Assembly: GCA_041650615.1 (NCBI GenBank)
Contig: JBAZKU010000001.1
Coordinates: 386,360-450,359, forward strand
Reading direction: 5' to 3'
Source of the DNA: Minisyncoccota bacterium
GTDB taxonomy: Bacteria > Patescibacteriota > Minisyncoccia > Phycocordibacterales > UBA9973
DNA: 64,000 nt
Shown here: positions 1-64,000 of the stretch, one piece after another
How the letters are laid out: the number at the start of each line of letters is the position of its first letter
Numbering within the stretch: the first letter of the stretch is position 1
The notes under the pieces: model-generated
The model's database searches: none
Told to the model about the DNA's origin: nothing
The model's input: only the letters and a program-made list of their open reading frames with translations
Translations under genes and position numbers: made by a program

Positions 1-762
1 TCATTACTCGATGAAATGCCAGCCGGAAGAAAACAAATAATCACAGAAGTTATTACTCCAAATAAACGTGATGAAACTTATGAAAAAATAAGACAGGAAC
101 TAAAAAATGGCAGACAACTTTATGTTATTTGTCCAAGAATAGAAGAACCGGATCCAGCCAAAGAAATGGCCGTGCAAGCCAAGTCGGCAATAGCGGAAGC
201 TAAACGTTTGAAAAATGAAATTTTTACGGAATATGAAATCGGCGTGCTTCATTCAAAAATGAGTAAGCAGAAAAAAGAAGAAGTGATGAAGGAATTTGTT
301 AGTGGTGAGTTAAATATTCTTTGCGCTACTTCCGTAGTAGAAGTCGGGGTAAATGTGGAAAATGCAACGATAATAATAATTGAAGGCGCGGAAAGATTTG
401 GTTTGGCGCAACTTCATCAACTTCGCGGACGCGTAATCAGAAGCAATCACCAAGCATATTGTTATGTTTTTGCGGAAGCAAAAAGCGATAAAACAGTACA
501 AAGATTAAAAGCGTTGAAAACCGCTAAAAATGGTTTTGAGCTGGCAGAACTGGACCTTACCTTACGCGGTTCGGGAGAACTTGGAGGCACTAAGCAATGG
601 GGTATTTCTGACCTCGGAATGGAAGCGATAAAAAATTTAAAAATGGTGGAAGCCGCTCGCACTGAAGCCATCCGCTTGATTTCCGAAGACCCGGAACTCT
701 TCAAATATCCCCTACTAAGACAAAAAGTTCACGAAAAAGCCAGGGAGTTTCATTTTGAATAA
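1..762 (+). CDS. recG: ATP-dependent DNA helicase RecG, C-terminal helicase domain (5' end cut by window edge)
   Basis: SF2 helicase C-terminal motifs (ILCATSVVEVGVNV, QLRGRVIRS); frame open from base 1. Confidence 0.75.
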   Translation, partial: SLLDEMPAGRKQIITEVITPNKRDETYEKIRQELKNGRQLYVICPRIEEPDPAKEMAVQAKSAIAEAKRLKNEIFTEYEIGVLHSKMSKQKKEEVMKEFVSGELNILCATSVVEVGVNVENATIIIIEGAERFGLAQLHQLRGRVIRSNHQAYCYVFAEAKSDKTVQRLKALKTAKNGFELAELDLTLRGSGELGGTKQWGISDLGMEAIKNLKMVEAARTEAIRLISEDPELFKYPLLRQKVHEKAREFHFE

Positions 763-1055
763 AAATTATATTTTAATATCCCCAAGAATATCCTGTCGCT
801 CCACAATTTCTATCAATAGAATTTAATGCTCCTTCCGCGGTATAACTACCCAATTCCCATCCTTTGATATTAGCATCAATAATAGCCCTACAATTTCTAG
901 GAAGACCTGTGTCTCCATAAATAATTTTTTTATTAGGATCACCATTAATCTTCCCTAAATAAAATGCTCCAACTATGAGGATAATTACAAAAACAATTTC
1001 TGTTATTTTTTTATTTATAATTTCGTGTTAATTAATAAATATTTTTTAATAACTG

Positions 1056-1129
1056 TCCGCCTGCTACGATTCGAACGTAGGACCCTCTAGGTATAAGCTA
1101 GATGCTCTAACCAGCTGAGCTACAGGCGG
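1056..1129 (-). tRNA. tRNA-Ile, anticodon UAU (reads AUA)
   Basis: Clean cloverleaf read by eye: acceptor CCGCCTG/CAGGCGG, D-arm TAGCTCAGCTGGTTAGAGC, anticodon stem TCTAG/CTAGA with loop CTTATAC, T-arm CTACG-TTCGAAT-CGTAG, discriminator A; CCA not encoded. Confidence 0.65.
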
Positions 1130-1162
1130 AGAACTAACAACAATAACTATAGCAAAATAAGG

Positions 1163-1843
1163 TTAAAATGCAATTTTACGCTTATTCAATAAAGCATCTT
1201 GTATATACTGTATCCCCATCATAACCTCGGCAGAGATCGGCCCATTATCAAGGATAACTGAGCATGTTCCCTGCCCAAAACCATTAGTATAAGTAATTGA
1301 CGATAATTTAGTTTTCTTAATATAAGGCTTTCTAAACTGTATAGTAGGAATATTGAGCGTTTTCGACCAAAAATTTATCTGCTTTTTAATATTCATATCA
1401 GAGTATAAATGTAAATGAACTTTGAGTTTTGACTTGGGAACATTAAAAAATTTTAGCCAGCGAATAAATAAAACAAGCATCGCGGGATTTGTATTAGTAA
1501 GTCCAATTGAAAATGTTTTTGTTTTTGAACCCTCAGCCCAGTATAAAAATAATCCCGCAATTAAAAACTCTCTACCAGAAATAGTTCCAATTTTTTGTGC
1601 AATTTTTTGATATGCAATTCTATTTTTTACTTCGCGCTTAGCCCTCATGGTATTTCTATACCTTTCAATGCGAATAGGACTATCAGCCCGTAATTCTCTG
1701 ATTCTCTTTTCAGATAGTGGCATATCATGTAGCCATCCACTTAATGTACTTTTGCTTATTTTTAGTTTTTCTTTGATCTGACTATAACTCATGCCCTTTT
1801 GTCGCATAACTATAGCCCTTTGCTTATCCTTTTTTCTTGCCAT
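1163..1843 (-). CDS. hypothetical protein with N-terminal helix-turn-helix; possible homing-endonuclease/transposase-like remnant next to a tRNA
   Basis: N-terminal HTH-like segment (MSYSQIKEKLKISKSTLSGWL); weak LAGLIDADG-like stretch (LIAGLFLYWAEGS); no confident family match. Confidence 0.35.
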   Translation of the reverse strand: MARKKDKQRAIVMRQKGMSYSQIKEKLKISKSTLSGWLHDMPLSEKRIRELRADSPIRIERYRNTMRAKREVKNRIAYQKIAQKIGTISGREFLIAGLFLYWAEGSKTKTFSIGLTNTNPAMLVLFIRWLKFFNVPKSKLKVHLHLYSDMNIKKQINFWSKTLNIPTIQFRKPYIKKTKLSSITYTNGFGQGTCSVILDNGPISAEVMMGIQYIQDALLNKRKIAF

Positions 1844-1911
1844 AAAAAAATACGAACCACCAGTTAATAATTACTGATAATTATACACCTGTTCGTATTT
1901 TTATACAAACT

Positions 1912-3837
1912 TTAGTTTTTTATTCCCAACTTTGCTTCGTCTCTTTTCTTCGGTATTATTCCATGCGCGATAATTATCTTATCATACTCATCTTGCTCTA
2001 GGGTTTCAACTTCAATAAGTTTAACAGCAATCGCGTCAAGCGCTTTTTTGTGTTCAGTTAAAACTTTCTCGGCTGATTTTATACCATCATTTATGATTCT
2101 GGAAACTTCAGCATCAACTTTTGTGGAAACTGTTTCAGAATATCCTTCTTCTCCTCTCATCTCTCCCCAATTTAATTTGCCTCCCTCCCCAACTAAACTA
2201 ATCGGACCGATTAAATCCGACATCCCCCAACGAGTGACCATGGCGCGAGCTAAATTCGTAGCCACTTGCAAATCACTTGAAGGTCCGGTAGTAATATCGC
2301 CAAAAACCATTTTTTCGGCAACATATCCGCCGAGGGACATTGCAATATCATCAATAAATTCTTTTTTGGACTGAAGCCGTCTATCTTCTAGGGGCAATTT
2401 TAGAGTATACCCCCCAGCGTTGCCACGAGCAATAATAGATACTTTGTGCACCGGGTCAGCATTCGGCAAAACAGATGCAACTATGGCATGTCCTGCCTCA
2501 TGATATGCGGTAATTTCTTTTTCTTTCTTGGAAAGTAAGTGGCTTTTTCTTTCAGGACCAAGCATTACTTTTTCAATAGCGCGAATCAGATCAAATTGAA
2601 AAACTTTCTTACGATTTTCCCGCGCCGCCAAAATGGCTCCTTCGTTCATTAAAGAATATAAATCAGCGCCGGAAAATCCAGGCGTTCGTTCGGCAATCAA
2701 TTTTAAATTAACATCTTCAGCTAATGGTTTTAATTTTGAATGAATTTCCAAAATTTCTTCGCGGTCTATGCGGTCCGGCAAATCTAGTAATACTTTCCTA
2801 TCAAAGCGTCCGGGACGAATAAGAGCCGGATCAAGCACATCTGGTCTATTGGTAGCCGCCATCACAATCACTTTTTCGTTGGGCTCAAAGCCGTCCATCT
2901 CAACTAAAATTTGGTTTAGGGTTTGTTCACGCTCGTCATTTCCTCCCCCAAATCCGCCTCCACGAGTACGCCCGATTGCATCAATTTCATCCATAAAGAT
3001 AATGGCAGGCGCGGATTTTTTGGCCATCTTGAAAAGATCACGCACTCGAGACGCCCCTACTCCAACAAACATTTCCACAAATTCGCTTCCGGATAAATGG
3101 AAAAATGGCACTATCGCTTCTCCTGCTACAGCACGCGCCAATAATGTTTTACCTGTTCCCGGAGCTCCGGTTAAAATTACTCCTTTGGGAATTCTAGCTC
3201 CTATATCCAAAAACTTTTTCGGATTTTTCAGAAAGTCTACAATTTCCTTCAATTCTTCTTTTGCTTCTTTACATCCGGCAACGTCTTTAAAAGTTACTTT
3301 ATTGTTTTTATCATTCGGGTCGGTAATACGAGCTTTGGATTGGCCGAAAGTAAATGCTTGCATACCCGCGCCTTTTACCTGGCGGGAAAGATACCAAAAG
3401 AAAAAGATTATGAAAAGAATCGGCAAAAGAAAAGGCAAGATATTCACCATCCAATACCAAAATCCGCTTTCATTTTTTATTTCTATGCTCGTTGCCGCTA
3501 AAACTTCCGGTTTTACTCCATAATTAAAAAGGGTTTGTGAAAGAGAAGATTCTGTTTCTTTTTTAGAAATTTTTATCGTATCGTCCTTATAGGTAATAGT
3601 CAAATTTTCTCCTTCAACTACAATTCCCTTCACCTCCCCGGCTGAAACGCTTTTAGCTAAATCGGAAATAGAAACATCAGGTATGGTCTTAGAAGTATCA
3701 GCTATTACCAAATAAAGCGCCGTAATGACCATAAAAATCAAAATAGCTCCAAGGATATTGCCCGAAAATTTAGGTGTTTCCTTTTTCTTTTTGCCTTTAT
3801 TTTTTGGCTCTTTTTGATTTAAAAAATTAAAATCCAT
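1912..3837 (-). CDS. ftsH: ATP-dependent zinc metalloprotease FtsH
   Basis: N-terminal TM segments, AAA Walker [19 protein letters not shown], zinc site HEAGHA. Confidence 0.93.
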
Positions 3838-3925
3838 CCCGTTAGAAATAGGAAATCTTTAGATTTCCGTAGTTAATTTTAATCATGAATAACCGTTAAA
3901 CTATATGATTTCTAACGGGATCCAT
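3832..3925. mobile_element. MITE-like element, family 1 copy A: 12-bp terminal inverted repeats CCCGTTAGAAAT/ATTTCTAACGGG flanked by direct repeat ATCCAT, fused to the ftsH start codon
   Basis: TIRs at 3838-3849 and 3908-3919; ATCCAT at 3832-3837 and 3920-3925; the left ATCCAT is the reverse complement of the ftsH ATG-GAT. Confidence 0.5.
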
Positions 3926-4156
3926 AGTCAGGCATTATAGCACAAAAATTTAAAAAATAAAAATTCGGTAAAAAAAATAGCTAATGAAATATTATTAGCT
4001 ATTTTTTATTTTGCTTTTTTTTACTCCACCATTCGTCAATGAAGTAACAGGTTGGGAAAAAAACTATTAAAAAAACAAAGGTTATAATCCCTGCTATTAA
4101 TTTTGCATTTTCCATATTTCCTCCAGATTATTTACAAAATAACATTAAAGAACTAT

Positions 4157-4558
4157 TTGTGGAGATGGGGGGAAATGAGCCCCCGTGCAGAAGGTTTCTG
4201 CAAAAAGATCTACATGCTTAGCGCGCTTTTTGTTTTTAATTGAAAAACTTAAAAACGAGCCAAATATTTTTCAATCGATTCCCTTTGTTTTGGAAAAAAG
4301 CCAGGACTTCTTTTTTCCTATCCCGATAATATTATGCCCAACTCTCATATATCGGAAGTCTATGAGAAGGACATCAGCTTACGCCGAAGCGGAAACTGAA
4401 GCGAAAGCAAAGTCCGCCGAACCGAAGTAAGGAGAAACAATTGCTCTGACTTTAGAAGCTAATTTTGCAATTAACATTTGAACGAATTTTAATGAGATTA
4501 CATTCATTCTCAACATGCATCTTTGCAAGTAGACCCACTGTCTATGCCTTGCATCCCC
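4157..4558 (-). ncRNA. ssrA: tmRNA (SsrA), candidate
   Basis: 12 nt downstream of the smpB stop on the same strand; 5' GGGGAUG pairs with 3' CAUCUCC-A giving the G3:U70 alanine identity wobble; 5' region resembles the E. coli tmRNA tRNA-like/PK1 region (GCAUGUUGAG vs GCAUGCCGAG); T-arm GGGGG-CUCAUUU-CCCCC; internal frame ends ...ADFAFASVSASA-stop; length about 400 nt. Confidence 0.6.
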
Positions 4559-4569
4559 ATATTATATTT

Positions 4570-5016
4570 TCAACGTTCCTTTAACTCGCGTCTGATTTCG
4601 CGGTCAGTCTCGCGTTTTTTAATACTTTCACGTTTATCTTGTTTTTTCTTCCCTTTAACCAAAGCAATTCCTACTTTGATTTTTCTCCCCTTATTATACA
4701 CCGAAATTGGTACTATTGTCAAACTTTTATTTTTCTCACTGCCGGCAAGTGTGGCTATTTCTTTTTTAGTAAGTAAAAGTTTTTTATTTCTGAGCGGGTC
4801 ATAATCTTTAGGCACGTTGTTTGGTTGATAAGGAGGAATATTGGAGTTTATTAAAAAAGCTTCTCCTCCCCTAATAATAACGAAGGCGCCCTCCAAAGAC
4901 ATTCTTCCTCCCCTAACAGATTTAACTTCCACGCCCAAAAGCTCAATGCCTGCTTCGTATTTTTCCAAAATTTCATAATTGAATCTCGCTTTTCTGTTTT
5001 CGGTATAATGAGCCAT
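4570..5016 (-). CDS. smpB: SsrA-binding protein SmpB
   Basis: KARFNYEILEKYEAGIELLGVEVKS is classic SmpB. Confidence 0.9.
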   Translation of the reverse strand: MAHYTENRKARFNYEILEKYEAGIELLGVEVKSVRGGRMSLEGAFVIIRGGEAFLINSNIPPYQPNNVPKDYDPLRNKKLLLTKKEIATLAGSEKNKSLTIVPISVYNKGRKIKVGIALVKGKKKQDKRESIKKRETDREIRRELKER

Positions 5017-5069
5017 GTTTATATCTTAACACTCGGTAGTGAGTTTTGAAAATGTGTTAATATATTAGT

Positions 5070-5486
5070 ATGCCAATAAAACCTGAATTAAATGTTTCCG
5101 GATATAGGGGAATTTGGGGAGAAACTTTAACGGAAGAAATAGTAATAAGATTTACCCGGGCTTTTGCTCGTTTTACCAGAGAAGATTCCAATAAAGAAAA
5201 TCCGACTATTTTAATCGGTCGGGATGGACGCGAAAGCGGTCCAGAAATTAAAAAAATTATACTGAGAGAATTAAAAAGTATCGGAATTAATGCCGTTGAT
5301 GGGAATATCCTCCCTACCCCGACAGTTTTATTTTCTATTCGCAAACATAAATACGATGGAGCTATTATTATTACTGCTTCCCACAATCCGATAGAATATA
5401 ACGGTCTAAAATTTGTCAATAAAGAAGCTCTCTTTACTACCGGAGAAGAAATAGAAAAAATAAAAGAATATTATGATCATTCCTAA
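5070..5486 (+). CDS. phosphohexomutase (GlmM/ManB family), N-terminal part, interrupted by a +1 frameshift
   Basis: Active-site loop TASHNP (ITASHNPIEYNGLKF); ends in an A-run. Confidence 0.7.
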   Translation: MPIKPELNVSGYRGIWGETLTEEIVIRFTRAFARFTREDSNKENPTILIGRDGRESGPEIKKIILRELKSIGINAVDGNILPTPTVLFSIRKHKYDGAIIITASHNPIEYNGLKFVNKEALFTTGEEIEKIKEYYDHS

Positions 5487-6390
5487 TTTTACAAAAGAAC
5501 ACGCTGATAAGATATTAGAAAATGTTAACGTAGAAGCAATTCAAGCTAGAAAATTCAAGGTAGCTGTTGATATGATCAATGCCTCCGCTTGCGTAATGGA
5601 CCCATATCTTTTTGAAAAACTTGGCGTGGAATTAATTCCTTTAAATAATATCCCGAACGGCAAATTTGCCCACAGGCCTGAACCTATCAAAGAAAATCTG
5701 GGTGATATCGCCCACCTGGTTAAAGAATCTAAGGCTGACCTTGGTTTTATACATGATCCCGATGCCGATAGATTGGTAATCGTAGATGAAAAAGGAGAGG
5801 TAATTTCAGAAGAATACGGTCTAGCTTTTGGTATAGAAAATGTTTTATCAAAAAATCCGGGTAAAACAGCCGTAATAAATTTATCAACTTCACAAATGGA
5901 TGTGGATATAGCAAAAAAATACGGCAGCAACTGCATTCGCACAAAAATTGGAGAACCAAATGTAGTGGAAGGAATAATAAACAATGATGGCCTTATCGGT
6001 GGTGAAGGAAATGGCGGTGTTATTTATCCTTCTATTAATCTTGCGCGTGACAGCTTTGTCGGTCTTTCTTTGATTTTAGAAATGCTGGCTGAAAGAAAAC
6101 AAACAATCAGTGAATGTGTCGCAACTTTGCCAAAATATTTTATTAAAAAAGATAAATGGTCGGCAGTCGGAAAAAATTTAAATGAGATATATTCAAAATT
6201 AAAATCCCGCTTCAAAAACGCAAAAATAGACCAACAAGACGGTTTGCGCTTAGATTTTCCTGATAGTTCTTGGCTTCACTTAAGATCGTCAAATACCGAA
6301 CCGATTATCCGTCTTTTTGGGGAAGCAAAAACACAGGAGAGAATAGAAACCTTATTTAATGAAGCTAAGTTGACTTTGAATGAAAAATAA
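5473..6390 (+). CDS. phosphohexomutase (GlmM/ManB family), C-terminal part, continuation in the +1 frame
   Basis: Metal-binding DPDADR, sugar-binding GEGNGG; both parts together are about 443 aa, a normal phosphoglucosamine mutase length. Confidence 0.7.
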   Translation: MIIPNFTKEHADKILENVNVEAIQARKFKVAVDMINASACVMDPYLFEKLGVELIPLNNIPNGKFAHRPEPIKENLGDIAHLVKESKADLGFIHDPDADRLVIVDEKGEVISEEYGLAFGIENVLSKNPGKTAVINLSTSQMDVDIAKKYGSNCIRTKIGEPNVVEGIINNDGLIGGEGNGGVIYPSINLARDSFVGLSLILEMLAERKQTISECVATLPKYFIKKDKWSAVGKNLNEIYSKLKSRFKNAKIDQQDGLRLDFPDSSWLHLRSSNTEPIIRLFGEAKTQERIETLFNEAKLTLNEK

Positions 6391-6427
6391 GCTAAACTTT
6401 TCTTAGTTAAAACTTTTTATATATCAA

Positions 6428-6934
6428 TTGCGAGAAAGAATAAACAACCAAATACGAGCCAAGGAACTTCGGGTTATAGATGGTGAGGGTCAAAATCTAG
6501 GTATTTTAAGCATAAGAGACGCATTAGAACTAGCCCAAAATAAGGGTTTAGATCTGATAGAAATATCACCTAATGCCAATCCTCCGATTGGCAAAATAAT
6601 GGATTTTGGCAAATATCAATATGAAGTTAATAAAAAATTAAAGAAAGCCAAGGCAGGTTCCAAACCGACGGAAACAAAGTCAATCCAAATAAAAATAGGT
6701 ACCGGCGACCATGATTTGGAACTCAAAGCAAAAACTGCTTCAAAATGGTTAAAAGAAGGACATAGAATCAAAGTTGAACTTTTCCTTACTGGCCGCACAA
6801 AATATATGGATGAAAAGTTTTTAAGGGAACGATTAGACAGGGTGCTTCATTTAATTACTGAAGGTTATAAAGTTTCTGATTCATATAAAAGAACCCCTAA
6901 GGGTTTGGTTATAACAATAGAGAAAGCCAAATAA
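6428..6934 (+). CDS. infC: translation initiation factor IF-3
   Basis: ALELAQNKGLDLIEISPNANPPIGKIMDFGKYQYE; TTG or other non-AUG start as usual for infC. Confidence 0.85.
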   Translation: MRERINNQIRAKELRVIDGEGQNLGILSIRDALELAQNKGLDLIEISPNANPPIGKIMDFGKYQYEVNKKLKKAKAGSKPTETKSIQIKIGTGDHDLELKAKTASKWLKEGHRIKVELFLTGRTKYMDEKFLRERLDRVLHLITEGYKVSDSYKRTPKGLVITIEKAK

Positions 6935-6968
6935 TTATAAAGCAAAAAAATTAAAAGAAAAAAGGGAA

Positions 6969-7166
6969 ATGAAAGGAATGAAAACAAATAAGTCATATTC
7001 AAAGAGGTTAAAACTTACAAAGAATGGAAAAACGATTTCTCGAAAGCCGGGTTTTAATCACTTTAATGCGAAACAATCGCGCACCCAGCAATTAGCCGGT
7101 CATAAGAGGCAAGCTTTTTTGATCAAAAATAAACCAAAGAGTCACTTATTACCATTTTCAGCCTAA
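6969..7166 (+). CDS. rpmI: 50S ribosomal protein L35
   Basis: MKTNKSYSKRLKLTKNGK, basic 65 aa, infC-rpmI-rplT order. Confidence 0.85.
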   Translation: MKGMKTNKSYSKRLKLTKNGKTISRKPGFNHFNAKQSRTQQLAGHKRQAFLIKNKPKSHLLPFSA

Positions 7167-7172
7167 GGCTGA

Positions 7173-7188
7173 TCCGCCCTTGGCGGAA
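7173..7188. repeat. GC hairpin motif TCCGCCCTTGGCGGAA (family 4), rpmI-rplT junction
   Basis: Same 16-mer with 1 mismatch at 21155 and 26460; variants at 40264 and 54585. Confidence 0.5.
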
Positions 7189-7205
7189 GTTTAATTTAAA
7201 AAACC

Positions 7206-7550
7206 ATGACAAGAGTAAAAAAAGGAGTGCACGCATTAAAAAGAAGAAGAAGTGTGTTAAAACAAACAAAAGGTTTTCGCCATGGCCGAAGTACGAAAGA
7301 ACGTCAAGCGAAAGAAGCGCTTTTACATTCCGGAAATTATTCTTTTGCTCATAGAAAAGACAAAAAGTCATATAATAGAAAACTTTGGAATATTAAAATA
7401 AATGCGCTCAGCCGCGAGTTGGGCATATCATATTCAAAACTAATCGACACACTAAAAAAGAAAAACATATTGCTTGACCGAAAGATCTTGGCTGATTTAG
7501 CAGAAAATAACCCATCGGTTTTTGCTAGAGTTTTAGAACATACAAAATAA
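7206..7550 (+). CDS. rplT: 50S ribosomal protein L20
   Basis: GFRHGRS...YSFAHRKDKKSYNRKLWNIKINA...ISYSKLID. Confidence 0.9.
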   Translation: MTRVKKGVHALKRRRSVLKQTKGFRHGRSTKERQAKEALLHSGNYSFAHRKDKKSYNRKLWNIKINALSRELGISYSKLIDTLKKKNILLDRKILADLAENNPSVFARVLEHTK

Positions 7551-7580
7551 AAACCCCTTTAGGGGGTTTTTATTTTGTAT
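7551..7580. terminator. bidirectional rho-independent terminator (rplT on +, LOG-family gene on -)
   Basis: AAACCCCTTTAGGGGGTTTTTATTTT, U-rich on both strands. Confidence 0.7.
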
Positions 7581-8169
7581 GTTTGTTCAGTTTATCTTTT
7601 TTAACCAGAGTGGTTACGTCCGCTATAAGTTTTTTAATATTGTCGCCTGCAACAATTTTATCATTCGGGCGGTGGCTTTTTCTGATTATATCTTCTAGTT
7701 GTTCACCAGTTTCCCAAGGTCCTTTTAAAATACCTATGGGTTTGTAATCCTCAAAAGCAACAGTAAACTCATGAATAGTGCCAATGCGTCCAGGACCGCA
7801 TATAACCGCATCGGAAGAGCGAGTAAGAAGAAGATCGCGTCCTGGATAGCCAAAACCGGTGTAAATAATTAAATCCATATAATCAAGAGGGAGCTTATAA
7901 ATTTCCACATGCTCTTTTTCTGAAGCCGCCGGAGAAAAACCGATTGAAATCCCACCTTCTTCTTTAGCTCCCATAGCTGCCCAAAACGGAAAACCGGTAG
8001 TTGCCCCTGTTACTAAAACCGCTCCCTGACGAGCTACTTCCCGTCCAAGTTCTTTTGCTATGTCCAGGGTACCTAATCCGCAATTACTGGTATCAGCTGC
8101 CCCGGAAACGCATATTTTTATTTGATTGTGTCCATGCTTGTTGTAAGGACCTGATGAAATAATATCCAT
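7570..8169 (-). CDS. LOG/TIGR00725-family Rossmann-fold nucleotide-binding protein (SLOG)
   Basis: GGxGT-like PGRIGTIHEF and GATTGFP motifs. Confidence 0.6.
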   Translation of the reverse strand: MDIISSGPYNKHGHNQIKICVSGAADTSNCGLGTLDIAKELGREVARQGAVLVTGATTGFPFWAAMGAKEEGGISIGFSPAASEKEHVEIYKLPLDYMDLIIYTGFGYPGRDLLLTRSSDAVICGPGRIGTIHEFTVAFEDYKPIGILKGPWETGEQLEDIIRKSHRPNDKIVAGDNIKKLIADVTTLVKKDKLNKHTK

Positions 8170-8192
8170 AAATTCAATATAATCTTAGTATA

Positions 8193-9557
8193 TCAAAAAG
8201 AAAGCAAAACACTATCCCCCAATTGAGGCGCGAACGCTTGAATCCCCAAATTATCCCGGATTTTTTGAGTCAGAAACATTGCAGACTTTGGTTCGCCCAT
8301 AACTACAAAAACTTTTTTAACTGTATCTCCCATATCTTCAACAAAACGCAGAAGTCCATCTCTATCTTTATGCCCTGAATATCCTAAAATAATAGCAACA
8401 TGCGCTTTTACATTTACATCTTCTCCGTTGATATGAACTCTTTTTATTCCTTCCTTTATTAATCTTCCCAAACTGCCTATAGATTGATATCCTGTAAGTA
8501 AAATAGTGTTATTTGGATCCGGTAAATAATGTTTCTCGTGATGCACTATTCTCCCCCCAGAAGACATACCCGAACCAGCTATAATTATTTTGGGATTTGG
8601 CGCATTATTAATCATTTTTGAGTCTTCCGATTGCAGAGTAGAATGAAGACCGGGGAAATCAAATAAAAATTTATCTTTGGACAATACTTTCTGGGCTGTT
8701 TCGTTAAAATAATTTTTGTATTGCTTGAAAATTTCCGTTAAACGAATAGCCAAAGGAGAATCAAAAAAAATAGACATTATCGGAATACGACTATTTTCAA
8801 CCAAATCATTCAGTTCAAATAAAAGTTCTTGCGAACGCTCAAGTGAGAAAGTAGGCACAATAAGTGTTCCTTTTCTTTTGTAATTATCCTCTATTATTTG
8901 TTCTAAAAGCTTCTTACGGTCATTTCTAGACTCATGATTTCTATCTCCATAAACGGATTCAATTATTAAATAATCCGCATCGGTAATTTTTTCCGTATCA
9001 GGTAATAATGGAGATGGAGAATTACCTAGATCCCCGGTAAAAAGAATTTTCTTGCCATTATAAATAAATTCAACCATTGCTGAACCTAAAATGTGTCCAG
9101 CGTTTTTGAAAGATACTTCTAAATTAGGGGTTATTTGTATTTTCTCGTGATAATCAAATGAAACCCACTGTTTAAATGTTTTATTTAAATTTTCTTCAGT
9201 ATATATCCTCCCCAAATTAAATTGCTTATTGTTAGATAAAATACCGGCAGTGTCTTCCAGCATCGGACCGGCAAGCGCTTGGGTAGGTTTTGTAGAGTAA
9301 ATTTTTCCATTAAATCCATCATTGATTAATTTTGGAATTCTTCCAATATGGTCTACATGAGCATGAGTAACAAAAAGGATATCTATCTTTCTTGGGTCAT
9401 AAGAAAAAGGTGTCCAGTTGGTGTCATAAGTTACATCTCCTCCTTCCGTAAGTCCACAATCAATTAAGATTTTTTTACTGTCTATCTCCAAAAGAAAATT
9501 CGCGCCCGTAACCGAGCCTGTTCCCCCACAAAATGTTAATTTGGCGGTATTTTGCAT
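8193..9557 (-). CDS. MBL-fold beta-CASP ribonuclease (RNase J/CPSF-like)
   Basis: HAHVDHIGRIP metallo-beta-lactamase motif, DCGL, beta-CASP-like C-terminal region; start set at MQNTAKLTF. Confidence 0.7.
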   Translation of the reverse strand: MQNTAKLTFCGGTGSVTGANFLLEIDSKKILIDCGLTEGGDVTYDTNWTPFSYDPRKIDILFVTHAHVDHIGRIPKLINDGFNGKIYSTKPTQALAGPMLEDTAGILSNNKQFNLGRIYTEENLNKTFKQWVSFDYHEKIQITPNLEVSFKNAGHILGSAMVEFIYNGKKILFTGDLGNSPSPLLPDTEKITDADYLIIESVYGDRNHESRNDRKKLLEQIIEDNYKRKGTLIVPTFSLERSQELLFELNDLVENSRIPIMSIFFDSPLAIRLTEIFKQYKNYFNETAQKVLSKDKFLFDFPGLHSTLQSEDSKMINNAPNPKIIIAGSGMSSGGRIVHHEKHYLPDPNNTILLTGYQSIGSLGRLIKEGIKRVHINGEDVNVKAHVAIILGYSGHKDRDGLLRFVEDMGDTVKKVFVVMGEPKSAMFLTQKIRDNLGIQAFAPQLGDSVLLSF

Positions 9558-9564
9558 TGTTAAA

Positions 9565-9960
9565 TTATACCGCATTTTGAACGGTAAACACAATTTTTTT
9601 AAATGAGTAAAATACCGCAAATAATCCGCCAGAAATATCAAAAAGTATGTCGGAAATGGTGTCAAAGAAATTAAAAGAATCTTGAACTGTATATTTGTTA
9701 ACTAAAATCTCAAATGCTTCCCACCCCGCCCCGATGAGTAATACAATAAAAAATATTTTTAAAATAGGCTTAAGGGAATTATCTTTGAGTGGAAATATGT
9801 AAATACAAGCGAAACCAAGCCAAATTCCTCCTAAAAAATGCATTAGCATATCAAAATACCATATTGATGAATACCAATGAAATTCCATAGCTAAAAAGTT
9901 CAATAAAAAAATTAAGAAAATAAGCGAAATTAAACGTATTAAAAGTTTTTTGGAGTCCAT
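9565..9960 (-). CDS. small integral membrane protein (possibly VanZ-like)
   Basis: 3-4 predicted TM helices; leaderless-type start (TATAAT, 6 nt, ATG). Confidence 0.4.
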   Translation of the reverse strand: MDSKKLLIRLISLIFLIFLLNFLAMEFHWYSSIWYFDMLMHFLGGIWLGFACIYIFPLKDNSLKPILKIFFIVLLIGAGWEAFEILVNKYTVQDSFNFFDTISDILFDISGGLFAVFYSFKKIVFTVQNAV

Positions 9961-10017
9961 ATCAGTATTATACGTCTTTCAAGAAAAATTCCCCACACTA
10001 AGTGGAGGATTTTTCTT

Positions 10018-10142
10018 AGGGTTATTTCCGATGTATTACCATAGCTTTATAGCTAGGTGGGTACCAGACGGATAAGACCAAGGTCAAACACGATCGAGGC
10101 TCCCATAAAATATTGTTCTAGGTAATAATCGGAAATAACCCT
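10018..10142. repeat. 15-bp perfect inverted repeat AGGGTTATTTCCGAT/ATCGGAAATAACCCT enclosing 95 nt; candidate structured ncRNA or MITE
   Basis: Read directly; interior holds further small palindromes (AGCTTTATAGCT). Confidence 0.4.
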
Positions 10143-10216
10143 ACTTAAAGTCTATGCCTTTTAAAAAAGTTAGCAACTGGACGAAACAATTTTTTCGTTT
10201 CTGAATTTTTTATTCT

Positions 10217-10801
10217 TTATTCATCCACTCCAAAACGTTTATATTCGCAAATTTTGGCATTGCCAAACCAATGTTTGATTTCATGTTGCGCTTCTTCCGG
10301 TGTTTCGGAACAATGCACAATATTCATTACTGCTCTTTTTTCCTTATTGGCAAGGGCAGGAGAATCTATAGAAAAATCTCCGCGAATTGTGCCCATATCC
10401 GCTTTGTAAGGCATAGTGTCCCCGGCTATTTTACGAACCACATCCACTGCATGCACGCCTTGCACAATCATTTTTACCAATGGAGTGCTTGTCATATAAC
10501 TTATTAACCATTTGCGAACTTCTGGTCCAATTTTGGAAGTATCGCCTGTGCCAAAATCAGCTACTAAATCATATCCGTATTTTTCATAAGTTGTTTTTGT
10601 CTTTTCTCCAAGACGAGTTATCCATTCTTCTTTTTTGGGATAATGATTGTCAATTTCATCATGAGTGGGCTGAAACATTTCAAGCGCCACAATCTTCAAA
10701 TCGCGTTGCTCAAAACGCTTGATAATCTCGCCGATAAGACCTTTTCTGACCCCGTCCGGCTTTATCATTACATATGTCTGTTCTTCTTTTGGATGTTTCA
10801 T
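10217..10801 (-). CDS. ndk: nucleoside-diphosphate kinase, long form with an internal insertion of about 35 aa
   Basis: YVMIKPDGV, active-site NIVHCSE; 194 aa versus the usual about 140. Confidence 0.75.
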   Translation of the reverse strand: MKHPKEEQTYVMIKPDGVRKGLIGEIIKRFEQRDLKIVALEMFQPTHDEIDNHYPKKEEWITRLGEKTKTTYEKYGYDLVADFGTGDTSKIGPEVRKWLISYMTSTPLVKMIVQGVHAVDVVRKIAGDTMPYKADMGTIRGDFSIDSPALANKEKRAVMNIVHCSETPEEAQHEIKHWFGNAKICEYKRFGVDE

Positions 10802-10943
10802 ATTTTTATCTTAGCAGATTTTTAAAAATTATTCAACAAAATACAAAATTGTGCTTTTTTCGGCATACGCAATATTAGATTCGTAAACCACATTCAGGTT
10901 CGAGTGCGAGCCGTGAAAAAGTACTATTTTGTATTTTATGATA

Positions 10944-13703
10944 TTACTGCATCGAAGCATACCTAGCCATGATTTCTTTTTCCACTTCTTCGCGGTCACG
11001 ACCGTATTTTGTATAAGAAAGTTGTTTTAGACTGTCTACAATTTCCTTATTCCCCTCTTCCGGCGGTAGTGTTTTTAGATTAAAAGGTTTTGTCGGTTGA
11101 CCGTTTACCAACATACTCATATAAGCATTATAATTATCCAATTTGGTTATATCTTGAGCACTGAATGTTGGTTTGAATTTTGGCTCTAAGAAATTCGCGT
11201 CTTCCGTCCCAACGCGAAACACTGCCATTGAACCGACATTGCCAAAAACCGCATTCTTAATATTTTCCCCTAATTGAGTAATATACTGATGAGCAATATT
11301 AAGCGATAGTCTGTATTTTCTGGCCTCGGATAAAATGGAAGCGATAGAGTCGGTTGTTACGTTTTGAAATTCGTCTATGTATAGATAAAAATCATTTATC
11401 GGTTTGCCGAACATATCCACTCGGGAAAGCGCGGCCATTTGAATTTTACCTACAAGCACTAGACCAATCAAATTTGCATTAATATCGCCTAATCTGCCTT
11501 TGGAAAGATTCACCAGTAAAATTTTTTTCTCATCCATAATCTTTCTAAAGTTAAAAACCGAATTTTGTTGGAGCACCACCGGACGCATAATGTCATTGGA
11601 AATAAAATTATCAAATTTTGAAGAAATATAAGGTACAAAGTTTGCCAAGGATTGATCCCCGGTCGTTTGTTCGGCTGAAGTCCAGAACTGTTTTATAATA
11701 GGATTTTTACAGCGGGCTAATTTCAAATCACGAAATTCTTTATCTGCTAAAACTCTGGTAATCTCCAATAAAGTTGAGCCAGATTCGGGATCTTCCATAA
11801 CCAGAAAAGCACTATTGCGAAAATATTGCTCAAACATCGCCCCACCGCCGATTTTCATATCAAAAAGTTTATTAAAGATACCCATCATTTCATTTACCAC
11901 AAATGTTTTTTGCTCCGGATATTTCGGGTCATATTCCAGCATATTCAGCCCCATCGGTCGTATGGTATAAGCCGGGTCAAAATAAATCACATCATCCATG
12001 CGTTTTTTGGGGATACGGGACAAGATAGTTTGAATATCCGTCCCGTGAGGATCAATATAACAACAACCGTCGCCGTTTTTTATATCCTGCGTTATCATAT
12101 TAAGCATAATATTCGTTTTACCGGTTCCGGTTTGGCCAATAGTATAAAAATGCCTCATGCGATCTTCTCGCGACATATGAATAACAGTATCTTTTCCCCT
12201 GTAACTATTTACTCCTAGCACTATTCCCTCTTGTCCCATCTCTAACGGGGCGGGAGCAATGCCAGCTTTTGCTTCTTTTAATTGTGGCTGGCTTCCTATA
12301 CCGACAGGAAAATGAAACACGGAAGAAAGTTCTTTTAAATTCATAGGCAAAATCTTATCTCCAGAAAATGTGCGGTATGAAAAATCGTGGAAAAGTTCTT
12401 TCAACCCACTGTCGGAAATTCTCTCAAACATGAAAGAGTTGCTAGTTGATTCGGTAAATTGATTGAAAGAAGACTCTATTTCCGCCAGTATCATTAAGGC
12501 CCTTTCTTTTGTCGCAGCGGAAGCCACAACTCGAATATTTGCTTTCATGATTGTGCTTTTCATCTTATTGCCTATTTTTTCTATTGCGCCTTCATCTACC
12601 GCTTTTCTGCCTGCCACATATTTTTCCTCGGTCTTTTCTTTTTTCTTCACACCAAAAAGCAAATCTTTTGAAGCTTTCAAAAACGCCTTATTAAATTTAT
12701 AAAAATTATCCGCTGCATGTTTTACTGACATCCCTCCTTTAACATCATCTAAAATCAAATGAAATTCATCTATAAATTTCTCGCCAGCAGGAGCTATCAC
12801 CAGTTGAATGGCAGCACCTTCTCCTTTGGTTTCTAATTTCGAAAAAACATTGAGTAAAGTATTCATTGGATCGTGATCAATTTGATCATAAGTTTTTATA
12901 GGGAGAACAGAACGCTCTGAAAAATTAGCATAAGCTCCGATAGAGACACCATTCTCATTAAAAATATTATAATCATCTGTCACTTCACGGATTTTCGCAT
13001 CATGATAAAAAGCTAGAATTTGTTTCTCAAAAAGCGAGATATTTTTATTTGGTATAGCAGCATAAACTATCACCTCATCCGAGTTATTACTAAGCGCTAT
13101 TTCTAGCGTATAATAATTTTCTTTTTCATTATTTTTTCCTTCCGAGATAGATTGCATTCCTGCATAAAACTGTTCCATAGCACCGATAAATTCTTTAAAA
13201 TTTTTCTGTTTGTCGACTTCTTCCTTGGGCGGGGGAAGAGTTATTTCAAAAAGGGTCATATGAAGAGATTTAAAAAGAGGAGTCCCTTCTTTCAAATCAA
13301 ATATTTTACCTGTTTTTAAATATTGAATTAATACTCGGTGAAAATCATCATCTATGTGCGGATTCTCCATTGTTTCTACTATGGATAATGCATTTCTAAT
13401 TCCTTTAGTTATCACAATACCCAAAAGCTCTTCCATTTTACTATCATGAGTTTCGGGTTTAAGTGCAAGCACTATGCTTTCCGCTTCCTTTCTATTTATA
13501 ATGTTGTCTTTGTGGATAATTTCTTCTATAGGTTTTTCTTTATATTCTCCTATAATATCTTTCACCGCATTTTCATTCGCACGTTCAAGTTTCCCTTTGT
13601 CTATGAGTTCTTGTTCTCTTTTCGCAACATGAGCGCGCAAATAATCCAACTCTTCTTCCGGAGTTTTAAATTTTGGCGCTTCGCTCAAAAACGACTTTTC
13701 CAT
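10944..13703 (-). CDS. FtsK/HerA-superfamily P-loop ATPase, T4SS VirB4/VirD4 (TraC/TraG)-like, with a 500-aa soluble N-terminal region
   Basis: Walker A GQTGTGKT, IDPHGT, Walker B LYIDEFQN, ARKYRLSLNIAHQYITQL (T4SS ATPase RK...Q..QL motif); start set at MEKSFL (the upstream in-frame stretch is translation of a GC-rich repeat). Confidence 0.55.
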   Translation of the reverse strand: MEKSFLSEAPKFKTPEEELDYLRAHVAKREQELIDKGKLERANENAVKDIIGEYKEKPIEEIIHKDNIINRKEAESIVLALKPETHDSKMEELLGIVITKGIRNALSIVETMENPHIDDDFHRVLIQYLKTGKIFDLKEGTPLFKSLHMTLFEITLPPPKEEVDKQKNFKEFIGAMEQFYAGMQSISEGKNNEKENYYTLEIALSNNSDEVIVYAAIPNKNISLFEKQILAFYHDAKIREVTDDYNIFNENGVSIGAYANFSERSVLPIKTYDQIDHDPMNTLLNVFSKLETKGEGAAIQLVIAPAGEKFIDEFHLILDDVKGGMSVKHAADNFYKFNKAFLKASKDLLFGVKKKEKTEEKYVAGRKAVDEGAIEKIGNKMKSTIMKANIRVVASAATKERALMILAEIESSFNQFTESTSNSFMFERISDSGLKELFHDFSYRTFSGDKILPMNLKELSSVFHFPVGIGSQPQLKEAKAGIAPAPLEMGQEGIVLGVNSYRGKDTVIHMSREDRMRHFYTIGQTGTGKTNIMLNMITQDIKNGDGCCYIDPHGTDIQTILSRIPKKRMDDVIYFDPAYTIRPMGLNMLEYDPKYPEQKTFVVNEMMGIFNKLFDMKIGGGAMFEQYFRNSAFLVMEDPESGSTLLEITRVLADKEFRDLKLARCKNPIIKQFWTSAEQTTGDQSLANFVPYISSKFDNFISNDIMRPVVLQQNSVFNFRKIMDEKKILLVNLSKGRLGDINANLIGLVLVGKIQMAALSRVDMFGKPINDFYLYIDEFQNVTTDSIASILSEARKYRLSLNIAHQYITQLGENIKNAVFGNVGSMAVFRVGTEDANFLEPKFKPTFSAQDITKLDNYNAYMSMLVNGQPTKPFNLKTLPPEEGNKEIVDSLKQLSYTKYGRDREEVEKEIMARYASMQ

Positions 13704-13748
13704 AATTATAATTATAACATTAATTTTAAAAATTCGTCGAAGGTGTAG

Positions 13749-13866
13749 TTTTTTCGAGACATTGCGCAGGAGCTTAGAAAATAAAGAAGGTAATCCGACT
13801 ATTATTTTCTTGAGCGACGAGCATAGCAATCCGCAAGCTTGCGGATATGCGTGTCGAGAAAAAATT
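13749..13866. repeat. GC-rich repeat family 5, copy Y (ATTGCGCAGG ... GACGAGCATAGCAA with a 44-nt internal insert; CCGCAAGCTTGCGG palindrome)
   Basis: Shares CATTGCGCAGG and GACGAGC-GAGCATAG blocks with 48632-48660. Confidence 0.45.
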
Positions 13867-13882
13867 ATACCGAGAAAGAATT

Positions 13883-14650
13883 TTAAATCTGTGTCAATAT
13901 CTCCGGTTCGCCATCAGTAATCAAAATAGTGTGTTCAAAATGCGCGCTTTTTTTGCCATCGGCGGTGTGGAAAGTGTATCCATCTTTATCCAAAATCACG
14001 TTTTTTGTCCCATTATTCAACATTGGCTCTATGGCTATAACCATACCAGGTACAAGTTTTGCCCCTGTGCCAGCTTTCCCAAAATTTGGAATATAAGGAT
14101 CTTCATGTATGGCGCGTCCGACGCCGTGCCCGGATAAAACCTCTACAATGCCGTATCTATGCGGACGAACAAAACTTTCTATGCTATTGCTTATGTCTCC
14201 TACTCTGTATCCCGCTTGGGCTGCTCTAATACCCATCATCAAAGCTTTTTCAGTGATTTCTATAAGTTTTGCAGAAGAAGCACTGACTTCGCCCACAGGT
14301 ACAGTAATAGCCATATCAGTAAAAAGTCCGTTATGTTTCAATCCTAAATCCAAAGAAACAATATCGCCTTCTTTTAAAATTTTATTTTTATTTGGAATGC
14401 CATGAACCACTTCATCATTAACAGAAACACATAAAGAAGCCGGGTATGGGAAATCCGCCCCTTCCGGACGATAGTTTAAAAACGCCGGTTCATCATCCAT
14501 ATCTTTTATTAATTTTTCTACATATTTATCCAATTCCCAAGTGGAAATTCCCGGTTTTACTATTTCTTTAACCTTATATAAAACAGTAGCCAATCTTTTG
14601 CCTCCTTCTCGCAATATTTTTATTTCTTCCGGGGTTTTGATTATTATCAT
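13883..14650 (-). CDS. map: methionine aminopeptidase type I
   Basis: Typical Map fold motifs (metal ligands within GHGVGRAIHE and HFEHT). Confidence 0.88.
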   Translation of the reverse strand: MIIIKTPEEIKILREGGKRLATVLYKVKEIVKPGISTWELDKYVEKLIKDMDDEPAFLNYRPEGADFPYPASLCVSVNDEVVHGIPNKNKILKEGDIVSLDLGLKHNGLFTDMAITVPVGEVSASSAKLIEITEKALMMGIRAAQAGYRVGDISNSIESFVRPHRYGIVEVLSGHGVGRAIHEDPYIPNFGKAGTGAKLVPGMVIAIEPMLNNGTKNVILDKDGYTFHTADGKKSAHFEHTILITDGEPEILTQI

Positions 14651-15327
14651 TTTATTACCGTTCCTAAAAACTTCTCGCCATTTAAACACTTGGCTAAATT
14701 ATCAATCGGCTTGCCATTCATTATTACCACCTCTATTCCCTCTTTTTCCGCCATTTCCGAAGCAATGGGGTCAAATGGCGAATTAAGACCCGGATTCCAG
14801 TCTTTTGGAATTAATTTCCTATATTCTGCCCAAGAAATTTTTTCAATTTTTTGGGCGCTTCCATTTATTTTTGGGTCAGAATCATATACATAATCCGTAT
14901 TGGATAAATTAATTATTTTCTTAGCGCCTAATGTTTTTGCTCCCTCAACCGCGTCCCAATCTGTACTGCGTCCGGGACCAAAAGCTGCCCCAATAATTAT
15001 CGGTTTATCAAAAGATAATTTCTCGGATAAATTAAGAATGACCTTTGGATGGGCATATTCGCCAAAGATAACTCTCAGTAATTCGGCATTTAATTTTAAA
15101 GAGGCTATCCCTATCCAATCCAAATCTTCATCGGAAGGATTAGTAAGTTCTTTGGCAACATCTTGATATTTTCTGCAAATTTTTCCACCACCGGTTATAA
15201 TTACAAATTTCTTGCCTTTGGCAACATGGGAAAGAATCAGAGATTTAAAATCCTTTAAAAAATTCAAGTCTAAATTTTCTGGGATAATAAGCGAACCACC
15301 AAGTGAAATTACTATCGTTTCTTCCAT
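14647..15327 (-). CDS. amino-acid-kinase family protein, likely short (archaeal-type) UMP kinase
   Basis: ISLGGSLI, IITGGG, GAAFGPGRSTD; 226 aa; sits between adk and map. Confidence 0.5.
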   Translation of the reverse strand: MEETIVISLGGSLIIPENLDLNFLKDFKSLILSHVAKGKKFVIITGGGKICRKYQDVAKELTNPSDEDLDWIGIASLKLNAELLRVIFGEYAHPKVILNLSEKLSFDKPIIIGAAFGPGRSTDWDAVEGAKTLGAKKIINLSNTDYVYDSDPKINGSAQKIEKISWAEYRKLIPKDWNPGLNSPFDPIASEMAEKEGIEVVIMNGKPIDNLAKCLNGEKFLGTVIK

Positions 15328-15328
15328 A

Positions 15329-15913
15329 TTAAAATTTCAATGCTTTAATAATATCTTTATGCACATTTTCTATAGTTTGCTCCCCATTTATTTCAATAAA
15401 ATTATATCCCGATTTACCGCGAAAATATTCAACCGATGGCATAACATCTTTCTCATACCAATTAAGTCTATTCTGAATTTTTTCTGGCGTATCGTCCGCT
15501 CTTTTACGTTCCATCATTCTAGTATAAGACCAATCTTTTGATACATTCATTAAAATGATATTCGGTTTTTCTATTTTATAAAAATCAAAAGCAGAATCAA
15601 GAGCTATTGATTCTTCTTTTCTACGGCAAACTCCGTCCAAAACCAGATCTTGGCCTCCGGAAAAATTCTTAATTAAAATATCCGTCCAAATCCAAATTGG
15701 TAAAAATACGGGAATAAGACCACCTTCTTTTAATATATTTCCAGCAAGTTTACTGGAATAATTATTTGTTTTTATAAATTCCCTAAATTGATTACCTGTT
15801 TCAGTGTATATAATCTCTTTTCCTTGCGACTTTAAAAAATCAGCCAAAAGTTTGGCTTGAGTTCCTTTTCCACATCCAGATCGCCCAAAAAATACAAAAG
15901 CTTTTGAATTCAT
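15329..15913 (-). CDS. adk: adenylate kinase
   Basis: P-loop GRSGCGKGTQA. Confidence 0.85.
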   Translation of the reverse strand: MNSKAFVFFGRSGCGKGTQAKLLADFLKSQGKEIIYTETGNQFREFIKTNNYSSKLAGNILKEGGLIPVFLPIWIWTDILIKNFSGGQDLVLDGVCRRKEESIALDSAFDFYKIEKPNIILMNVSKDWSYTRMMERKRADDTPEKIQNRLNWYEKDVMPSVEYFRGKSGYNFIEINGEQTIENVHKDIIKALKF

Positions 15914-15995
15914 ATAGAAAGATTACACAATTTTGGTGAAAAAATCAACCCACACACTTATTTTGGCTATACAAAATAAGTGTGTGGGTCAAGAT

Positions 15996-17294
15996 TTAAT
16001 ACTCCCTCATAGAGATTTGAGCATCTACTTTTTTGATGAGGTCAAGCACTACGGAAACTACTATGAGTAAAGCTGTGCCACCGAGAGCGATAGCGGTAAT
16101 GCCAGTGAGAGAACGCATAATCAGAGGTAAAACGGCAATGAAGCCAAGAAAAACTGCACCAAGCAGGGTAATACGGCTTAAAACCTTTGAAATATATTGG
16201 GAAGTGGATATTCCTGGGCGGATGCCTGGAATAAATGCGCCATTTTTTTGCAGATTGGTAGCCAACGCTTCCGGATCAAAAGTGACTGCTGTATAAAAGT
16301 AAGTAAAAAGAAATACTAAAATGAAATAAAGTACAGCGTAAAGCAGGCTTGTTTGTGAAAAAGAAACAAGCACTTTAGAAATGGAAAGTAAAATTGAATT
16401 GGAAGAACTCGCTAAAAAATTACCGATCATTTGAGGAAAAAGCAAAAGGGAAAGCGCAAAAATTATCGGGATAACTCCCGCTTGATTAACCCGAAGAGGC
16501 AAATAAGTAGAGCCTCCGCCATATATTTTCATTCCCCTTACCTGCTTGGCATAAGTTACAGGGATAGGACGTTCCGCTTCCGTTACAACTACCACTCCGG
16601 CAATTACTGCAGCTCCAGCCACGATAAACATCAAGAAGAGAGGAATTTGAGAAACATCAAAAGTAAAGATGAGTTGACTTATTTCTGTCGGAAGTTGAGA
16701 AACGATACCGGCAAAAATTATTAAAGATACTCCGTTTCCAATGCCAAATTCTGACATAAGTTCACCAATCCACATTAACAGCATTGAACCTGCAACAACA
16801 ATAATCAAATTAGTAATACGATCAAAAGCCGTCAAATTTACTAAAATATTCTGCCCTTCTAAAATAGCCAAAAGACTATATCCTTGAATAGCAGCTAAAG
16901 GAACAGTGAGCAATCTTGAGTATTGAGTAAATTTTTTCCTTCCCGCTTCCCCTTCTTCATGATAAATCCTCTTTAGGGCGGGAACCATAATGGTTAATAA
17001 TTGCATAATGATTGAACTGGTGATATAAGGCCCGACACCTAACATTATGATAGAAAGATTGGAAAGCCCGCCTCCAGAGAAGATATTTAAAATGCCAAAA
17101 AATTGATTATTCGTAAGAAAACGATTGAGCTCTAATGCGTCTATCCCTGGGATGGGAACTGAGGAAAGCAATCTAAAAACAACCAGTGCAGCAAGCACAA
17201 ATAAAACTCTTTTTCGTAAAATAGTATCCGTCCAAATCAATTTTATTTTATTCCAAAAATTTTCCATATGTTTACCTAACTCTGATCTTGCCAC
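15996..17294 (-). CDS. secY: preprotein translocase subunit SecY
   Basis: 10 TM helices, SecY signature region, position after rplO. Confidence 0.9.
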   Translation of the reverse strand: MARSELGKHMENFWNKIKLIWTDTILRKRVLFVLAALVVFRLLSSVPIPGIDALELNRFLTNNQFFGILNIFSGGGLSNLSIIMLGVGPYITSSIIMQLLTIMVPALKRIYHEEGEAGRKKFTQYSRLLTVPLAAIQGYSLLAILEGQNILVNLTAFDRITNLIIVVAGSMLLMWIGELMSEFGIGNGVSLIIFAGIVSQLPTEISQLIFTFDVSQIPLFLMFIVAGAAVIAGVVVVTEAERPIPVTYAKQVRGMKIYGGGSTYLPLRVNQAGVIPIIFALSLLLFPQMIGNFLASSSNSILLSISKVLVSFSQTSLLYAVLYFILVFLFTYFYTAVTFDPEALATNLQKNGAFIPGIRPGISTSQYISKVLSRITLLGAVFLGFIAVLPLIMRSLTGITAIALGGTALLIVVSVVLDLIKKVDAQISMREY

Positions 17295-17583
17295 CTTTTA
17301 TATTCAGGCGTTTTCTGAGGAGAGAAAAAGTTTCTATTTCCCCTCCTTCTGAAAGAGCCTTCTCTCGCTTCACTATAAATGGTGCGCGAATTGATTTAAA
17401 CTGATACCCACGATTCTTTGGTAATTTCTTAATGATATCACGAAGTTCGGGACGGCGCTTGTTGCCCGCTCGGGCCGTCTGTCCCTTGCCTCCCCGTCCA
17501 GAAGTTTTGGCATGCTTGCCTCCACGACCGACGATTCGGTCTTTTTTATTTTTATGTTCTCTTTTTAAATTATGTATTTGCAT
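17272..17583 (-). CDS. rplO: 50S ribosomal protein L15
   Basis: GRGGKHAKTSGRGGKGQTARAG. Confidence 0.9.
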   Translation of the reverse strand: MQIHNLKREHKNKKDRIVGRGGKHAKTSGRGGKGQTARAGNKRRPELRDIIKKLPKNRGYQFKSIRAPFIVKREKALSEGGEIETFSLLRKRLNIKGGKIRVR

Positions 17584-17640
17584 TTTTAGTTCTTAAAGTT
17601 TTTAATATTATAAAGTTTTTAAAGTATCTGCTTTGTGACT

Positions 17641-18231
17641 TTATGAACTTGATTTCTTTTCACTTGTTTTACCGTCTTCAGGTAAAACCATTTCTTTATT
17701 GGCAATAATAACCTTTTCCGGAATCAGCTTTGTATATTTTGAAGAAATTTGAGCAAGTGCCGCCATAACCGCTTTGGCGTTGTTTAATTTATTTTTACTT
17801 CCGGATAAAATTTTTCCCGTTACATCTTTCATCCCAGATAATTTTATAATGTCCCGAACTACCGTTCCTGCCACCAACCCACGGCTTTTGTTTGGCATAA
17901 TTACAACACGTGAACTTGAAAATTTAGCGGAAACCTCATAAGGAAGAGACATGGTTTTTGTAAGTTTTAATTTAACCATATTTTTCTTGGCATTTCTTAT
18001 CGCTTTATTTATAGCCAAAGAAGTATCACCCGCCTTTCCTAAGCCCAGACCAACAGAACCTTTCTTGTCTCCTATAACCATGGCAACACTAAAGGAAAAC
18101 CTGCGTCCTCCAGCTACGACACGAGTAACGCGACGAATACTTAAAATCTTTTGATCAAATTCCGGTTTTGGTCTACCAAAAGATGAAGATCGACGATTGC
18201 TATTCTTTTTTTTATTTTCTTCTTCTGCCAT
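17641..18231 (-). CDS. rpsE: 30S ribosomal protein S5
   Basis: RVTRVVAGGRRFSFSVAMVIGDKKG; no L30 gene between S5 and L15. Confidence 0.9.
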   Translation of the reverse strand: MAEEENKKKNSNRRSSSFGRPKPEFDQKILSIRRVTRVVAGGRRFSFSVAMVIGDKKGSVGLGLGKAGDTSLAINKAIRNAKKNMVKLKLTKTMSLPYEVSAKFSSSRVVIMPNKSRGLVAGTVVRDIIKLSGMKDVTGKILSGSKNKLNNAKAVMAALAQISSKYTKLIPEKVIIANKEMVLPEDGKTSEKKSSS

Positions 18232-18248
18232 ATATTTTATCTTATTGA

Positions 18249-18590
18249 TTAAAATTTAAGTCCGGCGGCTCGCGCTTCATCGGCTACTAATTTGATACGT
18301 CCAGTATATTTAAATCCATTTCGGTCAAAAACAACTTTATTGATTTTTATCTTATTGCAAGCTTCTGCAATCATCTGACCTACTTGTTTAGCCCGCTCAG
18401 TCTTTGTCCCTTTTATTATTTTAACATCACTAGCCTGTGTTAAAGTTTTTCCTGTTTTATCGTCTATAATTTGCGCATAAATAAATTTATTGGAACGAAA
18501 AACAGAGAGTCTCGGGCATTTTGAAGTCCCCGCAATCTTTGCCCGAATTTTTGCTTTTAACCTTATTCTCTTTTCGTCTTTTTTAATCAT
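18249..18590 (-). CDS. rplR: 50S ribosomal protein L18
   Basis: RLSVFRSNKFIYAQIIDD. Confidence 0.9.
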   Translation of the reverse strand: MIKKDEKRIRLKAKIRAKIAGTSKCPRLSVFRSNKFIYAQIIDDKTGKTLTQASDVKIIKGTKTERAKQVGQMIAEACNKIKINKVVFDRNGFKYTGRIKLVADEARAAGLKF

Positions 18591-18595
18591 TGATT

Positions 18596-19144
18596 TTAGG
18601 CTGTTTTCTTGCCTTGTTTTCGTCTGATAATTTCTCCCTCATAACGCATTCCCTTGCCTTTATATGGTTCCGGTTTTTTCAATGCGCGGATGGCTGCCGT
18701 AAAACTTCCCACTAATTCTTTATCAATTCCTGTAATGGTAATATTGTTTTTTTCAGCTGTGGCCGTAATGCCTTCCGGAATGGCAACAACAACTGGATGA
18801 GAAAACCCTAAAGCAAAATTAAATTCTTTTCCTTTTACCTCGGACTTAAATCCCACTCCCTCTAAAATTAATTTTTTTTGGTATGGCGTTTCTACCCCCT
18901 TTATCATATTTTTTATGTGCGAAGCATAAGTGCCCCAGAGAGATTTGGAAAATTTGTCATTTCTTTTTATGTTTAAAGTTATTATCTTATCTCCTATATT
19001 AAAAATAATGTCATCTCTAAAAGTTTTAGTGATTGTGCCTTTGGGACCTACCACTTTTAAAATATTGCCACTTTTTGTGACTGTTACTCCTTTGGGTATT
19101 TGTATTTCTTGTTTACCAATTCTGCTCATAAAATTTTTTACCAA
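18596..19144 (-). CDS. rplF: 50S ribosomal protein L6
   Basis: sequence family plus order. Confidence 0.9.
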   Translation of the reverse strand: MVKNFMSRIGKQEIQIPKGVTVTKSGNILKVVGPKGTITKTFRDDIIFNIGDKIITLNIKRNDKFSKSLWGTYASHIKNMIKGVETPYQKKLILEGVGFKSEVKGKEFNFALGFSHPVVVAIPEGITATAEKNNITITGIDKELVGSFTAAIRALKKPEPYKGKGMRYEGEIIRRKQGKKTA

Positions 19145-19524
19145 ATTTTAAACAACGCTTCGCCTCCGACCTGCTCTTTTCTTGCTTCTTTCCCTGACAA
19201 AATTCCTTTTGGTGTTGAAAGCACAAGAAGTCCAGACCCATTTCTAACCGAATGAATGTCTTTCATTTTAAAATAAATGCGACGGGACTGCTTGGAAATT
19301 CTTTCTACTTCGGTAATTTTTGGTTTCTTGTTTACATAAATCAATTCAACCTCCAAAACTGGGAAACCTTTTTTAACTTTCTTTGAAACTTGGTCCACAT
19401 ATTTCTCTTTTTTAAGACATTCGGCAATAGCATTTTTCACATTAGAATATGGAAAAGAAACGGATTCCTTTCCGGCAAGGCTTGCATTCTTCAGCATTAT
19501 TATCATATTTGAAATTGAATCCAT
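19138..19524 (-). CDS. rpsH: 30S ribosomal protein S8
   Basis: sequence family plus order. Confidence 0.9.
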   Translation of the reverse strand: MDSISNMIIMLKNASLAGKESVSFPYSNVKNAIAECLKKEKYVDQVSKKVKKGFPVLEVELIYVNKKPKITEVERISKQSRRIYFKMKDIHSVRNGSGLLVLSTPKGILSGKEARKEQVGGEALFKIW

Positions 19525-19547
19525 AAAGTTTAATTATTTATATTGAA

Positions 19548-19733
19548 CTACCAGCTTGATTTACGAACACCCGGAAGCATTCCTTCATTGGCTAATTCTC
19601 TAAAGCAGATACGGCATACGCCAAAATCTCTCATAAAACCATTCCCTCGCCCGCAACGAAAACATCGATTTTTTTGTCGAGTAGAAAATTTTGGTTTCTT
19701 TAAAGCTCTGGCTTTTACTGATGTTTTTGCCAT
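19548..19733 (-). CDS. rpsZ: 30S ribosomal protein S14 type Z (zinc-binding)
   Basis: CxxC...CxxC (CFRCGR...CRIC), 61 aa. Confidence 0.9.
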   Translation of the reverse strand: MAKTSVKARALKKPKFSTRQKNRCFRCGRGNGFMRDFGVCRICFRELANEGMLPGVRKSSW

Positions 19734-19873
19734 AATTAAAATAATGCCTATTTATATAGATGATATCGTGTATTTTTTCTTAAAACCTCATTTAAGGACT
19801 TGAGGAGAAATACAGATCAACCTATCTCTTAGACTCATTTATCCTAGCAAATAAAAAGAAAAGAGTCAAATTC

Positions 19874-20449
19874 TTATTTTTTCTTTTTTTCTTTAATTTC
19901 CTCTTCTTTTTTGAAAGGAATACCTATGAGTTCAAAGAAGGCTTTGCCCTCTTTTTTATTCTTTGCCGTAGAAACCAAAGTAATAGCAAGTCCGAAGACA
20001 TCTCTGATATCCTCATCGGCTGTTTCTGGGAAAATAGTGTGTTCCTTAATACCTATTGTCAGATTGCCAATATTATCTACCGCTCTTGGATTAATCCCGC
20101 GAAAATCTTTGGTGCGAGGAAGTGCAATGTTTATTAATTTTTCCAAAAAAGCATACATCCTTTTTCCGCGCAAGGTGACAATCACTCCAATCGGGTCACC
20201 TTGTCTGACCTTAAAAGAAGCGACAGATTGCTTAGCCCCCCTTAAAGCTCCTTTTTGGCCGGTAATTTTTGCCAAGCGCTCTCCGATAGCTTCATTTTTA
20301 TTTTTATCTTTTTTAATAGCTGTCCCGGTACCAACATTTAAAACAACTTTCACCATTCTAGGCGCAGCCATGCTATTTTTATAATGAAAATTGCTTTTCA
20401 TTTTTTCAAAAACTAACGCTTCTTTTTCTTTTACTGTTAAATGTTTCAT
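19874..20449 (-). CDS. rplE: 50S ribosomal protein L5
   Basis: sequence family plus order. Confidence 0.9.
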   Translation of the reverse strand: MKHLTVKEKEALVFEKMKSNFHYKNSMAAPRMVKVVLNVGTGTAIKKDKNKNEAIGERLAKITGQKGALRGAKQSVASFKVRQGDPIGVIVTLRGKRMYAFLEKLINIALPRTKDFRGINPRAVDNIGNLTIGIKEHTIFPETADEDIRDVFGLAITLVSTAKNKKEGKAFFELIGIPFKKEEEIKEKKKK

Positions 20450-20459
20450 ATGTAATTAA

Positions 20460-20765
20460 TTAAATTTCTTGACCGCTTTTTTTAGTGATTCTGACCATTT
20501 TATCACCAACTTTCTTTTTCCCAACGCGAGTTCTAAAATCTGTTTTGGGGTCCAAAAGCATAACATTTGAAGCGTGCATTGGCATAGCAATATCTATCTT
20601 AACCCCTTTCTCTCCGGACTTTTTCGGACGCTGATGTTTTTTCATCATATTTATCCCTTCTACCACAACTTTATTTTTATCAACCAAAACAGCCACAATC
20701 TTGCCTTTCTTGCCTTTGTCTTTCCCAGCTATGACTATTATATTGTCTCCTTTTTTTAATTTCAT
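20460..20765 (-). CDS. rplX: 50S ribosomal protein L24
   Basis: KKGDNIIVIAGKDKGKKGKI. Confidence 0.9.
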   Translation of the reverse strand: MKLKKGDNIIVIAGKDKGKKGKIVAVLVDKNKVVVEGINMMKKHQRPKKSGEKGVKIDIAMPMHASNVMLLDPKTDFRTRVGKKKVGDKMVRITKKSGQEI

Positions 20766-20777
20766 ATGTATTTTTAT

Positions 20778-21149
20778 TTAAATTACTTCCGGGGCTAAAG
20801 AAATTATTTTCTGAAATCCTTTTTCAGCAAGTTCTCTTGGAATCGGTCCAAAGACACGTCCAGCTTTTGGATCAAGTTTCCCTTTTTCTAATAAAACTAC
20901 GGCATTGTCGTCAAAACGAATATAAGACCCATCTTTTCTCCTGTAAGCATTTCTGGTACGCACTACCACAGCTTGATGCACATCCTTTTTCTTTACATCT
21001 TTTCTCGGACTAGCAATCTTTACAGAAATAACAACCAAATCTCCAAGGGTTGCATATCTTTTTTTTGAACTGCCTAAAATCTTGAACACTTTGCCTACAG
21101 TGCCTCCTGCATTATCTGTTATTTTTACCAATGTTTCTGTTTGAATCAT
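20778..21149 (-). CDS. rplN: 50S ribosomal protein L14
   Basis: MIQTETLVKITDNAGG. Confidence 0.92.
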   Translation of the reverse strand: MIQTETLVKITDNAGGTVGKVFKILGSSKKRYATLGDLVVISVKIASPRKDVKKKDVHQAVVVRTRNAYRRKDGSYIRFDDNAVVLLEKGKLDPKAGRVFGPIPRELAEKGFQKIISLAPEVI

Positions 21150-21154
21150 ACCTG

Positions 21155-21170
21155 TCCGCCCTTGGCGGAA
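21155..21170. repeat. GC hairpin motif TCCGCCCTTGGCGGAA (family 4), 5 nt upstream of the rplN start
   Basis: Exact 16-mer; gene-strand reading TTCCGCCAAGGGCGGACAGGT-ATG. Confidence 0.5.
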
Positions 21171-21175
21171 AATTA

Positions 21176-21439
21176 TTATTTATAAACGACCCGAAATTTT
21201 TTATCTTTCGAAATGGGTCTGGTTTCAACTATTTCTACTTTGTCTCCTATTTTATATTTGTTTTCTTCATCATGCGCTTTATATTTTTTATTTATTTTAT
21301 AAAACTTCCCATATTTTGGATGCTTTACAAATCGAGAAATAGAAACCACTACGGTCTTGTCCATCTTGTCTGAAACAACCACTCCTCTCAAAAGAGAGCC
21401 ATTATTCTTTTCTATTTCTTTTTTCGCTTTTATTGCCAT
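21176..21439 (-). CDS. rpsQ: 30S ribosomal protein S17
   Basis: sequence family plus order. Confidence 0.9.
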
Positions 21440-21442
21440 ATA

Positions 21443-21640
21443 TTATTTTTTTCTATTTATCTCTGTTAAAATTCTGGCTACTTGTTTCCTTAAATTTACA
21501 GATTCTTTGACATTTTTTGATTTTGACCCCTGTGCCTTAAACCGTAAAACTCTTATATTTTCCTCTAAATCAATAAGCCTTTTCTTAAGCTCGTCTTCTT
21601 TCATCCCTTTTAAATTTTCCGTCTTTTTTGTTTTAGCCAT
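21443..21640 (-). CDS. rpmC: 50S ribosomal protein L29
   Basis: start set at MAKTKK; coiled small protein in the correct position. Confidence 0.8.
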   Translation of the reverse strand: MAKTKKTENLKGMKEDELKKRLIDLEENIRVLRFKAQGSKSKNVKESVNLRKQVARILTEINRKK

Positions 21641-21644
21641 ATAA

Positions 21645-22073
21645 TTATATATTATGAACTCTTGAAACAATTCTAGTTTTGACCGGAAGTTTAGTTCCGG
21701 CTTTCCTTAATGCCTCATAAGCTACTACTTTTTCCACTCCATCTACTTCAAATATAATACGTCCAGGGTAAACATCAAAACAATATCCCTGCGGGTCTCC
21801 TTTCCCTTTTCCCATTCCCATTTCCGCAGCTTTGGCGGTAAAAGGTCTGTCCGGAAAGATACGAACCCAATATTTGCCCGCTTTGGTTAAGGTACGGGAT
21901 ATTACCTTTCTGGCAGATTCAATCTGATTTGATTTGACGCGCGCTTGGGTTAAAGCTTTGAGTCCGTAAGAACCGAAGGAAAGCTTTGTCCCTCGAGTTT
22001 CCGGCGTGGTTGCTTTTGGATTACTGCGCCCCGTTTGCCATTTTCTAAATTTTACTTTTTTAGGTAATAACAT
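21645..22073 (-). CDS. rplP: 50S ribosomal protein L16
   Basis: MLLPKKVKFRKWQTGR. Confidence 0.92.
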   Translation of the reverse strand: MLLPKKVKFRKWQTGRSNPKATTPETRGTKLSFGSYGLKALTQARVKSNQIESARKVISRTLTKAGKYWVRIFPDRPFTAKAAEMGMGKGKGDPQGYCFDVYPGRIIFEVDGVEKVVAYEALRKAGTKLPVKTRIVSRVHNI

Positions 22074-22078
22074 ATATT

Positions 22079-22756
22079 TTAATTAATCTTTTCCTTTTTT
22101 TTATCTGCAAAAATTTTACCACGATAAATCCAAACTTTTATACCGACATCACCATATGGTAAATGGGCTTTCCCCCTTTTAAAATCTATATCCGCGCGGA
22201 AAGTTTGAAGGGGGATGCTTCCTCGCTTCAGTTCTTCTGTACGGGCAATTTCTGCTCCGCCCAACCTGCCGGAAAGCACTACTCTTACTCCTTGTACTCC
22301 ATGAGCGGTCATAACCTTTTCAACCATTTGTTTTATCACTCGGCGATAAGGCAATCTTTTTTCCAGTCCTTCGGCAATCATATAAGCAACGATTGTGGCA
22401 TCAGCCTCCGGGTTTCCTACTTCAACAATTTCAAGTTTAAAGTCTTCTGATTTTGTAAGTTTCAATTTACCAATCTTTTTTAAAATGTCTTCTTTCAGTT
22501 TAGTGACTCCTTCACCGTTTCGGCCAATGATAAGACCGGGGCGGGAAGTATGAATAATAAAACGAGTGGTTTTTTGATTTCTATCAATTTCAATTGAAGA
22601 AATATACATTCCTCGCAACTTTTTTTCTAAATATTCGCGTATCAAAACATCCCCTTTCAAGTAATCGCAGTATTTTTTGGGGTCGGCAAACCAATGAGAT
22701 TTCCAATCTCTTAACATTATCAACCTATGCGCATATGGATGGACTATTTTTGACAT
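22079..22756 (-). CDS. rpsC: 30S ribosomal protein S3
   Basis: KH domain GRNGEGVTKLKED. Confidence 0.92.
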   Translation of the reverse strand: MSKIVHPYAHRLIMLRDWKSHWFADPKKYCDYLKGDVLIREYLEKKLRGMYISSIEIDRNQKTTRFIIHTSRPGLIIGRNGEGVTKLKEDILKKIGKLKLTKSEDFKLEIVEVGNPEADATIVAYMIAEGLEKRLPYRRVIKQMVEKVMTAHGVQGVRVVLSGRLGGAEIARTEELKRGSIPLQTFRADIDFKRGKAHLPYGDVGIKVWIYRGKIFADKKKEKIN

Positions 22757-22758
22757 AA

Positions 22759-23151
22759 TTATTTCTTTACTCCAACTTTTGTCGGAGCTTTCTTATTTTT
22801 TTTTGCCTTTTCTTTAACCACTTTTGCAGCTTTTTCTCCTAAAACAAGCATCACATGGCTTGTACGTTTATTTATTCTATGCCCTACTCCCATAGCTGCC
22901 GGCATCATTCTTTTCATCACAATACCTTTATCCACTCGCAATTCTTTTATAAATAAATTCTCTTTTTCCTTTCCAGCCTGAAGCGCATTTGCCACTGCCG
23001 AAAGTAAAAGTTTTTTAATAGGAAATCCTGCGCGTTTAGCCAAAAAATCCAAAATAGCGATAGCTTCTTCCACGCTTTTCCCCTTAATCAATCCTGCGAC
23101 TAAACGTACTTTTCTCGGGGCTTGTCTGTAATTTTTTAAAAATGCTTTCAT
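22759..23151 (-). CDS. rplV: 50S ribosomal protein L22
   Basis: sequence family plus order. Confidence 0.9.
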   Translation of the reverse strand: MKAFLKNYRQAPRKVRLVAGLIKGKSVEEAIAILDFLAKRAGFPIKKLLLSAVANALQAGKEKENLFIKELRVDKGIVMKRMMPAAMGVGHRINKRTSHVMLVLGEKAAKVVKEKAKKNKKAPTKVGVKK

Positions 23152-23179
23152 AATAATTTATGTGGCGTTAAGCTTGTAG

Positions 23180-23530
23180 TTATTTTTTAGTGGTAGCGGC
23201 AGCGGCAGCTTCTGTTGCAGACTTAGCTTGGGTTATTTCAGCTTCTTTCTTCTTTTGCTCAAGTTCTTTCTGCATTTTTCCGCCGTGTTTTATGAATTTC
23301 TTTGTTGGGGAAAATTCTCCCAATCTGTGTCCGACCATATCTTCGGTTATTAACACTTCAACATGCACCTTGCCGTTATATACGCCAAAAATAAAACCTA
23401 CCATTTCAGGTGAAATCTGACAGGCTCTTTTCCAAGTTTTTATCATTGGAGTTTGAAGCGGGTTTTTGCCGGCTATCTTTTTTAAGAGTCCCTCATCAAT
23501 ATATAAACCCTTTTTAATTGATCTTGTCAT
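23180..23530 (-). CDS. rpsS: 30S ribosomal protein S19 with Ala/Lys-rich C-terminal tail
   Basis: GHRLGEFSPTKKFIKHGG; extra 25-aa tail. Confidence 0.9.
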   Translation of the reverse strand: MTRSIKKGLYIDEGLLKKIAGKNPLQTPMIKTWKRACQISPEMVGFIFGVYNGKVHVEVLITEDMVGHRLGEFSPTKKFIKHGGKMQKELEQKKKEAEITQAKSATEAAAAATTKK

Positions 23531-23616
23531 AACAAAAAGCTCCTAACGAGCTTGTTTTTATAATAGCAAAATACAAAATAAAGTCAAATAAAAGGCAAAA
23601 CTATGCTTTTTATTTT

Positions 23617-24468
23617 TTAAGCTTGTGTTTTCCTTGATTTGCCAGTTTTGCGGCGAGAAACAATAAATAGATTTGAATATTTCTTTGGACCGCGAGTTTT
23701 GCGTCCCCCGGTTACTTTGCCCCACATAGTCTTCGGACGCTTGGTACCACGGCCTTGTCTTCCTTCTCCCCCTCCATATGGATGGTCTACCGGGTTCATA
23801 GCAGTACCTCGGACAGTTGGTCTGATTCCCTTCCAGCGGCTGCGTCCAGCTTTACCGTAATTTTCCAGATGATGTTCTTCGTTTGAAACTGTTCCGATGG
23901 ATGCCCAGCAATTTTCATCTATCTTTCTGACTTCAGATGATGGCATCTTTAAATTCGTATAGCCATCGGCATTGGCCACTACCTGCGCAAAAATTCCCGC
24001 AGAACGGCCGATTTTTGCCCCACCTTTTGGCTTGATTTCAATATTATAAACAAAAGTTCCCACCGGAATATTTCGCAAGGGCAATCTATTACCAGTGGTA
24101 AGTTCCGCTTTTTCCGATACGATAAATGACATTCCCGGTTTTATGGATTTTGGGATTATTACATATTTTTTTTCTCCATCTTTGTAGACAGCTAGTCCAA
24201 TGAAAGCGCTGCGATTTGGATCATATTCAATAGATTTTATTTTCGCTGGAATATCTTTTTTGTTATATAAAAAATCTACATCGCGGTAAAGACGCTTATG
24301 CCCACTGCCTTTATGCCGCATGGTGATACGTCCGGCGCTATTTCTGCCGACAGAACGTCTAAAACCATAAGTAAGAGATTTGGTAGGGGTAGAGACAGTT
24401 AAAAAATCGCGATAATTAATATTCGTCATCTGCCTTCTTGATTTGCTTGTAGGTTTATATGATTTCAT
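23617..24468 (-). CDS. rplB: 50S ribosomal protein L2
   Basis: RNIPVGTFVYNIE, GGGEGRQGRG. Confidence 0.93.
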   Translation of the reverse strand: MKSYKPTSKSRRQMTNINYRDFLTVSTPTKSLTYGFRRSVGRNSAGRITMRHKGSGHKRLYRDVDFLYNKKDIPAKIKSIEYDPNRSAFIGLAVYKDGEKKYVIIPKSIKPGMSFIVSEKAELTTGNRLPLRNIPVGTFVYNIEIKPKGGAKIGRSAGIFAQVVANADGYTNLKMPSSEVRKIDENCWASIGTVSNEEHHLENYGKAGRSRWKGIRPTVRGTAMNPVDHPYGGGEGRQGRGTKRPKTMWGKVTGGRKTRGPKKYSNLFIVSRRKTGKSRKTQA

Positions 24469-24486
24469 CCAATTAATAAATATATG

Positions 24487-24768
24487 CTAAATAAATTCTA
24501 TTTTATCTTCTTTTTTAAAATAAACAATAGCTTTTTTGCCTCCTCCCCTTGTTCCTTTTTTACCTTTGGACATAATACTTTTATGTGGTACTGAAAGTAT
24601 ATTTATTCTTATCGGTTGTACCTTATAAAGAGAAAAAATAGCTTTTTTTATTTCTTTTTTATTGGCCGATGCTGCTACATTAAAAGTATAAACATTTTTT
24701 GCAGATGCATCGCTTGCTTTTTCAGTTATCCTCGGATTTTTAATTGTTTTTAAAATTATATCTGACAT
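24487..24768 (-). CDS. rplW: 50S ribosomal protein L23
   Basis: sequence family plus order. Confidence 0.88.
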   Translation of the reverse strand: MSDIILKTIKNPRITEKASDASAKNVYTFNVAASANKKEIKKAIFSLYKVQPIRINILSVPHKSIMSKGKKGTRGGGKKAIVYFKKEDKIEFI

Positions 24769-24778
24769 ATATTTAAAA

Positions 24779-25438
24779 TTATCCTCTGGATTCCAAAAAT
24801 TTTACGCTTTTTTCCGGATTTTCTATTAAAAGGTATTGATATTTTAAAACATCTAGTGGATTTATATTTTTAAGAAAAACTATTTCAAGCTGTGGTAAAT
24901 TTCTGAAACTCTTTTCTGCTTTTTCATTTCGTTCACATAGAGCAGTCAAAACTCTGGGCTTCTTTGAACTGGCGAGGGATTTCCAACTGGAAGCTTTTGA
25001 AAGATTTTTCATAACTTCCACCGCTTTTTTTGTTTTTGTTTCAGGGAGAGAGAGTGAGTCAACAAAAAGTATTTCACCGTCTTTCATTTTCTTGGAAAGA
25101 ACGGAGAAAAGAGCTTGGGCGCGCATTTTCTTTGAAATTTTTCTCTTATAATTCTTGTCGGAGAGTGGACCATGAGTGACTCCTCCTCCAACCCAGATAG
25201 GAGAACGAGATGATCCATGACGAGCGCGTCCAGTCCCCTTTTGTTTCCAAGGTTTTTTTCCCCCTCCTCTAACTTCGCTGCGATCTTTCGTATCTGCGGT
25301 TCCTGCGCGTTTATTTGAACGCATTCCTTCTACCACTTGATGCACTAAATCCGCGCGCCATTTGGCAGCAAAAACTTTTGAAGGCAAAGTAATTGTCCCT
25401 GCTGAAGTTCCTTTTTGATTGTATATTTTTGCTTCCAT
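24779..25438 (-). CDS. rplD: 50S ribosomal protein L4
   Basis: sequence family plus order. Confidence 0.9.
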   Translation of the reverse strand: MEAKIYNQKGTSAGTITLPSKVFAAKWRADLVHQVVEGMRSNKRAGTADTKDRSEVRGGGKKPWKQKGTGRARHGSSRSPIWVGGGVTHGPLSDKNYKRKISKKMRAQALFSVLSKKMKDGEILFVDSLSLPETKTKKAVEVMKNLSKASSWKSLASSKKPRVLTALCERNEKAEKSFRNLPQLEIVFLKNINPLDVLKYQYLLIENPEKSVKFLESRG

Positions 25439-25447
25439 TTATTTGTT

Positions 25448-26062
25448 TTAACGGCTTATAATTTCAACTAGACTTCCGCGCTTTCCTGCAATAGCTCCTT
25501 TTATAAGCATTGTATTATTTTCTTTGTCTATCAGTATTACTTTCAAATTTTTCTGGGTAATGCGATCACTCCCTGTTCTACCCGCCATTCTCATTCCTTT
25601 CGGCACGTGAGTACGCAAACCTCCGCCGATAGAACCTGGCTCTCTTTCAGAATGTTTTTGGCCATGCGATCGGGGACCTCCGTGAAAACCATGGCGCTTC
25701 ACAACACCTTGAAAACCTTTACCTTTTGAAACGCTTGAAACCTGAAGCTTGTCCCCTAAAGAAAAAATCGAAACATCAATGACATCTCCTTCTTTTGCGT
25801 CATTTTTATCCGCCGGTTTTAGTCTGAACTCTTTAAGATTCTTATAAAAAGCTCCCTTCATCGCTCCTTTCTCTCCTTTTGTAATTCTAGTTTCTTTTTG
25901 GACACCAAAACCAACTTGTACAGCATTGTAACCATCCTTGGACTTTTCAAAAACTTTAGTTACCATCACTGGGCCTGCTGAAACAACGGTTACTGGAAAA
26001 ACCTGCCCCTCGGGAGAAAAATACTCAGTCATATTCTCTTTTTTTCCAAGAATAAATTTCAT
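25448..26062 (-). CDS. rplC: 50S ribosomal protein L3
   Basis: sequence family plus order. Confidence 0.9.
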   Translation of the reverse strand: MKFILGKKENMTEYFSPEGQVFPVTVVSAGPVMVTKVFEKSKDGYNAVQVGFGVQKETRITKGEKGAMKGAFYKNLKEFRLKPADKNDAKEGDVIDVSIFSLGDKLQVSSVSKGKGFQGVVKRHGFHGGPRSHGQKHSEREPGSIGGGLRTHVPKGMRMAGRTGSDRITQKNLKVILIDKENNTMLIKGAIAGKRGSLVEIISR

Positions 26063-26081
26063 AATAACTATTTAATTGCTT

Positions 26082-26543
26082 CTAAAGCATCTTTACATCA
26101 ATATCCACTCCTGAAGGAAGAGATAGGTTAGTAAGCGCCTCAACTGTTTTTGGATTTGGATTTATAATATCAATTAATCTTTTGTGAACTCTTATTTCAA
26201 ATTGTTCTCGAGTATTTTTGTAAATAAAAGATGCGCGATTAACTGTGTATTTTTTAATTTCGGTCGGCAATGGTACTGGTCCGATTATTTCCGCATCATA
26301 ACGCATAGCCGTGTCTATAATTTGTTTGACCGAGCTATCAAGAATTTTACTTTCATACGCTCGTACACGTATGCGAAGTATTACTTTACTTTCTTCTCCG
26401 CTCACTCGGGCTGATTTCTTTTCTTTAAGAGGAGAAATCTTCTTTCCGTCTGAGGAGGATCCGCCCTTAGCGGAAACTTTTTTCACCTTCTCTTTATCAG
26501 TCAAGATTTTTGGCTTTTTTGTTTTTGTTTCTTTAGTTGCCAT
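26082..26543 (-). CDS. rpsJ: 30S ribosomal protein S10; the annotated 50-aa N-terminal extension is doubtful
   Basis: Core S10 begins near SKVILRIRVRAYESKILD; the extension contains the family-4 hairpin 26460-26475, so the true start may be the downstream in-frame GTG (V of VSGEES), about 20 nt 3' of the hairpin. Confidence 0.8.
   Translation of the reverse strand: MATKETKTKKPKILTDKEKVKKVSAKGGSSSDGKKISPLKEKKSARVSGEESKVILRIRVRAYESKILDSSVKQIIDTAMRYDAEIIGPVPLPTEIKKYTVNRASFIYKNTREQFEIRVHKRLIDIINPNPKTVEALTNLSLPSGVDIDVKML
26460..26475. repeat. GC hairpin motif TCCGCCCTTAGCGGAA (family 4), tuf-rpsJ junction
   Basis: 15/16 identity to the 7173 and 21155 copies. Confidence 0.5.
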
Positions 26544-26560
26544 GCAATTTTAACTCAAGT

Positions 26561-27751
26561 TTAACCCAGAATTTTTGTAACCACCCCTGCGCCAACAGTC
26601 TTACCTCCTTCACGAATAGCAAATTTTTGCGTTTCCTCAAGTGCAACTGGAGTAACTAGTTTAACTGTAATCTTTACTGTGTCTCCAGGCATAACCATTT
26701 CTACTCCTTCAGCCAAAGTAACATCACCGGTAACATCCGTTGTACGAATATAGAATTGAGGTTTATAACCTTTAAAAAATGGAGTATGACGTCCACCTTC
26801 TTCTTTTTTCAAAACATATATCTCGCAGGTAAAATGATCATGAGGAGTAACCGTACCCGGTTTTGCAAGAACTTGTCCGCGAGTAACATCTTCCTTCTTG
26901 AGTCCGCGAAGCAAAACTCCGGCATTATCTCCAGCCATACCTTCTTTAAGACTTTTGTTGAACATTTCAATACCGGTAACAACAGACTTTTGAGTAGGCT
27001 TGATTCCGACGATTTCTATTTCCTCGTCAACTTTTATTACTCCCCTTTCAATTTTTCCGGTAACAACCGTACCACGACCTTCAATGGAAAAGATATCTTC
27101 AACTGGCATAAGGAAAGGTTTGGATGTATCTCGCACTGGAATTGGAATATAAGTATCAAGAGCGTTGGTAAGTTCAAGAATCTTTTTTGCCCATTCATCG
27201 TCAAGAGATTTTGATTCAAGAGCCTTAAGAGCTGAACCTCTAATTATCGGGCAATCTTTGTCAAAACCTTGTTTAACGAGAAGTTCACGAATTTCTTCCT
27301 CTACCAAATCAATCATTTCTTTATCATCAACCATATCACACTTGTTTAAGAAAACGATTATTTTTGGCACACCCACTTGTTTTGCAAGCAGAACATGTTC
27401 GCGAGTCTGAGGCATAGCGCCATCACTTGCCGCAACTACCAAAATAGCACCGTCCATTTGAGCGGCACCAGTAATCATATTCTTAATGTAGTCAGCGTGT
27501 CCGGGAGCATCAATGTGCGCATAGTGACGGGCATCTGTAGCATATTCATTGTGGGAAATATTAATAGTGATTCCACGAGCTTTTTCTTCCGGAGCATTAT
27601 CAATCTGATCAACGCCACGAAGTCTGACTGTTTTACCAGCCATATTAAGCACATGTAATATTGCCGCAGTTAAAGTAGTTTTTCCATGGTCAACGTGACC
27701 GATGGTGCCAACATTTATATGCGGTTTATCTCTTTTAAATTCTTCTGCCAT
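26561..27751 (-). CDS. tuf: elongation factor Tu
   Basis: [25 protein letters not shown]. Confidence 0.95.
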
Positions 27752-27916
27752 ATTCTTATGATTAATGGTTAAAACTTAACATACGAGAACCAGTTGCTAA
27801 GGCTTAATCACTAATAAAATTAAACTAATAATAAAAAATGCAATAGAAAAACTGCAAAAGTGCAGTTGTTAGTATAGTAGCAAATTGATAAAAAATGTCA
27901 AATCCCCTAAAACTAC

Positions 27917-27953
27917 AAAACCCCTGGCAATATTACCAGGGGGTTTCTTTTGT
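27917..27953. terminator. rho-independent terminator hairpin CCCCTGG-N9-CCAGGGG with U-rich flanks
   Basis: Immediately 3' of the minus-strand 27960 gene, before tuf. Confidence 0.6.
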
Positions 27954-27959
27954 TTATTC

Positions 27960-28814
27960 TCAACCAACTACCGTACTCTCGTAAGGATTATCAAAATTAT
28001 TAATCCTGAAAGTTTTCTTGTATTCCATCAAAAGATTAAGACCTTTTGAAGACAGCAGAGATTTCTCACTCTTCTTTTCTATCTCCATAAATTTTTCAAG
28101 GGATATTCTTTCTGGGTTTCCATCAACCCCCCTCTTTTTCCAGAAATTTAATTCGGTCCCAAGTATTATGCTCAACAAAATAGCAGTATAATCACTACCC
28201 TCTCTACCGATAGTAGAAAGAAGTCCGTTAACACTTTTTCCAATGAAACCTTGAGTAATAATTAACCGGTTCTCTTGAATTAAATTTCCAGTAAAAATAC
28301 TTTTTATTCCCTGTTCTGTTTCTGAAAAAAGTACTTCCGCATCAATAGAATTTTCACTCGTAACCATAAAATCACGAGCGTCTACCAATTTGTTTTTCAA
28401 ACCTTTACAGTCAAGATAACAGTTAACAATCACTGAGCTTGCCAATTCCCCTAATGGAACAATTTTCCCGTAAATGGAATCGTATGGTTTATTCTTATAT
28501 TTATCAATATCAAATATAAAAAGCTTACCGATTTCATTGGAAATTTCACGATAATACTCTACGGAGAAAAGTTCTCTTACAATATTCATGTGGAAATCAT
28601 ATACTTCATGCCAAGCCTTTTTTGCCTCTAACTGTTTACCTTCATAAAGACACAGTGCCAAAAACTCCAGCATATTTGTTACCTTATCCATAGCAGAGAC
28701 AACAACTATTGTTGGTTCTTTCATGTACTGTTGGACTCGAGAAAGAAAGGTTTTAATAGAAAGAACATCTCTTATTGATGCCCCTCCGACTTTAACGACG
28801 ACGTTGACTTCCAT
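27960..28814 (-). CDS. aspartokinase-like amino-acid kinase catalytic domain (no ACT domains)
   Basis: VVKVGGASI, VVVSAMDKVTNML, GREGSDYTA (aspartokinase motifs); only 284 aa. Confidence 0.55.
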   Translation of the reverse strand: MEVNVVVKVGGASIRDVLSIKTFLSRVQQYMKEPTIVVVSAMDKVTNMLEFLALCLYEGKQLEAKKAWHEVYDFHMNIVRELFSVEYYREISNEIGKLFIFDIDKYKNKPYDSIYGKIVPLGELASSVIVNCYLDCKGLKNKLVDARDFMVTSENSIDAEVLFSETEQGIKSIFTGNLIQENRLIITQGFIGKSVNGLLSTIGREGSDYTAILLSIILGTELNFWKKRGVDGNPERISLEKFMEIEKKSEKSLLSSKGLNLLMEYKKTFRINNFDNPYESTVVG

Positions 28815-28900
28815 AAGAAGTTTCCTTTCAATAAGTTTATATCAAAAAACAGCTTTTTCTGTATTCTAACAACAAAATTCCTTTTATCAAATATGTAAAT

Positions 28901-29248
28901 TTACCTTAAAGGGTTCTCAACCTCCATTAGAGTAAATCTCGCCATTATTTCAAATTCATGCGCTTTTCTGAGAGAATCTTCTTGTTCTAGGTCATTATTC
29001 TTTTTCTTTTGAAATTCTCTAACAACCTCTAATAATCCTAGAGTCCTCAAACGTTTCATAACTTCGGGAGTATCTAATTCTAAATATTTATCCTGTCTTT
29101 CCGGCGGATGAGGACCATTGTAATCGCCTAAATCCGTTAGTATTTTACGATATAAATCTTTCTTTTCTTCTAAAGATAATTCCAGTGGAATTTTTCTCTT
29201 TTCACCAACTCCTATTTCAGGAGAATTATTTAATTCATCAAAACTCAT
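28901..29248 (-). CDS. hypothetical protein (115 aa, acidic)
   Basis: ORF only; between fusA and the aspartokinase-like gene. Confidence 0.4.
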   Translation of the reverse strand: MSFDELNNSPEIGVGEKRKIPLELSLEEKKDLYRKILTDLGDYNGPHPPERQDKYLELDTPEVMKRLRTLGLLEVVREFQKKKNNDLEQEDSLRKAHEFEIMARFTLMEVENPLR

Positions 29249-29265
29249 AGAGTAATTATAAACCT

Positions 29266-31416
29266 TTATTTTCTCGCTGCAATAATAGTTTCTGCCACAT
29301 TGTTCGGAACAATGTCATATCGCAAGAATTCCATCGTAAATGATGCTCGTCCTTCGGTCATAGAACGAAGTCCAGTCATGTATCCGAACATTTCAGAAAG
29401 AGGCACAACTGCGCGGAGCGTTTTGTTCATTCCCCTGTCTTCCATTCCTTCTATAATTCCACGCTTGGAAGAAATATTGCCGGTGATATCTCCCATGAAT
29501 TTTTCCGGAGTAACAACTTCCACTTTCATCATTGGTTCCAAAATCACCGGCTTTGCGCTTCGGCAAGCATCTTGCACCGCCATAGAAGCGGCAATTTTGA
29601 AAGCCATTTCATTTGAGTCAACTTCATGATAACTTCCATCCCAGAGCTCTACGGAAACATTTACCATTTTAAATCCGGCAAGCACTCCGCGGTCTAAACC
29701 TTCTCTAAAACCTTTCTCGCAAGGCGCAATATATTCTTGCGGAATGACCCCTCCTTTAATGGTATTAATGAACTCAAATCCATTTGCTCTTTTTGTATTT
29801 TTAGGCAAATCTTCTATTTCTTCTTTGGAAAGCGGAACCATAGGTTTAACTTTGATTTTAACGTGACCATAGTTTCCTCGTCCGCCAGATTGCTTGATGT
29901 ATTTACCCTCCGCTTCTGAAGTTCCCGTAATTGTCTCACGATAAGCCACTTGCGGTTTCCCAACATTAGCCTCAACGGTAAATTCCCTTTTCATGCGATC
30001 TACAATAATTTCAAGATGTAATTCTCCCATACCGGCAATAATCGTCTCTCCCGTTTCTTGGTCGGTAGAAACCTTAAAGGTAGGATCTTCTTGCGCCAAA
30101 CGATTAAGCGCCATCCCCATTTTTTCCTGGTCGGCTTTTGTTTTCGGTTCAATACGTAATTGAATAACCGGTTCAGGGAAAATTATTCTATCCAGTTCAA
30201 TAGGATGTTCTTCCTCGCAAATAGTATCGGAAGTAATGGTATCTTTCAGTCCCACTGCTGCCGCAATCTCTCCGGCAAAAACTTTTTTTACTTCTTCACG
30301 ATCATTGGCATGCATACGCAATATTCTGCCGATACGTTCTTTGTTTCTGGTTCTAGGATTATAGACATAAGAGCCGGCAACCAAAGTTCCGGAGTAAACT
30401 CTGAAGAAAATAAGCTGTCCGACGAAAGGATCTGTTGCCACTTTAAAAGCGAGAGCGGAAAAAGGTTCTGTATCCGAAGCGTGTCTAAAAATAATTTCAT
30501 CATTATTATCCGGATCTGTTCCTTCCACGGGAGGAATATCCAGAGGAGAAGGAAGATAATCCACCACACCATCAAGCACCAACTGGACACCTTTATTTTT
30601 CAGAGCAGACCCAGCGTAAACCGGAAAAATTTCGTTGGTTATAACCCCTTTTCTCAAAAGTCTTTTCAGGGTATCCATATCCGGACTTTTTCCTTCCAAG
30701 TAATCATTCATCACTGCATCATCTTGTTCTACAATTTTTTCAATAAGTTCATGATGATATTTTTCTGCTTCTGGTTTTAAATTTTCTGGAATTTCTTTTT
30801 CAACTACCCTATTTCCCATTTCTCCTTCAAAATAAAAAGCTTTCATGGCAAGTAAATCCACTACTCCTTCGTGTTTTTCTTCCAGTCCAATAGGTATTTG
30901 CATACGAACAGCTTTTTTAGTCAGACGGTCTAAGATTGTGGCAAAAGAATGTTCAAAAGAGGCACCAGTTCTGTCTAATTTGTTAATAAAACAAATACGA
31001 GGAACCTTAGCTTCATCCGCATAACGCCAATTCGTTTCTGATTGAGGTTCTACTCCTGCCACTCCATCAAAAACAACCACAGCCCCGTCCAACACACGGA
31101 GAGATCTTTTTACTTCAGCTGTAAAATCAATATGCCCGGGCGTATCAATAATATTAAAACGATGCTTTTTATTTTTATCACCCTTAGCATAGATTGGAGT
31201 CCAAAAACATGTAACAGCTGCAGAGGTGATAGTGATGCCTCGTTCTCTTTCTTGTTCCATCCAATCGGTTACAGTTTCACCATCATGCACTTCTCCTATT
31301 TTATGAGACATTCCAGTATAAAAAAGTACGCGTTCTGTCGTGGTTGTTTTCCCCGCATCAATATGCGCGATAATTCCAATATTTCTAACCTTTTCCAGTG
31401 GGTAATCTCGTTCCAT
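29266..31416 (-). CDS. fusA: elongation factor G
   Basis: [20 protein letters not shown], complete 5-domain length. Confidence 0.95.
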
Positions 31417-31425
31417 ATATTTAAA

Positions 31426-31896
31426 TTACCAGGCAAAATGAGCAAAAGCTTTGTTGGCTTCAGCCATTTTATGAATATCTTCTTTCTTTTTAATAGCCGA
31501 GCCTTCATTTTTAGAAGCGGCAATCAATTCGTCGGCAAGTTTTAAATGCATCGGACGTCCTTTGTTTTTACGAGCAGCATCACGAATCCATCGCATAGCT
31601 AGAGCAAGACGGCGTTCCGGTCGGACTTCTCTCGGCACTTGATAGTTTGCCCCTCCGATACGCTTAGAACGTACTTCGGTCAGAGGACCGGCATTTTTCA
31701 TAGCTAAATCAAAAATTTCAAGAGGATTTGGATTACCTGTTTTTTCCTTTATTATATCAAAAGCTTGATACATTACTTTTCTGGCAGTTTCTTTTTTACC
31801 ATTCCACATAATGTAATTGATGAATTTCTCCAATTTTTGAGAATTGTAAATAAAATCCGGCTTGACTATATTTCTGTTGTTTATTTTACGTCGCAT
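31426..31896 (-). CDS. rpsG: 30S ribosomal protein S7
   Basis: sequence family plus order. Confidence 0.92.
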   Translation of the reverse strand: MRRKINNRNIVKPDFIYNSQKLEKFINYIMWNGKKETARKVMYQAFDIIKEKTGNPNPLEIFDLAMKNAGPLTEVRSKRIGGANYQVPREVRPERRLALAMRWIRDAARKNKGRPMHLKLADELIAASKNEGSAIKKKEDIHKMAEANKAFAHFAW

Positions 31897-31902
31897 AATT
31901 TT

Positions 31903-32325
31903 TTATTTTTTTACTTCTTTTGGTCGTTTATTACCATAAAGAGACCTGCCTTGTCTGCGTTTTTCAACTCCTTGCGTATCTAAAACTCCGCGTACGATAT
32001 GATATCTAACTCCAATTAAATCTTTCACGCGTCCTCCGCGAAGCATTACTACAGAGTGTTCCTGTAAATTATGTCCTTCTCCTGGAATGTAAGCCGTAAC
32101 TTCCATACCATTAGTTAGACGCACTCTGGCAATCTTTCGAAGAGCTGAGTTTGGTTTTTTGGGAGTAGTGGTTGAAACTTTAGTGCAAACACCGCGCTTG
32201 AAAGGAGCCGGAAAAAAGACTGGTCTATTTTTCAAAACGTTAAATCCTCGCGCCAAAGCTACCGTTTTTGATTTCGGGTGAGCTTTTACTCTTTTTCTTT
32301 TAATTAATTGATTGATTGTAGGCAT
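31903..32325 (-). CDS. rpsL: 30S ribosomal protein S12
   Basis: [12 protein letters not shown]..., [10 protein letters not shown]. Confidence 0.95.
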
Positions 32326-32398
32326 CCCAGTACTAAAATTTTATTAATAACCTTTATTTTTATGACCTGTACCCAAAAATTTAGTACGGGACAGGTAT
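32326..32398. repeat. family 2 inverted-repeat leader element (CCCAGTACTAAAATTTTATT ... AAAAATTTAGTACGGGACAGGTAT) fused to the rpsL ATG
   Basis: Near-identical termini repeated at 37986-38096 upstream of rplK; gene-strand end is ...TTTTAGTACTGGG-ATG. Confidence 0.5.
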
Positions 32399-32449
32399 CT
32401 AAATAAAATAGCCCCATAGGACTACGGAAATAATATACTATTTAAAGAG

Positions 32450-33061
32450 TTAAAATGCAAGACCGGTAATTAAATGAAATAAAAAGGTTAAGATTGGATA
32501 TAAAAAGTTAGCAAAAAGGACGATAAAGATAACAATTAAAAAAAGCGAGTATTGTTCAAAAAAAGAAATGGCTTTAAAAAAGGAATTCGGCAGAAGAGAA
32601 AAAAGTATTTTAGAACCATCTAGGGGTGGAATAGGCACTAGATTAAAAATTGCCAATCCTAAATTTATTAGAACAATTGAGGAGATTACGGAAATAAAAT
32701 TAACCGAGACTGCGCTATTGATGGAAAAACGAAGAATAAGGCCAAAGAAAATAGCCATGGAAAGATTTGCCAAAATTCCCGCCGAAGCGACGGCGATAGT
32801 TCCCCATTTTCTATTAGTAAGATTATTCGGATTATATGGCACTGGTTTGGCCCAACCGAATAAAAAAGAAGAATGAGTTAAAATAAGAAATGCCGGTAAA
32901 ATAATAGAACCAAAAATATCCAAATGCTTAAGAGGATTCAGGGTGAGACGTCCAGCATAAAGAGCTGTTTTATCGCCAAAACGCAAAGCAATAAAACCAT
33001 GAGAAACTTCATGGATCACGACAGACATTATAAGTATAACAATAAAAAAGATTGTATCCAT
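32450..33061 (-). CDS. site-2 protease family (M50) zinc metalloprotease, small membrane form
   Basis: HEVSHG zinc motif in a TM helix, multiple TM segments. Confidence 0.7.
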   Translation of the reverse strand: MDTIFFIVILIMSVVIHEVSHGFIALRFGDKTALYAGRLTLNPLKHLDIFGSIILPAFLILTHSSFLFGWAKPVPYNPNNLTNRKWGTIAVASAGILANLSMAIFFGLILRFSINSAVSVNFISVISSIVLINLGLAIFNLVPIPPLDGSKILFSLLPNSFFKAISFFEQYSLFLIVIFIVLFANFLYPILTFLFHLITGLAF

Positions 33062-33117
33062 ATGAATCTAAAAGTTGCGAACCCGTTCTTTCTATGATAG
33101 CATACTAGAACTACAAT

Positions 33118-33360
33118 ATGAAAACATGCGCAATATCAAAAAAGGGTCCGATAATTGGTGGCGGGTATTCAAATAGAACTCGTGCTACTAAATTCAACCC
33201 GACCGGCAGAGTCCGAAAATATCCAAATCTTCAAAAGAGGAAAATTTTTGTGCCTGAATTAAATAAAACTGTAAATATAGAAGTTTCTACTCGTGGCATG
33301 CGCACCATCAAAAAAAACGGCATCTATAAAACTCTCAAAAAAACTGGGTTGGTGAAATAA
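33118..33360 (+). CDS. rpmB: 50S ribosomal protein L28
   Basis: C.ISKKGP..G...S......T.R...PNLQ...I.V.E....V...VS....R.I.K.G pattern. Confidence 0.8.
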   Translation: MKTCAISKKGPIIGGGYSNRTRATKFNPTGRVRKYPNLQKRKIFVPELNKTVNIEVSTRGMRTIKKNGIYKTLKKTGLVK

Positions 33361-33362
33361 AA

Positions 33363-33412
33363 ATGAAAAAGCCCCTTGAGAAAGCTTAAGGCTTTCCCAG
33401 GGGGCTTTAATT
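33363..33412. terminator. bidirectional terminator hairpin AGCCCCTTGAGAAAGC-TTAA-GGCTTTCCCAGGGGGCT
   Basis: Between convergent rpmB and the DEAD-box helicase gene. Confidence 0.6.
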
Positions 33413-33631
33413 TCCCTCAAAAATACGTTCTTCTCTTCCTTCTTCTCCTCCTCCTTCTTGATCCAAAAGAACTATGGGGGTAATCTCAGAATTACTAACT
33501 TTCTTTTCTTCTGAAGTTCTTTCTTCAATATCGGAAGAAGGACATAGTACTTTTATATTTTTACCCATGATCTTGCTTCCCTTTCAAATAATGAACAGCC
33601 AATGGATTTCGCTAGGAAGTATACGACAATT

Positions 33632-34849
33632 CTACACAAATGTCAATGCTATCCCTTTTTTGCCAGAACGGCCGGTGCGGCCGATGCGGTGCACATAGGT
33701 ATCGTAAGTTTGTGGAACATCATAGTTGATAACGTGTGTGACATCTGGAATGTCCAGTCCTCGAGCAGCGACATCGGTCGCTATTAAAATGTTGATATGG
33801 TCTTTTTTAAATAAATCCAAGGTGCGAATACGTTCGCGGCTTCTTTTATCGCCGTGAATACAGCCCACTTTAAATCCCAAGCGAGAAAGGTCTTTGGTGA
33901 GAGAATCCACGCTATGTTTCATTTCTCGAAAAATTAAAACTTTATCTGAACCTTCTCTTTTTAAGACTTCGTGCAGTTTATCAAGTTTTTCTTCTTTGCT
34001 TCTAGTGCGAATAATATCTTGGTCAATATTTTTGGCTGTTTCTCCGGAGATTACGGAGATAAAAACAGGGTCTTTGAGAAATTCTGTGGTTAATTTTTTT
34101 ACTTCCGCAGAAAGTGTCGCCGAAAAGAAAAGAGTTTGACGTTTTTCTTTAGGAACTTTTCCAAGTATGAAAACCATATCATCACGAAAGCCCATATCCA
34201 GCATTCTGTCTGCTTCATCCAGCACCACACTGTGGCATGTAGATAAATCTAATACTTTTCTATTTATCAAATCTTTTATGCGTCCCGGCGTACCAATAAT
34301 AAACGATACTCCTCTTTTTATTTCTGTAATCTGTCTCATTATCGGTAATCCCCCGACACAAGCCACGGAAAAAATTCCCAAACCAAAAGCCAGCGCGCGA
34401 AAATCGGATTCTATCTGCATGGCAAGCTCTCTGGTTGGAGCCATAATTAATACTTTTTCATTTTTTCTTTGTCCTTTAGTTTTAACAATTTTTTCTATTA
34501 AAGGAAGCATGAATGCTGCAGTTTTACCTGTGCCGGTATTGGCCATACCAAAAACATCTTTCCCTTCTAAAACAAAGAAAATAGCCTGGTCTTGAATTGG
34601 TCTTGGATTTATAAATCCAGCTCTGGCAATATTTTTATGAATTTGCGGATTAAAAGGAAAGTCTATAAAGGTATGCTTTGAAACATAAGGTTTTTCTTCA
34701 ATTTGTTGCCCTTTTTTAATAAAGCGAGAAAAATCTATGTGCTCAGAAAAACCTCTCTTTTTAGGACGATTATTATTTTTAAAATTCTTTTTAGAATTAA
34801 ATTTTGGACACCCAAATTTCTTCGGACCGGATAGTCGATGTGTATACAT
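33632..34849 (-). CDS. DEAD-box ATP-dependent RNA helicase
   Basis: Q-motif region, ANTGTGKT, DEAD, SAT, HRIGRTGR. Confidence 0.9.
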   Translation of the reverse strand: MYTHRLSGPKKFGCPKFNSKKNFKNNNRPKKRGFSEHIDFSRFIKKGQQIEEKPYVSKHTFIDFPFNPQIHKNIARAGFINPRPIQDQAIFFVLEGKDVFGMANTGTGKTAAFMLPLIEKIVKTKGQRKNEKVLIMAPTRELAMQIESDFRALAFGLGIFSVACVGGLPIMRQITEIKRGVSFIIGTPGRIKDLINRKVLDLSTCHSVVLDEADRMLDMGFRDDMVFILGKVPKEKRQTLFFSATLSAEVKKLTTEFLKDPVFISVISGETAKNIDQDIIRTRSKEEKLDKLHEVLKREGSDKVLIFREMKHSVDSLTKDLSRLGFKVGCIHGDKRSRERIRTLDLFKKDHINILIATDVAARGLDIPDVTHVINYDVPQTYDTYVHRIGRTGRSGKKGIALTFV

Positions 34850-34918
34850 AATGGGTCACTCCCAATATGTAATATAGTCGAGAATGATGTTTAAAGAATA
34901 GCATTTCTACTATATTTT

Positions 34919-34999
34919 GTCAACCCGGTAGTGAGACTTTACGACGCATCTTTGGATGCAGTGCTTCGCACATCGTAAAGTTCTACTAACCGGGTCAAC
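34919..34999. promoter_or_regulatory. 81-bp imperfect palindrome (half-site CCGGTAGTGAGACTTTACG) over the -35 region of the thyA leaderless promoter; family 3
   Basis: Arms 34919-34943 and 34974-34999; related copy at 53715-53752; TATAAT at 35032-35037, ATG at 35044. Confidence 0.5.
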
Positions 35000-35043
35000 T
35001 TTTTTTAGTTTCGTTTATTTTTAAAACCCGCTATAATGTCTCT

Positions 35044-35916
35044 ATGAGAGCTTACCTAGACATTGTAAAAAATGTTTTGGAAAACGGAGAGAAAAAAACC
35101 GATCGTACTGGGACAGGTACTTTGGCTATAGCCGGAGCAATTTTTAAACATGATATGAAAAATGGTTTTCCATTGTTAACTACCAAAAAAACTCCTTTCC
35201 GTTTAATCGCTTCCGAATTGGAGTTTTTTATTAAGGGAATTACCGATAAAAAATGGTTACAAGACAGGAATAATCATATTTGGGATGAATGGTGTACCCC
35301 CCTAAAAATTCCTTACGCTCATGATGAAGAAACAAAAAAGAAAATGTTGGCTGAAAGAGATTTGGGTGCAATTTATGGTTGGGAATGGCGACATTTTGGC
35401 GCTGAATATAAGGACTATCAAACAGATTACACAGGACAAGGAATTGACCAACTGAAACGGATGGTAGAAATGTTAAAAACAAAACCAGACAGTAGACAAA
35501 TGCTGGTACTAGCTTGGAATCCGTTGGATATTGAAAAAGCGGTTCCACCATATTGTCATTATGCCTTCCAAGTAACAGTTATTAATAATCGTCTGAATTT
35601 ATTTTGGAATCAGCGTAGCGTAGATGTGGCTCTTGGTTTGCCTTTTAATATTGCCAGCTATGCAACTCTTTTACATTTACTCGCCCTGGAAACCGGACTG
35701 GAAGAAGGAATGCTTATTGGTTTTTTGGCTGATACGCATATTTATCTTAATCACATTGATGGTTTAAAAGAACAGCTTACTCGAGATCCAAAAAAATATA
35801 AATTGCCACAAATCAAGACAAATAATTTCAAATCTATTTTTGATTGGCAATATACGGATTCAGAAATTATAAATTATGAAAGTTATCCTAGGATTCCATT
35901 TGAAATAGCAGTATAA
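35044..35916 (+). CDS. thyA: thymidylate synthase (ThyA family)
   Basis: DVALGLPFNIASYATLLHLLA, catalytic Cys in PPYCH (one extra residue versus the canonical PCH). Confidence 0.8.
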   Translation: MRAYLDIVKNVLENGEKKTDRTGTGTLAIAGAIFKHDMKNGFPLLTTKKTPFRLIASELEFFIKGITDKKWLQDRNNHIWDEWCTPLKIPYAHDEETKKKMLAERDLGAIYGWEWRHFGAEYKDYQTDYTGQGIDQLKRMVEMLKTKPDSRQMLVLAWNPLDIEKAVPPYCHYAFQVTVINNRLNLFWNQRSVDVALGLPFNIASYATLLHLLALETGLEEGMLIGFLADTHIYLNHIDGLKEQLTRDPKKYKLPQIKTNNFKSIFDWQYTDSEIINYESYPRIPFEIAV

Positions 35917-35958
35917 CCCCGAACTAGAGCAAGCTCAGTACGGGGCAGGAAAAATTTT

Positions 35959-36465
35959 ATGAGCATATCAATCATTGTCGCCATTGGTAAAAATAATGAA
36001 ATTGGAAAAAAGAACGGACTTCTTTGGAATTTGCCCGCGGATATGAAACATTTTAGAGAAAAGACATCCCTGCACACAGTGATAATGGGTCAAAAAACTT
36101 TTGAATCCCTTAAACGTCCACTCCCGAACCGCAGAAATATCGTTCTGACGCTAGATAATTTATTTAAATCAGAAGGAGTTGAAATTGTGCATTCAGTAAA
36201 TGATCTTTTTTATCTATTGGACAAAACTTCGGACCAAAACGATGAAAATTTTGTAATCGGCGGAGGACAAATATATAAATTATTTATGGATAGGGCTGAC
36301 AAACTTTATATCACGCATGTGGATGCGGAGTTCCCCGATGCTGACACGTTTTTCCCTCTTATAGACCCGAGTATCTGGCAAAAAACAAAAAGTGAAAAAC
36401 GCCCGAAGGACGCTTTAAATCAATACGATTTGGAATTTGTAGAATATATTAAGAAACTTTCTTAA
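35959..36465 (+). CDS. folA: dihydrofolate reductase
   Basis: ISIIVAIGKNNEIGKKNGLLWNLPADMKHF. Confidence 0.88.
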   Translation: MSISIIVAIGKNNEIGKKNGLLWNLPADMKHFREKTSLHTVIMGQKTFESLKRPLPNRRNIVLTLDNLFKSEGVEIVHSVNDLFYLLDKTSDQNDENFVIGGGQIYKLFMDRADKLYITHVDAEFPDADTFFPLIDPSIWQKTKSEKRPKDALNQYDLEFVEYIKKLS

Positions 36466-37000
36466 TTATTTCGTCTAATTGCTTATATAGATCCTCTTTT
36501 GTTCCCTCGTTTATAATAGCAAAATCAGCGCGAGCTATGGGTCCTGCCTGGTGGAGATTTTCTATTTGAGCATAATCTCTGGATATAACGTCTTCTCTTT
36601 TAAGAGGGCGCAGTGGACGATTGCAAAGTCTTTCTATTCTTTTTTCTGGGGAAGCAAATACTGTTAATACTTTAAATATATTTCCAAATTCTTTTTTCAT
36701 CTCTAGATATTCTTCCCAAGAGTAGAGACTTTCAACAAAAACACTGGATTTTTCATATAATTCTTTAACTTTTGGGATGCTTAAAATCGCATAAGCCCCC
36801 ATCCCTAATCTTGCTCTAATTTCTTCTCTGGTTTTTCTCTCATTTGCTTCATTTACTTCTAACCCAATCTTTTTCATTTCATCAAAGGTGATGTCGCCAA
36901 AATAAAATTTTGGCCAGCCGGTTTTTTTCATTAGATACTCGACGATTTCGGTTTTACCAGCTCCTGGCAACCCAACTATCGCTAAAATTATTTTAGACAT
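36449..37000 (-). CDS. P-loop nucleotide/(d)NMP kinase-like protein
   Basis: Walker A GLPGAGKT; 183 aa; clustered with thyA/folA/dCMP deaminase. Confidence 0.5.
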   Translation of the reverse strand: MSKIILAIVGLPGAGKTEIVEYLMKKTGWPKFYFGDITFDEMKKIGLEVNEANERKTREEIRARLGMGAYAILSIPKVKELYEKSSVFVESLYSWEEYLEMKKEFGNIFKVLTVFASPEKRIERLCNRPLRPLKREDVISRDYAQIENLHQAGPIARADFAIINEGTKEDLYKQLDEIIKKVS

Positions 37001-37004
37001 AAGT

Positions 37005-37490
37005 TTAAATTTTTCTTATATAATTTCTAAAAGGAATTTTTGCCAACCTCAACATTTTTTTTGAAGCTTTTACTATTGGGGTATCTGCGTACTTATCACT
37101 TTCATAAATAACTTCTTTTATTCCATTTTGGATAAGAGTTTTTGTGCATTCATTGCATGGAAACAGAGTACAGTATATTTTGCAATTTGCTGTGGAATTA
37201 TTAGCATTATAAATTGCATTTTCTTCAGCATGGCAGACATAAGCATATTTTGTGTTTTCAAAATCACCTTCTCTTTCCCAAGGAAGATTATCAATCCCAA
37301 TGCCCCTAGGCCAACCATTATATCCGATTCCAAGAACAACATTATTTTTATTAACTACAACTGCCCCTGCTTGAGTAGATGGGTCTGGAGATCTTTCAGC
37401 AATAACATGCGCAATACGCATAAAACATTCATCCCAGGAAATACGCTGTTTGCGAGCTTGTTGTTTTCTTGTTTTAGTAACCTTTTTCAT
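37005..37490 (-). CDS. dCMP deaminase (ComEB-like)
   Basis: CHAEENAI and PCNECTK zinc-binding motifs. Confidence 0.85.
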   Translation of the reverse strand: MKKVTKTRKQQARKQRISWDECFMRIAHVIAERSPDPSTQAGAVVVNKNNVVLGIGYNGWPRGIGIDNLPWEREGDFENTKYAYVCHAEENAIYNANNSTANCKIYCTLFPCNECTKTLIQNGIKEVIYESDKYADTPIVKASKKMLRLAKIPFRNYIRKI

Positions 37491-37559
37491 ATCATAAATA
37501 TACTCCCAAAAAACAAAAAAGCCAACAGATTTCTCGGTTGGCTTTTTATCTAAAAATTT

Positions 37560-37985
37560 TTAATCTTTAACTTCTATCCCCATTGACCGAGCAGAGCCGG
37601 CGATGATGTTGATAGCCCCTTCTTTATCTTTGGCATTCAAATCTTTCATTTTCTTTTCGGCAATTTCCCAAGCTTGAGCTTTGGTGATTTTTCCGACTTT
37701 TTCGGTAGCATTTTTGCCAGAGCCTTTTTCTATTCCTGCCGCTTTTAAAATAAGCCCTGTAGCCGGAGGAGTTTTTATGACGAAATCATAACTTCGGTCT
37801 TCATAAACCGTAATATTTACGGAAACTTTATCCCCCGCCATTTTAGCAGTCGCCGCATTGAATTTGGTAACAAAGTCTCCTATATTTATCCCTGCTTGTC
37901 CAAGCGCAGGCCCCAACGGTGGTGCCGGAGTCGCTTTAGCAGCTTGGATTTGTAATTTTATCTTTTTTGTTATCTTTTTTGCCAT
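37560..37985 (-). CDS. rplK: 50S ribosomal protein L11
   Basis: [18 protein letters not shown]. Confidence 0.93.
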
Positions 37986-38096
37986 CCCAGTACTAAAATT
38001 TTATTTATAATGAATAATCTTAATCTATACTATTTCCCTTTTTTTGTCTATTTTTTTAATTTTACTTAATCAAAAATTTAATACGGGACAGGTATA
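37986..38096. repeat. family 2 inverted-repeat leader element fused to the rplK ATG (second copy)
   Basis: CCCAGTACTAAAATTTTATTTATAA ... AAAAATTTAATACGGGACAGGTAT; the distal end overlaps the nusG stop. Confidence 0.5.
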
Positions 38097-38099
38097 ATT

Positions 38100-38642
38100 T
38101 TAGACCTTTTTTACTTGTAAAAAGTCTAATTCCACCGGAGTCTCACGACCGAATATTGAAACAAGCACTTTTATTTTTCCACGTTCATTATCAACAGAAT
38201 TTACCTTGCCTTCAAGATCTTTAAAAGGTCCATCCACAATCAAAACTGTTTCATCTATGGCAATATCAATATTGTGTTTAATTGTACCTGTATCCATTTT
38301 CTTAAACAGATATTCAACTTCTTCGCTTTTCAATGGAACTGGATTTACTCCAGCGCCGACGAATCCTGTAACCCGTGGAGTATTGCGAACAACATACCAA
38401 GAATCATCTGTCACAATCATATCCACAAGCACATAGCCAGGATAAATTTTTTCCTCCACTTCCACACGCTTGCCCGCTTTTATTTTTATTTTTTTTTCAA
38501 TTGGTACAATAACATTGAAAATTTTGTCATTCATGCCCAGAGAATCAATACGCTGCTTCAAATTGCGAAGAACAACGTTTTCGTATCCGGCATAAGTATG
38601 GATAGCATACCAATTTCTAGTACCTTGTGTTTCTTGTTTCAT
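38100..38642 (-). CDS. nusG: transcription termination/antitermination factor NusG
   Basis: NGN domain WYAIHTYAGYENVV, KOW motif. Confidence 0.9.
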   Translation of the reverse strand: MKQETQGTRNWYAIHTYAGYENVVLRNLKQRIDSLGMNDKIFNVIVPIEKKIKIKAGKRVEVEEKIYPGYVLVDMIVTDDSWYVVRNTPRVTGFVGAGVNPVPLKSEEVEYLFKKMDTGTIKHNIDIAIDETVLIVDGPFKDLEGKVNSVDNERGKIKVLVSIFGRETPVELDFLQVKKV

Positions 38643-38648
38643 GTTAAT

Positions 38649-38834
38649 TTAGAAAGAAATTATTTTTTGCAAGCCTTGTAAGAAAATAAAATCAAAAATG
38701 CCTAAAAAATAGGCTACTAGAACAGATAATACAACCACAATTAGAGTATAATAAATAGTTTGACGTCTGTTTGGCCAAATTACATGTTTTAATTCTGTTT
38801 TTGTTTCTTTTAAATATTCGGTAATTTTTGACAT
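38649..38834 (-). CDS. secE: preprotein translocase subunit SecE
   Basis: 61 aa, single TM, secE-nusG-rplK order. Confidence 0.8.
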   Translation of the reverse strand: MSKITEYLKETKTELKHVIWPNRRQTIYYTLIVVVLSVLVAYFLGIFDFIFLQGLQKIISF

Positions 38835-38842
38835 TTTTTAAA

Positions 38843-38870
38843 AAAGCCCCCTTTCAAGGGCTTTTTTAAT
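38843..38870. terminator. terminator hairpin AGCCCCCTTTCAAGGGCTTTTTT
   Basis: 3' of the SIMPL gene and before secE. Confidence 0.55.
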
Positions 38871-38903
38871 ATTACTCTTTTCTTAGAAATAGTCAACCCA
38901 TGC

Positions 38904-39698
38904 TTACTTTATTTCGTAAGTAATCGTGACATCCGAACTGATTGTATTTTCTCCTTTCGGTATTTCAACCGGAGCCGGGACAGACTCGCTAACACTATCC
39001 ATCGTTGCCTTAGCACTATACATCACTGGATAATTGCCGGACTCGCTAAAGGAAGTAATCTTTCCTAGTCGAACGCCTAAATCTTTAGCCAAAATTTTTG
39101 CTTTTTCTTTGGCATTATCAATTGCTTTTTTTCTGGCTTCTGCTTTTAGTGTATCCTCATTATCTATGGAAAAATTAGGTCCGCTTAAATCAGAAACGCC
39201 TAGCGTGCCAAGTCCCTGCATAATTTTACCTACATCATCAGTATTCCTAACTTTTACGGTTATACTTTCAGATGCGGTATAACCAACAATAACTCTTTTC
39301 TCGGGTCTGGTCGAATAACTATATTCCGTATAGGGTATTGCTGCTTTGGTATTGTATTGATATTCGTATTTTGGATAAAAAGAAGCATTAGTGGTTTTAA
39401 TATCTTTATCAGGAATATTATTCTCTTTCAAAAAATCCAGAGATTTCTTCTCAATTTCTGCAACCAGAGTTTGGGCTTCTTTGACTGTTTTAGCATCTTG
39501 ACTGATAGTGAAATAAATATTAGCAATATCGGGAACTGCTGTAACCTCTCCGTGTCCAGAAAAAGATATTGTATTTTCCGGTCTATTGTTATTTTTATTT
39601 TCAGCTAAAAAACTAACCGCAATGGCAACTAAAAAAGCGATTAAGGCAATTTCAAACCCGCGATATAATTTTATTTTGAGTTCCGTTGATATATTCAT
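38904..39698 (-). CDS. SIMPL-domain (DUF541) secreted/periplasmic protein
   Basis: N-terminal TM/signal, typical SIMPL length, charged C-terminal pattern. Confidence 0.6.
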   Translation of the reverse strand: MNISTELKIKLYRGFEIALIAFLVAIAVSFLAENKNNNRPENTISFSGHGEVTAVPDIANIYFTISQDAKTVKEAQTLVAEIEKKSLDFLKENNIPDKDIKTTNASFYPKYEYQYNTKAAIPYTEYSYSTRPEKRVIVGYTASESITVKVRNTDDVGKIMQGLGTLGVSDLSGPNFSIDNEDTLKAEARKKAIDNAKEKAKILAKDLGVRLGKITSFSESGNYPVMYSAKATMDSVSESVPAPVEIPKGENTISSDVTITYEIK

Positions 39699-39807
39699 CC
39701 CGTTTAGAAATCATACTATTTATACACATATTTTTATATATAAAAATAGTTGATTTATATTAAATTTATAACTTATTCCCGTTTTGTAAATTTCTAACGG
39801 GATTCAT
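39693..39807. mobile_element. MITE-like element, family 1 copy B: TIRs CCCGTTTAGAAAT/ATTTCTAACGGG, direct repeat ATTCAT, fused to the SIMPL gene start
   Basis: ATTCAT at 39693-39698 and 39802-39807; TIRs 39699-39711 and 39790-39801. Confidence 0.5.
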
Positions 39808-39845
39808 ATATTTTACCCGCATCACCTACGGGATAATCTATTAAT

Positions 39846-40241
39846 TTAATTAATTTTTAAAATTTCAACCTCAAAATTAATTGTCGCGTTCGGAGGAATT
39901 ACTCCACCTGCCCCAGTCTCCCCATAAGCATCTTCAGGCGGGATTTTGAGAGATTTTTTTTCGCCAATTTTCATCCCCACTATTCCTTTTTCCCAACCAG
40001 GAATAACCTGTCCGGCTCCCAATTTAAAGATAAAAGGCTCTACGTGTCCGAATTTTGGATCAATATTGGAATCAAAAACGGTTCCATCCTCCAATGTTCC
40101 CGTATAATTTACAGAAACAGTATCTCCTACTTTTGTAACTTGTTCTTCTGGCATTGTATTTTTATTATTAATTGTAATAAAGACTAAAATTCCTATAACA
40201 ATAATTACTATCAAAGACCACCAAATTATATTTTTATTCAT
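39846..40241 (-). CDS. FKBP-type peptidyl-prolyl cis-trans isomerase, membrane-anchored
   Basis: GDTVSVNYTGTLEDGTVFDSN...GAGQVIPGWEKGIVGMKIGEKK. Confidence 0.85.
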   Translation of the reverse strand: MNKNIIWWSLIVIIVIGILVFITINNKNTMPEEQVTKVGDTVSVNYTGTLEDGTVFDSNIDPKFGHVEPFIFKLGAGQVIPGWEKGIVGMKIGEKKSLKIPPEDAYGETGAGGVIPPNATINFEVEILKIN

Positions 40242-40328
40242 ATTTCTCTTTTCAATCTTAGGTTGGTCCCGCCTTCAGCGGAAAAAACCTATCTTATAAT
40301 AATAGGTTAATTATACACGAGAATTTCG

Positions 40329-41342
40329 TTAAATCAAATTCACCTCTTTTTCAAGCATTAAACCGAACTTGGAATAGACTGAAGCGATTATTTGTTCGGA
40401 TAAATTTTTTACTTCTTCTCCGGTAGCTCCGCCATAATTTACCAACACCAATGCCTGACGTTCATGCACACCTACATTTCCTACCCTTTTCCCTTTCCAC
40501 CCGCATTGTTCAATCAGCCAACCGGCTGGAATTTTCATTATTCCATTCTCTTCAAAAAAAGGCATATCTGGATAGGTTAAAAGTAAACTATTTATTTTTT
40601 CCTTTGTCACAAAAACATTTTTAAAAAAGCTTCCGGCATTGCCAATAATGGCAGGATTGGGTAATTTACTTTTGCGTATAAAAGAAACAGCATCGCTTAT
40701 ATCTTTAGAATTTTTGATTTCAATTTTATTTTTTTCCAGATATTCTTGCAAGGCTTTATAATTTATATTTTCATTTCTCTTTTTATCCAATTTCAAGGTA
40801 ACGCTTGCAATAAAATATTTTCCTTTTAATTTATTTTTAAAAATACTTTCACGATAACCAAATTCGCATTCTTTTTTGTTAAAAATCCTTTTTTCTCCTG
40901 TTTCTATTTCATACGCTTCAACATTTTCCAAAACATCTTTCAGCTCCGCCCCATATGCCCCGATGTTTTGCACAGGCGTAGCTCCGACTGTCCCGGGAAT
41001 AAGAGATAAATTTTCAATTCCCCAAAGTCCGCGGTCAACCGTAAATATGACCAAAGCATGCCACATTTCTCCTCCCATGGATTTTATAAAAACATTTTCA
41101 GGAGTTTCATTGATTATTTCTATCCCTTTCAATTTATTTAAAACAACAATTCCGTCAAAATTTTTGGTAAATAAAATATTACTTCCTCCGCCTAAAAATA
41201 ATTTTTCGCTATTTTTAAATTCCGGAGACTCAAAAAGTTCTTTTAAATCAGATTCGTTATTTAATTCAATAAAAAACTTGGCCCGGACAGATATTCCGAA
41301 GGTGTTCAATTTGATTAAATCGTAATTCTTGGCTATTTTCAT
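40329..41342 (-). CDS. murB: UDP-N-acetylenolpyruvoylglucosamine reductase
   Basis: FAD-binding LGGGSNILF, family length and order of motifs. Confidence 0.85.
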   Translation of the reverse strand: MKIAKNYDLIKLNTFGISVRAKFFIELNNESDLKELFESPEFKNSEKLFLGGGSNILFTKNFDGIVVLNKLKGIEIINETPENVFIKSMGGEMWHALVIFTVDRGLWGIENLSLIPGTVGATPVQNIGAYGAELKDVLENVEAYEIETGEKRIFNKKECEFGYRESIFKNKLKGKYFIASVTLKLDKKRNENINYKALQEYLEKNKIEIKNSKDISDAVSFIRKSKLPNPAIIGNAGSFFKNVFVTKEKINSLLLTYPDMPFFEENGIMKIPAGWLIEQCGWKGKRVGNVGVHERQALVLVNYGGATGEEVKNLSEQIIASVYSKFGLMLEKEVNLI

Positions 41343-41362
41343 ATTTTAATTATGACATATTT

Positions 41363-41926
41363 TTACTCCCTAAGCACAATAATAGAATTGCCATTATTAA
41401 GTTTAATGAGTTTTGATGCTTCCCCTTTTAATTCTCCTCCGTCTATGTATAAATCAATAGAATTCCCAAAATATTTTTTTGCCTCTTTGATATTTAGGGC
41501 AGGAGTAATCCCCTCTTTATTTGCGGATGGCGCTAAAAGCGGACCAGTTTTTAAAAGTAAGTTTTGCAAAAACTCAGACAAAGGCAGACGAAATGCCAAT
41601 GTTTTTGTGCCACGGTGTAGGTATTTAAATGAATCATCAGGACAATCTAAAATAACACTCACTGGCCCGGGCCAATATTCTTTAGTTATTTCTTTCTGCT
41701 TTTTAGACAAAACTACTGAAAATTTATTCAGTTCATCAATATTCCCTATTAATATAATACAGGGCTTATCAGGACTTCTTTCACGTATTTTATAAATACG
41801 CTCTACTACATCTTTATTAAAAGCTTTTCCAACAATTCCATAAATAGTATCAGTAGGCATGACTACAACATCATTTTCATTTAAAACTTTTATAAGATTT
41901 TCATCATTCCAAATATTTTCATTCAT
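41363..41926 (-). CDS. tsaC: L-threonylcarbamoyladenylate synthase TsaC (YrdC/Sua5)
   Basis: VVVMPTDTIYG, APSANKEG. Confidence 0.85.
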   Translation of the reverse strand: MNENIWNDENLIKVLNENDVVVMPTDTIYGIVGKAFNKDVVERIYKIRERSPDKPCIILIGNIDELNKFSVVLSKKQKEITKEYWPGPVSVILDCPDDSFKYLHRGTKTLAFRLPLSEFLQNLLLKTGPLLAPSANKEGITPALNIKEAKKYFGNSIDLYIDGGELKGEASKLIKLNNGNSIIVLRE

Positions 41927-41934
41927 AAAATGAA

Positions 41935-42423
41935 TTACTTTAATTTAAATTCTCTTTGTTTATTATTCTTATGATTGATATAAATAAATTTTGAATGTTT
42001 CGGCATGGCTTTAGATATTCTTTCCGGCCATTCAATAAAAATTAAATGTTCCTTATTGTTAATAATTTCTTCCCAGCCTAAATGTAACAACTCTTTTTCA
42101 TTTTCCAAACGATAGACATCAAAGTGGAAAAAAAATTTATAATCTTTCAGCCCAATCGGGTATTTTTTCATAATCACATAAGTCGGACTGAAAACTTTGT
42201 CTTTTATTCCGAGATGTTTAGCTATAGCTTTTGTAAACGCCGTTTTCCCGGCACCTAAATCCCCGGAAAGACCCACAATCAAAGCGCCTCGTGACCTTTT
42301 TTCATTTTTTAACAACTTATTAAGAAATATTTTGGCTATTTTTTCGGTTTCTTTTATACTTTTTGAAAGCATCGTTTTTATATTAGCACATATGGAGTAT
42401 ATTTTGAAATTGGGGTAATTCAA
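41935..42423 (-). CDS. tsaE: tRNA t6A biosynthesis ATPase TsaE (YjeE)
   Basis: GDLGAGKTAFTKAIAKHLG; TTG start in track, ATG (MLSKS) 17 codons in. Confidence 0.8.
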   Translation of the reverse strand: MNYPNFKIYSICANIKTMLSKSIKETEKIAKIFLNKLLKNEKRSRGALIVGLSGDLGAGKTAFTKAIAKHLGIKDKVFSPTYVIMKKYPIGLKDYKFFFHFDVYRLENEKELLHLGWEEIINNKEHLIFIEWPERISKAMPKHSKFIYINHKNNKQREFKLK

Positions 42424-42435
42424 TGAAATAAAAAA

Positions 42436-42470
42436 GGGCTGTCAGTTTATAAACTGACAGCCCTTGTTGT
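42436..42470. terminator. rho-independent terminator of the secretin operon (GGGCTGTCAGTTTATAAACTGACAGCCC, then U-run on the minus strand)
   Basis: 28-nt perfect hairpin followed by T6 in gene orientation. Confidence 0.7.
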
Positions 42471-42515
42471 TTGTCGTTAACAAAATTTTTTTAAGTTAAC
42501 GAACGATTTAAAGAA

Positions 42516-43853
42516 CTATTGAATGACTCTCGGTGTAACAAAAACTACCAATTCCGTATCTTCTTGCGATTTTTTCAAACCGCCGAATACGGTGCTCCCA
42601 AGAGCCGGTATAGACGAAAGTCCAGGAATCCCATCCGCGTTATCTTGCTTACTCTGCATTAAAAGTCCACCAATGGCAATTGTTTTGCCATTTTCGACTC
42701 TAATAGTTGTCGTTTCCGACCTACGAGCAGTACTGGGAAGATTCTGAGAGCTGCCATTGTTCTCAAATTTTCTTTCCCCGATGATATCGGAGATTTCATG
42801 GTTGAGAACTATTCTCAACATTCCATCGCGAGAAATAAAAGGTTTGACCTTCATTTTGATGCCTGTTTCCACTTCTTTTGTAGTGAAATAGTTATAAAAG
42901 GCACCACCCCCAGAAAGAATTAAGTATAAGTCTTCCTGGGTTATTTTGATCTCCCCTTCACTTCCGTCTTCTACCACTATCCGCGGTTCAGCAATTATGT
43001 TCATCTTGGCTTCATAGCCATTGGCTTTTAATAAATTGCTTAATTGCCCAGTGAGATTTCCCACAAAAATACCGGGGACTTCTTTTTTGAACTCTCCTGT
43101 TCCTAGTGCGCCGAGGTTAATATCCCCCCATTGCATTCCAAGATTAGTCCCCTTGCTCCATTGAAATAAAACAAATCGCACCGAAACTTCAATTTGTCGT
43201 TTTGTTTTATCAATTATAGCAATAACCTTCTCCAATTCATCCAGTACGTCCGATGGTCCAGTTAAAGTTAGACTGTTCCCGGTTTTTGAAGGAGACATAT
43301 ACTGTTTATAATATTCCGAAATTTGATCCACTACTTTTATGGCTTCCTGATTAGTTGTGATAACTCTTGTACTGGAAAGTTGGCCAAAATTCAAATTTTC
43401 TGGGATAGCTTTTCCTACTATATAATAACCTTCCATACAGCGAAAATTAAATCCGCCGACAGAAAGAACCTGAGTAAGAGCAGCCTCCAAAGGGGTATTA
43501 ATAAAGGAAACAGAAATCGTTCCTTGAACCGATTCATCAACAATGATATTGGTTTTCGTCTGTGTAGCAATATCTAATAAAACTTCTTTTATATCAGATC
43601 CGGTGAAAACATTTGTGACTTTGGGCTGAGACTTCAGCCGTTCGTTTCTCTTTTTTTTGATTTCCGAATATTTTTCTTCCGCTTTTTTGGCTTCAGCTGA
43701 TTCAAGCTCTTGAATTTGCTTTGTGGTCAACGTTGGCTGAGACTTGATCGGAAGCATTTTTGGAAGCGCTTCCGGTTTGGTAAGATTGCTTGAGCAACCC
43801 ACCAAAAGAGTGATAGTTGAAAAAATTAACAAACCCATAAATAGGTTTTTCAT
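42516..43853 (-). CDS. secretin-family outer-membrane channel lipoprotein (short PilQ/GspD/RcpA-like)
   Basis: Lipobox LVGCSS; C-terminal secretin motif TIAIGGLLMQSKQDNADGIPGLSSIPALGSTVFG...ELVVFVTPRVIQ. Confidence 0.7.
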   Translation of the reverse strand: MKNLFMGLLIFSTITLLVGCSSNLTKPEALPKMLPIKSQPTLTTKQIQELESAEAKKAEEKYSEIKKKRNERLKSQPKVTNVFTGSDIKEVLLDIATQTKTNIIVDESVQGTISVSFINTPLEAALTQVLSVGGFNFRCMEGYYIVGKAIPENLNFGQLSSTRVITTNQEAIKVVDQISEYYKQYMSPSKTGNSLTLTGPSDVLDELEKVIAIIDKTKRQIEVSVRFVLFQWSKGTNLGMQWGDINLGALGTGEFKKEVPGIFVGNLTGQLSNLLKANGYEAKMNIIAEPRIVVEDGSEGEIKITQEDLYLILSGGGAFYNYFTTKEVETGIKMKVKPFISRDGMLRIVLNHEISDIIGERKFENNGSSQNLPSTARRSETTTIRVENGKTIAIGGLLMQSKQDNADGIPGLSSIPALGSTVFGGLKKSQEDTELVVFVTPRVIQ

Positions 43854-45130
43854 TTAGGCCTCTCTTTCTTTGTGATTTTTTTTGTGATTTTGGATTTTTC
43901 TTCCACTGATAAACTTATTTCTGAAACCAACCCTCTGTCAGGTTTCACAATAATTGTCGTCCTTTTTGGAGACTTACCATCATTGGAAACAATTAGTTTT
44001 ACATCTTTACTCTTCCCTGGTTCAATGGTTAAGCTTTGTGGCTCAACCTTAATCCAAGAATCAGAAACAAAAGAAACATTAATTGGCCGACAGTCGCTGT
44101 TAAAAACTTTGACTACCTTTGTTCTTAATGCTCCGACAGGAATCTGTATATCAACTTTTTTCTCAACAACCAGAAATCCGGTTTTATTTTCGTCAATGTG
44201 AACTTTTCGATTAATTGAGAAGGCTGTTTGGGAAATTGCCTTTTTGACTTTATTCCCATAATCAAACATTACATCAACTACATACTTACCTTTTGGTAAT
44301 TTTTTATCCCAGACTCCGATAAAATTTCTCTCGTCGCCCGGAAAAGTAAATACTTCATCTTTTGGATTTCCCATAGCCAGCAATTTTACCTGGCCGAAAT
44401 TCGTTCTTTTGTCTTCACTTCTGATAATTGCTATACCAGAAACAAAAAGATGAGAATTGCCGATATTTCTGAAAGTCGAAACAATTAGAGTTTTTTCCGC
44501 GAGTTGTTCAAAATTTGGCAACGCGTAGAACAACTGATGATCATCTTTGTAACTACCACTTATTGTCTCGTTTTTGATTTCCTGAATCAATTCTTTATTG
44601 ACAGGGATCATTTCCGCTGAACTAGCCTGAGCTTTTTTTTCATAAATTCTACCCGGCACGTTTAAGATAATGGCAACGTAAATTCTTGATTTGAAATATA
44701 TTGCCATAGGTTTGTCTTTAACCTCTATCCTGGTCGCACCTACTGGTTCAATCATAATAATTGAATAATATTCGCCAGGTTGAGCATTCAGTGGTACAGA
44801 GATTTTAAATTTTAGTTCTTTTTTTTGACCCTCGCTTAAAGCAAGTCTTGTTTCGTCTAATTTAATCCACGATACAGCTGAAAATTTGGAATTACCCATT
44901 TTTTCAAAAGTATAAACACCCATCTTGTTGATTGATAAATCAGTCGGATAAATCATTAGGTTTTCGGTATTCATTCCCTTAGACCCAGTGACAGTTAAAG
45001 TAATATTTTGACTTTGTCCTCTTGGAATTGTTAATTCCACTTTTACAGGACTCACTTTAACAGCCTTAGCTATATTTATCAGCGACAGACAAAAAAACAA
45101 CAATATAATGTTCTTTATGAATTTCTTCAC
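43850..45130 (-). CDS. secreted beta-rich protein with two Ig-like halves (possible periplasmic chaperone-like component)
   Basis: Signal peptide; VSPVKVELTIPRGQSQNITLTVTGS; 4-nt overlap with the secretin gene. Confidence 0.4.
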   Translation of the reverse strand: MKKFIKNIILLFFCLSLINIAKAVKVSPVKVELTIPRGQSQNITLTVTGSKGMNTENLMIYPTDLSINKMGVYTFEKMGNSKFSAVSWIKLDETRLALSEGQKKELKFKISVPLNAQPGEYYSIIMIEPVGATRIEVKDKPMAIYFKSRIYVAIILNVPGRIYEKKAQASSAEMIPVNKELIQEIKNETISGSYKDDHQLFYALPNFEQLAEKTLIVSTFRNIGNSHLFVSGIAIIRSEDKRTNFGQVKLLAMGNPKDEVFTFPGDERNFIGVWDKKLPKGKYVVDVMFDYGNKVKKAISQTAFSINRKVHIDENKTGFLVVEKKVDIQIPVGALRTKVVKVFNSDCRPINVSFVSDSWIKVEPQSLTIEPGKSKDVKLIVSNDGKSPKRTTIIVKPDRGLVSEISLSVEEKSKITKKITKKERPK

Positions 45131-45140
45131 TTTTACCTCC

Positions 45141-45734
45141 TTAGAGTTTTGTTAGTGTTAGGTTAAGAACAGCCAAATATTCTCCGGCATCATCCGAAAG
45201 TTTGTTGTTGATCGGTTTTGATACTGTCTGAATTTTTAAATCCAAATAAAGATTAAACGGTTGTTCAAGAATAGTTGGAAAAACAGGAATTTCAAGAAGA
45301 ACAATTTGTTCGGCGGTTTTGTTCTCAAATAAAATCGGTTCTGCCATATTCGGAGAATATATTTTCCCTGAAAATAGTATTACTAATTTATCAAAAGAAT
45401 TTTTTCCGCCTGAATTACTTTTTTCTTCTCTGGATAAAACAGGAACAGGACTTCCCGGACTATTGCCGGAAAAAACCACTTTGTGCGGACCAAATAAATT
45501 TTCGGCCAATACAATTCCTATTTTTTCTGAAATTACTACATCTCCCGGCTTGTTAATGTTCGCTAATTTGATTTGTTCTTGCGAAAGCAAGCTGAAAGAA
45601 AAAATAAAAAAACACAAAATAAAAGCGAAACTTTTATTTTTCACTATAATCACTCCTTTCTTTATGTGTATTATTATGTCAAAGATCTTATAATTTACTT
45701 GTGGATAATAGCATAATATATACCTAATTGTCAA
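45141..45734 (-). CDS. secreted protein with SCPU-like C-terminal motif (AGEYLAVLNLTLTKL)
   Basis: Hydrophobic signal; C-terminus paralogous to the 45854 gene (AG-x-Y ... T-x-T-L). Confidence 0.4.
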   Translation of the reverse strand: MTIRYILCYYPQVNYKIFDIIIHIKKGVIIVKNKSFAFILCFFIFSFSLLSQEQIKLANINKPGDVVISEKIGIVLAENLFGPHKVVFSGNSPGSPVPVLSREEKSNSGGKNSFDKLVILFSGKIYSPNMAEPILFENKTAEQIVLLEIPVFPTILEQPFNLYLDLKIQTVSKPINNKLSDDAGEYLAVLNLTLTKL

Positions 45735-45853
45735 TAGCTTTTAAATAAACTCTTTTAAAGTAAAAAATAAAAAAAGCGTTCCAATTGGAACGCTTTATAT
45801 AAAAACAAGCAAGGGAACAGATAAAGGGAATCAGCAATACAGGGTGAAAAATT

Positions 45854-46498
45854 TTAAAACGCGCCGAGTGTGACAGTCATATTACATGTATAATTACCGG
45901 CGTCGGCCGATTTATCCCATGTGTAGGCAGGGTTGATTAAAGTTTGTCTTACTGGAACAGCTTCACTAGCGATAGTTGCATTAGCCCAAATATTCAGATC
46001 CATTTTAACTTGACCATTGTGCGGTGCTTCGGCATATTGTTTGGTATATGGGAATTGATGAGCTCCCTGAAGCCAAGTGCCATAGAAGAGATTCGATACG
46101 CCGTTGGTCGTAAAATAGATGGAATAAAGAGTCGGAATGACATCATAGCCATTAGAATGCGGTCCAACTTCTTGCCGAGCGAATCGTGGTTTTCCCTGAC
46201 CCGCCGGATTATCACCTGCTACGGTAACTGAAAATGGACAATTAGCATAAGCTATATTCCAACTTTGCGGCGAGGTATTGTAGTACCACTCTTCATTGCC
46301 ATAATAAGACTGATGTGTGGTAGTACCAAGATTCACATTAACCGGGCCGGGCATAGTTTCAATATATTCATTGAGATACAACGACAGATTAATAGTGGTA
46401 CTTTTGGGTGCCTGAGCGAAACAAGTACTTGCGACCAATAAAATAGCCGCCAAAACCGTGAGGATTTTGAATGTCGTTTTCATAAAACATCCTTTCAT
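45854..46498 (-). CDS. secreted protein with SCPU-like C-terminal motif (DAGNYTCNMTVTLGAF), C-terminal Phe
   Basis: Sec signal with AxA site (CFA-QA); candidate fibre subunit. Confidence 0.4.
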   Translation of the reverse strand: MKGCFMKTTFKILTVLAAILLVASTCFAQAPKSTTINLSLYLNEYIETMPGPVNVNLGTTTHQSYYGNEEWYYNTSPQSWNIAYANCPFSVTVAGDNPAGQGKPRFARQEVGPHSNGYDVIPTLYSIYFTTNGVSNLFYGTWLQGAHQFPYTKQYAEAPHNGQVKMDLNIWANATIASEAVPVRQTLINPAYTWDKSADAGNYTCNMTVTLGAF

Positions 46499-46738
46499 AA
46501 AAGTTTGTTAAACTGTGTGAATGTGGAAAAGTGAGCCTGTTCCCTGCTTATTGTTTTTTTGCTTGTTATTTAAAGATATTTAAAAGAGCCATTCCCATTA
46601 AGTATATTATACAAATACAAAAATTTGTCAAGAGGGTCTGAATATTCCCTACTTTTTATGTAATTAGAAGAAATTATCAAATTGGGTGCCTACACCCACA
46701 CCTATATTTTTATAGTCATAAATCATATAATAGAATGC

Positions 46739-46993
46739 ATGTTTTATGTTTATATTTTAAAAAGTAAAAAAGATGATAATATTTATTTTGGTTCAACTGA
46801 CGATTTACGACGCAGACTTTTAGAACATAATACTGGTAGGGTTCAATCTACTAAAGGTCGCCGTCCTTTTGAACTTAGATATTACGAATCATATTTCAAT
46901 GAAGCTGAAGCTAGAAAAAGAGAAGCTTCTTTAAAGAAGGACGGCAGAGCACTAGCCCAACTTAAAATTAGGATTTCTAAAAGTCTGCAATAA
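46739..46993 (+). CDS. GIY-YIG nuclease family protein (stand-alone, about 84 aa)
   Basis: FYVYILKS...NIYFGSTDDLRRRLLEHN.G...STKGRRPFELRYYE; leaderless-type start (TATAAT, 7 nt, ATG). Confidence 0.75.
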   Translation: MFYVYILKSKKDDNIYFGSTDDLRRRLLEHNTGRVQSTKGRRPFELRYYESYFNEAEARKREASLKKDGRALAQLKIRISKSLQ

Positions 46994-47007
46994 AAACATT
47001 GGTGTGG

Positions 47008-47079
47008 GTGCCTATCGAGATTTGAACTCGAACTGAGGGTTCCACAAACCCTAGTGCTAACCGTTACACCATAGGCACC
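47008..47079 (-). tRNA. tRNA-His (GUG) with encoded G-1
   Basis: Anticodon loop TTGTGGA; extra 5' G pairs with discriminator C73; T-arm TCGAG-TTCAAAT-CTCGA. Confidence 0.75.
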
Positions 47080-47224
47080 ATACGTTGCTATTTATACCAA
47101 AAAAGATAGATAAAAGCCACTTTAAAAAATTATAAAAATTAAAAGATTTTAAGAGTCGTGTTGGTCCCCTGTCCTTATGTCCCCGAGGGCGAAGGCTCAG
47201 AAATCTTTTGAATTTTTGTAATTT

Positions 47225-47776
47225 CTATTTGTAATCCGGGCTTTTTTCTGTTATGCCAGCTTTATGGTTTACCAATCTGGCAAAAGCATAAAGGAGACTT
47301 GAAAGACGATTTAAATATGCCAGAGTGGATTCTTTGACAGATACTTTGTTTTCTTCTTTTACTTCCACTACTCTCCTTTCCGCCCTGCGAGAAATAGTGC
47401 GAGAGATATCAAATAGCGTTGCTAATTCCGTCCCCCCGGAAATAAAGAAGGTTTTTATAGGTGGAAGTTCTTTTTCTATGGAATCAATAATGATTTCTAT
47501 TTCTTTTATCTTCTCTTCATCAATAGACATAGATGCCCCAGCGAGTTCTGCTTGAATGATAAATAAATTTTTCTGGATATCGTGAACTGCTTGACCCATC
47601 TCTAATTTGCCGATAAGAATTTTCTCTTTTTTAGCTTTTACTTTACAAAAACCTAAAAAGGAATTTATTTCATCCAGTGAGCCGAGAGCTTCGGCGATAA
47701 CCGAACTTTTGGAAATACGCTGGTCGCATCCGAATGTTTTAGTTGTTCCTTTGTCCCCCTTTCTGGTATAGAGCAT
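47225..47776 (-). CDS. ATP:cob(I)alamin adenosyltransferase, PduO/MMAB type
   Basis: MLYTRKGDKGTT start and family length. Confidence 0.7.
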   Translation of the reverse strand: MLYTRKGDKGTTKTFGCDQRISKSSVIAEALGSLDEINSFLGFCKVKAKKEKILIGKLEMGQAVHDIQKNLFIIQAELAGASMSIDEEKIKEIEIIIDSIEKELPPIKTFFISGGTELATLFDISRTISRRAERRVVEVKEENKVSVKESTLAYLNRLSSLLYAFARLVNHKAGITEKSPDYK

Positions 47777-47785
47777 AATTTAAAA

Positions 47786-48460
47786 TTAACGTCTTATAAT
47801 TAATTCTTCTTCGGGGGTTTCTTTTTTAAGATTTTCTATAATTTTATCGGCAACAAAATTCGGGTCCATAAATTCATTATAATTTTCCGGCTTACGCTCA
47901 TCAAATAAATTTGTTTGCATCCCCCCAGGATAAATTGAAATTACTTTAATATTTTTCCCATCTACCTCTTTTTTAAGAGATTTCGTAAATCCCATTGCAG
48001 CAAATTTACTTGCACAATATGCTGTTTCATTTATTTTACCTTCCAAAGCGCTTGTTGAAAGAATATTTACTATTAATCCAAAACCTTGTTTCCTCATTTG
48101 AACAAGAGCAACCTTAGATCCATATACTGTGCCAAATAAATTAACCTCAATCAAATCGTGAGCTCTTTTCCAATCTGTTTGCTCTATTGGCAAATGTGGC
48201 AACCAAATACCGGCATTATTAATCCAAATATCCAGTTTCCCAAATTTTTTTTCAGTAAAATTTACAATATTCTGTAATTCATTCTCCTTTGTAACGTCTG
48301 CTTTTATACCCAAAATGCCTTTCTCTAAATTTTTAAATTCATTTTCATCTCTAGAACAAACAACAACATTTGAACTATTTTTTAGAAAACACAAAGCTAG
48401 GGCTTTTCCTAATCCTTTTGATCCTCCTGTAATGACTACTACTTTATCTTTCAATTCCAT
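47786..48460 (-). CDS. short-chain dehydrogenase/reductase (SDR) family oxidoreductase
   Basis: VVITGGSKGLGKALA, YCASKFA. Confidence 0.8.
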   Translation of the reverse strand: MELKDKVVVITGGSKGLGKALALCFLKNSSNVVVCSRDENEFKNLEKGILGIKADVTKENELQNIVNFTEKKFGKLDIWINNAGIWLPHLPIEQTDWKRAHDLIEVNLFGTVYGSKVALVQMRKQGFGLIVNILSTSALEGKINETAYCASKFAAMGFTKSLKKEVDGKNIKVISIYPGGMQTNLFDERKPENYNEFMDPNFVADKIIENLKKETPEEELIIRR

Positions 48461-48485
48461 AAGTTAATTATAGCAAATTATTTTG

Positions 48486-48567
48486 TGCCCAGGGGGGGAC
48501 TCGAACCCCCATGCCTCTCGGCGCTACCACCTCAAGGTAGTAAGTCTACCAATTTCTCCACCTGGGC
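48486..48567 (-). tRNA. tRNA-Leu (GAG), type II
   Basis: Long variable arm, anticodon loop TTGAGGT, T-arm GGGGG-TTCGAGT-CCCCC. Confidence 0.75.
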
Positions 48568-48595
48568 ATTTTTTGATTTTAGCATAGTTACTTAA

Positions 48596-48672
48596 ACTAA
48601 AAAACTCGTCGCGGGCGTACTTTTTAGAAAGCATTGCGCAGGCTGACGAGCCGAGCATAGTAAATTTTCAGC
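48596..48672. repeat. GC-rich repeat family 5, copy X (CATTGCGCAGGCTGACGAGCCGAGCATAG)
   Basis: 19-nt core CGCAGGCTGACGAGCCGAG identical (reverse complement) to 50427-50445. Confidence 0.5.
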
Positions 48673-48719
48673 AGAAAATTATGCGCGGTTTATAAAAAGT
48701 ATGCCAAATAAAGAGTTTT

Positions 48720-49118
48720 TTAGTTTTCTACTTTTTCTATTTCTTCTTCCGAGACAATTGAGCGCAATTTTCGGCGAACGTCTTTCACCGCTTTAGCGCG
48801 AACATAGTAAAGTTTAGACTTGCGAGCGCGAGATTTTTTAGTTATTTCAATTTTATCAATAGCTGGAGAATAAAGCGGAAAAATTCTTTCCACCCCGACA
48901 CCCGAAGCAACTCTTCGGACTGTAAAAGTCCCGCCGATTTCCGTACCATGTTTTCTGGCTAGTACTATGCCTTCAAAGGCTTGCAAACGCGTTTTACCTT
49001 TTTCGTCTAAAACTTTGGACCAAACGCGCACAGTATCCCCTGAGTTGAAATCAAGTTTTTTTCTTTCTTCCACGTCAACTGAAGTAAGTTTAGTTTTATC
49101 TATTTTATTTCCTGCCAT
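48720..49118 (-). CDS. rplS: 50S ribosomal protein L19
   Basis: GDTVRVWSKVLDEKGKTRLQAFEGIV. Confidence 0.9.
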   Translation of the reverse strand: MAGNKIDKTKLTSVDVEERKKLDFNSGDTVRVWSKVLDEKGKTRLQAFEGIVLARKHGTEIGGTFTVRRVASGVGVERIFPLYSPAIDKIEITKKSRARKSKLYYVRAKAVKDVRRKLRSIVSEEEIEKVEN

Positions 49119-49312
49119 AATCGTTTTAATCTAACATAAACGAATTTCAAAGGCAAATTTGGGATTTTCTATAAAAATTCGTCTTATGCATTACGCATAT
49201 TATACATCATATTGGCAATAAATTAATTGGGCAGTCAAATTGACTTTTAAACTTATAAAGAATATCGTTAAATTAAATAAATCAATGTTCTTTAAAAGAA
49301 AAGGAGGGAAAA

Positions 49313-50074
49313 ATGAGTACAAATATCTTGAGTGTACAGAGAATTAGGGAAAGGCCAACTAAAATAAGAACTGTAACAATTGAGTACAATAACTATTTAT
49401 CTACCGAGCCTGAAGAACTGATCAGGCTTAACAACGAATATAAGCGACACGTTCCTGAGTTGCTTGCTTTCGTGAAAAAGAATGAAGGGAATTTTGTGAA
49501 ACTTCTTTTCACTAGAATGAACCCTAATGGTTCAATAATCAGGAATATTGTTAAAGGGATTCCCCTCGAAGTTCAAAATACCAGCTTTAGCTTTTTCACA
49601 AGTGAAACTTTAGATAAGAGTGTTTTCTATGTAGATCCTCAAAAAATATTTGTCAGAACGGATAATGTTTTGGGATTTATCCCATCATTACCTAAAACTG
49701 AAATATATCCTTTTGAGAATAATTCCGAAAAAACTCTTGATTTTCTCAAATTTCTGAGAAAAACTAAAAAACTGTTGCTATCTTGCGTTGGAACTGTTCA
49801 CGCTGCCACAATTCATTGGTGGTATAACAAGAAACACAAGCTTTTTCGTGAAGGAGATTATAGAGTTGAGGGATTCATTCGTAAGGTGAACAAATCCAAT
49901 TTTGAATATGACCACTTCCGCACTATTGCTTATATCAACAAGGAAGATTGGTACGTTGATGTGATACCACGTTATGAGATTGACCGATTCATAGCGCCGG
50001 ATAGAGTTCCACGTAAAATAGTAGTTGCGTTCGGTGTCCATCATCATATAAATCCTTGTGATGACGATGAGTGA
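49313..50074 (+). CDS. hypothetical protein (253 aa, no recognisable family)
   Basis: Strong canonical SD AAAGGAGGG 7 nt before the ATG, unlike most genes here. Confidence 0.45.
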   Translation: MSTNILSVQRIRERPTKIRTVTIEYNNYLSTEPEELIRLNNEYKRHVPELLAFVKKNEGNFVKLLFTRMNPNGSIIRNIVKGIPLEVQNTSFSFFTSETLDKSVFYVDPQKIFVRTDNVLGFIPSLPKTEIYPFENNSEKTLDFLKFLRKTKKLLLSCVGTVHAATIHWWYNKKHKLFREGDYRVEGFIRKVNKSNFEYDHFRTIAYINKEDWYVDVIPRYEIDRFIAPDRVPRKIVVAFGVHHHINPCDDDE

Positions 50075-50123
50075 GGGAAAAATTCTAGGGTATTTACACA
50101 ATTTACTGTGCAGATACCCTTTT

Positions 50124-50936
50124 TTATTTTAGATTTATTATTTTTTTGAACTCAAGAGGTAAAGGAGATTCTACTTTTATTGTTTTGTCTTTTAAATTTT
50201 TAAATTCTATGGACTTCGCATGAAGCGCCAATCTTTTTAATCCTTTTGGGCAAGATCCATTCGGATTATAAAGAGAATCACAGGCTACTGGATGGTTTAT
50301 ATATTTCATATGCACGCGGATTTGATGCGTCCGTCCGGTTTTTGGATGAATTTCCAGATAAGAGAATCGCTCCGGCATTTTCTTTTTTGGGTCGCTGTCT
50401 CCGCGTGCTCGCGGAGCGCTGCCTCTCGGCTCGTCAGCCTGCGAGACACCCAAAAAAGGAACTACCGGAGCGGTAAAAAAGCGTTTCAAAACTCTGTACT
50501 CGGTAATTGCTTCGCGAAGTTCTCCCCTTACCCCGCGGCCAGCCAGATGTCGGCGAAAATCTTTCGGACTTCGCCCAATTGGTTTATTTATCGTGCCGTG
50601 GTCATTTTTTACAAATCCGGAAACAATAGAATGATAAGTCTTTTTTATTTCTCTTCCCTTAAATTGATTTTTAAAAAATTCATAAGCTTTTTGGTTTTTC
50701 ACCAAAAGCAAGACTCCAGAAGTTTCTTTATCTAGCCTGTGAACTATTCCTGGTTTTTTTATTTCTTTGCCTTCAAAAAAAATCGGCTCGCCTACATTTT
50801 TTATTTTGGGGTATTTTTTAACAACCCAATCGGTAATCGTTTCTTCTTTACTGCGCCCATCCGGATGCACAGAAACACCAGAGGGTTTATCTATGGCTAA
50901 AATATTAGAATCTTCGAATAAAATTTTAATTCTCAT
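50124..50936 (-). CDS. RluA-family pseudouridine synthase carrying an in-frame 25-aa GC-rich insertion
   Basis: HRLDKETSGVLLL, TGRTHQIRVH; insertion GVSQADEPRGSAPRARGDSDPKKKM encoded by 50383-50457. Confidence 0.8.
   Translation of the reverse strand: MRIKILFEDSNILAIDKPSGVSVHPDGRSKEETITDWVVKKYPKIKNVGEPIFFEGKEIKKPGIVHRLDKETSGVLLLVKNQKAYEFFKNQFKGREIKKTYHSIVSGFVKNDHGTINKPIGRSPKDFRRHLAGRGVRGELREAITEYRVLKRFFTAPVVPFLGVSQADEPRGSAPRARGDSDPKKKMPERFSYLEIHPKTGRTHQIRVHMKYINHPVACDSLYNPNGSCPKGLKRLALHAKSIEFKNLKDKTIKVESPLPLEFKKIINLK
50383..50457. mobile_element. GC-rich palindromic element, family 5 copy Z: 75 bp, 10-bp TIRs TTTTTTGGGT/ACCCAAAAAA, inside the rluA-like ORF in frame
   Basis: Internal palindromes CTCCGCG/CGCGGAG and GTCTC/GAGAC; local GC far above the genome background. 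Confidence 0.5.
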
Positions 50937-50987
50937 AATTGAAATAATATATAAAATAAGCTAGAATAGCCATAGTTAGATACAGAT

Positions 50988-51063
50988 GCGCGGTTAGCTC
51001 AGTTGGTAGAGCAACCCGTTTACACCGGGAAGGTCGGGGGTTCAAGTCCCTCACCGCGCACCA
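50988..51063 (+). tRNA. tRNA-Val (UAC), CCA encoded
   Basis: Anticodon loop TTTACAC, acceptor GCGCGGT/ACCGCGC, ends ACCA. Confidence 0.75.
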
Positions 51064-51064
51064 A

Positions 51065-51136
51065 GCCCTCGTAGTTCAATGGATAGAACAAGGCTCTTCT
51101 AAGGCCTTGATGTAGGTTCGATTCCTACCGAGGGCA
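51065..51136 (+). tRNA. tRNA-Arg (UCU)
   Basis: Anticodon loop CTTCTAA, T-arm GTAGG-TTCGATT-CCTAC. Confidence 0.75.
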
Positions 51137-51144
51137 CAAAAAAA

Positions 51145-51450
51145 TTACAGCGATGGGTCAACAATAGGCGAAGGGGAACTTAAAATTTCAATGGATTTCT
51201 TCTCACGTTCTTTAAAATACTCCAGCACTTTATCAATTCTTTCTTTTTTTATTGCTTCCCGTTCATTGGTACTTAAAACTGGCGGATTCGGTTCCTTGTT
51301 TATTTTTATAAAAAGATAAAAATCAAACACAAAAGAGAGTATAATTAATATGAATGTTATATAAAGAATATACCTCCAATAAAGATCCGGTTTAATCCCC
51401 AACCCTCCTTTTCTGAACCTTTTTTCCCTTTTCAAAAATTTTATTTCCAT
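51145..51450 (-). CDS. small single-pass membrane protein (hypothetical; position after pilO suggests a possible PilP-like accessory)
   Basis: One TM helix, 101 aa; family-1 element fused to its start. Confidence 0.4.
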   Translation of the reverse strand: MEIKFLKREKRFRKGGLGIKPDLYWRYILYITFILIILSFVFDFYLFIKINKEPNPPVLSTNEREAIKKERIDKVLEYFKEREKKSIEILSSPSPIVDPSL

Positions 51451-51521
51451 CCCGTTAGAAATCTTAATATTTATAATTTTTTCTTTTTATTTCCCGTTAG
51501 TGAATTTCTAACGGGATCCAT
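51445..51521. mobile_element. MITE-like element, family 1 copy C: TIRs CCCGTTAGAAAT/ATTTCTAACGGG, flanks TTCCAT/ATCCAT
   Basis: TIRs 51451-51462 and 51504-51515; inner hairpin CCCGTTAG-TGAATTT-CTAACGGG. Confidence 0.5.
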
Positions 51522-51534
51522 ATTTATTAAATTA

Positions 51535-52083
51535 CTAATTTACAAAACTCAAAAGCTTTATCTGAAAAGTCGCTGTCCATTGCGGAGCTTTGGACTTGCT
51601 ATTTTTATCAGCAGATAAATCTCCCCCATTTTGATTTTGAATATCTGCTGAAACAAATTCAAGGTCATATGGAGAGTTTTCTAAAAGAGTTATTAATTTA
51701 TAAATGGTTCCAAAAGTTCCTAAGGCCTTCATTTCAACCATAAGCGAAGAGTTGTTTTTCGTAGGAGTAACAGAAACAACTTCAGCTTTAACTCCTGCTT
51801 CTTTGGCTAATTTTTCAATTGTATCCAAGAAGGGCACAACATCAGAACTTCGCACAAAATGTGTTTCAAGTAAAATCCTTTCCGGCTCTATTTCTTTAAT
51901 TAAATTAGCTAAGAATTTTGTATTTTCTCTTTGCACATCCTCTGTCTGCCACTTTTCTTGCGCCAGTTGCGATCTCTCTTTTTTATTGTTTATAATTATG
52001 TATAAATACACAAAAACAAAACAGGAAAGGAGAAAAAGCATTATGGAGAAAATTAATGATTTTTTTTGAAAGATAAATTGCAT
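51535..52083 (-). CDS. type IV pilus assembly protein PilO-like
   Basis: N-terminal TM, coiled-coil, about 180 aa, follows pilN. Confidence 0.5.
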   Translation of the reverse strand: MQFIFQKKSLIFSIMLFLLSCFVFVYLYIIINNKKERSQLAQEKWQTEDVQRENTKFLANLIKEIEPERILLETHFVRSSDVVPFLDTIEKLAKEAGVKAEVVSVTPTKNNSSLMVEMKALGTFGTIYKLITLLENSPYDLEFVSADIQNQNGGDLSADKNSKSKAPQWTATFQIKLLSFVN

Positions 52084-52084
52084 A

Positions 52085-52633
52085 TTATGAAGGAATTAAG
52101 CTTAGGCTAAATTTAATGTTGGATCCCTGTATAAAATTGGAAATTGGCAAGTCAACTTTTGAAAAAGCTATGTCGTCTTCAAGTGTTTGACGAAATAAAA
52201 GCAAAATTTCACGATTTGGCGCTATCCCGCCAATGTCTATTTTTTTGCCTGTTTGTGAATTATTTTGGTAAGCAATTCTTGTAATTTTAATATTCGGCAT
52301 TTTTTTTAATATAATTTCATTTATCACTTTCTGGGAAAAGATCAATTTGTTTTTTTGAGTATTTTCAATTAAGTCCAACTTATTTTTTAAATCATTAACA
52401 ACTGCCAATGTACTTTGATCAAGAGGGGTGACAGGGTTGCTTGTTTGTAATTCTAACCTTGCGTTAACGGTATTTTCTTCCACAGAAGAAAGAAAATATG
52501 ATGGTAAAATAGCGACGGAAGCGATTAAGAAAGATATTCCCAGCATAATAAAAATAATAGAGGCAAGCCTGAGATAAAAATCTCTAGACATTTTTTTCTT
52601 ATCTTCATTTGGAATTAAATTAATCATGTTCAA
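52085..52633 (-). CDS. pilN: type IV pilus assembly protein PilN
   Basis: INLIPNEDKKK (INLLP hallmark), TM, about 180 aa. Confidence 0.7.
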   Translation of the reverse strand: MNMINLIPNEDKKKMSRDFYLRLASIIFIMLGISFLIASVAILPSYFLSSVEENTVNARLELQTSNPVTPLDQSTLAVVNDLKNKLDLIENTQKNKLIFSQKVINEIILKKMPNIKITRIAYQNNSQTGKKIDIGGIAPNREILLLFRQTLEDDIAFSKVDLPISNFIQGSNIKFSLSLIPS

Positions 52634-53702
52634 AATCTCTTAAAGCAAGCCCTAAGGTGGTAGCAAATGCCAATGATTGATTAAAATTTATTTCCGGAAT
52701 ATATTTCCCCGTATCTCCGATATTTATCCAAACATCGGCCATTTCCACTCTTGTTTTTGTACTGACAGAAAAATACTCGGAAAGTCCTATTAAATTAGAA
52801 TCCCCTCCGCAAAGAATTATTTTTTTAATCGGAGGTCTGTCTTTCCCCTCTTCGTCTTTATGAGTATGCCAATATAAAAAATGTTTTACTATTTCATCAC
52901 GCAAAACAGAAACACCGTTTAAAAGTATGGTAGATACTTCGGGATTAGAAGCGTCACGTTTTAAGCCACACTCTTTCTTCTTTTTTTCCGCTTCCTCAAA
53001 ACTTATCTTTAAATTTTTCTCAATTATATTGGTAAGCATGACCCCTCCCATATCTAAAGTGGAAGTAAAAATGACAATACCGCCGGACACAATAAAAATA
53101 CCGGTGCGTTTTTTACCAAAATCTACTATCATATAAGTTTCCAAATCACCTTTTTTAATAACGGCCCTAACAATAGCCTGCGCTTCAAGTTCAAACGACT
53201 TGGCAGATATTTTGGAATTCTTAAAAATAGACAGGTATTCTTCAATTACATTTTTGGGAATAGCGGCTACTTGTAGTTTTAAACTTTGTTCGTCTTCGCT
53301 CAATAATTCATAATCAAATATGGTATCTTGCGCTGAGATTGGTATATATTCTTCAAGAGAAAGTTCTATCGCTTCTCTGACATTTTCTAATCCTAATTTT
53401 TCCAGTTTAAGATTAAAAAGATAGACCTGCTCTTCTGGTAAAGAAACCCGAACAGATTTCAGTCCTTCTTCATTCCGAAGCGATATTAAAATTTCTTCCA
53501 TTTTTTTGGGGTCTTTAATTTTACCAGATTCAATGATTCCTGACGGTATTTTTTTCTCTCCATAACGATTCACCTTAATGCTATTTCCTGTTTTAATAAG
53601 TTCCACAAATTTTATGGATTCATCTGAAATGTCCAAGCCAAAAGACGGCAACACTAGAAATTTCGGCGTTGGGAAAAATCTCTTAAAAAAATTTCTAAAC
53701 AT
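52620..53702 (-). CDS. pilM: type IV pilus assembly ATPase-fold protein PilM (FtsA/actin-like)
   Basis: FGLDISDESIKFVEL, actin-fold length; leaderless-type start. Confidence 0.8.
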   Translation of the reverse strand: MFRNFFKRFFPTPKFLVLPSFGLDISDESIKFVELIKTGNSIKVNRYGEKKIPSGIIESGKIKDPKKMEEILISLRNEEGLKSVRVSLPEEQVYLFNLKLEKLGLENVREAIELSLEEYIPISAQDTIFDYELLSEDEQSLKLQVAAIPKNVIEEYLSIFKNSKISAKSFELEAQAIVRAVIKKGDLETYMIVDFGKKRTGIFIVSGGIVIFTSTLDMGGVMLTNIIEKNLKISFEEAEKKKKECGLKRDASNPEVSTILLNGVSVLRDEIVKHFLYWHTHKDEEGKDRPPIKKIILCGGDSNLIGLSEYFSVSTKTRVEMADVWINIGDTGKYIPEINFNQSLAFATTLGLALRDFEHD

Positions 53703-53714
53703 TAGAATATTATA

Positions 53715-53752
53715 CCCCGTAGTGAAACTTTTAACAAAGTTCTACTACAGGG
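53715..53752. promoter_or_regulatory. family 3 inverted repeat CCCCGTAGTGAAACTTT-N5-AAAGTTCTACTACAGGG abutting the pilM -10 box
   Basis: Related to the 34919-34999 palindrome upstream of thyA; TATAAT (minus strand) at 53709-53714. Confidence 0.5.
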
Positions 53753-53761
53753 TTATAACCT

Positions 53762-54091
53762 TTATTTTGCTCGCGTACCAGTAGGAATTTCTTCATTAGG
53801 CAAAAGTAAAGAAAACTTGCCGTCTTCGGTAGAAACTGCCAAGATCATCCCCTGGCTTTCAATTCCGCGAATTATTCTTGTTTCCAAATTGGCGACAAAC
53901 ATACATTTTTTGCCGACCAAAACACTGCAATCAGGGAAATACAGTGAAATACCTGAAACTATTTGCCTTGGTTTTTCTTCAGCTAAATCAACAGATAATT
54001 TTAATAATTTGTCCGTATCGGGAATTTTTTCTGCCGACAAAATTTTACCCACCATAATATCAATTTTTTTAAAATCTTCAATGGAAATCAT
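53762..54091 (-). CDS. tRNA-binding protein (Trbp111/CsaA-like OB-fold)
   Basis: DIMVGKILSAEKIPDTDKLLKLSVDLAEE. Confidence 0.8.
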   Translation of the reverse strand: MISIEDFKKIDIMVGKILSAEKIPDTDKLLKLSVDLAEEKPRQIVSGISLYFPDCSVLVGKKCMFVANLETRIIRGIESQGMILAVSTEDGKFSLLLPNEEIPTGTRAK

Positions 54092-54092
54092 A

Positions 54093-54536
54093 TTATTTTA
54101 TTCTATTGTTTATTTTATCTAAATATCGCTGTAATATCAAAGCGGCGGCAGAAGCGTCTATGCGTCCGCTTTTGATTTGTTTCAATTTGCTATGCGTTTG
54201 TGATTTATTTAAATTTTCTTTATTATCTTTTGATCGGCGAGCTTCCACTGACGTTAAAAATTCTTTCTGCTTATAAATTGGCAATTTAAATTTATCTTCC
54301 AGCTCTTTAATAAAAATTTCAATCCTGGCAGATAAAATATTCAATTTTCCCGAAAAATCTACTGATTCTCCAATCACAATTTCTTTAATGTTTTCTCCTT
54401 TTATAATTTCATCCAGCCTTTTAAAACCATTTAAATCGTTAATTATGATTTCCTTTGGAAAAGCCAACACTCCTTCCTCATCCGAGGTAGCCAAGCCAAT
54501 CCTTTTAGTCCCATAATCAATGCCTAAAAAACGCAT
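54093..54536 (-). CDS. ruvX: Holliday-junction resolvase-like pre-16S rRNA nuclease RuvX/YqgF
   Basis: MRFLGIDYGTKRIGLATSD. Confidence 0.85.
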   Translation of the reverse strand: MRFLGIDYGTKRIGLATSDEEGVLAFPKEIIINDLNGFKRLDEIIKGENIKEIVIGESVDFSGKLNILSARIEIFIKELEDKFKLPIYKQKEFLTSVEARRSKDNKENLNKSQTHSKLKQIKSGRIDASAAALILQRYLDKINNRIK

Positions 54537-54550
54537 AGTAAGATACTAGC

Positions 54551-54622
54551 ACCCCCACACTTATATTTGCAATACAACTTCGTTGCGCGCCTTTGGCGCT
54601 TTGCAAATATAAGTGTGGGGGT
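54551..54622. promoter_or_regulatory. 22-bp perfect inverted repeat ACCCCCACACTTATATTTGCAA/TTGCAAATATAAGTGTGGGGGT around a GC hairpin GCGCGCCTTTGGCGC, in the divergent ruvX / 54657 promoter region
   Basis: Read directly; the GTGTGGGGG motif recurs at 56976 and, reverse-complemented, at 9991. Confidence 0.5.
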
Positions 54623-54656
54623 AGCATAAAAAATTTATTTCTGGTATAATGCGTGC

Positions 54657-54926
54657 ATGATGAACCAATTAAATCCGTTTTTAGTTAGTGGAGGGTGGGG
54701 GTATATTACTATTATATTATTGGTGTGGACTTTGTTTTGGAAAGGATGTTCCTTATGGATAGCGGGCAAAAGGGATGAAAAATGGTGGTTTTTAGCGCTC
54801 CTTGTACTTAATACCGCCGGCATCTTAGATATTGTATATATTTTCCTTATTGCCAAAAAGAAGTGGAGTGATGTGCAGGGAATTTTTACTAAAAAAGCAC
54901 CTCAAAATCAATCCGCTAATCAATAA
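54657..54926 (+). CDS. small membrane protein (hypothetical)
   Basis: 2-3 TM helices; TATAAT, 6 nt, then ATG. Confidence 0.45.
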   Translation: MMNQLNPFLVSGGWGYITIILLVWTLFWKGCSLWIAGKRDEKWWFLALLVLNTAGILDIVYIFLIAKKKWSDVQGIFTKKAPQNQSANQ

Positions 54927-55005
54927 ACTAAAAATGCCTCCGCGAGGAGGCTTTTTAGTTTTCAAAGCTTGAGAAAAGTCTTAAAATAAAGTAAGGTAAT
55001 GAAAC

Positions 55006-55090
55006 GGAGGCGTGCGTGAGCGGTTGAAACGAGCGGTCTTGAAAACCGCCATGGCGAAAGCCATCGTGAGTTCGAATCTCACCGCCTCCG
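55006..55090 (+). tRNA. tRNA-Ser (UGA), type II
   Basis: Anticodon loop CTTGAAA, long variable arm, T-arm GTGAG-TTCGAAT-CTCAC. Confidence 0.75.
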
Positions 55091-55262
55091 CTTTGAGCCC
55101 CGCGAAAAGCGGAGGCGAGCAAGCAAACTGCTTTGCTTGCGTGTGAGATGAGAACGACGGAATGTGAAATTTTCAGTAGAAAATTTCCATGAGTCGGTGG
55201 CTAGGCCAAAATTTTACGACGGGAAAATTTTGAGTCGAAGCCGAACCACCGCCTCCGCAAAC

Positions 55263-55835
55263 ATGAAAATTGGAAAAACTTTATATATAACGAATAGAAA
55301 AGCCTGGCGAGCATGGCTAGCCAAAAATCATAAAAGCAAAACAGAAATTTGGTTAGTTTATTTTCGTAAAAAAACCGGCAAACCCCGTATTCCCTATGAT
55401 GATGCAGTAGAGGAAGCATTATGCTATGGCTGGATAGATAGTATAGTTAAAAATATTGATAAAGAGCGTTTTGCTCAAAGATTTTCTGTACGAAAAAATA
55501 CAAGCGTTTTATCTCAAGTAAATAAAGAACGTATATATAAACTTATCACTGCCAAGAAAATGACAAAAATAGGACTTTCTGCCGTCTCGCATGTTTTTAA
55601 TCCTCAAAAAAATAAGGGTTCACTTTTTATTTTCCCCATAGATATTATTAAATCATTAAAAGCCGATAGCCAAGTTTGGAGAAATTTTCAAAAATTTCCT
55701 GAAGGATACAAGCGAATTAGAATTGCATACATTGAGGGACAAAAAACACGAGGAAAAGAAAAATATCAAAAAACACTTAACTATTTTATAAAAATGACCA
55801 AAAAAAATAAACAATTCGGTTTTGTTAAAGTATAG
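55263..55835 (+). CDS. YdeI/OmpD-associated family protein
   Basis: CYGWIDSIVKNIDKERFAQRFSVRK; start set at internal MKIGKT (track ORF begins at 55164). Confidence 0.55.
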   Translation: MKIGKTLYITNRKAWRAWLAKNHKSKTEIWLVYFRKKTGKPRIPYDDAVEEALCYGWIDSIVKNIDKERFAQRFSVRKNTSVLSQVNKERIYKLITAKKMTKIGLSAVSHVFNPQKNKGSLFIFPIDIIKSLKADSQVWRNFQKFPEGYKRIRIAYIEGQKTRGKEKYQKTLNYFIKMTKKNKQFGFVKV

Positions 55836-55974
55836 TTTTATATTATTGATTATATTAAAAAATTCTAGGCAAAATAAAACGCCCTATAAAATAATAATCG
55901 ACCCTGATACAGTGTACTCAGGATGGATGAAAATATCGTGAAATATGCTATATTTAAAAAGCGAAGAATGATTT

Positions 55975-56904
55975 ATGACAGAAAGCCTTTTAATATTTAT
56001 TTTTTCGTTATTTTTAGTCGTTAAGGGCGCAACCCTGGCGACAAAATATTCCGCCAAACTGGCAGAGAGTTTTCATCTTTCAAAATATGTCGTCGGTTTT
56101 ATTATTGTCGCTTTTATTTCAATTTTACCCGAAACCCTTATATCAATAAATTCAGCCCTTAAGGGAATTCCGGAATTCGGTCTTGGTACTTTATTCGGGT
56201 CAAATGTCGCCGACCTCTCGCTCATTTTTGCTATTTTAATCATCTGTGCCGGACGTGGAATAAAAATAGAAAGCAAGGTAATGAAAGATGTTCGTTTATA
56301 TCCTTTCTTTTTATTACTGCCTCTTATTTTCGGACTAAACGGACACTATTCCCGCATTGAGGGTATTTTTCTCATTATTGCCGGAATAATTTTTTATTAC
56401 ATAGTTTTTAAAAATAGCAAAGACAAATCAACTGCCTTGCATGATGGAAAAAATAAATGTAAAAATTTTTTTCTGCTACTTTTTGCCATGGCCCTTTTGC
56501 TGGTCGGCTCACATTTTACGGTCACCTCAGCAACCACCCTAGCTCAAGAATTGAGAATGACTCCGCTTCTTATCGGCATGCTTGTAGTTAGTTTGGGAAC
56601 AACGATGCCGGAACTATTTTATTCTCTCAAATCGGTAAAAAGAAAAGATGACGGACTGGCAATTGGCGATATTTTAGGATCGGTTTTGGCGGATGCCACT
56701 ATTGTCGTCGGACTTCTTTCTTTTATCAGTCCTTTTTCTTTCCCGGTAAAAATTGTTTATATCACAGGGGCATTCATGATAATTGCTTCGTTTATATTGC
56801 TAAAATTTATGCGTTCGGAACGAATTCTATCAAAAAAAGAAGGTTATTTGCTTTTAGTATTTTGGATCTGTTACGTAATTATTGAATTCATAATAAATAT
56901 ATAA
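55975..56904 (+). CDS. Na+/Ca2+ exchanger (CaCA) family membrane protein
   Basis: Two alpha-repeats (GTLFGSNVADLSLIFAI and GDILGSVLADATIVVGL). Confidence 0.8.
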   Translation: MTESLLIFIFSLFLVVKGATLATKYSAKLAESFHLSKYVVGFIIVAFISILPETLISINSALKGIPEFGLGTLFGSNVADLSLIFAILIICAGRGIKIESKVMKDVRLYPFFLLLPLIFGLNGHYSRIEGIFLIIAGIIFYYIVFKNSKDKSTALHDGKNKCKNFFLLLFAMALLLVGSHFTVTSATTLAQELRMTPLLIGMLVVSLGTTMPELFYSLKSVKRKDDGLAIGDILGSVLADATIVVGLLSFISPFSFPVKIVYITGAFMIIASFILLKFMRSERILSKKEGYLLLVFWICYVIIEFIINI

Positions 56905-56994
56905 GGGATTTATCGGCTACTAACTAGATTTAAAACAGGGGTTGGGGTATGCCCCTATTTTGAATAAAATAGGTGTGGGGGTATAATTATACTA

Positions 56995-57462
56995 ATGGAT
57001 GGAGAAAAAAAAATAGAATGGACTGCGCTGGAATATGAAGAAAAAGAACGAGGCAATGATTGGTTTTGGGCGCTCGGTGTTATTATTGTGGCAAGTTCAA
57101 TCGCTTCATTTATTTATAACAACTATTTCTTTGGACTACTTCTAATCATAGGCGGAATATTACTTGGATTTTTCGCTGTTAAAAAACCGGATTTAGTTTT
57201 TTACGAATTAAATGAAAATGGGTTAAAAATTAAAAATCGTCTTTACCCTTACGAAAATATAAAGTCTTTTTGGGTAAAAAAAGAGGGAAAAAAACCTACG
57301 CTTTTTATAAAATCAGAAAGATTATTTATGCCAATAATTTCTATACCAATACAATCGAATCTTGCAGAAGAAATAAAAAAAATCATGCTTTCAAATAATG
57401 TCATTGAAGAAGAAATGAAGGAACATCTTTCCGAAAAAATAATGGATTCTCTAGGTTTCTAG
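56995..57462 (+). CDS. hypothetical membrane protein
   Basis: 2 TM helices; promoter TTGAAT-N16-TATAAT, 7 nt, then ATG. Confidence 0.45.
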   Translation: MDGEKKIEWTALEYEEKERGNDWFWALGVIIVASSIASFIYNNYFFGLLLIIGGILLGFFAVKKPDLVFYELNENGLKIKNRLYPYENIKSFWVKKEGKKPTLFIKSERLFMPIISIPIQSNLAEEIKKIMLSNNVIEEEMKEHLSEKIMDSLGF

Positions 57463-57505
57463 TTTGAGTTTTTTAATAAAAACTGCTAATCTTCAATTGT
57501 TTGAA

Positions 57506-57577
57506 GCCCTCATAGTTTAATGGATAGAATGCGAGCTTGCGGAGTTTGCGATGTAGGTTCGATTCCTACTGAGGGCA
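57506..57577 (+). tRNA. tRNA-Arg (GCG)
   Basis: Anticodon loop TTGCGGA; same D- and T-arms as the 51065 tRNA-Arg. Confidence 0.65.
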
Positions 57578-57599
57578 CAATTCATGTTATATTTAGCAT

Positions 57600-58178
57600 A
57601 TGTTATTTAACGAGGATGACGAAGAAATAATTGCTTTATATAAAAATGGCGACCAAGAAGCATTTAAGGGCTTAATAAGCCGATATTCTTCCCCTCTTTA
57701 CAATTTTACCGCGCGCTTGACCGATAAAAACAACGCCTCTGATGTGGTTCAAGAAACTTTTATAAAAGTTTGGAAAAATTTGCATAAATTTGATCCTTCA
57801 AAAGCAAGTTTCAAGACCTGGATTTTTACTATCGCTAAAAACACTGCCACTGATTTTTTAAGAAAGAAAAAGAGTTTATCTTTTTCTGATATGGAGGAAA
57901 GTATTAATAAAGATGGCAGTGAAAATATTAATTCTTTTTCAGAAAATATTCCGGATGAGGAATTAATTCCAGATGAAGCTTTGCAGAAATTGCAAGACTC
58001 TATGCTACTTAATAAAGTATTGGACAAACTTCCAATACACTATAAGACGATACTAGTGCTTCATTATCAAGAAGATATGACTTTTGACGAAATAGGAAAA
58101 GTTTTAGACAAACCTTTGAATACGGTAAAAAGTCAGCATCATCGTGCAATTGTCCTGTTGCGAAAAATGATTGATTAA
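57600..58178 (+). CDS. ECF-subfamily RNA polymerase sigma-70 factor
   Basis: Region 2 DVVQETFIKVWKN, region 4 HTH near the C-terminus. Confidence 0.85.
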   Translation: MLFNEDDEEIIALYKNGDQEAFKGLISRYSSPLYNFTARLTDKNNASDVVQETFIKVWKNLHKFDPSKASFKTWIFTIAKNTATDFLRKKKSLSFSDMEESINKDGSENINSFSENIPDEELIPDEALQKLQDSMLLNKVLDKLPIHYKTILVLHYQEDMTFDEIGKVLDKPLNTVKSQHHRAIVLLRKMID

Positions 58179-58641
58179 TGCACCAAAAACAGATTTTTCA
58201 CCGTATATACACAGACATATGGAAAAAGAATTAATAAAAGCGTTTCATAAAGCTAAATATGAAGAAACTCCAGATTTAGCTGAAGATGTTTGGTATAGTA
58301 TAACCGTACGCAATAAACGTATCGCTCGCCTAAAATTATGGACCTTTTCTTTTGCCGGAGTTGCCTCTTTAATAGGAATCGTTCCTGCCTGGAAAGCATT
58401 ATCCAGCGACTTAGCGCAATCCGGGTTTTATGAATATCTTTCTTTGGTCTTTTCCAGTAGCGATTCAATTTTCTCTTATTGGAAAGAACTTGCGTTTTCT
58501 ATTGCCGAATCATTACCAACAACCAGTATTATTTTATCGTTTTCGCTTGTTTTCATTTTGTTTTTATCGCTCAAATATGCGGCAAGACAAATTATTAAAG
58601 GTCAATTATTTTCTACAAGGTTTTCAACCTTATCATTTTAA
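58171..58641 (+). CDS. putative anti-sigma factor (membrane protein), translationally coupled to the ECF sigma gene
   Basis: 8-nt overlap with the sigma gene; N-terminal cytoplasmic region then TM helices. Confidence 0.45.
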   Translation: MINAPKTDFSPYIHRHMEKELIKAFHKAKYEETPDLAEDVWYSITVRNKRIARLKLWTFSFAGVASLIGIVPAWKALSSDLAQSGFYEYLSLVFSSSDSIFSYWKELAFSIAESLPTTSIILSFSLVFILFLSLKYAARQIIKGQLFSTRFSTLSF

Positions 58642-58653
58642 TTAAAAAAATAT

Positions 58654-59148
58654 ATGAAAAAAATATATGAAGATATAAAAAGGGTTTTTGAATCAAAGGT
58701 TTCAACTGGGGTTTTGGTTGGAATTGGAATTATTATAATTGCTATGTTAGTTTTTTCTGCTGGAATTTTTGTCGGTTTTCGTAAGGCGTCTTTTGGGCGC
58801 GCTTGGGGAGAAAATTATGAACGAAATTTCGGAATGAGACCCAATCGTTCTATGTTCGGCGAAGATAATTTTCCAAATGCCCATGGCGCAACAGGGAAAA
58901 TCATAAAAGTAGAATTACCCGCGATTATAGTACAAGATAAAGACAATACAGAAAAAGTGATTTTGATAAAAGATGACACGCAAATACAAAAAATGAAGGG
59001 AGAGGTCGCAACTAATGATTTAAAAACAGATGATTTTGTTGTTGTAATAGGAAATCCCAACGAGCAAGGTCAAATAGAAGCAAAGTTTATAAGAATAATG
59101 CCCATAGGTGATATGCCTGTCTTTCCACCACCGGCACCAATAAAATAA
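58654..59148 (+). CDS. membrane-anchored hypothetical protein
   Basis: One N-terminal TM, Pro-rich tail. Confidence 0.4.
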   Translation: MKKIYEDIKRVFESKVSTGVLVGIGIIIIAMLVFSAGIFVGFRKASFGRAWGENYERNFGMRPNRSMFGEDNFPNAHGATGKIIKVELPAIIVQDKDNTEKVILIKDDTQIQKMKGEVATNDLKTDDFVVVIGNPNEQGQIEAKFIRIMPIGDMPVFPPPAPIK

Positions 59149-59149
59149 T

Positions 59150-60772
59150 ATGAAAAATTATTTAAACAAAATTAAAAATTATATTACTCTGCATAAATTT
59201 ATTAGCACCATTATTCTCATAGTAATTTTACTCATTGGTTATTGGGGATACGGAAAAGCCACAAATACCACTGGTGAGACGCAGTACATAACAACTACCG
59301 TACAAAAAGGTACAATAGTTTCATCCGTTACCGCCAGCGGACAAGTTGAAAGCTCCAACCAAATTGATTTGACTGCAAAAGTTTCCGGTACAATTACTTA
59401 CGTTGGCGTAAAAGCCGGTGATAAAGTCACAAAAGGTAAAACGCTTTTCTCAATTGATAATTCCGATGCAAAAAAAACTATTCGGGATGCGGAAATAAAT
59501 CTAGAAAATGCAAATTTAGCGCTACAAAAACTTAAAATCCAAAACTCCGATACAAATTTGAGCGCAGATCTGGTAAGAGCTTATGATGACGGTTTTAACG
59601 CCGTTTCAAATACATTTCTAGATTTATCATCTGTCATCCCGGGAGTTGAAGATATTTTAAATGAATCAAACCTTTCAGATAATGCCGCTAGAGATAGCGG
59701 TATCATAGCAGTAGATTATAAACGGAAGGCTGAAAAATTATATTATGAAGCTCAAAATGATTTTCAAGAAAATGCAGTATTTTTTAGAACACTTGACCAT
59801 AGTTCATCAGAAACTGATATTGAAAAAATTATAGATGATACTTATAAAGTAACTATTACTTTATCCGATGCTTTAAATAGTACTAAAAATTACGTGGATT
59901 ATTTGGCGCAAAACACAGGCAGAACTTCTGATTTTTCTTCTTTCCAAGATACTCTTTCTGATTATATAAGTAAGATAAATGCGGACACTTCCAGCCTTTT
60001 TTCGGCTAAAACAAACATAACAAGCTATAAAGACACTTCCATAAGCAACAATCTAGATATACAAACTTCAGAATTATCTCTTAAACAAAAAGAAAATGCT
60101 TTACAAGATGCAAAAGATGATTTGTTAAATTATTATTTATTCGCGCCTTTTGACGGAATAATAGCGAGCATCACAGCCAAAGTCGGAGATACTGCTTCTG
60201 GGACACTCGGTTCAATAATTACAAATCAAAAAATTGCCACATTGTCTATGAATGAAGTGGATGTAGCAAAAATAAAACTTGGAGAAAAAGCAATCATAAC
60301 GTTTGATGCCGTAGAAAATTTGTCTATGACCGGCTCCGTAGTAGAAATTGATACTATAGGCACGGTATCTAGTGGAGTTGTAACATATGCCGTAAAAGTT
60401 GCATTTGACACAGAAAATGACCAAGTAAAACCAGGAATGAGCGTATCAGCATCTATTATTACTGATTCAAAAACCGATATTCTTATTGTTCCTTCTAGCG
60501 CAATAAAAACCAAAGGCACTACAAAATATGTTCAAATGTTTACTACCCCACTTGCTGCCCCTGCTACAGGGTCTAGAGGAACACCTTCTAGTGTGGAGCC
60601 AAATCAAGTAACTGTGGAAATAGGAATTTCGGATGATACGAATACAGAAATTATTTCAGGGTTAAAAGAGGGAGATCAAATTGTTTCTAGCACTATAACT
60701 AGTAGCACTACTAATACCACTAGTAAAACTAGCACAAATAGTTTATTAGGTGGAGGGGCGCCAAGAATGTAA
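59150..60772 (+). CDS. HlyD/MacA-family periplasmic adaptor subunit (long form)
   Basis: N-terminal TM, biotinyl-lipoyl-like and beta-barrel regions (QVESSNQIDLTAKVSGTI), coiled-coil. Confidence 0.75.
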   Translation: MKNYLNKIKNYITLHKFISTIILIVILLIGYWGYGKATNTTGETQYITTTVQKGTIVSSVTASGQVESSNQIDLTAKVSGTITYVGVKAGDKVTKGKTLFSIDNSDAKKTIRDAEINLENANLALQKLKIQNSDTNLSADLVRAYDDGFNAVSNTFLDLSSVIPGVEDILNESNLSDNAARDSGIIAVDYKRKAEKLYYEAQNDFQENAVFFRTLDHSSSETDIEKIIDDTYKVTITLSDALNSTKNYVDYLAQNTGRTSDFSSFQDTLSDYISKINADTSSLFSAKTNITSYKDTSISNNLDIQTSELSLKQKENALQDAKDDLLNYYLFAPFDGIIASITAKVGDTASGTLGSIITNQKIATLSMNEVDVAKIKLGEKAIITFDAVENLSMTGSVVEIDTIGTVSSGVVTYAVKVAFDTENDQVKPGMSVSASIITDSKTDILIVPSSAIKTKGTTKYVQMFTTPLAAPATGSRGTPSSVEPNQVTVEIGISDDTNTEIISGLKEGDQIVSSTITSSTTNTTSKTSTNSLLGGGAPRM

Positions 60773-60779
60773 TCTTTCT

Positions 60780-61463
60780 ATGATTGAAATAAAAAATATT
60801 ACTAAAATATATAAAAGTGACGCGGAAGACTTTAAAGCTTTAAATGGAATAACTTTTACCATTAAAGATGGGGAATATGTTGCAATTATGGGACCATCAG
60901 GGTCTGGTAAATCAACCCTTATGCATATTTTGGGGGCGCTTGATAAACCATCTTCTGGTACATATTTTCTTGACGGGAAAGATGTTTCTACCCTTTCTGA
61001 TGACAATCTCGCAGATATTCGAAGAGATAAGATTGGGTTTGTTTTTCAATCATTCAATCTTTTGCCCCGCGCAACGGTATTGCGCAACGTCTCCTTACCG
61101 CTTGTTTATGAAGGAATTCATGATGGCGAACGAGACAGGCGCGCGAAGAAAGCGCTGTTTGATGCAGGACTAGAAGAAACCCATTTCGGGCATCTTTCCA
61201 ATCAGCTTTCAGGGGGACAAATTCAACGAGTGGCAATCGCACGCGCCCTTGTAAATAATCCAACACTTATACTTGCCGATGAACCAACCGGGAACCTTGA
61301 TACAAAAACTGGAGAAATCGTTTTGGATACATTTCAAAAATTAAATCGTGATTTAGGTCGTACAATTATTCTTATCACCCACGAACAAGACGTAGCAGAA
61401 CATGCAGATAGAATCATTCATATTAGAGATGGAATGATTATAAGTGATAAAAAAACAAAATAA
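60780..61463 (+). CDS. ABC transporter ATP-binding protein (MacB/LolD-like)
   Basis: GPSGSGKST, LSGGQIQRVAIARAL, ILADEPTGNLD. Confidence 0.9.
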   Translation: MIEIKNITKIYKSDAEDFKALNGITFTIKDGEYVAIMGPSGSGKSTLMHILGALDKPSSGTYFLDGKDVSTLSDDNLADIRRDKIGFVFQSFNLLPRATVLRNVSLPLVYEGIHDGERDRRAKKALFDAGLEETHFGHLSNQLSGGQIQRVAIARALVNNPTLILADEPTGNLDTKTGEIVLDTFQKLNRDLGRTIILITHEQDVAEHADRIIHIRDGMIISDKKTK

Positions 61464-62697
61464 AAAAACTATGAAAGTAAAAGATATTTTAGAAGAAACA
61501 TACAGCGCGCTTTTTTCAAATAAAACTCGAACAGGACTTACCATGCTTGGTATTGTTATAGGGATAGCTTCGGTTATAGCCATGACCGCAATTGGACAAG
61601 GTTCAAAAAATTCTATCTCGTCAAGTATTGAATCAATAGGGGCAAATTTAATTATGGTTACACCCGGAGCCACACGTTCTTTTGGTGGCGGACCAAACGC
61701 TGCCCGAGGTGGAGCTCAAACATTAACGTTACAAGATGCTGACGCAATTCAGTCTCAAATATCAAATGTGGTTGGAGTTGCAAGAGAAGTATCCGCACGC
61801 CAACAAGTAACAGCAACAGGGACAAATACAAATACAAGCATTATGGGAACTGAACCATCTTATGAAACAGTTCGTAATATTTCTATTGATGAAGGAAATT
61901 TCATATCAGATCAAAATGTAACAAGTGGTTCAAAGGTTGCCGTGTTGGGACCGACCACAAGGGACGATTTATTTGGTGAAAATGCTACCGATGTCGTTGG
62001 CCAAAAAATTCGTATTTCTGGCTCAGAATACAAAGTAATTGGAGTTACAAAATCAAAAGGGGGTTCTGGTTTTAGTAATAGTGACGATATAATTTATATC
62101 CCCTATACCACCGCTCAAAGATATCTTTCCGGCAATAAATATTTAAGCGAGATTGATGTTTCGGCAGAAAGTTCTGAAGCCTCTCCCCAGGTTCAAACCG
62201 ACATAACAGCATTATTACTTGAACGTCATAACATTACAGACGCTACGAAGGCTGATTTTAGTACAATGAACCAAGCGGATGTTATTGAGACTGCTTCAAG
62301 CGTTGCAAGTACTTTTACTACTTTACTTGCTGCGGTAGCCGGTATTTCCCTTTTGGTTGGGGGCATTGGGATTATGAATATGATGTTAACTACAGTGACA
62401 GAACGCACCAGAGAAATAGGATTGCGTAAGGCTATTGGGGCAAAACGAAAAGATATTAATACGCAATTTTTAACAGAGGCGGTTGTTCTTACCTTTGTTG
62501 GCGGGACTGCGGGAATAATCCTCGGATGGCTAATATCTTTCATTCTTACCTATTTTGCAGTTTTAACAGCTGAAGTTTCGTTGTATTCAGTATTGTTGGC
62601 ATTCGGAGTATCTACGGTAATTGGTATTCTCTTCGGTTACTATCCAGCTCGACATGCGGCATCTTTGAATCCAATAGATGCCTTAAGGTATGAGTAA
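61444..62697 (+). CDS. ABC transporter permease, FtsX/MacB family
   Basis: N-terminal TM, large periplasmic domain, 3 C-terminal TM helices. Confidence 0.85.
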   Translation: MIKKQNKKTMKVKDILEETYSALFSNKTRTGLTMLGIVIGIASVIAMTAIGQGSKNSISSSIESIGANLIMVTPGATRSFGGGPNAARGGAQTLTLQDADAIQSQISNVVGVAREVSARQQVTATGTNTNTSIMGTEPSYETVRNISIDEGNFISDQNVTSGSKVAVLGPTTRDDLFGENATDVVGQKIRISGSEYKVIGVTKSKGGSGFSNSDDIIYIPYTTAQRYLSGNKYLSEIDVSAESSEASPQVQTDITALLLERHNITDATKADFSTMNQADVIETASSVASTFTTLLAAVAGISLLVGGIGIMNMMLTTVTERTREIGLRKAIGAKRKDINTQFLTEAVVLTFVGGTAGIILGWLISFILTYFAVLTAEVSLYSVLLAFGVSTVIGILFGYYPARHAASLNPIDALRYE

Positions 62698-62761
62698 ATT
62701 ATTAGTAATTATTAATTAATCCCAGTAGTAGAGCAAAGCTCACTACAGGACAAGTAAAAAA

Positions 62762-63199
62762 ATGAATAAAAAAACAATTATTTATGTAATAGTGGGAATT
62801 ATAGTTTTAGTGGGAATGTTTTTTATAGGTATGTCTTATGGGAAAAATAGCACTAGTGGAATGAAAAATGTAAATGGGTTTGGTGCAGATATACAAAATC
62901 AAGCTGGCCAATTTGGGATGAATAATAAAAACAATAAAAATATTAGCGGAGGAATTGTAAGTGGAGAAATTATCTCAAAAGATGAAAAAAGTGCTACCGT
63001 CAAACTTATAGATGGTGGCTCAAAAATTATTTTCTTTGATACAAATACTGTCGTTTCAAAGATGACCACTGGGTCTTTAACTGACTTGGCAACAAATACA
63101 GAAATTTCAATTACGGGAACAACAAATTCTGACGGTAGTATTACTGCAAAATCCATTCAAATAAGACCTCAAATAAAACCAATTACCCCTTCTCAATAA
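62762..63199 (+). CDS. secreted or membrane-anchored hypothetical protein
   Basis: N-terminal TM/signal; Gly/Asn-rich then beta-rich. Confidence 0.4.
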   Translation: MNKKTIIYVIVGIIVLVGMFFIGMSYGKNSTSGMKNVNGFGADIQNQAGQFGMNNKNNKNISGGIVSGEIISKDEKSATVKLIDGGSKIIFFDTNTVVSKMTTGSLTDLATNTEISITGTTNSDGSITAKSIQIRPQIKPITPSQ

Positions 63200-63359
63200 T
63201 CAAATAAAATTTTAATTTAGTTGTAAAAATACCTTATAAACCTAGTTTATAAGGTATTTTTATGCGAATAAAATAGCTATTGACTTTTTCTCGTAATGGT
63301 GCTATCCTTATAACAGAAAATTCTTTCATAAAACAATTATAAAAAGGAGAAACAACAGA

Positions 63360-64000
63360 TGAGAAATATCCTTATTTTTCTTGCTTTTTTCAGTTTTTTG
63401 GGGGTGTCATGTTTAGCTCAAAATAAATATGAGCCACTGGAAACAAAAATGTTCTTCCAGTCTAGAGAAGAAGCAGAAAAAGCATTTTTGAGTGGAGAAT
63501 TCCGATATTATCAACCAAACCCAAAAAATTTAGTTGCCCGACCTCCGAAATCTAGTAAGGGACTACCTTGCCCCTATGTAGTACTAGAGGAAGTAAGAGA
63601 ATCTAAGGCAGGCTCTCCTGCTTGGGTAATATTAGCATCTGCAACATTGGCAGTGTTTAATTTTGACGGAATACCGTTAATAGATGGTCGTTGTCGAAAT
63701 AGAATTTTTGAAGCCCATCCTTTACCTTTACCTGCCGGCAAAGACGGGTACACTCCAATTAAGGGAATAGATTATTTTGACGGAAAAGACGGGAGAAATG
63801 GCCGCGACGGAAGAATAATAGAAAAAGAATCTTCCTGGATGCAATATGTTGTAGGAATTGCGCTTCTAGGGGGTATCATTTATCTTATGTCAAATCGTAA
63901 CGCCGGCAATAACACTCAAAACGTTATTTACATTCCTCCTGTAATTTCTACTCCCCCATCAGAAGATTTTCCTGAAAATACTTCCGGAGGCGGAACAATC
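63360..64000 (+). CDS. secreted protein with short collagen-like G-X-Y run (3' end beyond the window)
   Basis: SD AAAAGGAG; signal peptide MRNILIFLAFFSFLGVSCLA; GKDGRNGRDGR triplets. Confidence 0.5.

Follow-up and report, generated by a model that had tools for sequence, protein, structure and literature searches.

Short palindromic elements on the start codons of three Minisyncoccota genes: probable copies of a widespread miniature transposon

The start codons of three genes, ftsH, a SIMPL/YggE gene and a gene for a 101-aa membrane protein, are the exact seats of three short palindromic elements in the 64,000-nucleotide stretch of Minisyncoccota DNA analysed here, which we call the window. 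These elements are very probably copies of a non-autonomous DNA transposon (MITE). We read them as selfish DNA that is tolerated where genes begin, and not as an RNA dedicated to stress regulation.

Anatomy and empty sites in the window

The three elements lie at the gene starts where the first-pass annotation had placed them, all on the minus strand, and range from 67 to 105 bp in length: element A at 3837-3920 (84 bp from repeat end to repeat end, minus-strand read TCCCGTTAGAAAT...ATTTCTAACGGGA), element B at 39698-39802 (105 bp) and element C at 51450-51516 (67 bp). They are bounded by a terminal inverted repeat of 13 bp, T-CCCGTTAGAAAT ... ATTTCTAACGGG-A. Shared arms had thus been recognized correctly at the outset, though as 12-bp repeats with a perfect 12/12 pair in B; in fact, the gene-proximal arm of B carries a one-nucleotide insertion (CCCGTTTAGAAAT; arm read as ATTTCTAAACGGG), and the inserted base is different in another sample of the same species (ATTTCTCAACGGG). 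Within the window, CCCGTTAGAAAT has five exact matches and one match with a single mismatch, compared with 0.54 expected from shuffled sequence; the mismatched one, at 12238, lies within a 961-aa open reading frame (ORF), has no partner arm and is probably a chance occurrence. The coding content of the three elements is limited to incidental ORFs of 9-16 codons, with no capacity for a transposase. The arms are the sole sequence that A, B and C share, which is unusual for a young MITE burst in one genome and counts against the MITE reading. An inner hairpin, originally described for B and C, is present in both and is not confined to them, since an inner arm copy (CCGTTA..TAACGG) is present in element A as well. 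The window holds two further palindromic elements with TCAA duplications and CCC...GGG ends, their ends being CCCGG and CCCAC.

The last base of the inverted repeat is, in all three elements, the first base of the start codon, so that the element end is indeed fused to the gene as first described. The target-site duplications are 4 bp, TGGA in A, TGAA in B and TGGA in C, and not 6 bp as had been thought; each of the 6-mers combines the 4-bp duplication with an A from the flank and with base 13 of the repeat, which explains the "imperfect" TTCCAT/ATCCAT pair of element C. Clean empty sites for A, B and C occur in orthologues at 73-92% protein identity, such as the first-pass annotation had proposed to look for at ftsH, and at all three loci they confirm the target-site duplication, as one of 4 bp. 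The empty sites show the three elements to be lineage-specific insertions and contradict any vertical conservation of A, B and C across deep lineages.

Element A sits in the start codon of ftsH (1912-3837, minus strand; 641 aa, with AAA and Peptidase_M41 domains). Its gene-proximal repeat occupies 3837-3849, where base 3837 doubles as the first base of the ftsH ATG, and its gene-distal repeat 3908-3920. The proximal TGGA (3833-3836, minus strand) forms bases 2-5 of ftsH and the distal TGGA lies at 3921-3924 on the same strand, in place of the single ATGGAT of the orthologues. Orthologues of ftsH at about 87-90% identity read TGCTATnnT-N6-8-ATGGAT without the element, in four orthologous contexts (L120-L124); a metagenome collection, searched for an empty ftsH allele within the species, yielded the junction in neither its empty nor its filled form. 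An extended -10 promoter element, TGCTATAAT (3934-3942, minus strand), is located 8 nt upstream of the distal ATG, and the motif TGCTAT(T/G/A)(G/A)T is kept 6-8 nt upstream of the ftsH ATG in the empty-site orthologues. This conserved -10 element so close to the ATG indicates a leaderless or near-leaderless ftsH mRNA, with a predicted transcription start. The displaced original start codon opens a putatively translated upstream ORF, MDPVRNHIV* (3896-3925, minus strand), and is followed by a second small ORF, MIKINYGNLKISYF* (3842-3886, minus strand), whose stop is the TAA within the proximal repeat, 4 nt before the ftsH ATG. The inner hairpin GGAAATCTAAAGATTTCC (3851-3868, minus strand) marks an interior subfamily common to L031, L085 and L111 as well as L045, L053, L066, L069 and L076, where it stands before different genes.

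Element B sits in the start codon of a SIMPL/YggE-family gene (38904-39698, minus strand; 264 aa, PF04402), between TGAA duplications at 39694-39697 (proximal) and 39803-39806 (distal), both on the minus strand. Its upstream ORF, MNPVRNLQNGNKL* (39766-39807, minus strand), starts at the displaced start codon, and its inner arm copy, CCCGTT on the plus strand (39778-39783), forms a local pairing with the gene-distal arm. SIMPL orthologues of 75-77% identity do not carry this element (empty sites L126-L131). Element C is arranged in the same way in the gene for a predicted membrane protein (51145-51450, minus strand; 101 aa), with TGGA duplications at 51446-51449 (proximal) and 51517-51520 (distal), both on the minus strand, an upstream ORF, MDPVRNSLTGNKKKKL* (51471-51521, minus strand), starting at the displaced start codon, and an inner arm copy, CCCGTTAG (51493-51500), that forms a local hairpin of 8-9 bp with the gene-distal arm. 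It is absent from orthologues at 73-75% identity (empty sites L138-L141), which read ATGGAA and not ATGGAT; the insertion thus converts ATGGAA into A-TGGA-[T..A]-TGGA-A, displaying both the 4-bp duplication and the 13-bp repeat. The filled sites of C are identical in the same-species contigs L135-L137. No presence/absence polymorphism was seen within the species, as the same-species contigs (three to four samples) all carry B and C, so that recent activity of the family is not demonstrated.

These empty sites also bear on two other explanations. A leader-peptide attenuator of the ermC or tnaC type, in which an M-(D/N)-P-V-R-N... sensor peptide, through its translation or through stalling over arm 1, sets whether arm 1 pairs with segment 2 or with the proximal arm, would account for the ATG-initiated short ORF that crosses arm 1 in all three copies, for the three-segment layout with alternative pairings and for the upstream ORF that ends at the TAA of the proximal arm, 4 nt before the gene AUG, in 8 of the 38 start-fused copies listed from elsewhere. 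The upstream ATG is, however, the gene's own displaced start codon, as the empty sites reveal, the shared PVRN residues are the translated repeat, peptide length and sequence vary freely past PVRN, and a distal start codon is missing in 17 of the 55 start-fused copies listed; we thus regard an attenuator as very improbable. Equally improbable in our judgement is single-strand transposition by an HUH/Y1 enzyme, with strand-specific hairpin insertion as in palindromic elements derived from IS200/IS605 or in REP/RAYT systems. The elements do form hairpins, and the copies listed mostly point the same way as the local genes (about 16:4 outside gene starts), which could reflect strand-specific insertion. 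Families of the IS200/IS605 and REP/RAYT types, on the other hand, insert beside a fixed tetra- or pentanucleotide without duplicating it, whereas the 4-mer here varies by site, is duplicated and is single in the empty sites.

The family across bacteria

The arm pairs, which the first-pass annotation had proposed to look for in the whole genome and in related ones, recur in many phyla. A pattern scan with one genome per species recovered at least 119 loci in more than ten phylum-level groups, with hosts among the Patescibacteria, Planctomycetota, Omnitrophota, Elusimicrobia, delta- and gammaproteobacteria, Nitrospirota and others; 124 copies were analysed among the matches listed. An exact 4-bp direct repeat flanks 74 of these 124 copies, compared with a shuffle mean of 8.9 and a maximum of 17, and the lack of an exact duplication in the other 50 of the 124 is counted against the MITE reading. 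The repeat consensus is Y-CCCGTTAGAAAT, enclosing a variable, non-coding interior of about 40-80 bp. The outermost pair is T..A in the window and either C..G or T..A elsewhere; its two bases are complementary in 94% of the 124 copies listed, and the arm core CCCGTTAGA is unchanged in variant copies. Every arm in the loci listed is partnered within about 120 bp, the seemingly solo arms having a degenerate partner nearby. The copies number three in 64 kb here, and in other genomes as many as four to five lie within 8 kb.

The duplicated sites have the form TNNA and are mostly TNAA (TAAA, TGAA, TCAA, TTAA). Outside start codons, the duplications in the copies listed are mostly TAAA/TTTA, TCAA or TTAA, with TTAA itself in only two copies. 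The intrinsic target is thus about TNAA, and start codons are its favoured or surviving subset. The proposal of a non-autonomous transposon family therefore stands, on the empty sites, the 4-bp duplication and the dispersal of the copies, and its target of ATGRAT has to be widened to about TNAA. In 53 of the 124 copies listed (about 43%), the element is fused to an ATG or GTG that begins an ORF of 40 aa or more. Under neutrality the share would be about 5%, as estimated from the non-coding TNNA sites of the window, and this large excess counts against the MITE reading. For the copies listed, the outward ORF and the arm are in the same frame in 75 of 99 cases, 62 of 120 elements have a length that is a multiple of 3, and some 18 copies are embedded in frame within long ORFs, those of glyS and gatB among them. 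Residues 232-253 of GlyRS and 371-392 of GatB are 22-aa inserts without counterpart in solved homologues. That in-frame copies are translated as peptide is suggested by their open frames and by the surplus of lengths divisible by 3; a Pfam scan of the translated element peptides gave no family match. In both arms, two of the three frames are free of stop codons (PVRN...ISNG and PLEI...FLTG), so that copies with a length that is a multiple of 3 can survive in coding regions.

The genes that carry the element, among the matches listed, are unrelated housekeeping genes, for example those for tRNA synthetases, DnaA, MurJ and pyruvate kinase; 69 downstream proteins fall into 114 Pfam families, none with more than three members, and form no large clusters. 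The idea of a regulon was rejected on account of these unrelated downstream genes. The interiors are likewise mostly unrelated (95 of 121 are singletons in the copies listed), with a few subfamilies common to different genomes, where they precede different genes. Shared inverted repeats around variable, AT-rich interiors are also what an inverton would present, a segment flipped between its repeats by a site-specific recombinase so as to switch the downstream gene on or off, and one subfamily, with the hairpin GGAAATC...GATTTCC, does occur in both orientations relative to the neighbouring gene. Those two orientations, however, are at different, non-orthologous loci, as insertion either way would give, while orientation is identical in same-species contigs from three to four samples. 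Furthermore, -10-like hexamers inside the elements have no strand bias (48 sense vs 56 antisense), no recurrent recombinase is found nearby in the 119 loci listed, and neither 4-bp flanking duplications nor empty sites are inverton features. Inversion is, on this evidence, extremely unlikely.

The TNAA/CCC...GGG/TNAA signature may point, by inference only, to a piggyBac/IS1380-like transposase. No recurrent protein that could be a linked transposase was found in the 119 loci listed, nor was an autonomous partner in those loci, taken at up to 8 kb each and with arm pairs up to 600 bp apart searchable. Carriage by phages was confined to three matches among 2.9 million viral contigs. A full-text literature search with the arm sequence returned unrelated primers only, and the literature on MITEs in Patescibacteria and on start codons yielded nothing on the element family.

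RNA structure and translation starts

In the window, Shine-Dalgarno motifs are scarce (13 of 83 genes), and a strong -10 element lies 5-9 nt upstream of the start in 15 of the 83. A strong -10 element accompanies 11 of 37 start-fused copies listed, compared with 9% at the starts of control ORFs. The idea that transcription starts are targeted in general was considered and rejected, as a strong -10 element lies beside the duplication in only 2 of 45 intergenic copies listed. Likewise, N-terminal extension is not the main route of tolerance at start codons, as in-frame read-through is seen in only 6 of 38 copies listed and in none of A, B and C.

The elements could instead have been co-opted as riboregulators of a small envelope and stress regulon, the second reading of the first-pass annotation. 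In the form considered here, pairing of the arms would hide the initiation region, the inner hairpin or the upstream ORF would free it again as temperature, a protein or the state of translation dictates, and ftsH, the SIMPL gene and the small membrane-protein gene would make up the regulon. RNA folding does provide some of what this requires. The arms fold into a stem of 13-14 bp that ends at the start codon, with z-scores of -2.4 to -5.8, and in element C the local hairpin and the long-range arm pairing are nearly isoenergetic. At gene starts, the inner arm copy is gene-distal in 30 of the 32 copies listed, while its orientation is balanced elsewhere; its pairing often includes G.U pairs that function on the sense strand only, and arm positions 10-12 co-vary. 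It is likely that there is some RNA-level selection, and the 30:2 bias lends indirect support to the proposed competition between inner hairpin and long-range pairing. As a thermodynamic test of whether the inner hairpin acts as a decoy, equilibrium folding of native and interior-flipped forms did not show the start region to be more open natively (0.228 vs 0.241 unpaired). Against a riboregulator, the element is missing from the same genes in relatives with 73-92% protein identity, and regulation by it is thus not ancestral to the host genes. Outside this lineage, the element precedes housekeeping genes with no relation to one another or is located within ORFs, and its interior is unconserved. 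Rfam, searched with the whole window at the gathering threshold and with elements A and C at E values up to 10, gave only sub-threshold chance matches. Finally, arm positions would be just as likely to co-vary if the arms were two transposon ends to which the same transposase binds. We thus consider this second reading improbable, and the window elements give no evidence of a heat-shock or envelope regulon.

On the transposon reading, A, B and C each inserted after the lineage of the window split from its congeners, with TG(A/G)A across the start codon and the second codon as the landing site. A DDE-type transposase, acting in trans, would make a 4-bp staggered cut. Since the terminal base of the repeat is a purine, the repeat end followed by the duplicated TGNA rebuilds an ATG (elsewhere also a GTG) with the original frame next to it, leaving the ORF intact, and the original start codon is pushed 70-110 nt upstream, where it opens a short upstream ORF (M-D/N-P-V-R-N...). 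Insertions at start codons would persist because translation initiation in these genomes is largely without a Shine-Dalgarno sequence, and leaderless or coupled genes would tolerate them. The copies most likely to survive would be those in which the distal arm is captured by the inner arm copy, possibly during transcription, so that the start region stays open.

A broader view, which we put forward as possible and somewhat doubtful, is that the family represents pan-bacterial, "coding-compatible" miniature transposons, mobilized by a piggyBac/IS1380-like enzyme and spread across phyla, whose ends are harmless both at gene starts and inside genes. At starts, the terminal purine and TGNA would restore the start codon; inside genes, the two frames open through both arms would permit read-through. 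In the third frame, the TAA 4 nt before the rebuilt start could allow termination-reinitiation. A gene-distal decoy hairpin would hold the initiation region open, and the preferred sites would be gene 5' ends at which initiation proceeds with no Shine-Dalgarno sequence, those of leaderless genes included. RNase III might even cut the hairpin out of the mRNA; removal of hairpins from mRNA by RNase III is reported for Correia elements.

If the overall picture is true, one small transposon with the same 13-bp ends has colonized very distant phyla, with the candidate phyla radiation and the Planctomycetota as its main hosts, and its preferred surviving positions are the start codons and in-frame sites of essential genes (ftsH, tRNA synthetases, gatB, dnaA). 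Start codons, small upstream ORFs and 20-30-aa protein "inserts" annotated in uncultured bacteria may then be transposon-derived, and initiation in lineages poor in Shine-Dalgarno sequences and rich in leaderless genes becomes testable by comparing filled with empty alleles. Should the TNAA/CCC signature lead to a prokaryotic piggyBac-like enzyme, this would bear on the origin of the piggyBac superfamily.

Comparison with known systems

The closest parallels are the bacterial MITEs such as Correia/CREE of Neisseria, ERIC, RUP and Nezha (PMC10969869), which are also short and non-coding, have terminal inverted repeats and a duplication of fixed length, are dispersed and present or absent among relatives, and are co-transcribed with their neighbours as hairpins. 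The window family differs from them in its YCCCGTTAGA... repeat and 4-bp TNAA duplication, in 13-bp ends that are the same in more than ten phylum-level groups, and in the roughly 43% of listed copies whose position coincides exactly with a start codon, which they rebuild; the term "start codon" is absent from that review. Rickettsia palindromic elements (RPE), as summarized there from Ogata et al. 2000, are about 100-150 bp long and restricted to Rickettsia. Like the window family in GlyRS and GatB, they are palindromic selfish DNA lying in frame within essential genes and read as extra peptide. By that description, they are set apart in size, host range and ends, and the putative RPE-like in-frame read-through belongs to about 18 listed copies elsewhere, not to the three of the window.

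For the ends themselves, the likeness is to the piggyBac superfamily, to which the IS1380 family of prokaryotes is related and which has a TTAA-like 4-bp duplication, with TAAA and TCAA variants in some elements, and a CCC repeat motif (PMC10813416). The 4-bp duplication of the window family, at TNAA, may be of the TTAA-like kind, and the short repeats that start with CCC (YCCCG here) are shared with piggyBac/IS1380. The 13-bp repeat of piggyBac is CCCTAGAAAGATA and resembles CCCGTTAGAAAT. In contrast to piggyBac, which is eukaryotic, the window family rarely uses TTAA (two copies listed) and has an extra pyrimidine before CCC. As for translation, phage T4 genes 38 and 25 have split ribosome-binding sites bridged by a hairpin, which can loop out although it is stable and separates the upstream signals from the start codon, so that initiation still works. 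The filled start codons may resemble them in this; in the window elements, however, the upstream signal is a promoter or the old start codon, not a Shine-Dalgarno sequence.

Insertions at three gene starts

Three palindromic elements, A (3837–3920), B (39698–39802) and C (51450–51516), with coordinates verified exactly, occupy the starts of ftsH, a SIMPL/YggE gene and a gene for a 101-aa membrane protein, all on the minus strand, and the window sequence confirms where the first-pass annotation had placed them. The observation holds and far exceeds chance: the 12-mer CCCGTTAGAAAT has five exact occurrences and one with a single mismatch in the window, against 0.54 expected from dinucleotide-preserving shuffles. 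The one-mismatch match, at 12238, is a solitary arm-like string within a 961-aa ORF and is probably due to chance. On the minus strand, each locus reads 5'-ATG-RA-[Y CCCGTTAGAAAT ... ATTTCTAACGGG R]-TG-RA-gene, with 4-bp direct repeats TGGA in A, TGAA in B and TGGA in C; B has a 1-nt insertion in its gene-proximal arm. All that the interiors have in common is a partial inner arm copy adjoining the gene-distal repeat. RNA folding pairs the arms in a 13–14 bp stem terminating at the start codon, and in C this long-range stem and a local hairpin are nearly isoenergetic.

Empty sites, which the first-pass annotation had proposed seeking at orthologous ftsH starts, are seen for A, B and C. For A, FtsH orthologues of about 87–90% identity in four genomic contexts all lack the element and read TTTTGTGCTAT(T/G/A)(G/A)T, then 6–8 nt, then ATGGAT; the window ftsH has the same promoter, then ATGGAT, element A and ATGGAT again. 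B is absent from orthologues at 75–77% identity, and in a second sample of the same species the inserted base of its damaged arm differs. C is unchanged in three same-species contigs, and orthologues at 73–75% identity lack it, reading ...AAT-ATGGAAATAAAA. Here, ancestral ATGGAA has become A-TGGA-[T...A]-TGGA-A, which establishes a 4-bp duplication and 13-bp repeats; the repeats are one base longer than the 12 bp first described, and the 6-bp duplication does not stand. A, B and C are insertions specific to their lineage and belong to a widespread and apparently undescribed MITE family whose ends rebuild the start codons it disrupts, and every testable feature of a MITE family, as first suggested, is present (empty sites, the 4-bp duplication and dispersed copies).

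Several observations concern ftsH itself. Three Nomurabacteria FtsH orthologues (P0008, P0061, P0098), with AAA and Peptidase_M41 domains, are called 'Lysyl-tRNA synthetase' in public records, which looks like an annotation error spread over several MAGs. Four FtsH proteins of 654–667 aa (P0030, P0065, P0067, P0068) are called from 14–30 residues before the conserved MDFNFLN; these extensions contain neither PVRN nor ISNG and are thus not the element, and the calls may be over-called starts. Directly upstream of ftsH lies a tmRNA gene (4157–4558, minus strand; Rfam 114 bits, no ARAGORN report). In relatives, smpB adjoins ftsH, so the tmRNA/smpB/ftsH neighbourhood is conserved yet rearranged.

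A dispersed family with constant ends

Scanning bacteria and archaea, one genome per species, with the pattern CCGTTAGAAAT-N35-65-ATTTCTAACGG yields at least 119 loci. Among the matches listed, hosts are mostly Patescibacteria of many classes, together with Planctomycetota (Pirellulales, Phycisphaerae, Sedimentisphaerales), Omnitrophota, Elusimicrobia, delta- and gammaproteobacteria, Thermodesulfobacteriota, Nitrospiraceae, WOR-3, KSB1, Kazan, Clostridia and more. Several genomes hold two to five copies inside 8 kb, and 2.9 million viral contigs give only three matches. Since the base outside the 12-mers is complementary (C..G or T..A) in 94% of 124 copies among the matches listed, the repeat is 13 bp. 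Beyond it, each side has four bases of the form T-N-N-A, and the two tetramers match exactly in 74 of these 124 listed copies, compared with a mean of 8.9 and a maximum of 17 by shuffling. Variant copies keep an invariant outer CCCGTTAGA, and their positions 10–12 are variable yet complementary (AGAAGC/GCTTCT, AGAGGT/ACCTCT, AGAATT/AATTCT). No relative is detectable for most interiors (95/121 among the matches listed); in the same matches, a few subfamilies recur across genomes before different genes, among them one with element A's GGAAATC..GATTTCC hairpin and another with a long GC-rich hairpin. Five start-fused copies from Saccharibacteria, Patescibacteria, Kaiserbacteria and Kazan (L011, L012, L014, L021, L064) have a common distal flank AC(T/C)TGT and lack both a matching duplication and a distal start codon; they could stem from another target, from a variant with a longer repeat or from rearrangement.

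Survival at start codons and within genes

Among the matches listed, 53 of 124 copies are fused to an ORF of 40 aa or more at its ATG or GTG; 75 of 99 long ORFs running outward share the frame of ATT TCT AAC GGG, and about 18 copies lie inside long ORFs. These intragenic copies would be translated as ...PVRN...ISNG... or ...PLEI...FLTG..., the third frame through the arms holding TAG and TAA. In 62 of 120 listed copies the length is divisible by three. In two intragenic cases compared with solved structures, residues 232–253 of GlyRS and 371–392 of GatB have no counterpart, and the alignment picks up again at the same homologue residue. The genes with copies are unrelated (among the matches listed, several tRNA synthetases, DnaA, MurJ, Mur ligases, pyruvate kinase, CorA, a ribosome hibernation factor and FtsH), and the alternative first put forward, a riboregulator of an envelope/stress regulon, fails its defining tests and is not supported.

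Away from start codons, duplications among the matches listed are TAAA/TTTA (16), TGAA/TTCA (5), TCAA/TTGA (4) and TTAA (2), which makes the intrinsic target about TNAA; at start codons they are TGAA (24), TGGA (7) and TGAG (4). In the window, start codons account for 41/772 non-coding or start-codon TNNA sites and for 37/126 such TGRA sites. Measured against a uniform TNNA model, the 43% start-codon share among the matches listed is therefore a real excess, though only a modest one if TGAA is intrinsically preferred. A strong −10 element stands 5–9 nt upstream of the displaced ATG, the original start codon, in 11/37 listed start-fused copies, against 9% of control ORF starts (p = 5e-4), and beside the duplication in only 2/45 other listed intergenic copies. 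This contrast argues against general targeting of transcription starts and for better survival in genes not reliant on Shine-Dalgarno sequences. It fits with the window genes, of which only 13/83 have a Shine-Dalgarno-like motif and 15/83 a strong −10 hexamer 5–9 nt before the start (for example TGGTATAAT at 54643–54651, plus strand, 6 nt ahead of the ATG at 54657); the source genome appears to have few Shine-Dalgarno motifs and many leaderless genes. At ftsH, an extended −10, TGCTATAAT (3934–3942, minus strand), lies 8 nt upstream of A's distal ATG, and its conservation so near the ATG implies an mRNA that would be leaderless or nearly so, from a transcription start that we infer.

A short ORF begins at the displaced ATG in A, B and C alike (MDPVRNHIV, MNPVRNLQNGNKL and MDPVRNSLTGNKKKKL, respectively, each followed by a stop), and in A a second small ORF stops at the proximal-arm TAA, 4 nt before the ftsH ATG. 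Among the matches listed, 38 start-fused copies retain the distal start codon: 24, including A, B and C, stop early, 8 stop at the proximal-arm TAA 4 nt before the gene's AUG, and only 6 read through in frame. N-terminal extension is thus rejected as the main route of tolerance. The proximal AUG might instead be reached by reinitiation after the small ORFs, by Shine-Dalgarno-independent entry or through processing of the stem. A Phycisphaerae MAG carries two near-identical 66-bp copies 4.4 kb apart, each following ATGAAT (L070:3454-3519 and L070:7821-7886), which may have arisen by recent duplication or as two fresh insertions; at the first, an open frame runs from the displaced ATG across the entire element and on into a gene some 447 aa long, and the second locus ends after 38 codons, where the sequence is cut off.

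In 30 listed start-fused copies the inner arm copy is at the gene-distal end, and in 2 at the proximal end; it often pairs via G.U, which is workable in the sense strand only (AGCGGGA, AATGGGA). Listed copies away from gene starts carry the duplication equally often in either orientation relative to this asymmetry (TAAA 3, TTTA 3), so the target sequence does not set orientation, and they are co-oriented with local genes about 16:4. The 30:2 bias is a likely sign of RNA-level selection; strand-specific insertion is another candidate cause. An internal outward promoter is not supported, −10-like hexamers being equally common on the antisense strand, nor is a difference in start-region accessibility, equilibrium values being alike for native and interior-flipped sequences. 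If selection acts on the RNA, the inner copy could be a kinetic decoy that captures the first arm during transcription, leaving the proximal arm free.

Related palindromes and known systems

The window holds further palindromes. A near-perfect one of 71 bp (34924–34994; CCCGGTAGTGAGACTTTACGA...TCGTAAAGTTCTACTAACCGGG; −41 kcal/mol, z = −7.5) sits in the intergenic gap between the divergent ORFs 33632–34849 (minus) and 35044–35916 (plus), flanked by TCAA at 34920–34923 and 34995–34998; as its ends, CCC(C/G)GTTAG, resemble those of the family studied here, it may be a sister MITE family. Two others have common arms, ACCC(C)CACACTTAT...: 15949–15988 (40 bp, TCAA/TCAA flanks) and 54551–54622 (22-nt perfect arms, TAGCA/TAGCA flanks). 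Their pattern, TNAA-CCC...GGG as in the studied family, suggests several MITE families with one transposition chemistry. Two more long inverted repeats, at 50368–50472 and 10008–10152, have 25-nt arms that are 88% and 84% complementary, with 55 and 95 nt between them.

The 4-bp target duplication excludes single-strand HUH transposition, and an inverton reading fails its defining tests. We found no cognate autonomous element at the 119 listed loci, in a pattern search covering arms up to 600 bp apart, and no description of the family in the literature searched, which is not proof of absence. What makes the family noteworthy is the constancy of its ends across phyla, its over-representation at the start codons of Shine-Dalgarno-independent genes, the reading frames open through both arms and the strong orientation bias; jointly, they suggest that the element has been shaped or filtered to be compatible with gene expression. 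Rickettsia palindromic elements are alike in their in-frame survival inside essential genes (PMC10969869), but by description the present family differs in size, ends and host range. Its 4-bp TNAA duplication and CCC ends, also found in two other palindromic elements of the window with TCAA duplications, resemble those of piggyBac, of which the IS1380 family is the prokaryotic outgroup (PMC10813416); the resemblance is a lead to a possible piggyBac/IS1380 link.

Follow-up and report, generated by a model that had tools for sequence, protein, structure and literature searches.

A DUF8128/T4CP-like ATPase gene between map and ndk in a patescibacterial genome

The locus between map and ndk

The window, the whole 64-kb stretch of DNA that was analyzed, comes from a Nomurabacteria-type Paceibacterium (CPR) and carries a gene for a large ATPase on its minus strand. 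The gene occupies the end of the spc ribosomal operon, where the order is secY-adk-AA kinase-map-X-ndk, with X being the ATPase gene. It is flanked by map (13883..14650, Peptidase_M24) and ndk (10217..10801, NDK), and its neighbors also include adk, secY, and a beta-CASP RNase gene. The features of the locus are as follows.

13704..13882, minus strand: spacer between map and the ATPase gene, with an 18-nt palindrome/hairpin and a promoter-like pair; no Rfam match
10944..13703, minus strand: T4CP-like ATPase/DUF8128 coding sequence from the ORF listing, complete, 919 aa plus stop
13269..13703, minus strand: helical acidic "adaptor" domain, residues 1-145, apparently a fused copy of a small protein (HMM, BLASTP, and alignment)
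12234..13268, minus strand: DUF8128 (PF26449), residues 146-490, precomputed Pfam match; repeated alpha/beta, ferredoxin-like
10947..12233, minus strand: TrwB/VirD4-type nucleotide-binding domain with an inserted all-alpha domain, residues 491-919 (Pfam, NCBIfam, Foldseek, and profile)
12114..12137, minus strand: Walker A GQTGTGKT, residues 523-530; G523, G526, G528, and K529 invariant in 92 sequences
11574..11915, minus strand: helical bundle between Walker A and Walker B, residues 597-710, the equivalent of the all-alpha domain
11361..11384, minus strand: Walker B LYIDEFQN, residues 774-781; D777 and E778 invariant in 92 sequences
11271..11324, minus strand: ARKYRLSLNIAHQYITQL, residues 794-811, Arg/Gln sensor region past Walker B; R795, K796, Y797, Q806, and Q810 invariant

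The first-pass annotation had reported a 919-aa protein encoded between map and ndk, and its open reading frame on the minus strand was confirmed as intact. Although the mechanical open reading frame reaches a TTG at 13829, the ATG at 13703 was taken as the start codon because the homologues all begin at that common Met. The protein is identical to a deposited Candidatus Paceibacterota MAG protein (P0001), and the base composition of the gene resembles that of the remainder of the window. By tblastn, the window contains neither a second copy of the ATPase nor homologues of the genes that neighbor it at distant loci. The gene had been described as lacking T4SS or conjugation genes nearby; indeed, no T4SS or relaxase gene turned up in the window, nor did one in the ±6 kb around the gene at 80 related loci. 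As for the proposed break in ribosomal synteny, infA, rpmJ, rpsM, rpsK, and rplQ are absent from the entire 64-kb window; however, the ATPase gene is not an insertion, its place being shared by relatives. PilM and secretin genes lie approximately 30-40 kb from the ATPase gene in the window genome.

The spacer upstream of the gene had been taken for an extremely GC-rich repeat, which did not hold. The segment 13749-13866 has a GC content of 40.7% against a window mean of 35.9%, placing it at the 76th percentile of all 118-nt windows, and repeat searches found it only once in the window. Within it is a single 18-nt palindrome, ATCCGCAAGCTTGCGGAT (13829-13846). A promoter-like -35/-10 pair, TCGACG (13740-13735) and a TG-extended TATAAT (13716-13711), is separated by 18 nt, and transcription from this predicted promoter would begin at or beside the ATPase ATG. 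An Rfam search of the spacer gave no match. The spacer cassette is approximately 75% identical to spacers at other intergenic sites of related genomes. In some relatives, the junction of map and the ATPase gene is an insertion hot-spot, occupied by a UvrD-like helicase gene, a gene for an ABC-transporter-like protein, several small unannotated ORFs, or, in 4 loci, a pair of genes encoding 363 and 98 aa. Pfam gave no informative match on the inserted genes. A conserved partner set at this junction was considered and rejected, since the inserted genes are heterogeneous and the site is a hot-spot.

Domain architecture of the ATPase

The fold and motifs of the C-terminal 430 residues are those of a VirD4/TrwB protein, comprising a RecA-like domain, an all-alpha domain, and invariant Walker A, Walker B, and sensor residues. 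The four motifs quoted in the first-pass annotation are all present, three at the positions listed above and IDPHGT at residues 550-555. In the structural model, helices extend over residues 597-701. In Pfam, the TraG/TrwB models matched exactly at threshold, a marginal result (TrwB_AAD_bind, score 20.5 vs. cut-off 20.5; TraG-D_C, 22 vs. 22), whereas DUF87 stayed below its cut-off (20.4 < 23.2) and CagE_TrbE_VirB, together with the VirB4 models AAA_10 and P-loop_TraG, gave no match at E<=1. NCBIfam TraD families matched the ATPase at 3.7e-10, and its relatives carry PF10412, PF02534, and PF12696. Searched against PDB sequences, the family profile retrieved TrwB (2.6e-8), DotL (1.7e-5), and HerA at just 5e-3, but neither FtsK (at E<=1) nor VirB4. 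The fold comparison pointed in the same direction. Foldseek aligned the ATPase model with TrwB-deltaN70 at an E of 1e-12 over 410-460 columns, with a target-normalised TM-score of 0.62-0.67 and almost the entire TrwB-deltaN70 chain aligned; the match to HerA was weaker (TM-score 0.51-0.54). The assignment to VirB4/VirD4-like ATPases of the FtsK/HerA superfamily was thus borne out, also by the CONJScan profile t4cp1 on orthologues. The relatives share the synteny around the gene, but the ATPase domain does not fall with HerA or FtsK; it is a VirD4/TrwB-type ATPase of the FtsK/HerA superfamily and not a member of a HerA or FtsK housekeeping clade.

The best sequence and fold matches of the protein are therefore the VirD4/TrwB coupling proteins (TrwB of R388, DotL, Cag-beta, and TraD), with which it shares the nucleotide-binding and all-alpha domains, Walker A and B, and the sensor residues. 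It differs from them in the 345-aa DUF8128 ahead of the nucleotide-binding domain. The N-terminal 500 aa had been described as unlike anything recognisable, a statement that is now outdated, as residues ~146-490 are PF26449/DUF8128 and residues 146-918 match PHROG 5156 at 9.6e-80. Precomputed PF26449 matches exist for the identical protein P0001 and for every listed homologue. Structure prediction of this region, which had been proposed as a check, yielded an alpha/beta model of DUF8128 (pLDDT 86.6, pTM 0.86), and all 13 of its significant PDB matches in Foldseek were TrwK/VirB4 chains (E 2e-6 to 2e-4; query-normalised TM-score 0.41-0.46). The full-length model aligned with TrwK/VirB4 across ~900 columns (E 2e-15), although the overall TM-scores to VirB4 were low (0.23-0.32). 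Sequence profiles did not reveal homology between DUF8128 and the N-terminal domain of VirB4; hhalign against a TcpF/VirB4 alignment gave a probability of 23% and saw the P-loop region alone. By Foldseek, the modeled fold of DUF8128 appears to resemble the VirB4 N-terminal domain. Our literature search found no paper naming DUF8128 or PF26449.

The first 145 residues, of low pLDDT in the model and predicted to be helical, carry the motifs PEEELxYLR and KGIxxALxIVxxMxNPHIDDxFH. In other Patescibacteria, at the loci L081, L083, L087, L088, and L089, a small acidic ORF lies directly upstream of the ATPase orthologue. An HMM of window residues 1-140 recovered four of these five ORFs (L083/L084, 2.8e-11; L089, 2.3e-8; L087, 7.5e-8; L088, 3.5e-7) and nothing else among 1,106 ORFs, and BLASTP between the adaptor and the free small protein gave 1e-6. 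In contrast to VirB3, the small partner lacks a membrane helix. Small acidic helical partners are known for coupling proteins, namely IcmS/IcmW for DotL and CagZ for Cag-beta.

The anchoring of the protein also sets it apart. The usual coupling proteins have a two-helix membrane anchor, the DUF8128 family has one helix, and the window protein has none. It had been called soluble, and this agrees with the absence of any predicted transmembrane segment and with a top 19-residue Kyte-Doolittle mean of 1.54, located inside the ATPase core. In contrast, most of the non-fused members (~800 aa and longer) carry a strongly hydrophobic stretch at the N-terminus, with typical Kyte-Doolittle values of 2.1-3.4 in the representatives sampled among ~70 examined, plus P0151 and P0311. 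The ~800-aa orthologues are predicted to have one N-terminal membrane helix and no fused adaptor. We consider it likely that the N-terminus is a fused adaptor standing in for the membrane helix in the Nomurabacteria-type clade. Family members of 1,200-2,000 aa have C-terminal extensions, on which Pfam gave no matches and no functional clue.

Conservation and distant homologues

We found 2,438 homologues of the ATPase, and relatives occur in at least 531 species genomes; at E<1e-30, the family comprises 4,907 clusters at 50% identity. Among related species genomes, map was upstream in 63/66 and ndk downstream in 64/69, and the neighborhood was common to 80/80 of the best species-level loci. The ATPase had a median identity of 81.6%; SecY reached 83.2%, map 75%, and adk 41.5%. 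The ATPase is conserved at the level of SecY and the ribosomal proteins. It evolves as slowly as SecY, and its position is fixed in the Nomurabacteria-type clade. The first-pass annotation had seen an orphan inserted into the cluster, possibly the remnant of an integrated conjugative element (ICE). Because the relatives keep the gene between map and ndk and its conservation is SecY-like, we rejected this reading; the gene is very probably a core gene of the T4CP family and not an ICE remnant. On balance, the sequence favors a chromosomal, vertically inherited, and catalytically intact DUF8128/T4CP-like family member of Patescibacteria.

More distant homologues occur on Bacillus plasmids and phages (G gp156, JL, SPO1-like; PHROG 5156). 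These DUF87/DUF8128 proteins have the two-domain architecture of the window protein, but they are only 21-25% identical to it, have no fused adaptor, and are encoded on mobile elements, next to genes for a relaxase and VirB4. On the B. subtilis plasmid NZ_CP032854, the gene of the homologue WP_121549396.1 (family HMM 2.7e-75, both domains covered) is immediately followed by genes for a Replic_Relax relaxase, TcpE, a TcpF-type VirB4, and proteins of conjugal transfer. In phage G, gp156 (family HMM 2.1e-70 across both domains) adjoins the VirB4-like gp155. The family HMM gave no match at E<=10 to the plasmid TcpF/VirB4 or to gp155. In Foldseek, gp156 matched at an E of 1e-45 (TM-score 0.43/0.47) and the phage JL protein at 1e-40 (TM-score 0.60 both ways), so that only the JL protein superposes well overall with the ATPase model. 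Judging from gene order, the distant homologues with an informative context appear to occupy the coupling-protein position in conjugation-type modules. DUF5663 proteins recur upstream in 3/5 distant loci and have no significant similarity to the Nomurabacteria 98-aa ORFs. At one distant locus, PilM_2 and RmuC are directly downstream of the ATPase homologue.

Possible role of the ATPase

Patescibacteria, which account for a sizeable part of bacterial diversity, are host-dependent. Their T4SS lacks relaxases, and a coupling-protein-like ATPase is the component expected to select its substrate. According to the literature, Southlakia epibionticum, the sole lineage tested genetically, cannot grow on its host without the T4SS. 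Table S3 of Quiñonero-Coronel et al. (2025, Microb Genom, PMC12102498) has, among the rows considered here, direct orthologues of the window protein. Four of them, KKR00358.1, KKR20588.1, KKR37483.1, and KKS24372.1, appear there under T4CP, with profile t4cp1 matched at 88% coverage and the entry "VirB4 proximity: No"; we found them to be 83-84% identical to the window protein. The rows shown for these four genomes include VirB4 and VirB2-type matches elsewhere, VirB3 in two, separate FtsK/TcpA-type (t4cp2) matches, and no other t4cp1-type match (PMC12102498). To the extent of these rows, the patescibacterial "T4CP homologues not near virB4" and the DUF8128 ATPase are one gene set, already catalogued. 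The catalogue is made of profile matches only and, in the passages and rows covered, describes neither DUF8128, the alternation of helix and fusion, the small partner, nor the location in the ribosomal operon. The gene class had been catalogued before, and our findings do not overturn current views.

We tentatively favor the reading that the protein works with the relaxase-less T4SS of Patescibacteria, as its coupling or energising ATPase. By analogy with TrwB, it would form a hexameric ring motor. The DUF8128 and adaptor domains may dock this motor on a membrane translocon, and ATP would be used to recruit the substrate and feed it into the translocon. The likeliest partner would be the relaxase-less MPF-FATA-type T4SS (VirB4/TrsD/VirB3/VirB2) encoded elsewhere in the same genomes; in that case, the cargo would be protein or DNA independent of a relaxase, and not a conjugative plasmid. 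Unlike the genes of VirD4/TrwB proteins, the window gene belongs to the chromosomal core and lies in a ribosomal operon, without linkage to a relaxase or T4SS. This missing linkage, the missing membrane anchor, and the threshold-level scores of the Pfam T4CP models count against the favored reading.

It is somewhat unlikely that the protein is instead an exapted, T4SS-independent translocase, i.e., a T4CP-like motor with a housekeeping job of its own, such as pulling in DNA behind ComEC or a type IV pilus, handling the chromosome or nucleoid, or exporting a dedicated substrate. In the published survey, T4CP homologues are present in 2,918 genomes and VirB4 in just 2,417 of 3,035, only 148/5,713 t4cp genes are near virB4, and in Southlakia the t4cp is non-essential while the T4SS genes are essential; a T4SS-independent role is therefore possible, and the authors raised exaptation themselves in the part considered here (PMC12102498). 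Such a role would explain the place of the gene in the ribosomal/secY operon, and it is consistent with the SecY-level conservation, the fixed position after secY-adk-map, the PilM and secretin genes of the window genome, and the PilM_2 and RmuC genes at one distant locus. However, neither the 80 close loci nor 4/5 distant loci showed a conserved association with comEC, pil, or division genes, and the informative distant homologues sit in conjugation-type modules. ComEC is dispensable in Southlakia, where the essentiality of T4P and T4SS is not owed to ComEC (literature). Partnership with a type IV pilus or competence system, suggested in the first-pass annotation, thus gained no specific support beyond that single PilM locus. 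Since t4cp2 matches occur separately in the same genomes (table rows of PMC12102498), the ATPase is unlikely to replace FtsK.

We are doubtful of a broader reading in which DUF8128 ATPases form a third lineage of their own, separate from VirB4 and VirD4 and possibly an evolutionary intermediate between them, with a VirB4-type N-terminus, a VirD4-type motor, and a small adaptor. They would then be a near-universal housekeeping motor in Patescibacteria that works without conjugation and perhaps without the VirB4 system. If this were true, the motor might move host-derived DNA, nucleotides, or proteins for the epibiotic lifestyle, and the SecY-level conservation and the capture into the ribosomal/secY operon would be explained.

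A second, divergent VirB4-type assembly ATPase, powering pilus or channel biogenesis and not substrate coupling, is improbable. The ~800-aa two-domain layout does resemble VirB4 (TrwK of R388; TcpF/AAA_10), the full-length model aligns with TrwK/VirB4, DUF8128 alone has no other significant match in the PDB, and the small upstream partner, sometimes fused N-terminally, recalls virB3-virB4. Nevertheless, the overall TM-scores are low, no profile relationship extends past the P-loop, the VirB4 Pfam models and the family HMM miss each other's proteins at the thresholds given above, the C-terminal domain is nearer TrwB, with TrwB and DotL but no VirB4 retrieved from PDB sequences, and the partner lacks the membrane helix of VirB3. 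Moreover, the rows for these genomes already include a separate, bona fide VirB4 (PMC12102498).

A remnant of an integrated conjugative element or prophage, or a defense ATPase (MADS mad8 or HerA-type), is hardly credible: it is suggested by matches to PADLOC mad8 (2.7e-10, partial) and HerA (9e-6), by the PHROG 5156 match with its Bacillus phage homologues, by the plasmid homologues, and by the hot-spot at the map junction in some relatives, but essentially all related species genomes share the position, purifying selection is strong, the composition is window-like, none of the 80 loci has an integrase, relaxase, other mad gene, or nuclease partner, and the phage and plasmid homologues are distant. 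A defense role was rejected on context, the neighbors being map, ndk, adk, secY, and the beta-CASP RNase gene.

The architecture of the DUF8128 ATPases bears on the divergence of VirB4 and VirD4. It also provides four handles on envelope transport, namely a slow-evolving core gene in a major clade, an apparently VirB4-like front domain, a small partner that is free or fused, and anchored versus soluble forms.

Conservation and context of the ATPase gene

The ATPase gene is intact on the minus strand, running from an ATG at 13703 to 10944 and encoding 919 aa. The mechanical ORF is longer and extends to a TTG at 13829; the ATG was preferred because hundreds of homologues can be aligned starting at the first residue of the 919-aa protein. 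Upstream, Pfam identified SecY, adenylate kinase, an amino-acid-kinase-family protein and methionine aminopeptidase; NDK, a small membrane protein, a beta-CASP RNase and a SLOG protein follow downstream. None of infA, rpmJ, rpsM, rpsK and rplQ was found within the 64-kb window, and therefore the ribosomal cluster ends at map, as the first-pass annotation had noticed.

That annotation had also regarded the gene as an orphan insertion, possibly a remnant of an integrated conjugative element (ICE). A hypothetical protein with exactly the same sequence is on record for a Candidatus Paceibacterota MAG (598-kb contig), and the best 120 database relatives of the window protein, chiefly Nomurabacteria/Paceibacterota, share 82-92% full-length identity with it. 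One genome per species was scanned; at least 531 stretches contain a relative, and in the 80 best loci the encoded protein is 77-87% identical to the window protein. Among these 80, the flank was long enough to look for map in 66, and 63 have it upstream on the same strand; ndk is downstream in 64/69, so the map-ATPase-ndk order is common to nearly all related loci. The wider gene order is rpsE-rplO-secY-adk-(AA kinase)-map-X-ndk-membrane protein-RNase-SLOG, with rplT and rpmI on the opposite strand after the SLOG gene. The median identity of the ATPase to the window protein across the same loci was 81.6%, compared with 83.2% for SecY, 76-84% for ribosomal proteins and 75% for map. Given this synteny and SecY-like conservation, the insertion reading was abandoned and an ICE remnant rejected. 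The gene is very probably a VirD4/TrwB (T4CP)-family core gene of the lineage, inherited vertically under strong constraint.

The neighbouring adk (15329..15913, minus strand) had a median identity of 41.5% in the 80 related genomes, compared with 69-84% for the other operon genes. This suggests a replacement or a relaxed constraint.

Family assignment and three-part architecture

A HMMER search of 1.84 billion cluster representatives returned 19,481 hits, 4,907 of them with E<1e-30. The conserved core spans residues ~145-915, and residues 1-145 were matched in closer relatives only. The N-terminal region had been called unlike anything recognisable; in fact, residues ~146-490 are DUF8128 (PF26449), the precomputed Pfam assignment for the identical protein and every relative, and this model is newer than the Pfam copy used for our window scan. 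In addition, PHROG 5156 covers residues 146-918 (1e-79). In the Pfam scan, TraG-D_C and TrwB_AAD_bind were exactly at threshold and DUF87 was sub-threshold; NCBIfam pointed to conjugative TraD families (best 3.7e-10). A 92-member family profile searched against PDB sequences retrieved TrwB (2.6e-8), DotL (1.7e-5) and, weakly, HerA (5e-3), and neither VirB4 nor FtsK. The earlier VirB4/VirD4-like assignment thus stands on its VirD4/TrwB side. The four motifs quoted for it are present (residues 523-530, 550-555, 774-781 and 794-811), and Walker A, Walker B and the subsequent Arg/Gln residues are invariant in the 92 family members. The protein was also correctly described as soluble, having no predicted transmembrane segment (Kyte-Doolittle, 19-residue windows); the highest mean, 1.54, falls within the ATPase core. 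Its sequence predicts a catalytically intact VirD4/TrwB-type ATPase.

An AlphaFold model was built from the 92-member alignment. Confidence was high for residues 140-919 and low for residues 1-140, which were nevertheless helical. When the full model was compared with the PDB by Foldseek, the alignments to TrwK/VirB4 were long but superposed poorly (E 2e-15, TM-score 0.23-0.32). TrwB-deltaN70 was covered over almost its entire chain, with a target-normalised TM-score of 0.62-0.67; HerA, Cag-beta and DotL scored ~0.5. The DUF8128 region modelled alone (pLDDT 86.6, pTM 0.86) gave 13 significant PDB matches, all to TrwK/VirB4 chains (E 2e-6 to 2e-4; query-normalised TM-score 0.41-0.46), followed by generic ferredoxin-like folds. 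Since a profile-profile comparison with a TcpF-type VirB4 alignment detected the P-loop region only (23% probability), we take the VirB4 likeness of DUF8128 as an indication at the level of the predicted fold, homology not being established. The window protein carries this extra alpha/beta domain and a fused adaptor.

The origin of the adaptor was traced by comparing family members. Non-fused representatives of ~800 aa and longer, C-terminally extended forms mostly have one strongly hydrophobic N-terminal helix with basic residues after it; this helix is missing from the window protein and the other 910-930-aa forms. In 5/5 distant patescibacterial loci, a small acidic protein (130-182 aa) is encoded directly upstream of the ATPase, overlapping it in one. 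A C-terminal helical motif, KG(I/L)xxA(I)xxAxxL(D/N)(D/N)(P/A)YxLDxxH, is common to these small proteins and also occurs at residues ~86-130 of the window protein. From 1,106 ORFs of the distant loci and the window, an HMM covering residues 1-140 of the fused clade picked out the window protein and the small upstream ORFs of L083/L084, L089, L087 and L088 (E 3e-11 to 4e-7) and no others. Because of this retrieval and the helix-free 910-930-aa forms, the small partner was probably fused to the N-terminus in the window's clade and the membrane helix lost.

A ~100-aa DUF5663 protein precedes the small-partner/ATPase pair in 3/5 distant loci:

L083:7302-7607, DUF5663 protein
L087:3597-3896, DUF5663 protein
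L088:4095-4394, DUF5663 protein

L087 and L083 also encode a long acidic coiled-coil protein whose C-terminal part contains hydrophobic segments, and L088 a weakly similar counterpart of 529 aa. Both kinds of protein may be further system components. In seven long family members (P0182, P0184, P0187, P0191, P0194, P0195 and P0203; 1,580-2,000 aa), the first ~810 residues comprise the membrane helix, DUF8128 and the ATPase; the 800-1,200-aa C-terminal extension had no Pfam match in the three scanned (P0182, P0195, P0203).

Distant homologues and possible role

By tblastn, homologues with 21-25% identity covering both DUF8128 and the ATPase were found in Bacillus phages (G gp156, SPO1-like, TP-84) and on plasmids of Bacillus, haloarchaea, Sulfolobus and Streptomyces. 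BFVD likewise gave full-length structural matches in Bacillus phages. The family HMM matched the plasmid and phage homologues over both domains (1e-33 to 3e-75). The homologue on the B. subtilis plasmid NZ_CP032854 stands at the start of a conjugation module, ahead of a Replic_Relax relaxase, conjugal transfer proteins, TcpE and an AAA_10 ATPase with 45% identity to TcpF (VirB4), and thus occupies the coupling-protein position. In phage G (L085, 4243-8385), the gene before gp156 is gp155, whose C-terminal domain is of VirB4 type. The family HMM matched neither of these two VirB4 proteins. The gp155-gp156 pair is a two-ATPase T4SS-type module in a giant virus.

Quiñonero-Coronel et al. (2025, PMC12102498) report VirB4 in 2,417 of 3,035 Patescibacteria genomes, and 5,713 VirD4-type T4CP homologues in 2,918 genomes, only 148 of which lie close to virB4; just 103 genomes encoded a relaxase. 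Their Table S3 holds direct orthologues of the window protein (KKR00358.1, KKR20588.1, KKR37483.1 and KKS24372.1), classed as T4CP (profile t4cp1, 88% coverage) and not near virB4. Among the rows listed, each of these four genomes has VirB4 and VirB2-type matches elsewhere, two have VirB3, and none has another t4cp1-type match. The gene class is therefore already catalogued and the basic finding is not new. In the literature searched, we found no mention of DUF8128/PF26449, and no description of the three-part anatomy, the helix/adaptor-fusion switch, the conserved small partner or the fixed position, with SecY-like conservation, in the tail of the spc operon.

We propose that the window protein would form a hexamer, which would dock on a membrane translocon and feed substrate to it. 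Since it is the sole VirD4-type candidate in several genomes and distant homologues lie in coupling-protein positions, we tentatively regard the relaxase-less MPF-FATA-type T4SS that these genomes encode at another location as the likeliest partner. The main rival, an exapted role independent of the T4SS, seems rather unlikely to us. It is favoured by the housekeeping operon location, by the lack of linkage to T4SS genes, by t4cp being more widespread than virB4, and by Southlakia epibionticum, in which t4cp is non-essential while other T4SS genes are essential; the same authors consider exaptation of t4cp possible (PMC12102498). That the protein is a second VirB4-type ATPase is improbable, being disfavoured by all sequence tests. 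A defence-system ATPase was rejected.

The map-ATPase spacer and other window elements

Positions 13749-13866 had been described as an extremely GC-rich repeat. Their GC content is 40.7%, compared with 35.9% for the window (76th percentile of 118-nt windows), no second copy occurs within the window, and no Rfam family matched. The 179-nt spacer (13704..13882) has an 18-nt palindrome at 13829-13846 and a promoter-like TCGACG-18-TGnTATAAT, from which transcription would start at or beside the ATG. Hairpin, conserved CTCCTGCGCAA box and -35/-10 pair make up a cassette that recurs with ~75-88% identity at other intergenic positions in related genomes:

L014:12000-12170, copy before the SLOG gene
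L077:11351-11460, copy before the SLOG gene
L029:3587-3652, copy before map

The L077 hairpin keeps its pairing despite changes in both arms. The cassette may be a portable terminator/promoter module.

The map|ATPase junction is an insertion hot-spot within an otherwise rigid operon: in 17/63 related loci, among them L011, L016, L021, L023, L029, L037, L038, L040, L049, L053 and L059, it contains 0.7-2.7 kb of additional genes, which are heterogeneous. The inserted genes include:

L016, L037: UvrD-like helicase
L021: 592-aa ORF similar to the window's putative ABC-type gene (tblastn)
L053, L009: small unannotated ORF pairs
L023, L029, L040, L049: 363-aa and 98-aa pair

Elsewhere in the window, a 445-aa protein matched Pfam Secretin (7e-34) and the GspD N0 domain; it is predicted to be a PilQ/GspD-type outer-membrane secretin, in a Paceibacterium presumed single-membraned. 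The ORF adjacent upstream had no Pfam match.

42516..43853, minus strand, secretin
43850..45130, minus strand, 426-aa ORF
52620..53702, minus strand, PilM, ~9 kb away and followed by two 182-aa ORFs

Two kinds of short repeat were also observed. The GC-rich palindrome TCCGCCCTTGGCGGAA (repeat family D7) has three intergenic copies in the ribosomal gene region, and an element around the inverted motif ATTTCTAACGGGAT / ATCCCGTTAGAAAT (families D2, D12, I1, I24 and I25) occurs at three loci:

7173-7193, 21155-21175, 26460-26480: TCCGCCCTTGGCGGAA
3796-3961, 39750-39815, 51431-51529: ATTTCTAACGGGAT / ATCCCGTTAGAAAT element

What the first reader, a model, noticed from the sequence alone, without database searches (positions are those of the whole stretch)
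27960..29248. Two non-ribosomal genes inserted between fusA and tuf in the str operon
rpsL-rpsG-fusA-tuf is almost universally contiguous. Here fusA is followed by a 115-aa acidic hypothetical protein and a 284-aa aspartokinase-like catalytic domain (VVKVGGASI, VVVSAMDKV, GREGSDYTA) without ACT regulatory domains. The latter has its own terminator (27917-27953) before tuf. An amino-acid-kinase fold with no regulatory domains, in an organism type that usually lacks lysine/threonine biosynthesis, suggests a repurposed kinase co-expressed with the translation factors. A second amino-acid-kinase-like gene (14647-15327, pyrH-like) sits between adk and map in the same superoperon.
Basis: partly seen in the sequence, partly recalled or inferred. 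Interest (0 to 1): 0.55.

Follow-up and report, generated by a model that had tools for sequence, protein, structure and literature searches.

The report
Regulator-less aspartokinase cassette between fusA and tuf
Between the genes for elongation factors G and Tu, this tiny-genome bacterium (Candidatus Paceibacterota) carries a self-contained gene for a stripped-down aspartate kinase plus a small orphan gene; they are the remains of a variable metabolic island, not a new translation-linked kinase.

Summary
On the minus strand the order is rpsL-rpsG-fusA-ORF115-ORF284-tuf-rpsJ.

ORF284 is the complete catalytic domain of a class-I (LysC-type) aspartokinase and has no ACT domains. The AF2 model has pLDDT 95.5, and its TM-score to E. 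coli AKIII is 0.81-0.86. All catalytic and aspartate-contacting residues are conserved. The ATP-binding C-lobe is remodelled: WKDVPG has become WKKRG, a roughly 10-aa hairpin is deleted, and HPKT is lost.

ORF284 belongs to a small monophyletic clade of ACT-less aspartokinases that I found only in Parcubacteria/Paceibacterota. Other members of the clade sit in dapB-dapA-asd-AK and pyrD-asd-AK clusters, so the ancestral function is ordinary aspartate phosphorylation.

In relatives the fusA-tuf gap is a mosaic island holding different combinations of pyrCDEF, a small protein and the AK. The AK has its own promoter-like site and a terminator conserved by compensatory changes. tuf has its own conserved promoter and leader.

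The gene evolves fast (dN/dS 0.27, against 0.02-0.12 for its neighbours). It carries a nonsense allele in a 99.9%-identical strain and is absent from one relative.

Most likely it is a feedback-free aspartokinase under relaxed selection, possibly losing function. The "pyrH-like" gene is an ordinary archaeal-type UMP kinase. Interest is modest.

The parts
29266..31416 (-). fusA (EF-G, 716 aa), upstream boundary of the island
   Evidence: ORF list. It is 92-95% identical to FusA of related loci.
28901..29248 (-). ORF115, a small helical orphan protein (public name 'hypothetical protein WC447_02225'). It lies 17 nt after the fusA stop, with no terminator predicted in between.
   Evidence: Three homologues appeared in the word-indexed search (P0121-P0123). 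A 39%-identical homologue sits upstream of pyrD-asd-AK in L101, and a 69%-identical one sits between pyrF and tuf in L098. There are no Pfam, NCBIfam, PADLOC or PDB matches. The AF2 model is unusable (pLDDT 46).
28863..28890 (-). Promoter-like site (TTGATA, 16 nt, TG-TAGAAT) in the 86-bp spacer upstream of ORF284
   Evidence: Consensus scan. The spacers upstream of the AK genes in L001, L003 and L009 also contain a TTGACA hexamer; I judged the matching -10-like hexamers by eye, not with the scan. This is a consensus match only, not proof of function.
27960..28814 (-). ORF284, an ACT-less aspartokinase catalytic domain (NCBI MFA5095452.1, annotated 'hypothetical protein WC447_02220')
   Evidence: Conserved residues, with E. 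coli AKIII equivalents in brackets: K8 (K8), A41 (A40), T46 (T45), E123 (E119), F190 (F184), R204 (R198), S207 (S201), D208 (D202). The C-lobe (residues 225-284) is remodelled.
28448..28448 (-). Polymorphic site. G>T on the minus strand turns codon 123 from GAA (Glu, the aspartate alpha-amino ligand) into TAA in contig L005, which is otherwise 99.94% identical.
   Evidence: One search found 3 SNPs in 4888 bp. The JGI gene calls there are split into 122 aa and 135 aa.
27911..27942 (-). Intrinsic-terminator-like hairpin plus T-run that ends the ORF284 transcription unit
   Evidence: Read off the alignment: an equivalent hairpin follows the AK in L001 (same stem), in L009 (CCCCGTAG..CTACGGGG, i.e. 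compensatory changes) and in L003 (a different 13-bp stem).
27874..27901 (-). tuf promoter-like site (TTGACA, 16 nt, TG-TACTAT)
   Evidence: The TTGACA and TGCTAyTAT elements are conserved in all six aligned loci, whatever gene lies upstream.
27762..27867 (-). Conserved tuf leader. Hairpin 1 (27867-27850, AACTGCAC...TGCAGTT followed by U5) is nearly invariant (6 of 7 pairs identical in all six loci). Hairpin 2 (about 27814-27762) has 21 pairs.
   Evidence: Alignment and RNAalifold; 5 pairs of hairpin 2 show compensatory changes. No Rfam family matches.
26561..27751 (-). tuf (EF-Tu, 396 aa), downstream boundary of the island; rpsJ and the S10 cluster follow
   Evidence: It is 89-97% identical to Tuf of related loci.
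14647..15327 (-). The second AAK-fold gene named in the finding: archaeal-type UMP kinase (pyrH) between adk and map
   Evidence: Pfam AA_kinase over the full length of the model. TIGR02076 pyrH_arch scores 171.9 bits against a cutoff of 158.

Best explanation
ORF284 is a single-domain aspartokinase with no feedback regulation. It keeps the whole amino-acid-kinase catalytic fold of a LysC-type enzyme and has lost both ACT regulatory domains.

It belongs to a small monophyletic clade that I found only in Parcubacteria/Paceibacterota. The nearest full-length relatives of the clade are Bacteroidota aspartokinases.

Proposed mechanism. L-aspartate binds in the N-lobe pocket, with E123 holding the alpha-amino group and R204 the alpha-carboxylate, plus contacts from A41, T46, F190 and S207. 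K8 and D208 catalyse transfer of a phosphoryl group to the beta-carboxylate from a donor held by a pared-down C-lobe. With no ACT domains there is no lysine or threonine feedback. In relatives the product, beta-aspartyl phosphate, feeds Asd and then DapA/DapB, that is diaminopimelate for the cell wall.

Genomic setting. The gene is an autonomous cassette, with its own promoter-like site and terminator. It lies in a variable metabolic island (pyrCDEF, a small X/ORF115 protein, AK) lodged between fusA and the separate tuf promoter. The window shows a reduced form of this island, with pyrCDEF lost.

State of the gene in this lineage. Selection is relaxed and the ATP-binding lobe has been trimmed, so activity may be weak, altered or on the way out.

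Shown here: homology, fold, residue conservation, clade membership, gene neighbourhoods in relatives, transcription signals, and evolutionary rates.

Inferred, not shown: kinase activity, the identity of the phosphoryl donor, and the presence of asd and dap genes elsewhere in this genome.
For: Family and fold:
- Pfam AA_kinase, and all 23 NCBIfam hits are aspartokinases covering only the catalytic half.
- The best PDB sequence hits are aspartokinases 2cdq and 2j0w.
- The AF2 model has pLDDT 95.5 and pTM 0.93. Foldseek TM-scores to E. coli AKIII, Arabidopsis AK and M. jannaschii AK are 0.81-0.86 normalised to the query, so the C-lobe superposes too.

Active site:
- The residues that the literature names as catalytic (K8, D202) and as aspartate-binding (E119, R198; contacts A40, T45, F184, S201) are all conserved (PMC4142519; PMC5481828). 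In the seven closest sequences they do not vary where those sequences cover them.

Clade:
- NJ bootstrap support is 98% for the CPR ACT-less clade and 100% for the derived subfamily.
- Only about 7 representatives at 50% identity score above canonical AKs among 1.84 billion proteins.

Pathway context in the clade:
- L016 carries dapB-dapA-asd-AK with spacers of 2-18 bp.
- L101-L103 carry pyrD-asd-AK.

Position:
- The AK lies between fusA and tuf in L001, L003, L009, L010-L013 and the P0005 contig. Tuf is 89-97% and FusA 90-95% identical to the window in the four loci with DNA.

Selection:
- The derived C-lobe motif FWK(K/M)RGVxGNP..IS..EF..IE is conserved within the subfamily, with invariant W225, K226, R228 and G229.
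- GC3 equals that of the neighbours, so the gene is a long-term resident.

Transcription signals.
Against: ATP-binding lobe:
- Pfam aligns only HMM positions 3-174 of 234.
- WKDVPG has become WKKRG. By my recollection of the AKIII-ADP complex, this removes the Asp equivalent to D222, a nucleotide ligand.
- The DPR residues, which bind nucleotide in the M. jannaschii enzyme (PMC4142519), have become NPE.
- About 10 residues are deleted. By fold topology, as I infer it, they correspond to the beta12-beta13 hairpin that helps bind ATP in the NAGK paradigm (PMC2851564).
- GLVHPKTL has become SLLSSKGL.

Missing partners: tblastn finds no asd, dapA or dapB (and no pyrC-F) anywhere in the 64-kb window. 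The rest of the 598-kb contig could not be read.

Signs of relaxed constraint:
- The gene evolves 2-14 times faster than its neighbours by dN/dS. It is 56% identical where Tuf is 97% and ThyA 91%.
- A nonsense allele (E123*) exists in a 99.94%-identical strain.
- The gene is absent between ORF115 and tuf in L098.
- More distant subfamily members (P0007, P0126, P0127) have altered core motifs: GREGSD has become (Q/K)RE(Y/D)SD, and GEL has become GED.
Confidence: 0.5

Rival explanations
1. A decaying or already inactive relic. The aspartokinase lost its pathway partners, and perhaps its ATP binding, during genome reduction. It now persists as a pseudoenzyme or a gene on its way to deletion.
For: - dN/dS is 0.27 against 0.02-0.12 for nine neighbouring genes.
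- Identity to positional orthologues is 33-56%, where Tuf is 92-97% identical.
- An E123* nonsense allele accounts for one of only three SNPs in 4.9 kb of L005.
- The AK is missing in L098, and pyrCDEF are missing in the window, so the island is eroding piecemeal.
- The nucleotide-binding hairpin and motifs are lost.
- No asd or dap genes lie within 64 kb.
Against: - dN/dS is clearly below 1, and the C-lobe is as constrained as the N-lobe.
- Intact ORFs of 279-289 aa exist in at least 10 divergent sequences.
- All catalytic and substrate-binding residues are conserved in the core group, and the new C-lobe motif is itself conserved.
- The promoter-like site is retained, and the terminator is kept through compensatory changes.
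- The single nonsense allele could be a rare variant or an assembly error.
Confidence: 0.3
2. Neofunctionalised aspartate-binding protein tied to the pyrimidine genes of the island. Examples would be an aspartate sensor or regulator, a kinase acting on an aspartate derivative, or a kinase using a phosphoryl donor other than ATP.
For: - The AK recurs next to pyrimidine genes in four lineages: fusA-pyrC-pyrD-pyrE-pyrF-X-AK-tuf in L009 and L010-L013, fusA-AK-Lyase_1-pyrCDEF-tuf in the P0005 contig, and pyrD-asd-AK in L101.
- Aspartate is the precursor of the pyrimidine ring.
- The C-lobe has been rebuilt with an invariant Arg and Lys where the nucleotide loop used to be.
Against: - The AK and the pyr genes are lost independently. 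The window, L001 and L003 keep the AK without pyr genes in the gap. L098 keeps pyrD, pyrE and pyrF without the AK.
- The glutamate that binds the free alpha-amino group is conserved, which argues against an N-carbamoyl substrate.
- Adjacency to asd in two lineages points to the ordinary reaction.
- No pyr gene lies in the window.
Confidence: 0.12
3. One reading: a kinase repurposed for a translation-related role and co-expressed with EF-G and EF-Tu.
For: - The gene lies between fusA and tuf in several genomes.
- No terminator is predicted between fusA, ORF115 and ORF284, so read-through from the str promoter is possible.
- In L014 a clade member sits 6 bp upstream of a release-factor gene.
Against: - The gene has its own promoter-like site, and its terminator separates it from tuf, which has its own conserved promoter and leader.
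- The same slot holds pyrimidine-biosynthesis genes in relatives, so the slot is a permissive insertion site, not a functional operon.
- Presence is variable and a nonsense allele exists.
- In genomes of about 0.6 Mb that are rich in translation genes, such adjacency is expected by chance (my inference).
Confidence: 0.04

Closest known systems
Class-I monofunctional aspartokinases (E. coli LysC/AKIII, PDB 2J0W/2J0X; Arabidopsis AK 2CDQ; M. jannaschii AK 3C1M)
   Same: Same AAK catalytic fold, with TM-scores of 0.81-0.86. Same catalytic Lys and Asp, and the same aspartate-binding residues.
   Different: ORF284 has no ACT1 or ACT2 domains, so it lacks lysine/threonine feedback and the ACT-mediated dimer interface. 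Its nucleotide-binding C-lobe is shortened and its motifs are replaced. Sequence identity is only 21-23%.
Bacteroidota aspartokinases (about 416-430 aa; e.g. P0016, P0078)
   Same: They are the nearest full-length relatives, at 34-36% identity to ORF284 and 36-43% to clade member P0273. They share the GREGSDYTA, ITQGF(I/V/L)G and WK motifs.
   Different: They keep both ACT domains and the canonical WKDVPGVLNADP(K/R)...GA(T/S)VIHPKT nucleotide elements.
Other Parcubacteria ACT-less aspartokinases of the same clade (P0272 in dapB-dapA-asd-AK; P0130 in pyrD-asd-AK; P0273 'Aspartokinase [Parcubacteria group bacterium GW2011_GWF2_38_8]' in fusA-pyrCDEF-X-AK-tuf)
   Same: Same single-domain architecture of 296-318 aa and the same clade, with 98% bootstrap support. 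P0273 occupies the same chromosomal slot.
   Different: These proteins keep WKDVPG, the hairpin (..NPxxPGxExAK..) and GLVHPKTL. ORF284 and its subfamily have lost or replaced all three. Identity to ORF284 is 33-35%.
Short archaeal aspartokinase-like proteins (NCBIfam TIGR02078 'putative Pyrococcus aspartate kinase subunit', 327 positions; NF006234 PRK08373, 338 positions)
   Same: They are also aspartokinase homologues much shorter than the canonical ~450 aa.
   Different: ORF284 scores 67 and 85 bits against cutoffs of 242 and 237, so it is not a member. This is an independent shortening.
UMP kinase and isopentenyl phosphate kinase
   Same: Same AAK superfamily fold.
   Different: Structural similarity is much weaker, with TM-scores of 0.47-0.57. 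ORF284 has no NCBIfam hit to either family. The genuine UMP kinase of this genome is the separate gene at 14647-15327.

Membership tests
Aspartokinase (EC 2.7.2.4), amino-acid-kinase superfamily PF00696 | AAK alpha/beta/alpha sandwich with an N-lobe and a C-lobe | tested here: met
   Pfam PF00696 scores 43.1 bits against a cutoff of 24.9. The AF2 model has pLDDT 95.5. Foldseek TM-scores to AK structures are 0.81-0.86, normalised to the query.
Aspartokinase (EC 2.7.2.4), amino-acid-kinase superfamily PF00696 | Catalytic Lys (E. coli AKIII K8) and Asp (D202) | tested here: met
   K8 and D208 are invariant across the subfamily and the reference AKs. Their roles are taken from PMC4142519.
Aspartokinase (EC 2.7.2.4), amino-acid-kinase superfamily PF00696 | Aspartate-binding residues: E119 and R198, plus contacts A40, T45, F184 and S201 | tested here: met
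   E123, R204, A41, T46, F190 and S207 are all present and invariant in the subfamily. Their roles are taken from PMC4142519 and PMC5481828.
Aspartokinase (EC 2.7.2.4), amino-acid-kinase superfamily PF00696 | Canonical nucleotide-binding elements of the C-lobe: the W(T/K)DVxG loop, the DP(R/K) hairpin and GAxV(I/L)HP | tested here: not met
   The loop is WKKRG, the DP(R/K) motif is NPE, there is a ~10-aa deletion, and the last element reads SLLSSKGL. Pfam aligns only HMM positions 3-174 of 234. Some of these elements also vary in presumably functional clade members: WKNVPG in P0274, and NPN in P0272.
Aspartokinase (EC 2.7.2.4), amino-acid-kinase superfamily PF00696 | C-terminal ACT regulatory domains | tested here: not met
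   The protein ends at residue 284, straight after the last strand of the catalytic domain. NCBIfam matches stop at model position ~220 of ~450. The alignment with 416-451-aa AKs shows no ACT columns for it.
Aspartokinase (EC 2.7.2.4), amino-acid-kinase superfamily PF00696 | Reaches the curated NCBIfam/TIGRFAM aspartokinase cutoffs | tested here: not met
   The best hit is NF006570 at 109.7 bits against 455. TIGR00657 scores 93 bits against 208.7. Much of the shortfall comes from the missing half of the protein.
Aspartokinase (EC 2.7.2.4), amino-acid-kinase superfamily PF00696 | Works with aspartate-semialdehyde dehydrogenase and downstream dap or hom genes in the same genome | tested here: inconclusive
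Clade relatives do show dapB-dapA-asd-AK and pyrD-asd-AK.
Aspartokinase (EC 2.7.2.4), amino-acid-kinase superfamily PF00696 | ATP-dependent phosphorylation of L-aspartate | not testable with these tools
   This needs an enzyme assay or a complementation test.
   ORF284 has no pyrH or IPK model among its NCBIfam hits. Foldseek TM-scores are 0.47-0.57 for IPK and UMPK against 0.81-0.86 for AKs.
Member of the str/tuf transcription unit (co-expressed with translation factors) | No promoter or terminator separating it from tuf | tested here: not met
   A terminator-like hairpin at 27942-27921 is followed by a tuf promoter-like site at 27901-27874, and both are conserved in relatives. These are consensus and comparative evidence only; there are no RNA data. 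Read-through from fusA is not excluded.

The most novel reading that the evidence does not exclude
The derived subfamily (the window protein, P0001-P0005, P0124-P0127 and P0007) may no longer be an ATP-dependent aspartokinase. It keeps an intact aspartate and phosphoryl-transfer pocket but has a rebuilt C-lobe, with no hairpin and an invariant K-x-R-G loop. It could therefore use a different phosphoryl donor, or act as an aspartate-sensing pseudoenzyme for the metabolic island lodged in the str-tuf region of these ultra-small genomes.
Probability: 0.15. Interest if true: 0.6.

Novelty: new variant of a known kind. Interest (0 to 1): 0.33.

Why it matters
It shows how ultra-reduced Patescibacteria prune an allosteric enzyme down to its bare catalytic domain. 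In one sub-lineage even the nucleotide lobe is trimmed, which approaches a lower limit for the amino-acid-kinase fold.

It shows that one of the most conserved gene strings in bacteria, rpsL-rpsG-fusA-tuf, can hold a variable metabolic island. In this lineage tuf runs from its own promoter and a structured leader.

It corrects the public annotation ('hypothetical protein').

It tempers the assumption that these organisms have no aspartate-pathway enzymes, because relatives carry dapB-dapA-asd-AK.

A naturally feedback-free minimal aspartokinase could interest lysine and threonine pathway engineers, but only if it proves active.

None of this overturns current understanding.

Tried and rejected
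- **GTDB genome scan.** I scanned the genome collection with the ACT-less clade profile. It only confirmed that Bacteroidota AKs are the nearest full-length relatives.
- **Metagenome-contig scans.** I ran two, one with the C-lobe motif profile and one with the whole protein. Neither gave a confirmed hit.
- **ORF115 versus the X proteins.** I asked whether ORF115 is a truncated version of the 202/207-aa 'X' protein that precedes the AK in L009 and L010. Only the first ~25-40 residues resemble each other (BLASTP E 0.03; hhalign probability 7-15%). This is unproven.
- **ORF115 structure and families.** The AF2 model has pLDDT 46, so no fold search was justified. A PDB profile search, Pfam, NCBIfam and PADLOC gave nothing.
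- **Stand-alone ACT subunit.** I suspected that the 163-aa gene next to P0007 in L099 might be one. Pfam found no ACT domain, so I rejected the idea.
- **Defence-system role.** There are no PADLOC hits for the AK, ORF115 or the X proteins.
- **Recent horizontal transfer.** I rejected this because GC3 is 30.5%, the same as the neighbours.
- **Rfam match for the tuf leader.** None was found.
- **Unavailable resources.** The primary AKIII structure paper (Kotaka 2006) is not in the held library, so the list of ADP-contacting residues rests partly on my memory and is marked as such. The AFDB fold library was unavailable.
- **Literature.** Searches for ACT-less aspartokinases, or for aspartokinase in the candidate phyla radiation, found nothing relevant.
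Full report
**Observation**

The window has about 36% GC. Exact protein matches identify it as part of a 598,563-bp contig of a Candidatus Paceibacterota MAG, with locus tags WC447_02220 and WC447_02225.

On the minus strand the gene order is:
- rpsL (31903-32325)
- rpsG (31426-31896)
- fusA (29266-31416)
- ORF115 (28901-29248)
- ORF284 (27960-28814)
- tuf (26561-27751)
- rpsJ, rplC and the rest of the S10 cluster

So two non-ribosomal genes do interrupt fusA-tuf, at the stated coordinates.

**What ORF284 is**

- Pfam places it in the amino-acid-kinase family (E 5.6e-11), but only HMM positions 3-174 of 234 align.
- All 23 NCBIfam hits are aspartokinases. The best is lysine-sensitive AK3 at 109.7 bits, aligning residues 4-224 to model positions 4-220 of 452. 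All hits fall far below their cutoffs because the C-terminal half of those models has no counterpart.
- The best PDB sequence hits are Arabidopsis AK and E. coli AKIII.
- An AlphaFold2 model built on a 105-sequence alignment is very confident (pLDDT 95.5, pTM 0.93).
- The model superposes on E. coli AKIII, Arabidopsis AK and M. jannaschii AK with TM-scores of 0.81-0.86 normalised to the query. Isopentenyl-phosphate kinases and UMP kinases reach only 0.47-0.57.

ORF284 is therefore a complete class-I aspartokinase catalytic domain (N-lobe plus C-lobe) with no ACT domains.

**Active site**

The literature names K8 and D202 of E. coli AKIII as catalytic. [quoted passage not shown] It lists A40, T45, E119, F184 and S201 as direct aspartate contacts (PMC5481828).

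The equivalents in ORF284 are K8, D208, E123, R204, A41, T46, F190 and S207. All are present, and in the seven closest sequences they do not vary where those sequences cover them.

The C-lobe, which forms the nucleotide pocket in this family (PMC4142519; PMC2851564), is remodelled:
- WKDVPG has become WKKRG.
- The DP(R/K) residues, which bind nucleotide in the M. jannaschii enzyme, have become NPE.
- About 10 residues after that motif are deleted. By fold topology, as I infer it, these correspond to the beta12-beta13 hairpin that helps bind ATP in NAGK.
- GLVHPKTL has become SLLSSKGL.

Two points soften this. The new motif, FWK(K/M)RGVxGNP..IS..EF..IE, is itself conserved in the subfamily, with invariant W225, K226, R228 and G229. 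Several of the 'lost' ligands also vary in clade members that sit in intact pathway operons, for example WKNVPG in P0274 and NPN in P0272. Loss of ATP binding is therefore possible but not demonstrated.

**Relatives and phylogeny**

- Among 5.8 billion proteins, only about eight short homologues (283-346 aa) stand out above Bacteroidota aspartokinases of about 420 aa.
- A profile search of 1.84 billion representatives gives about seven subfamily representatives above the canonical AK scores, plus scattered ACT-less AKs of about 300 aa.
- A second search seeded with those found a handful more. One is 'Aspartokinase [Parcubacteria group bacterium GW2011_GWF2_38_8]'.
- Neighbour-joining on 296 columns supports three groupings: all the ACT-less sequences I assign to this Parcubacteria/Paceibacterota clade (98% of 200 bootstraps), the derived subfamily containing ORF284 (100%), and that subfamily plus P0006 (100%). 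The clade nests among Bacteroidota AKs. This is a simple distance method, so long-branch effects are possible.
- The taxonomic label rests on only two named members. Most members are unnamed metagenome contigs, so calling the clade specific to this phylum is an inference.

**Gene neighbourhoods**

| Locus | Arrangement |
|---|---|
| L016 (P0272) | dapB-dapA-asd-AK, spacers of 2-18 bp |
| L101-L103 (P0130) | ORF115 homologue-pyrD-asd-AK |
| L014 (P0274) | AK followed 6 bp later by a release-factor gene |
| L010-L013 (P0273) | rpsL-rpsG-fusA-pyrC-pyrD-pyrE-pyrF-X207-AK-148aa-tuf-rpsJ |
| L009 (P0051) | fusA-pyrC-pyrD-pyrE-pyrF-X202-AK-tuf |
| P0005 contig | fusA-AK-Lyase_1-pyrC-pyrD-pyrE-pyrF-sigma-tuf (Pfam gene calls only; no DNA held) |
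| L001/L002 (P0004), L003 (P0006) | fusA-AK-tuf |
| L098 | pyrD-pyrE-pyrF-ORF115 homologue-tuf, with no AK |

Tuf is 89-97% and FusA 90-95% identical to the window in L001, L003, L009 and L010, so these are close relatives.

The fusA-tuf gap in this lineage is therefore a mosaic island whose modules (pyrCDEF, a small X/ORF115 protein, the AK, and extras) are kept or lost independently. The window shows a reduced state.

The two asd adjacencies indicate that the ancestral job of the clade is the ordinary one, making beta-aspartyl phosphate for aspartate semialdehyde and diaminopimelate.

**Transcription signals**

- A strong terminator-like hairpin lies 18 nt after the ORF284 stop, at 27942-27921.
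- The alignment shows a hairpin at the same place after the AK in L001, in L009 (with compensatory stem changes) and in L003 (a different stem).
- Downstream lies TTGACA-16-TG-TACTAT (27901-27874). This element is conserved in all six aligned loci, whatever gene precedes it.
- A conserved leader with two hairpins follows. The second hairpin has five compensatory pairs.
- The 86-bp spacer upstream of ORF284 carries TTGATA-16-TG-TAGAAT. The AK upstream spacers of L001, L003 and L009 also contain TTGACA; I judged their -10-like hexamers by eye.

ORF284 thus looks like an autonomous cassette, and tuf like the first gene of its own unit. No terminator is predicted between fusA, ORF115 and ORF284, so read-through from the str promoter cannot be excluded. 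All of this is consensus and comparative evidence, not RNA data.

**Evolutionary state**

Protein identity between the window and L001:

| Protein | Identity |
|---|---|
| Tuf | 97% |
| FusA | 93% |
| ThyA | 91% |
| DEAD helicase | 90% |
| M50 peptidase | 84% |
| DHFR | 70% |
| AK (ORF284) | 56% |

- Nei-Gojobori dN/dS is 0.27 for the AK, against 0.02-0.12 for nine neighbours. dN is 0.34 in the N-lobe and 0.30 in the C-lobe. dS is about 1, near saturation, so these values are rough.
- Contig L005 differs from the window at 3 of 4888 positions. One of the three turns codon 123, the aspartate-binding Glu, into TAA.
- GC3 equals that of the neighbours, so this is not a recent transfer.
- tblastn finds no asd, dapA, dapB or pyrC-F in the 64-kb window. 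The rest of the genome could not be read with the available tools.

**Interpretation**

The best-supported reading (about 0.5) is a feedback-free, single-domain aspartokinase of a Parcubacteria-specific clade. It sits as a self-contained cassette in a decaying metabolic island. It is still under purifying selection, but the selection is relaxed and the nucleotide lobe is trimmed.

The main rival (about 0.3) is that in this sub-lineage the protein is already inactive or being lost.

A neofunctionalised aspartate-binding protein, linked to pyrimidine genes or using an alternative phosphoryl donor, is possible (about 0.12). A translation-linked role is unlikely (about 0.04).

**ORF115**

ORF115 is a real but uncharacterised small protein family.
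- Homologues are 67-72% identical in close relatives.
- A 39%-identical homologue lies next to pyrD-asd-AK in L101.
- It has no match in Pfam, NCBIfam, PADLOC or PDB, and the structure model is unusable.
- It occupies the slot of the X202/X207 proteins, but homology to them is unproven.

**The second AAK-fold gene**

The gene at 14647-15327 is an archaeal-type UMP kinase that scores above the curated cutoff. It is an ordinary nucleotide kinase next to adk.

**Verdict**

The finding is a new variant of a known enzyme kind, in an unusual but explicable genomic position. Interest is modest.

Noticed in passing
window 27762-27901 (minus strand); also L001, L003, L009, L010, L098 upstream of tuf: The promoter and ~115-nt leader of tuf are conserved in all six loci. 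Hairpin 1 (AACTGCAC..TGCAGTT followed by U5) is nearly invariant and sits right after the putative start site, so it looks like an attenuator. Hairpin 2 has 21 pairs, five of them with compensatory changes, and lies just before the start codon. Different GC-rich mini-hairpins are inserted between the two hairpins in different genomes. No Rfam family matches. It may be an unrecognised cis-regulatory leader for the tuf-S10 unit.
   Followed up: partly
window 28448; L005 position 2952: In a JGI contig (sample 3300037067) that is 99.94% identical to the window, one of three SNPs turns Glu123 of the aspartokinase into a stop codon. This is either a natural knockout allele or an assembly error.
   Followed up: partly
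P0001 (Logan contig of 1232 bp): This homologue is identical to ORF284 over its first 166 residues and much more divergent over the rest (overall identity 83%). That suggests either recombination between divergent alleles or a chimeric assembly.
   Followed up: no
window 26082-26543: Ribosomal protein S10 is 153 aa long and has a Lys/Ser-rich N-terminal extension of roughly 50 residues (MATKETKTKKPKILTDKEKVKKVSAKGG...) ahead of the usual S10 domain. Related loci call S10 at 140-149 aa.
   Followed up: no
window 1055-1129: There is a tRNA-Ile with anticodon UAU (called by ARAGORN and matched by Rfam tRNA). This is an uncommon bacterial way of reading AUA that does not need lysidine modification.
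   Followed up: no
window 10944-13829: A 961-aa protein with weak matches to TraG/VirD4-type coupling-protein domains follows map directly on the same strand. This is where I would expect infA-rpmJ-rpsM-rpsK-rpoA from the usual bacterial gene order. ndk (with an internal insertion), an RNase J-like beta-CASP protein and a LOG-family protein come next.
   Followed up: no
window 14647-15327: The UMP kinase is of the archaeal type (TIGR02076), not the bacterial type, and it sits between adk and map at the end of the spc cluster.
   Followed up: yes
L101 2237-3596, L102 308-1667: A reverse-transcriptase gene (RVT_1) and a divergently oriented bAvd gene, as in diversity-generating retroelements, lie immediately upstream of the ORF115 homologue-pyrD-asd-AK cluster in a related contig.
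   Followed up: no
P0005 contig (JGI 3300075153; Pfam gene calls only, no DNA held): A Lyase_1-family gene (the fumarase/aspartase/adenylosuccinate-lyase type) sits between the AK and pyrC-pyrD-pyrE-pyrF. If it is an aspartase, it could supply fumarate to a fumarate-dependent class-1A dihydroorotate dehydrogenase. This is untested speculation.
   Followed up: no
L001 5757-7784: fusA in this 337-kb relative is called as three ORFs (82, 107 and 439 aa). I suspect indel errors in the assembly rather than a real pseudogene, but I did not check.
   Followed up: no
window 42516-43853 and 52620-53702: The window carries a secretin (PilQ/GspD-like) gene and a PilM gene.
   Followed up: no
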